Shown here piece by piece: positions 1 to 20,000 of a DNA stretch of 20,000 nucleotides (the first letter of the stretch is position 1; every line of letters begins with the position of its first letter). The DNA is from Ancylonema sp. (taxonomy: Eukaryota). The position numbers and the translations under genes are program-made. Under the pieces are notes generated by a model. The model had not been told where the DNA came from and ran no database searches. It worked only from the letters and a program-made list of their open reading frames with translations. The stretch lies in contig JBFLGF010000113.1 in assembly GCA_050230475.1 (NCBI GenBank), positions 52,098 to 72,097 of the forward strand, given 5' to 3'.

Positions 1-162
1 AGCTGGCAGGAAAGGGGCAATGTCGGTTTTGGATAACATCTTCCTCCTGCTCACTTTCTTCCCATGTCCATCATGAACGCTAAGTTTCATCCTTCATCGT
101 CGATGTTTTCGAAACCGAAAGGTCTTTGCTGTCGATTCCTGTCAGGCACAAGCAGTTGTTGA

Positions 163-444
<282 letters not shown>

Positions 445-544
445 TGAAGGAAGTTGATACGGGGAAGGGAGGTATGGGAGCCTCTGTGCCTTGCTGCAGC
501 ATCATCGCTGTGGTGCTTTTTTTTTGGTGCTGCCCTGTTTCTGA

Positions 545-712
<168 letters not shown>

Positions 713-1350
713 CTCCCACTGATTGACTAGTTGGCAGGTAAGTCTCGGATGCTCTCTCGTACCTCTCTTTCCCACTGTCTTTGTAGTGAGGAATTCTATC
801 TGAGGTAAGATTGGCTGGATATTTTTAAAAGGCGTTGTAAAAAAAATCCCCTTTTTTTTTTAACATGCCCTTGCGTTTCCGCATCTGTGGTGCTACTTGA
901 CCATTTTGGGCCATTATTTAATTATATATATTATTTTTCTATTTTGTGCTATGATTTTATGTGCGTGTACCTGTTTATTGTCTCTTTTGCAGTGAAGGGC
1001 AGCAGACACAAGTGGATTTGCCGTATGCTGCGTCAGTTAGTTTCAAGACTTGACGCCATGGTTTTCGCTGGCATGTATGAGAAACCCTTTTTTGGAGTTG
1101 GAGTATGCAGGAGATTTTGTTTTTGCTACGAGGCCATTGATTGCTTGCGACTAGAATCGGTGGAACGCAAACCCGTGAGACAATGAGCAAATAGACCAAA
1201 TTTTGTGTGCTAAAAAAAACGAGGGAGTATCGCGGACTTTTGATCTGACCGACGACCGTGACCTTCCACTCTGCTTCCAGGTCCGGAATGAAGTCACATA
1301 TCTGCATGAAAACCTACGGTGTAAGTTAACCTACTCGTTTGTGAAGTGAG

Positions 1351-1459
1351 GGCACTAGGGGTGCTGCAGCTGGCAGCATCAAAAAAATGATGCTGTCAGT
1401 TGGGGCTGAGACTAAACCCTCACTACCTGACCAGCATAATTGCTGCGTAGGGAAGTGCC
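1351..1459 (+). promoter_or_regulatory. TPP riboswitch aptamer 1 (THIC 3' UTR/intron)
   Basis: P1 GGCACT(1351-56)/AGTGCC(1454-59); P2 AGGG(1357-60)/CCCT(1417-20); 15-bp P3 CAGCTGGCAGCATCA/TGATGCTGTCAGTTG; J3/2 CTGAGA(1406-11); P4-P5 CCTGAC-CAGC-ATAATT-GCTG-CGTAGGGA. Lies downstream of THIC, where plant TPP riboswitches are known to occur. Confidence 0.96.
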
Positions 1460-1504
1460 TTTTCTTTTTTTTTTTCTTTTTTCTTTTCTTTCTTTATCAT
1501 CATG

Positions 1505-1608
1505 GCACTAGGGGTGCTTCAGCTGGTAGCAGCTGCTAGCCGCTATCAGTTGCGGCTGAGACTATACCCTCACTACCTGACCAGCATAATAGCTGCGTAG
1601 GGAAGTGC
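1505..1608 (+). promoter_or_regulatory. TPP riboswitch aptamer 2 (tandem copy)
   Basis: P1 GCACT/AGTGC; P2 AGGG/CCCT; P3 CAGCTGGTAGC/GCTATCAGTTG (a C-G pair of copy 1 is T-A here, and the apical loop differs); CTGAGA; CCTGAC-CAGC-ATAATA-GCTG-CGTAGGGA. Confidence 0.96.
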
Positions 1609-1637
1609 ATGTTTTATTGATCCATTCCTTTGTTATC

Positions 1638-1723
1638 ACACTAGGGGTGCTTAACTGATTGGCGCCTTCATGGCTGTGATCAGTTGCGGCTGAGACAGGA
1701 GGTTCAGTAGGTAGTGTAAGTGT
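1638..1723 (+). promoter_or_regulatory. Third, partial TPP aptamer-like unit (P1, 5' strand of P2, P3 and CTGAGA kept; 3' strand of P2 and P4/P5 absent)
   Basis: ACACTAGGGGTGC...TAACTGATT/GATCAGTTG stem...CGGCTGAGA, then CAGGAGGTTCAGTAGGTAGTGTAAGTGT in place of CCCTCACTACCTGACCAGC. The terminal AAGTGT can close P1 with ACACT. Confidence 0.8.
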
Positions 1724-1850
1724 TTATTGCCAGAACTGTAGTTGGCCCAATTTTTCCCGATCCCTGGCCCAGATCAGGATCTCGATCCGGATTGGACTTG
1801 ATCTAGTTCGGCTCGAAACCGAATTTGATATGGTTCGGGTCCGATCTGGA

Positions 1851-2011
1851 TTGGCGCCAGATCGGAACTATTCTGATCGCAGCGGAGCTAACAAGGGATA
1901 ATAAACACAAACGAAGTCGAATAAACGCGTTGGCGCCAGATCGGAACTATTCTGATCGCAGCGGAGCTAACAAGGGATAATAAACACAAACGAGGTCGAA
2001 TAAACGCGTTG
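1851..2011. repeat. 79-bp tandem duplication
   Basis: 1851-1929 and 1930-2008 are identical except one base (cgaagtc vs cgaggtc). Each copy contains two AATAAA hexamers. Confidence 0.95.
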
Positions 2012-2067
2012 TTGAAGCTTTACGCCGCAAAGGGTGTTCACCATTTTTCAATGTTTGTATCGAGAAG

Positions 2068-5000
2068 CATAGCTGGGTCCCGGACCGTCCGGGGATCTTC
2101 GGACGCGTCCGAGACCGGTCCGGGCCCGGACGCGTTCCGGACGCGTCCCGTACCCGGACGTCACACCCAAAATTTGAACTCCGTATGCGGCTAAGTATTC
2201 CCGGACGCCTGAACTGGCCGGCGCATTGCGAGTAGTATGCAACACAAGACAGGTTATTCCTCGGCAAGCGACGCGGCTGTAACGTGATGCGGTGAACACT
2301 TGAGGGGCATAGTGGTGTATGATGTTGCAGTGTGTAAAGCTTTCAGAAGTGTATATTGGTTAGTCTTGGAAAAACAATTCGGACAGAGTGGATGCTGCCT
2401 ACACGGCGACTATCAAGAATAATTTTACTATAGTAACATGCGGCGATGGAAAGGAAAACGGCAATGCTCAGTGGAACTGCAATTTTAGTGCGAAGAGCAT
2501 TAGTGGTACCGCAACCAGGCTACCATTGCATCTTACTCGACGGAGATCGGACGAAAACCACTGCTACAAATTTCCAGACGTTGAACGAAAGAAGATGAAT
2601 AACTCGACTTTGTAGCAAACAACAACGGGGAAGGTACCAGTTTGTAGAATCACGCAACGGATACTCAACAAGGCGAGAACCTCCTCGGCTTCCACGACAC
2701 CTGAAACCTTCAAGCGACTTGGAAAGGGAGACGTTGACGAGAAGGTGGAGCTAGTGTTCATCGCGAATGGAATGCCCTTCAAAATAGTGGAGTAAGTATG
2801 ATTTGATCGGGAATGATCTAAGTGCTATTTTGCTTCCGTTGTCATCAGTGATATTCTGCGAATCTTTAAAGCCGTAGAATAGGTTTGACTGTAGTATATC
2901 TGCTACAGTCAAACCTATTCACTCCATTGGGTCTGCAGATCACCAGAGTGGAAGGAAATGGCCAGGGCGATGCAGACCCAAGGGGGCACATACGTTTCAC
3001 CCAGTAGGAAAACTCTCGCGGAAAGCTCCTCAAGAAAGCGCGGCGAAAGACAGCTGAAGCTTCAACAAACGTGGGAGGAAGAGGGCATAAAGAAGACAGG
3101 TTTTGTGCTTCAGTCGGACGGATACGACGACAACAGCAAGCGACCTCTCATCAACACCCTGCTGTCTACACCAAGAGGCTCAAAATTCCATTCAGCTAAG
3201 GACGCCGAAGCTACCTGATGTCTCACATTTCAGATTGACTTATCATTGGTATTCAGTGTGCCTTCGCAATATGATGGAGATTTTGTGTCAAGGTTTTATT
3301 CTCATCTGGTCATTCCGTAGTATGTTTCTTATTACAAGCCATACTATACTTGTAGGTGCTGAGAAGAACGCAGAATACCTAGCCGCCCATTGGCTGGAGA
3401 CGATTGAGGAGTATGGACCCAACAATATCACTGCCTGCACAGACGGCGCCCCTAAAAATGTCAAGGCGGCAGCGATGGTCAAAGATGTGTAAGTATCCAC
3501 TCTCTAATCATGACCATATCTGATACGTGATTAGACTTGCTTGTAGGCACCCACATTTTCCCTGCATGCTCTGCTTTGCGCACTCCAGCACCCTTTACTC
3601 CTGAGCAGCTCGAAAAAGTAGTCAGACATGTGACCTTTTGTTGGACATGCTTTTAGGTACCCACATATCTTCTGGGTGCACTGCACTACCACGCCCTCGA
3701 TTTACTTCTGGAGGACATGGGGAAAATTCTGTTCCGAAACAACATTGAAGCCGGCAGGAGGATAATCAAGTTCCACCGAGGACATCAGCGATCGCGAGCG
3801 TGGGTGCGAGAGTTCTCTCCAAACAAACAACTCAGGTCACCAAGTAAGTTCTCTGAAATTATTGTTCAGCTATCTATCCTGCTCCCATCACCAAGCACAA
3901 GTCGCATAAACTTTGTATATGTGTCTTCCAAATGCTACACGCTTTTACACGGAGTTCCTGGCGGCCGAGCGACTTTTGGATCTGAGAGCGGTGTTGCGAA
4001 GCATTCAGAAAGACACTCGCTTCATTATGTGTTACCTGCAAATCGGGGAGAGGCGGGCTGGGTACAGTTGATGGTGGAGGAGAATGAGGATTTTTTTGCC
4101 CAGCTTCAGCTGATTGTGAACCTCTTTGGCCCGATTGTTGACCTGATGAAGATGACTGACAAGGACGTGGCCACTATGGGGAAGGTATGACTCCTTCAAT
4201 TCAATGATATCAATGATTGTCTTACTTGAGTGTTTTGTCATCAATCCCTTATTTTATATTATTATATGTATTTAAAATCATGAATTTTGCCCTTTTATTG
4301 TACCCTTACTCACAAGTGTACAGTCGTGCCCAAAGATTGATCACACGAGTCAACACTGTCGAGTCCCCTCATTTCACCCCCGATGTGAGGACTGCCGTGA
4401 ACAAAGTTGTGAAATCACGCGTGGCGAAACTCATCAGCCCACTCCACGCAGCTGCGTATGCCCTAGATCCTGAGTTTCAGGGTGAGAAGAAATCTTCAAA
4501 GGTGAGAGCGCATTTCGAGGAAGTTTGCGTGACCATCTTAACACCGGAAGAATGTTCGCGAGCCAACCTCGGGCTCACTGCGTTCAACAACAAGTTGGGT
4601 GCTTTTGGGAGGTCGGGTGTACTTGACATGGCCGACAAGATGCCAGCACACCAATGGTGGCTAGAGTGCGGAGGCGATTGGTCTGAGTTGCAGAGGGTGG
4701 CAGTGCGGATTCTGGCCATGGTGTCGGGCTCCGGGGCTTGTGAGCGCAATTGGCGGGTCTTCGACTTCATCAAGAGCAAGAAGAGGAACCGCCTTACTCC
4801 AAAACGAGCCATTCTACGTCTTTCACAACAACAAGTTGCTCAAGAAGCTCGAGGAAGACCTGAAGAAAGAGGCTGAAGGAGGTTTGGGGAGATTTGTGGC
4901 ATGGGGTGAAGCGAGGTTGGTGGGTGAAGAGTGGGAAGATGACGATGAGGAGGAGGAGAGGGAGGAAGAGGTGGACAAGGAGGAGGAGGTGGACGAGGAG

Positions 5001-6012
5001 GAGGAGATGGAGGTGGGGGAGGAGGGGGAGTGGGAGGAGGAGTCGGCGGAGGAGGAGGAAGAAGAAGATTGCGATAGGAGGAGGTTGGAGAGGTGAGGGT
5101 CACGGATATGGAGGGTAAGAGGGGAGGGATGGGAGGATCTGGAAGCGGGATGGGACGAAGAGGACGGGAGACGGACATGGAAGAAGATGAAGAGACATCG
5201 GGAGGTGATGATGATCTCGAAGACGAGGACGAGCACGAGGACGAGCACGAGGACGAGGCTGGGACAATGCGAGAAGAGATGCGTACTACGCTCTATATAA
5301 TAGCCAATAGTGTATGGTATATTAGAAACCCACTACATGTGTGTCCACTGAAGGTATGATAAGATGTATACGGGCGCGGTGCGTTGTACATGGGGATTGT
5401 ACCTTGAGAAATTTTATCTCAATTGTGTTTGTATCGTGAACGAGGCCGTTTGATGTATAAAATGACTAAAAGACTTGAAGAAGCTGAACGCCATCTCAAA
5501 TACAGTAGTAGTTCACCGAAAGTATGATGTAGAACTCTTTACGAAACTCTCTTGGTGATTAGTGTGCATGCAATTTTTGCACTGGTATGAAATGCGTATG
5601 CGTCTCATACAGTTGAAGATGTCCCAAACCGGTTACACATCGTTAAATACGCAAGTCGCAACTTACAACATACATTGAGCGTGGAAGAATAATTTTTACT
5701 CCAACGTCACGTGTGAAAAGATGACGTCACATGCATATGTGTATGTCTGTGTACATGATTCGTGTTGTAGTCCAAATGTAATTACAAATCACATTCCTCA
5801 GGAATTAAAAAATGTTGAGACATTATTGATTGCATATTTGTAGTTACAATTGTACCGCTATGTTTGCTACAACTGAAAAAAAAAGTTTGTTTTTTATAAA
5901 AGTTTCCATGGGTCCCGGACCGTCCGGGGATCTCCGGCCGCGTTCCGGATGCGTCCGGGGCCGGACGAGTCCCGGACGCGTCCGGGGTTCTCGCGTCCGG
6001 GACCCAACTATG
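2068..6012 (+). mobile_element. hAT-superfamily DNA transposon, 3945 bp, probably defective
   Basis: 18-bp TIRs: CATAGCTGGGTCCCGGAC (2068-2085) and GTCCGGGACCCAACTATG (5995-6012), 1 mismatch. Perfect 8-bp TSD TCGAGAAG (2060-2067, 6013-6020). GC-rich subterminal CCGGAC/GGACGCGTCC repeats. Internal transposase remnants. Confidence 0.95.
2388..5096 (+). pseudogene. Intron-containing hAT transposase pseudogene (BED-finger remnant, DUF659-type core, C-terminal dimerisation domain, acidic tail)
   Basis: Fragments: QWNCNFSAK...TATRL..HL (BED-like), FIANGMPF, PSRKTL, LQSDGYDD..KRPLIN, CTDGA..N, YPHIFWVHC..HALDLLLEDMGK (frameshift between 3658 and 3717), PLHAAAYALDP, WW...G..WSELQRVAVRILA...S.ACERNW..F.FIKSKKRNRL. 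Stop at 2613-2615 and a further frameshift near 4810. Exon boundaries are approximate. Confidence 0.88.
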
Positions 6013-6237
6013 TCGAGAAGGGCATAATTGCGGATACCGTAAGTTCATTTACGTCAAGTGCCAATTCCACGCAAAGATGACTTAGGATTAACGTCTAATT
6101 TTATTCGTTTGACATGATGAACGATAGAGATTGGGAGTACGAGACTTTGCATCGCAATAAAAAATATAAGAAGCTTTACACCACTCAGGGAAGAAGATGA
6201 CTTACAATGGGACATGTATATAGGCATGCCTTCCCAC

Positions 6238-6854
6238 CATGCCTTTCCCCGAGCCGGAAAATTTGCTCGTCGGCTGGGAGCCGGGCTCGCAAAATCCGCG
6301 AGCGAAGCGAAACCCACAGGAAAAAAAATAAAAAATAATAAAAAAATAGCCTTGTCCCCCGCTCAGTGGTTGACTATTATCTTTGCGTAGTGATATAACA
6401 TTACCAATGTTACATTACATTTTGTATTCCGTCATTTTACCGTCCCTGTTCGCAATTCCCCCTTGTCGTTTAAAAGTTGCAGTTTGTCGTTTGTGTCGAA
6501 GAATCTATCAGTTTTTTAAGAAATGCCGCATCTGATGGGTGAATATTGGTCAGTGCCCCGTCCCTCCCCTAGATGTCGTCCGATTCCCGTAATGTCAAAA
6601 GATCTTTAAGATTCGTTACAAAATCTTTCAGCTGCAAAAAAAAACCGGATCCGACGGACACAGTATCCATCATAATATAGTTACTATGTTCCGGAAGTAC
6701 TGCCCGAAGTACTAGTAACTAGTTACTACTTGCTTCGTAGAGGAGGATTTGTACTTCGTCGCATTTCCATGTTTCGTTTTTGCGAGGCGGCTCTCGCGCG
6801 CGCCGGCTTGGAGCCGGGCTCGCAAATTCCGCTAGCAGAGCGGGACCCACTATG
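6238..6854. mobile_element. Degenerate non-autonomous hAT-like element
   Basis: The right end GGGACCCACTATG resembles the right TIR of the 2068-6012 element. About 40 bp of that end (GGAGCCGGGCTCGCAAA..CCGC..ACCCAC) recurs at about 6277-6316. Possible degraded 8-bp TSD CTTCCCAC(6230-37)/TTTTCCAC(6855-62). The left TIR is largely missing. Confidence 0.45.
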
Positions 6855-7292
6855 TTTTCCACCACTTATTTGGATCCACCACCCAACCTGGTCCCACAAT
6901 TCAAAATCTCGACGACCATTCATTGTACTTGTTTGTATGCTTGCATTTGAATAGATTGCATTAGACACAAAGAAAACAGGAAATAACAACAAATAACTTA
7001 CCGCAAAGAAACATCTATCGAAGCCGACAAAGTTGTAACGATGTTGGTTGCAAACCTATGGTTATGTTGGTAGAAAATCCTTTTATTGTATCATCGGTTG
7101 GCCTTGGGTCAGTATTATTGGTCACGTAGATTCCAACGCTCATGTTCTTGCCATATAGTTACATGAAAAAATAGGATGCATTACCACCTATGCATATGCA
7201 CTCCTCGGATTCCTAAAACTCCTCCGGTTCAAGTTCAACTCTTTGAATGTATTCAGAACCACTGAATGATGTCTTATTGTCCACACAACATA

Positions 7293-8464
7293 CCGTAGTG
7301 GCCATACATAATGACCCGGGTTATAAAAATTTTAAAAAAAAAATGTGGTGACCCACCACCATGACCCGGGCAAAATATATTTATTACTCCGTGACCCAAA
7401 ATTATGAACCGGATAAAAATATTTATTATATCGTGATCTGGCAAGCAAAATGACCCACCCCAAAACAACGCGTTAACTTTACCACACCACTACCGTACTA
7501 ATCATGGTACTGTAAACCCTGTGTGCGGGGTAACTTTCGGCCGTCATTTTTATTCTATTTTTTTCCGGATTTTTCTTTTCACTTCACCGTTCACTTTATA
7601 CCATATCATCCGTTCACTTTCCTTCTCCTCAAATTTATTCGTCGTTCATTAGTTCACTTTACACTAAGAAATCCGATCACTTTTCTTCATCTCAAATTGA
7701 TTAGCGGTTCATCCAATCACCATACACGATAAAATTCATTCACTTTCCTTCATCTCAAAATCATTCGCCGTTCATCCGTTCACTTTACAATAAAAAAAAA
7801 CCGTTCACTTTCCTTTTTCTCAAAATCTTACGCCGTTCATCCGTTCACTTTCGTTCAAAATACTTATCTCGGTGCGGTGCGATCTGGGCCTTAGATTGCG
7901 GCCCTCCAGACTGCAGCAGACTTTCAAACCTGAACACAGATGGATGAAATGGAAGAGTAGATAGTGATAGAGTATGAGTAGTGCGTAGGTAGTATTGAGT
8001 GTGTGGAAATATCCACATGCTTTTCGGTCGGTTTTTGGATTTTCTATACTTTTCGGGATTTGGGATTCGTGGTTTAAAAAATCCTGAAACTATGTTGTTT
8101 ATCATGTTGGCTTGTGCATTTTGCAAAATTATAAGAAAATTGTACACCTTAACTATTCCCCGACATGTCCATCCCCCCCCCTAAATTTGCGTTAAGGAAA
8201 CCAATGACGATCGATTAGGCCGCTACCGGACCACGATTGAATCTTGGGCGACCGGGATCCAACCACATATATATATTTTGAGCAAAAAAATCGAGCTGCA
8301 TACATTATCTGAATCGTAATAAAACCAATTTTATGATGTTGACCCACTACGCCGGATTTCGGGATTTATGGCGTGACCCAACCCCAAAAAATGAATGAAT
8401 AATTCGACCCGACCCTCCTCCCTTTCAATAATCATTTGCGGATCATTTTGTATGACCAGTACGG
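7293..8464. mobile_element. Non-autonomous Tc1/mariner(pogo)-type element, TA-flanked
   Basis: TA|CCGTAGTGGCCATACATAATGACCCGG versus the reverse complement of the right end, TA|CCGTACTGGTCATACAAAATGATCCGC (5 mismatches in 29). TGACCC subterminal repeats. No credible ORF. Confidence 0.75.
7587..7850. repeat. About 63-bp minisatellite, about 4 copies, inside the 7293-8464 element
   Basis: Units starting CCGTTCACTTTCCTT-like at about 7610, 7673, 7736 and 7801. Each contains a second (CC)GTTCACTTT sub-repeat. Confidence 0.8.
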
Positions 8465-8721
8465 TATTAGGAGACCCAATGCCAAGTATTTATCATGATG
8501 TCAAATATCCACAAATATATTCCATGCAGCTAAAAGATGGTGTCGTTTGGAGAACGCGAAGGACATCATGACGAATCGAACTATTCAACTTGGACCATAT
8601 ACAAATACCTCCACCCTCCAAATAGGAAGGCTCGGAATCTTTTACTACACAACAGATTTGACCCGTGTAAGGGGGTTTTTTGGGGTGTCCCCCGAACACG
8701 ATCGATATATATGTATATATA

Positions 8722-9510
8722 CCGTAGTGGCCATACATAGTGACCCGGGGCAAAAAAAACAAAAAAAAACGTGGTGACCCACCAACTTGACCCGGGCGAA
8801 GTATATGAATCATCCCGTGACCCAAAATTATGACCCGGATAAATCATATATCTTATACCGTGACCCAGCTAGCAAAATGACCGACCCCAAAACACCGCGT
8901 ATTTTTTACGGCACCAATTGCATACTAATTATGGGACTGTAAACGCTTACACCCTCGGGTAAAAAAAGCGGAGGAGTTGTCGGCTCTAGATGGCGGCCCA
9001 GCAAAATGTCACACCTAAGCAGTGAAGAGTAGGTAGTGATGGAGTATGAGTAAGACGTAGTGAGTAGTGAGTAGTAAGTGAGTGATGGAGATGTTTGCAT
9101 AGTTGCACGCATAGTTGGGCGCGCACATGTGCGCGGGTTTGGCGCACATGTTCGGAACATGTGCGCATCGCGCTCCTCTTGGCAAAATCAAAATTTGATT
9201 TTTTGACCAATCAAAGAGCCGCCGCTCATAGTAGTAAGTATTTGAAATATTTTTATCTAAAGTATTTTTTCCTAGTTGGGCGCGCACATGTGCGCGGGGT
9301 TGAGCGCACATGGTTCGAACATGTGCGCGATTTCATTTGTGCACGTCCAACTATGGTTGCGCGCGTGCTTTCGGTTATTCGATTTTTCCATACCTTTTCG
9401 GATTTTGAAAGGTGTATTGTGTTTTGAATAATCCGGAAAACTCTTTGGTGTTTATTATGTTGGCTTGTGCGCGGTGCAAAAATGTAAGAATAATGTACAC
9501 CTTGATAATA
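8722..9510. mobile_element. Second, diverged and apparently truncated copy of the TA/CCGT element family
   Basis: 8720-8943 aligns with 7291-7517, and 9024-9510 (excluding the nested MITE) aligns with about 7952-8155. No matching right TIR was found, so the end is approximate. Confidence 0.7.
9110..9355. mobile_element. 246-bp hAT-type MITE nested in the 8722-9510 element
   Basis: TIRs CATAGTTGGGCGCGCACA / TGTGCACGTCCAACTATG (2 mismatches in 18). 8-bp TSD GTTGCACG(9102-09)/GTTGCGCG(9356-63). GCGCACATGTGCGC subterminal palindromes. Confidence 0.88.
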
Positions 9511-10199
9511 AGGTGTATATTCGTGGACAAGGGGGGTCTGCGAACACGTATTGTGCTTCGGGAAGCGCGGGAGCTTCTTCACCCAACAACACGCGTGGTG
9601 TTCCCTCCGTATGCGACCCTGGCCGTGGCTCCCGTCCCCACTTGCAGACGACTCTTCTTGATGCTACCCAGTTTGCGGCGTTTCAAGTACTTCTAGCGGG
9701 GACCGATCTCGCGACATCTAGGACCCGGCTTCGCCCCGTCAGGGTGTTGAATTCCCGACATGCTCGGGAAACAGGTCGACTAGATTCACGACCAGAACGA
9801 TAGAAAGCTCTCAATCATTCCATGCGCGCAAAAAACAATTGCAAGCACAAATTGGTGATACTTTTTATTTTTATTTAGTTCCAGCCGCAAAACGGCTGAG
9901 ATACTCCCTGAGCACTGTCGGCAATAGTGTGCCCAGCCCTGTCTACAATTTGACAAGTTACACGACTTTTACACGTCAGCAGACTTTACAGGACAAGCCC
10001 GCTGTATTCAAATTAATGCCATATATCGACATTGACGAATTCTAGCCCCAAACTTGGTACCGACGGTAATAACATCCAAAATTTATATACCAATTTCCTT
10101 AGTAAGTTATCGATGGTAGGACAAATCATTCATGCACCGATGAAAAACAAAAGACAACCTATCGACAACACAATGTGTTGACATTATTCATTCTAACAC

Positions 10200-11434
10200 A
10201 GTGGACCCAGTGCGGGTCATTGGCTAAAGGCGTCTCCTATTATTCCCTCCCTTCGTATCCCCCCTCCCCTCTTTCTTAGTGCACTCCGCTTGCGCCTCGG
10301 GTTTCCCCACCCTTGCCTTGCTACCTATGATACATGCGCGTGCGACAACTGTATGGACGCCCTGGGTAGCCATCTTATGGGGTGCACTCGTGGGGGGGAG
10401 CGCACTGCATCTCATGACGCGGTGCGTGATTCCGTGTTTCACATCGTCCCCGAGTCGAGTCAGTATGCCCAACGGGAGCGTACCGAATGTCTTCCGTCCT
10501 ATGCTCCCATTGGTCGTGGGGGGTGGGATGATATTGTTATTTCGGATTTGGTGGAGGGCCATATTTTGGTCGATGTGGTCGTCGCTGACTCCACGCGGCT
10601 AGTCGAGGGTTGGTGGCCGCAGAGGATGCGGAGCGGCGCAAGGAAGCACACTATTGTGATCGCGCGGCGGGGACCAAGATTATTCCGTTTCCGTTGGAGA
10701 CGTTCGGTGTTACGACCGTGGCCGGGCCGTGCTTTAGACCACTTCGCAACCGGGTCATAAAAGGCACAATGTCCAAGATGGGACTTGGACAACACTGATA
10801 TAAAATATACGAAGATGCCGTTCCCTATCACTTTCTCCCCCTCAAGGGTTCGCATCCCAAGAACCCCCAGCACCCCCAAGAATGACCGACGGAAGCCGCG
10901 CACACGGGCACCCCCCCCCGAGGGTGCGCCCCGCATGTGAATACGGGCCGAACAATACATAAATTGTAAACCCCCACGGCAAGCCGTGTGAGCGGGAAAC
11001 TAGAAGAATGGGATCCGAACCAGCGCCCACCCGCATCTTGGACATCATGTTACGACCGTGGCCGGACCGTGCTTTAGACCGCTTCGCAACCGGGCTATAA
11101 AAGGCGCAATGACCAAGATGGGACTTAGATAGCACGGATACAGTTTGTACCAAGATGCTGCTCCCAAACATATGGTGCACTTTCCGATGCGAGCAATCGG
11201 TTGCTAGTGGATTGTGCTTCCCGTGCGGCGCATTTGAATGGGCGGTCGGGGCAAAATACCGGTTTGCTAGTTACATGGTTTCGGCACAGAGTTTCGGTCG
11301 CGTTACAACGTTCTCTAGCACATGCAATCCATGCTAGGACACTGCGGTTGGAGCATGGGCATGGCTTTGTTACCTTCCCCCCGCGGGTGTCGTTGTCGTC
11401 TGTAGAGTTACGAATTGTTGCTCGGGTATTTTAG
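10200..11434 (+). mobile_element. 3' remnant of a CRE-like non-LTR retrotransposon (zinc knuckle plus restriction-like endonuclease), split by an LTR insertion at 10708-11170
   Basis: Reads SAGHWLKASP...FLSALRLRLG..CACDNCMDALGSHLMGCTRGGERTASHDAVRD...DIVI...VDVVV, then after a frameshift AERRKEAHY...PFPLETFG. Resumes after the insert with ALSD...WFRHRVSVALQRSLAHAIHAR. These are the CCHC and PD-(D/E)xK-type motifs of RLE-class LINEs. No RT domain in the window. Confidence 0.82.
10708..11170 (-). mobile_element. Miniature non-coding LTR retroelement (TRIM-like), 463 bp
   Basis: Two aligned 123-bp direct repeats (10708-10830, 11048-11170) with TGTT...(A/T)CA ends. Minus-strand polypurine tract GAGGGGGAGAAAG (10831-10843) abuts the left LTR. 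Degraded 5-bp TSD TTCGG/TATGG; removing the element and one TSD copy restores ETFG-ALSD of the host LINE. Confidence 0.85.
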
Positions 11435-12625
11435 GGTGGGATATACCTCCCTTTTTCTGCTCCTTTAGGGTGGTGAATTATTGACGGTCTTGTACTCAGA
11501 TGGGGTTCCCATCGTGCTTAACAAATTTCATTTATCTCATAAGGTACATTTACGTGATTGTGATTCAATAAGCCTATGGACTTGCTTTGTAAAAATTGTA
11601 TACGCCTCACTTTGAGCCACAAAATTCTGCTTCGAAATCTATTTAGCCAACTCATCACATACGTGAACCGCACTCGCACCACTAAATCAAATGTGAAACG
11701 TGTGAAGGAAATTGAATCAAGTGTGAATAATAAAGAGGACAATTACCCATTTCTTTGTGTAGAATATGAAAGTGAGGGGTGAGAAGTGTTTTGAAGTTGG
11801 ATTGAAGAGTGAATGTAAGGTTGTGGGCGAAAAAATAAATCCAAGATATAAACTGTTGGATATGGGTGTTTTGATTTTTACGATTAATTTCATGTTTTTT
11901 TTTTTCTTCATCATGTAACTTTGTGTCTCACATGTGCATCCTGTCATCAATACATATAACCAATTGAAATCATAACCATTCCAATTGACCTAGAGCATTA
12001 CCACACTTGATTTCCTTGAAAATTGGAGAAAAACGCTATACACTCTAAGCGTTCCAGGTTTTCATTCCTTATTTGATATGGCAAACATTTATTTGACATT
12101 TTTGTACGATGTGAAACACAATTTTATTCGCGGAGTCAAGGTTTCCAAAGTTTTTTTCTCCACGGAAAACTCCTTAAAAGCCCCAAAACCACATATTACC
12201 CAACATGTCCGGATTTTAGAGCTAAGAGGACGAACCCCGGTCCGGAACCGGGAACTTGGGACCTGGTCCGCTTGTTTGAGCAACTAAGGAAAGGACAATT
12301 GTCAATCCCCAAACGTTTTCTTTTTCGAACCTTTCAATATTGGAACAATATAGTTCCGGTCGACGTTTCTCCACCGTTCGTAACCGCTCCGACTCGCTTC
12401 TAATCCCAACCGGAAACCGGTACAAAGCAGGTTTCCGGATTGTGATATGCCATTCCACGCTTACTATGCCTCGCATTGTGACCATCGGGCAGTGGTTAGT
12501 GGCTTGTTGGCTATATCTCAATGACAATCACACTACCCCTCCACTCAAGTTGACTAATTTTCAAAGTGCTTGGGAACATGTGAAGATGTGTTATGTCACA
12601 CGCAACAAGTTGCATCAAAGATTTG

Positions 12626-12650
12626 AAAAAAAAAAAAAAAAAAAAAAAAA
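12626..12650. repeat. A25 homopolymer
   Basis: 25 consecutive A. Confidence 0.9.
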
Positions 12651-12988
12651 GACATCACATTGACATTGAGAGCGTGCACCCTAAGGGAATAGCGTATAGA
12701 CAGGAAAGAAACTAGGAACCTTCAAGGCGATACACCTTCAATGCCAATTCACATTGAACTACTCTAACCACCTCTCCCTCTACACCTTCTGGCTCTCTGG
12801 CGAACACCAAAGTAGCGACAAATCTATCATTAAGGAAAAAAACTCTTCTTGGATTTACACGGTACCGAACAAACCAAGACTGCACACCGCAAACAAAATA
12901 CAACCTGGCCGGAAACAAGAAACCAAACCCACCACAATCCAGTCCTCCACGCTCCCCCCCCCTCTCCCCATCAACCCATAGTCCAGAA

Positions 12989-15900
12989 TCATACCCTATC
13001 CTCCTCCTCCCCATCCCCCCCCCCCCTTTCATCCTCCCCATCTCCCTCCCCCCCCCCCTCCCCCTCGTTCTCCTCCCCCCACGCCCCCCCCCACGGCCTC
13101 CTTGCCGCACTCCGTATCCTTTTCTGTAAATGTTCCAAACTCGCAACCCTCTGCATAGAGGGGGTGCGTTCCATTTTCGACCCAACCTCCCCCCCAACCC
13201 CCCCAAGCCCCCCGCCCACGAGCATACCCTGCTGCTGCCCCACCATCCCCATCGCCCCGTTTCCGGGTAACGGTTCCGGGCTCCGCTCGTGCGGGTATCT
13301 GGCCATGGGGGGGGGGGGGGGGTACGGCTGGGGGGGGGGGCAGAGCGCATGCGGCAGCAGTGGGGCGGGGGCGGGGGGCAAATGGCCGGGGTGGGGGTGG
13401 GGGTGGGGGTGGGGATTCATTTGGGGGTGGGTCCCACTCATATGACCGTTGTGAGAGTGCCTGTGGTCCCCCCCCCCGTCCCCAGCACCTGCCACCTGTC
13501 CCCCCCTTATTGGCTGCGGGTAGTACGGCATGTCTGACGTGGCTAAGTGGGTTGCTGATTCATTCGTCCTGTAGTGGTGGGGGGGGGGGGGGGTACATGT
13601 AGCTGGGCATGTGGTGGGTGCGGTTCACCATCTCCTCTGCCATTTTCACCTGAAGGCAGGAGAAAACAACAGCACCGGGCCGAGACGAGGTATGAGTATC
13701 AAGAAAACGGTGGGGAGTGTAGGGAGGGTGGGGGGGGGGGGGTGGGATGAGCACCTTGGCCCTCAGTGCCTCCACGTCGGATTTCAGCACCCGGTTATCG
13801 ACGGCAGCTTCCGTGTACTTTCTGCCGATGTCACTCAGACGGTTTGCCAGGTTGGAGTTCTCCATCTGGAGTTGCGACACCTGGACAAATCACGGACTGC
13901 CACGTCAGCAACCTCCTCGGGGCTCTCCAACAGAAACACCGGAGATTGAGGTACAAAATTGAGTCTAGTTTGTAGAATTGTGGAATTGTGAAATGGGATA
14001 TCGAGGACCTCGAATCAATGAAACAAAAAAAATACGACCCTCATTACCCTTATAATTATCTCCTTACTACTCAATATATATTCGGGCTTCACCCCCCCCC
14101 CCCCCCCCCCCCCCACCCCCTCCCCCCACCTGCAGTTCCAGATCGCTGAGGTGCGCCTGTTTCCGTCGACGAGACCTACGCGCACTCTCACGATTCGAAA
14201 GCATCCTGAAAACGGGCAAATACAAAAAAAAAAAAAACTCTTTATGGCAATTTTTTTTTAAATCTTTTTGGCAAAAGTCCCTCAGACTGGCAAATACATC
14301 CCCAACCCCACCCCCCCCCCCCCCGCTCTCACCCATACCCCTCCCACCAACCCCCTCCCCCCCCCCCCCCCAACCTTTTCACCCTCTTGATTTCATCCGG
14401 ATCCGTCAAGTGCTCCAGAGAAGCCACCAGCTCATCCTCCCCCTCACTGCGAACATCGTCGTCGTCAGACAATTCACGGGAATAACCACCCCCCCCCCCA
14501 CCCCCACCCCCACCCCCCCCCCCCGGCCTGCCCAACCCCGGGGGCTTCAACCGGACGGGGGCGGGTTTGGGCGGGAGGGCGGGTATGCCCACGGGCGGGG
14601 GCGGGTATGGGCGCACGGGGAAACCTCCTGGGGTGGGGGGGGGTGGTGACAAGGGGGAGAGGGAGCTGAGGTCTCACAGAGTGCCAGCTGGCGGTGACTC
14701 ACAGGCTGTACATCTACTGCCAGCTGGCAAGTGCAGGCCAACACAAGCCACATTGGGGAGCCAGTGTTGGTGTTCCACCTGGCATATTTGCTCACCTTCT
14801 GGACTGCCAGCGTGGCGTGGAAGGGGGGGGGGTGGTTGGGGTGCTGGCATGTGATATGAGGCATTGGCAGGGGGGGGGAGGGGGGGGGCTGGAGCGGGGG
14901 GGGGGGCGGGCCGGGGCTGGGGTTGCGTTGGGGCTGGGGGAGGGGGGGAAGGTGCTCCCTTGCGCTCCCTTCCTGATTTTGTGGACTGAATCTGGACCAA
15001 GTTGGGGGGGGGGGGAAGAAGGTGTGAGGTCCTGTGTGCGTGACACCTGGCGCTTTGAGTGGCAAAAGTGGGCGGGTGGTGAACAAGAGTTTGTTTTTTC
15101 AATACATTAATAATAAAAAACTGATTATTAACAGTGGCTGTGAGGTTGTTGTTGTCTTCAGAGCGTGTCTTTCTCCAATCTCCGTACATGAACCGCACAA
15201 ATATGTGGAGTGGAAGTTACAGCTCTGCAATTAGCAGTTTCCATAACTCTTCAACTCATGATTCTCCTTTTGTCTGAAATGAAGATGCAAGTCATCACGA
15301 TGCGTGACATCTCTTTGTTATGCAGGGCCAGAACCAGGCTGAACTAGATAACGTCTCTGTACACCAAAACAACACAGTACAATTACACAAATAGAATACA
15401 AGGACCTCACTCTCACAGGCACAGACAGGGCAAGAAGCATTTTTTTATGCCCAGACCCCCAGGTGCGTATATATACACTGTGCTGTCCTTTTTCTCAAGG
15501 TACGCACCTACTTCATACGCTCGTCCCCAAAAAAAGGACTCGTTTTGAGCGTTACCCCCTCGACCCCATTTTTCTAAATGAAAACAGACGCGAATTACTC
15601 CTCTACTAGTGAACGACCAATATTTGACTTTTGGTCTGTGATTTCAGTGACGACAAAAGGGCGCCCCTGATTGCGTAGACTGTTGTACCCTCCAGCTTGC
15701 AGCAATCATTTCTACAAAATGAGACACTAAAACTTTCTCCCGGTGGATGGGGGGGGTCGCTTTTCCCTTCAAACTGATTCAGTGAACAGCAATCTCGCAC
15801 CCAACCATTCCCGTCATCGTCATCTCCTGTATCTTCCACCAAATGCACTTCATTTCCAGTCCGTTCCTTCTTATGATGATGGAAATAGGTCTGGCAGGAC

Positions 15901-16885
15901 GAGTGAGCCAGAACCCAACTCCCACCCTCGCCCAGCCCAACCTTCCAGAACCCCACCGGAAACGACTGCCAGGAGCGGCATACATCCTGTCCCTGTCCCT
16001 GGTCCTGGGGTAACGACCTATACCCGGCGGGTACCTGCAGCCCGTTTTGAGACGCTGCCAATACCTATAGCGGCAGTACGGTTAACCGGCCCAATGAAAA
16101 CTCACCCTTGATGACGCCAGCGCACACGCCATGGCCAGCCGCTGCTTCAGCACTTTCTCATACTCTTGCGGATTTGCCGCCGCATCCTCCTCCAGAATCC
16201 CCGAAAACAGGGGACGGACACCCGTCCCACCTCCCTCACCTCCCCCGCCCGCCCGCCCATCGTTTCCTTCCTTCCGCTGGCCAGCTGCGTCTTCCACCCC
16301 TCCTTCCCTTGCTTCTGCTTGTCCTGTGGTGCCACTTGGCTCGCTGCCAGGGGTTTGCAGCTGCCTCACAGTTCCCCCCTGTCTAAAGCCAAGTGAGTCT
16401 GAATGGGTGGAAGGATGATGGACACTCGGGATATGAGAAGGGGGAAGCATCGCATGGTTGCCGTTTTCAAGCCTCGCTGGCTTGGCCCCGTCGTCGCTAC
16501 GTGGCGACGTGTCCTGCAAGTCGTCGTTCAGTAGCTTATCCAAGCGGTCTAAGGAGGGCGTGAATCGCGGGAGGCCTCCGTCTCTCGATGCAGAATTGGG
16601 GAGTCCGAAACCGTCATTCCCAGTACCACCAGACCTATCAAGCCCACCGGTGGCTGCTACATGTTCCTTCAGAAACTCCTGAAAAGCCCATTCCGAAGAG
16701 CTCCGGTTCATACGGTGCACCGAATTTTCGCGCGTCATGCCTCCAACTCCACTCTCGCGTTGAAGACGCTGCAGGTCGGCGAAGGACCCAGGGAAACTTC
16801 CGGGTCCTCCACCCCCGTCGGCTCCGTGTGTGTCAAGCTTCCAAAAAGTCCCTAGAATGTCATCAATCGAATAACCGCGCTCCAT
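12989..16885 (-). CDS. Group-C bZIP transcription factor (Opaque2/CPRF2/bZIP63-like). Predicted exons 16885-16106, 14991-14796, 14627-14375, 14205-14130, 13880-13755, 13649-12989
   Basis: Group-C motifs: N-terminal [56 protein letters not shown]; basic region and zipper [41 protein letters not shown]...[27 protein letters not shown]-terminal [21 protein letters not shown]. All five introns are GT-AG and phase-compatible (0,1,2,0,0). There is a 1-nt frame discrepancy at the G15 run 13579-13593 in the last exon. Confidence 0.92.
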
Positions 16886-17130
16886 AGTCCTCCTTTTCCT
16901 AGGCTAACCCCTAAAAAATCAGAAAAAGAAAAAAACTGGGATGGCGAAAGCAGCTACCGCGAAGGTCCTCACACTTCTTCCCACATGACGGTACTAAACC
17001 TGCGCTTGCCGTAGACCTGCTCTACAAGCACTCGCACGCGCGGACCTTAAAAAAAAACGAATTGCTCTTTTCCCTTTCGAACTTAAAAATGCTGCTTGCA
17101 ATGATTATTGCCGCGGATTCACGACAATAG

Positions 17131-17307
17131 CACACGTGGCGAGAGCCCTTTCGGAGTCAGCCGCGCGCTGACGTGGATGCAAGATGTTGTTCCGGTCCCA
17201 AGTCCCATATCCGGAAATCTATCCAAAGAGCGAAGAACGGCAGGTACGGACCGTCACAAAATCGTCACGAAATCGCTCTGGGTTTTGGATTCGGATCATG
17301 ACGTGGC
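17131..17307. promoter_or_regulatory. Cluster of ACGTGG (G-box/ABRE-type) motifs upstream of the bZIP gene
   Basis: CACACGTGGC (17131-40), TGACGTGG (17169-76) and TGACGTGGC (17299-307), about 250-420 bp upstream of the ATG. Confidence 0.55.
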
Positions 17308-17908
17308 AATTCATTACACGATCAGGTCTCAATTTTTGACTTCCCGGTGGTGAGGAATCTGGCCAGTGTTCCCATTCTCTGGGAAACATGCATTGTTCAA
17401 TTTTAGGTCCTCATTTCAATTGGCCAGAAGATACAGGTGACGAATCAGGCACAAGCTAGATATATCCACAACAGACGGTCGGATATCATGCCCAGCTCAG
17501 GTCACAGGTCAAGCGTGTGCAGGATGCCCTGAGATCTGTGCCCTGTGCCCTTCTTTATTGTGAGAGGCAGTGCATGGCTTGGTGGCAGGCGTGGCGTTAG
17601 TAAAGATTTCGAGCCGGAGTTTGTTTGCTCACGGTGACCGGAATGATCACGAATGATCAAATTGGTTGGAATTTCATTGATAATAATACAGCCATCATAA
17701 AAATGGAAACATTTAATTTTAGATCCTTCATCCGGAATAATAAACTCCAAGTCACCCGATTTTCATCACAAATCAGACATTGTTGCCCATGTTTACTCCA
17801 AGAGTCAAATTCAATGCTTATTGACCAGGGGGTATATGCATCGGCGTAATTTTTACCTGAATGAGGTCAGGAAATACTGTCGAACCCGTTGGTCGTATAT
17901 GGTCACCG

Positions 17909-18162
17909 CTTCGGGCTTTGAAAGCTTGCAGTCCAGATCGCAGCCTACGGTCCAACTCGGAACCTGCAGCCCCGAGCCTAAATACCGTACTTGGTCAGGG
18001 ATACCATACTCGGCCAGGGATGATGATCCGAGAAGACTGGATCATCACAATGACTTGAAAGTCGGCCGTGTGGATCGCGTGATGGACATGTATACTAGCT
18101 AAGGGTGGATCATCATCCCAAAACTGGGTCTTCGAGCCTTCCAAAGCCTTCCAAGCCCGAAG
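17909..18162. repeat. Nested imperfect inverted repeats (possible decayed foldback element or MITE)
   Basis: 17909-17927 vs 18144-18162 match 17/19 as an inverted repeat. GGGATGATGATCC (18017-29) vs GGATCATCATCCC (18107-19) is a perfect 13-bp inverted repeat. No TSD identified. Confidence 0.45.
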
Positions 18163-18840
18163 TTCAACGTTATAAATGATCGTTTGTTGTTAGATCCAAC
18201 ATTCATTGAGTATCTATTTCCATTTTCGTCATGTCAATGTCATCGACGTATCGTGTTAAACCGTTAATTGTCACTCATAGTACACCCAAAATATTTATAC
18301 CGAAACACCAAAACACCAAGTTTTGGTGTCTTTCATACCAACTCAACAAAACTCTTACATATTCAAAATTTGTGCCTCCGCACAACTACCCCGAGCATCG
18401 CATGCTACATATTATTTCATATAAAAACAAGTACCCAAAAACGTTTCAACTTCTATCCAAAGCAAGGAATTCTATGGTTGCCACGATGCGAAGTGAAACA
18501 AGCGCACACCGAGGCTCAATGCATTCCATCTAATAGCAAGTATTCAACATTACACTACAAATCATAAAGATGGAAAGTACACGTTCGACTCAATAAAGTG
18601 TTTCGGGAAGAGTTTCCGATATGTGAATACAACGTGTTTAGCTTGGGCAGTGAAAACGGAGGGCACCAACGTTCTTGAAAAGCGTTTTGACACAAGACAA
18701 CGGCAAAACTTGACGCACTTAATTGTTAGCCCTAATAATGAGTGCCTTTGAATATAGACTTGTTGGGTCACAATTTTTGAGCAATGTGTTGTTAAGGTTG
18801 ACTTTATAGTTTTGATAGTGAATAGTTGGGGACCACATTA

Positions 18841-19104
18841 CCGTCCTATGCGCCCTTAATGATACCTTTCTTTTTATTGTTATTTAAGAATCAGATTGAC
18901 GATCATTCGTAATACGATTTCGGTAGTTATTATCAATGATTATTGGCGATGAATCCGTGATTCCGTATATAAATTTCAGAAAACTCAAAAAATGAAATGT
19001 ATTTGATGTTATCAGCGAATGATTATACCTTCTAAGACATAAATTAGGTTGATTTATTTCGGGTTTCAAATATATTTAGATATTATGAAGTGCGCACAAT
19101 ACGG
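18841..19104. mobile_element. 264-bp AT-rich TA-flanked MITE with CCGT termini (Tc1/mariner-type)
   Basis: TA|CCGTCCTATGCGCCCTTAATGATA versus the reverse complement of the right end, TA|CCGTATTGTGCGCACTTCATAATA (20/26). Confidence 0.6.
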
Positions 19105-20000
19105 TATTAAGTTTCCCAATCCATAGCGCTAGGTAAGATATGACAGAGGTTACCGGGCCGAAGACACGCTACTGGCCTGTTCGCACCCATACGGGTACTC
19201 GGGTACTTGTACTGAGGTATTTTGGGGTGGATCCTGATCTCATTTTGGATCAAAAAAATGTGTTATAACCGCATGGATCAAGTGCCTTGAAGCATCAATA
19301 TAATTCGGATATGTATGGATATTTTCCTCAATCATTTAGTTTACTATTAACGTTTGAAATCGCTGGATCATCATCTCTTGCTAGTGCGGCAATGACCCGG
19401 GTTAAAAAAGAAACAATTGATTACCGTGGTGACTCCACTCCACTTGTGGTCAACCCCACTTGCGGGCTCCGCGTACAAGCGGCACTCGATCAGCGAAGTT
19501 GTGAGTTCTGGCGCACTGCCGATTGTGGTGCCCCTAGCCACGGCCGAACCCGAAGTTGGATATTTCAACACTGTTCTTCTATCGAGGTCGCGTTAAATAC
19601 AAAGAAACCGACGTCACGAATTGGACGTCCTGTTTCGGCGTGAAGTTCCGCCGAAGGCTTCACCGAAGTTGCAGTCGCAGTTGTCTTCTCCCGCCCAATT
19701 TTGTACCAACAAGCCATGATTGGTTCAATTAGTTTTCCATATTATTATGAGTTTTGTTCGAGTAAAGCGCTTCGTCCCAAATTTGAAACGTGATATAAGG
19801 GAAAGACTTATGGACTCTGCCCCTTGCCCTTGACTTGACGTTACATAATTGGGTTACCCGACCACTTATGACGTCAAGTCAGGCCCTTGAATAACAAATT
19901 TAAGGGCCTCATCGGGCCTCGTCAAAATTTAACTTGGCTCGATGGACACATCAGTTTCCGTTCGATCCGCTCGAATCTAATGGTCGTGCGGATGCGCAAT

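Follow-up and report, generated by a model that had tools for sequence, protein, structure and literature searches.

To our knowledge, TPP riboswitches are the sole riboswitch class common in eukaryotes, and in the tested eukaryotic cases that we know of, as far as the literature covered here extends, one aptamer acts on one splicing decision. The THIC gene of land plants carries a TPP riboswitch in its 3′ untranslated region (3′UTR), where one aptamer is described (PMC3665906, PMC10226581, PMC3597705). In plants and fungi, the P4–P5 element covers a 5′ splice site when TPP is low (PMC3597705); in Arabidopsis THIC, the retained intron bears the 3′-end signal and yields a short, stable mRNA (PMC10226581, PMC3665906). 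Two TPP aptamers have been reported in the 5′UTR of NMT1 in two Saprolegnia species, a computational case ascribed to duplication, with the mechanism left open by its authors (PMC5882874). By the coordinates in the supplement of that paper, the aptamers lie at 43204–43327 and 43347–43476 in S. diclina and at 46446–46573 and 46630–46727 in S. parasitica, 19 and 56 nt apart. In bacteria, tandem TPP switches account for less than 1% of TPP UTRs and each aptamer has its own platform (PMC2258182); double and triple TPP arrays are found upstream of thiC in Bacillota (PMC12452182). The gene-flanking case of Micromonas CCMP1545 has riboswitches in both UTRs of genes (PMC4260697).

The locus described here lies in a 20-kb stretch of DNA, the whole of which is called the window. 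The aptamer class and its place in the gene are both known, and the variation lies in the doubling, for which one eukaryotic precedent, Saprolegnia, has been described by computation. The land-plant switch shares with it the gene, the aptamer class, the 3′UTR position, a 3′UTR intron and a candidate P4–P5 complement over GU sites; the difference is that one aptamer is described in land plants, whereas here there are two intact ones and a half unit, in an alga, and the regulated site is a candidate. Saprolegnia NMT1 is alike in having two similar TPP aptamers, tens of nucleotides apart, in a eukaryotic pyrimidine-branch thiamine gene present as two related copies, but it is an oomycete 5′UTR, whereas the present array is in a streptophyte-type THIC 3′UTR, with transcript evidence and a third half unit. 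The original prediction was aware of no eukaryotic tandem TPP array; Saprolegnia supplies one, in another gene, UTR and lineage.

The bacterial arrays (tenA, thiC and thiE operons of Bacillota; PMC2258182, PMC12452182) also have two or three aptamers in series at a thiamine gene, but there each aptamer has its own platform and controls transcription independently, whereas a splicing or 3′-end output is proposed here. The spacer between the two intact aptamers (1460–1503) is predicted to be unpaired and without a hairpin, unlike a bacterial-type terminator for each aptamer. The glycine riboswitch resembles the locus in its adjacent aptamers, maybe with one common platform (PMC2258182), but has another ligand and fold, and the coupling considered here is a predicted swap of secondary structure. 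In Micromonas, the two TPP aptamers of a green-algal gene are at opposite gene ends and not adjacent. The available extracts of PMC11521341, PMC11683625 and PMC5473149 do not mention an adjacent TPP pair. Within the Creative Commons papers and preprints searched, as far as their text was accessible, we found no plant or green-algal THIC whose 3′UTR has TPP aptamers side by side, and in the same literature no study of TPP riboswitches in the algal relatives of land plants.

A transcribed, conserved pair in a THIC 3′UTR offers a direct route to probing multi-aptamer logic on eukaryotic splicing. It raises the question of whether tandem copies shift a threshold, sharpen the response or are merely redundant. 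It also suggests that the land-plant THIC 3′UTR switch predates land plants and that its copy number varied in their algal relatives.

The THIC gene and its host lineage

By translation, the gene in the window is the C-terminal part of THIC, encoded on the forward strand by two exons:

187–339, + strand: second-to-last coding exon of THIC, with the CSMCGPKFC motif inside (translation; best named match Mesotaenium THIC, 84% identity; joint to the next exon spliced in contigs of runs X3 and X5)
340–574, + strand: last coding intron, GT..AG, 235 nt (X3 joint 336/572 ‘cut +3’)
575–712, + strand: last coding exon, stop codon TAG at 710–712 (translation; alignment to THIC C-termini)

The gene is identified through its homology to full THIC proteins; Pfam, applied to the two short exons alone, did not recognize them. 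The peptide has a two-residue gap common to Mesotaenium and Closterium THIC and absent from the land-plant and two other algal rows of the alignment. The tree (90 columns) places the window THIC with Mesotaenium and Closterium, with support values of 84/93, below the starred level. The host is likely, if not firmly, a zygnematophyte-like streptophyte alga.

Two complete aptamers and a half unit

Rfam model RF00059 (gathering score 54.3 bits) matches two full TPP aptamers, at 1347–1470 (57.7 bits) and 1500–1620 (61.3 bits), both over model positions 1–105. These are the only Rfam matches in the window. The array consists of the following elements:

1351–1459, + strand: TPP aptamer 1, P1 of 6 bp, P3 of 3+15 bp (Rfam; fold z −6.5; pairing check)
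1460–1503, + strand: pyrimidine spacer, 44 nt, preceding the AG at 1510–1511 at the P1/P2 junction of aptamer 2
1504–1609, + strand: TPP aptamer 2, P1 of 5 bp, P3 of 3+11 bp (Rfam; pairing check; X3 contig 1505–1746 with 0 differences)
1638–1696, + strand: 5′ half of a third aptamer (P1 and P2 5′ strands, P3 and CUGAGA; without P4, P5 and the closing strands)

In units 1 and 2, every pair of P1–P5 is standard, and the conserved J3/2, J4/5 and J5/4 motifs are aligned. Compared with shuffled sequences, the fold energy of unit 1 is exceptional; that of unit 2 (z −1.6) is without clear excess on energy alone. Both aptamers very probably bind TPP. Outside P3, the two units differ at just 2 of 69 nucleotides. 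In the lower P3 stem there are 4 differences in 24 nucleotides, among them a two-sided change from C–G to U–A (Fisher p 0.037 for P3 stem against the rest of the unit), and the P3 tips are wholly different. The P4–P5 strand is identical in both.

The two complete aptamers, near-identical cores and diverged but still paired P3 of the original prediction are thus borne out, as is a tandem arrangement in a eukaryotic THIC 3′UTR, given the two Rfam matches, the THIC exons and a diverged THIC that also has a pair (see below). Its measurements needed small corrections: the array starts 639 nt and ends 984 nt past the THIC stop, the interval between the intact units is 44 nt, and the end lies at 1696 and not at 1723. 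The spacers were described as unrelated, which is roughly right (alignment of the 44-nt spacer with the 28-nt spacer between units 2 and 3 is no better than shuffles, p 0.09), except that both end in a similar pyrimidine-rich stretch.

Unit 3 agrees with unit 2 at all 22 nt of the two 5′ core blocks. Its P3 has 7–8 bp with two changes from G–U to A–U, and the unit ends after CUGAGAC. Two full RF00059 matches and a partial one had been expected; the full ones were obtained, and relaxing the search to E values of 10 still gave no match to unit 3. The 3′ half that this unit lacks is absent from both strands of the window at up to two mismatches. On its sequence, unit 3 is a decayed third aptamer.

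The uncommon-looking J2/4 sequence of the array is also found in two bacterial TPP aptamers, one of them upstream of a thiamine transporter; a metagenome scan with the lineage-type aptamer pattern gave two loci, both bacterial and both with single aptamers. A bacterial TPP-like aptamer with P3 nearly absent was noted upstream of a ThiT-type thiamine transporter (PF09515; L002, 3001–3080, minus strand), below the Rfam gathering score. The P4/J4-5 regions of the two aptamers (1427–1431 and 1577–1581) resemble branch points in sequence, lying 81 and 64 nt ahead of the AG in the unit that follows, and ligand binding would bury them.

Transcripts and a second, diverged THIC

Five sequencing runs contain the stretch, and contigs of four were compared. 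Run X3, labelled DNA by guess, skips 340–574 and 738–992, both GT..AG; we infer that it is RNA-like because introns are removed. In run X5, the matches are to coding exons only, with many differences.

738–992, + strand: 3′UTR intron 1, GT..AG, 255 nt, junction 25 nt past the stop (one X3 contig, joint 733/989 ‘cut +4’, depth 15.6)

The X3 contigs of this THIC copy cover 184–336 (depth 33.7), 989–1223 joined to the last exon (depth 15.6) and 1505–1746 (depth 4.5), depths that cannot rank transcript parts, levels or ends. They have no cover over 1224–1504, which includes unit 1, and this lack carries no weight. The array lies within the transcribed THIC 3′UTR, as indicated by contig 1505–1746 together with a contig of a diverged THIC that runs from the coding exons through both aptamers. 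Record 18 of X3 has intron 1 removed, is unspliced at 1023 and 1032 and ends at 1223; record 19 reads unspliced through the AG at 1644, with 139 nt upstream included. Splicing at 1023, 1032, 1321 or any aptamer AG is absent from the contigs examined.

Within intron 1, positions 787–804 could be an 18-nt micro-exon, with a pyrimidine-rich AG at 785–786 and GTAAGA at 805; it is absent from the one spliced contig. Its 3′ splice site (783–791) is a perfect 9-nt complement to the P2/J2-4 strand of the aptamers.

The diverged THIC (X3 record 16) is a single contig of 1860 nt with the coding intron removed. Its coding sequence differs from that of the window at 15/150 and 19/134 nucleotides (34/284 together), and among the differences listed, 11 of 11 fall at third codon positions. 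At 80%, nothing in its UTR can be aligned apart from two aptamer matches, at record positions 208–317 and 75–180; some 30 nt separate them, and the first lies about 350 nt past the stop. The second aptamer has 10 differences and one gap, of which the listed changes (five substitutions and one insertion) are in the P3 tip; the first has 0 differences listed, yet an X3 loose end suggests a differing P3. Both aptamers are complete on this abundant contig, so a long form that reads through them unspliced exists for the diverged THIC, a point against a splicing switch of the type proposed below. Record 16 is either a paralogue or the gene of a co-occurring organism. The aptamer pair is likely kept by selection, since two aptamer matches persist where the surrounding UTR has diverged; the comparison is of two THIC copies in one sample. 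Selection on both copies had originally been argued from divergence within the window; it is supported, more by the diverged THIC than by that divergence.

A loose-end consensus in X3 has a P3-like hairpin and, after it, a J3/2 motif altered at one base; it may be a decayed aptamer.

Support for the locus in DNA contigs

In run X1, DNA contigs cover 1–1453 (1 difference, depth 5.9) and 1431–1880 (0 differences, depth 5.68); in run X2, they cover 1–1453 (depth 108.7) and 1499–1880 (depth 91.1). X1 and X2 may be the assembly's own source reads, and units 1 and 2 are nowhere complete together on one DNA contig. Both points leave some room for an assembly artefact, for example two alleles or paralogues joined head to tail. 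Against this, the second X1 contig reaches without differences from the end of unit 1 across the spacer and both following units; its 23-nt overlap with the first contig includes the unit-1-specific base 1441; and depth is even across the locus. Since the diverged THIC also carries two aptamers, on one contig, the pair is not an assembly error; we consider an artefact extremely improbable, as the original prediction had argued.

The DNA runs contain about four THIC versions at uneven depths. Depth sums over 1505–1543 (8.53 twice in X1, 107.3 twice in X2) suggest one more contig, placed twice on unit 2, and so hint weakly at a third locus carrying two aptamer-like copies.

A candidate splicing platform

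By analogy with known systems, the array probably regulates processing of the 3′UTR. Somewhat less securely, we favour a feedback OFF switch of the land-plant type, with two aptamers acting together on THIC 3′UTR splicing and 3′-end choice; this type is inferred because of the aptamer family and its position, and the exact splice site is a lead. The candidate elements are:

1023–1041, + strand: candidate expression platform, a 16-bp complement (1024–1041) to the J2/4-P4-P5 5′ strand of either aptamer, overlapping the GU at 1023 and 1032 (−22 kcal/mol)
1243–1280, + strand: candidate 3′ splice site with branch-point-like motif, pyrimidine tract and CAG (sequence motif)

At low TPP, the P4–P5 strand of either aptamer would mask a 5′ splice site just past intron 1, most likely 1023 or 1032, giving a short, stable 3′UTR. 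At high TPP, the aptamers would fold and free this site, a second UTR intron would be removed, and a long, unstable mRNA would result. Because either copy could mask the site, its release would need both aptamers loaded. The choice of 1023/1032 as the regulated site is tentative and, in our judgement, somewhat less likely than not to be right.

The GU sites at 1023 and 1032 are 31 and 40 nt into the exon that follows intron 1. The segment 1024–1041 is the best UTR complement to the P4–P5 strand with all three probes used (whole-UTR shuffle p 0.027). With a probe chosen after seeing the duplex, none of 60 shuffles and one of 56 window segments does as well; with a wider probe, 4/60 shuffles and 15/56 segments are as good, and with the whole P4–P5 probe it is ordinary (20/60 and 26/56). 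In global folds, the helix is formed at 0–62%, depending on the boundaries, and nearly always with aptamer 2. Forcing the aptamers to fold does not make the GU sites more open.

An intron running from either GU to the 3′ site at 1280 would measure about 250 nt, and its exon junction, at 1022 or 1031, would fall 55 or 64 nt past the stop, at or past the limit for nonsense-mediated decay, which is about 50–55 nt. Record 18, with intron 1 out and its end at 1223, is as expected of the short retained-intron form. Intron 1 and the 1024–1041 complement are only suggestive of a land-plant-type switch.

Other UTR complements to the aptamers were considered as platforms (730–753 and 769–792, −18.9 each; 1330–1353, −17.2; 1701–1724, −16.5) and rejected: none stands out (local shuffle p 0.14 for 1330–1353 and 0.51 for 1701–1724), and the 5′ site of the coding intron is equally good (−18.1).

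Dose response and coupling of the two aptamers

In a toy model, two independent aptamers on one shared splice site give a Hill coefficient of 1.0 with the midpoint about twofold higher, and two separate platforms give 1.19. A second independent aptamer on a shared site would therefore raise the threshold about twofold without sharpening the response unless the two are coupled. The steeper response originally expected from tandem copies does not follow from their number; for a shared site, coupling alone raises the Hill coefficient. A response steeper than that of a single aptamer is, in our judgement, rather doubtful.

A possible source of coupling is visible in folding predictions, which involve the swapped P1 strands and an upstream element:

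1345–1352, + strand: 8-nt complement to the P2 3′ strand and J2/4 of aptamer 1 (1417–1424), predicted to form a ligand-free helix (folding; local shuffle p 0.14)

In the predicted ligand-free ensemble with both units, 1454–1459 pairs with 1504–1509 (p 0.87–0.97) and 1345–1352 with 1417–1424 (p 0.89–0.99); through the P1 swap and the upstream helix, neither native P1 forms. Unit 1 alone is predicted to populate its native fold about half of the time. Folding one aptamer by constraint takes more than half the energy needed for both, which corresponds to a predicted coupling of 1.1–3.1 kcal/mol over seven regions and, in the toy model, to Hill coefficients of 1.04–1.75; the predictions assume equilibrium and leave out tertiary structure, proteins and co-transcriptional folding. 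The coupling falls to 0.6 ± 0.65 kcal/mol when the upstream 51 nt are shuffled (n=25) and is little changed, at 2.2 ± 1.2 kcal/mol, when the spacer is shuffled (n=25).

These predictions allow a cooperative two-aptamer splicing switch, acting via swapped P1 in algal relatives of land plants, to be proposed, a reading that we regard as unlikely. Without TPP, the P1 strands would be swapped, the 3′ one of aptamer 1 pairing with the 5′ one of aptamer 2, and the upstream 8-mer would open P2 of aptamer 1, so that neither pocket is formed. The first TPP would break the swap and ease binding of the second, giving a steep release (Hill about 1.2–1.7) of the shared splice site. If true, cooperativity would arise in a eukaryote from tandem duplication itself, without tertiary contact, and synthetic biology in plants and algae would gain a useful part in a natural splicing switch with a steep response.

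Alternative readings of the array

The array could instead be a product of local duplication and decay, in which one aptamer regulates and the extras are tolerated or kept alike by gene conversion. The loss of the 3′ half of unit 3 fits such turnover, and the near-identity of the cores of units 1 and 2 could also reflect gene conversion. The spacer of the diverged THIC (about 30 nt) fits the 28-nt spacer between units 2 and 3 better than the 44-nt one, so the intact pairs of the two THICs may not be the same two units; and an independent second aptamer would gain only the twofold shift described above. Turnover accounts less well for two THIC copies with unalignable UTRs that each have two aptamer matches, and for P3 changes that keep pairing (one two-sided between units 1 and 2, two from G–U to A–U in unit 3). 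We judge it improbable.

There is also a small chance that each aptamer has a separate platform, as a multi-step switch nearer to the Chlamydomonas THIC mechanism. Aptamer 1 would then lie inside an intron opening at 1321, P1 of aptamer 2 would hide or free the AG at 1510–1511, and the half unit would be a spare 3′ splice site (1643–1644) that its own P1 cannot close:

1321–1326, + strand: candidate 5′ splice site GTAAGT, 30 nt before aptamer 1 (sequence motif)

Besides this motif, pyrimidine-rich tracts precede the AGs at 1511 (0.70) and 1644 (0.75), with branch-point-like motifs, and introns of 191 or 324 nt would resemble those of 235 and 255 nt in the gene; concealment of a 3′ splice site by the 5′ strand of P1 is the mechanism described in Chlamydomonas (PMC3597705). 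However, record 19 is unspliced through the AG at 1644, the diverged THIC contig retains the bases 5′ of both aptamer AGs, and the predicted openness of 1321 barely moves with aptamer folding (0.35–0.54). The land-plant-type switch with a shared site remains the reading that we prefer.

Circularly permuted pockets, in which the 3′ half of one unit would combine with the 5′ half of the next and give unit 3 a role, are not favoured: all pairs are possible, yet the fold is 4.5 kcal/mol worse than the normal register (−95.8 against −100.3).

Sequence downstream of the array

Directly after unit 3, 1697–1720 contains an interrupted complement to the J2/4-P4 strand, with 8 perfect nucleotides at 1709–1716 overlapping a GTAAGT at 1716; it is no better than local shuffles (p 0.51). 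Between the array and a transposon, a 79-nt unit is tandemly duplicated at 1851–2008, exact to one base.

The transposon, at 2068–6012, is a hAT-type DNA element with terminal inverted repeats and an 8-bp target-site duplication (2060–2067 and 6013–6020). Severing of the 3′ half of unit 3 by this insertion was considered and rejected, as the element begins 372 nt past the unit and the rest of the window, on its far side, lacks the half. The element contains intron-split pieces of DUF659 and the hAT dimerisation domain, below the Pfam cut-offs, and its end is present at very high copy in the DNA runs.
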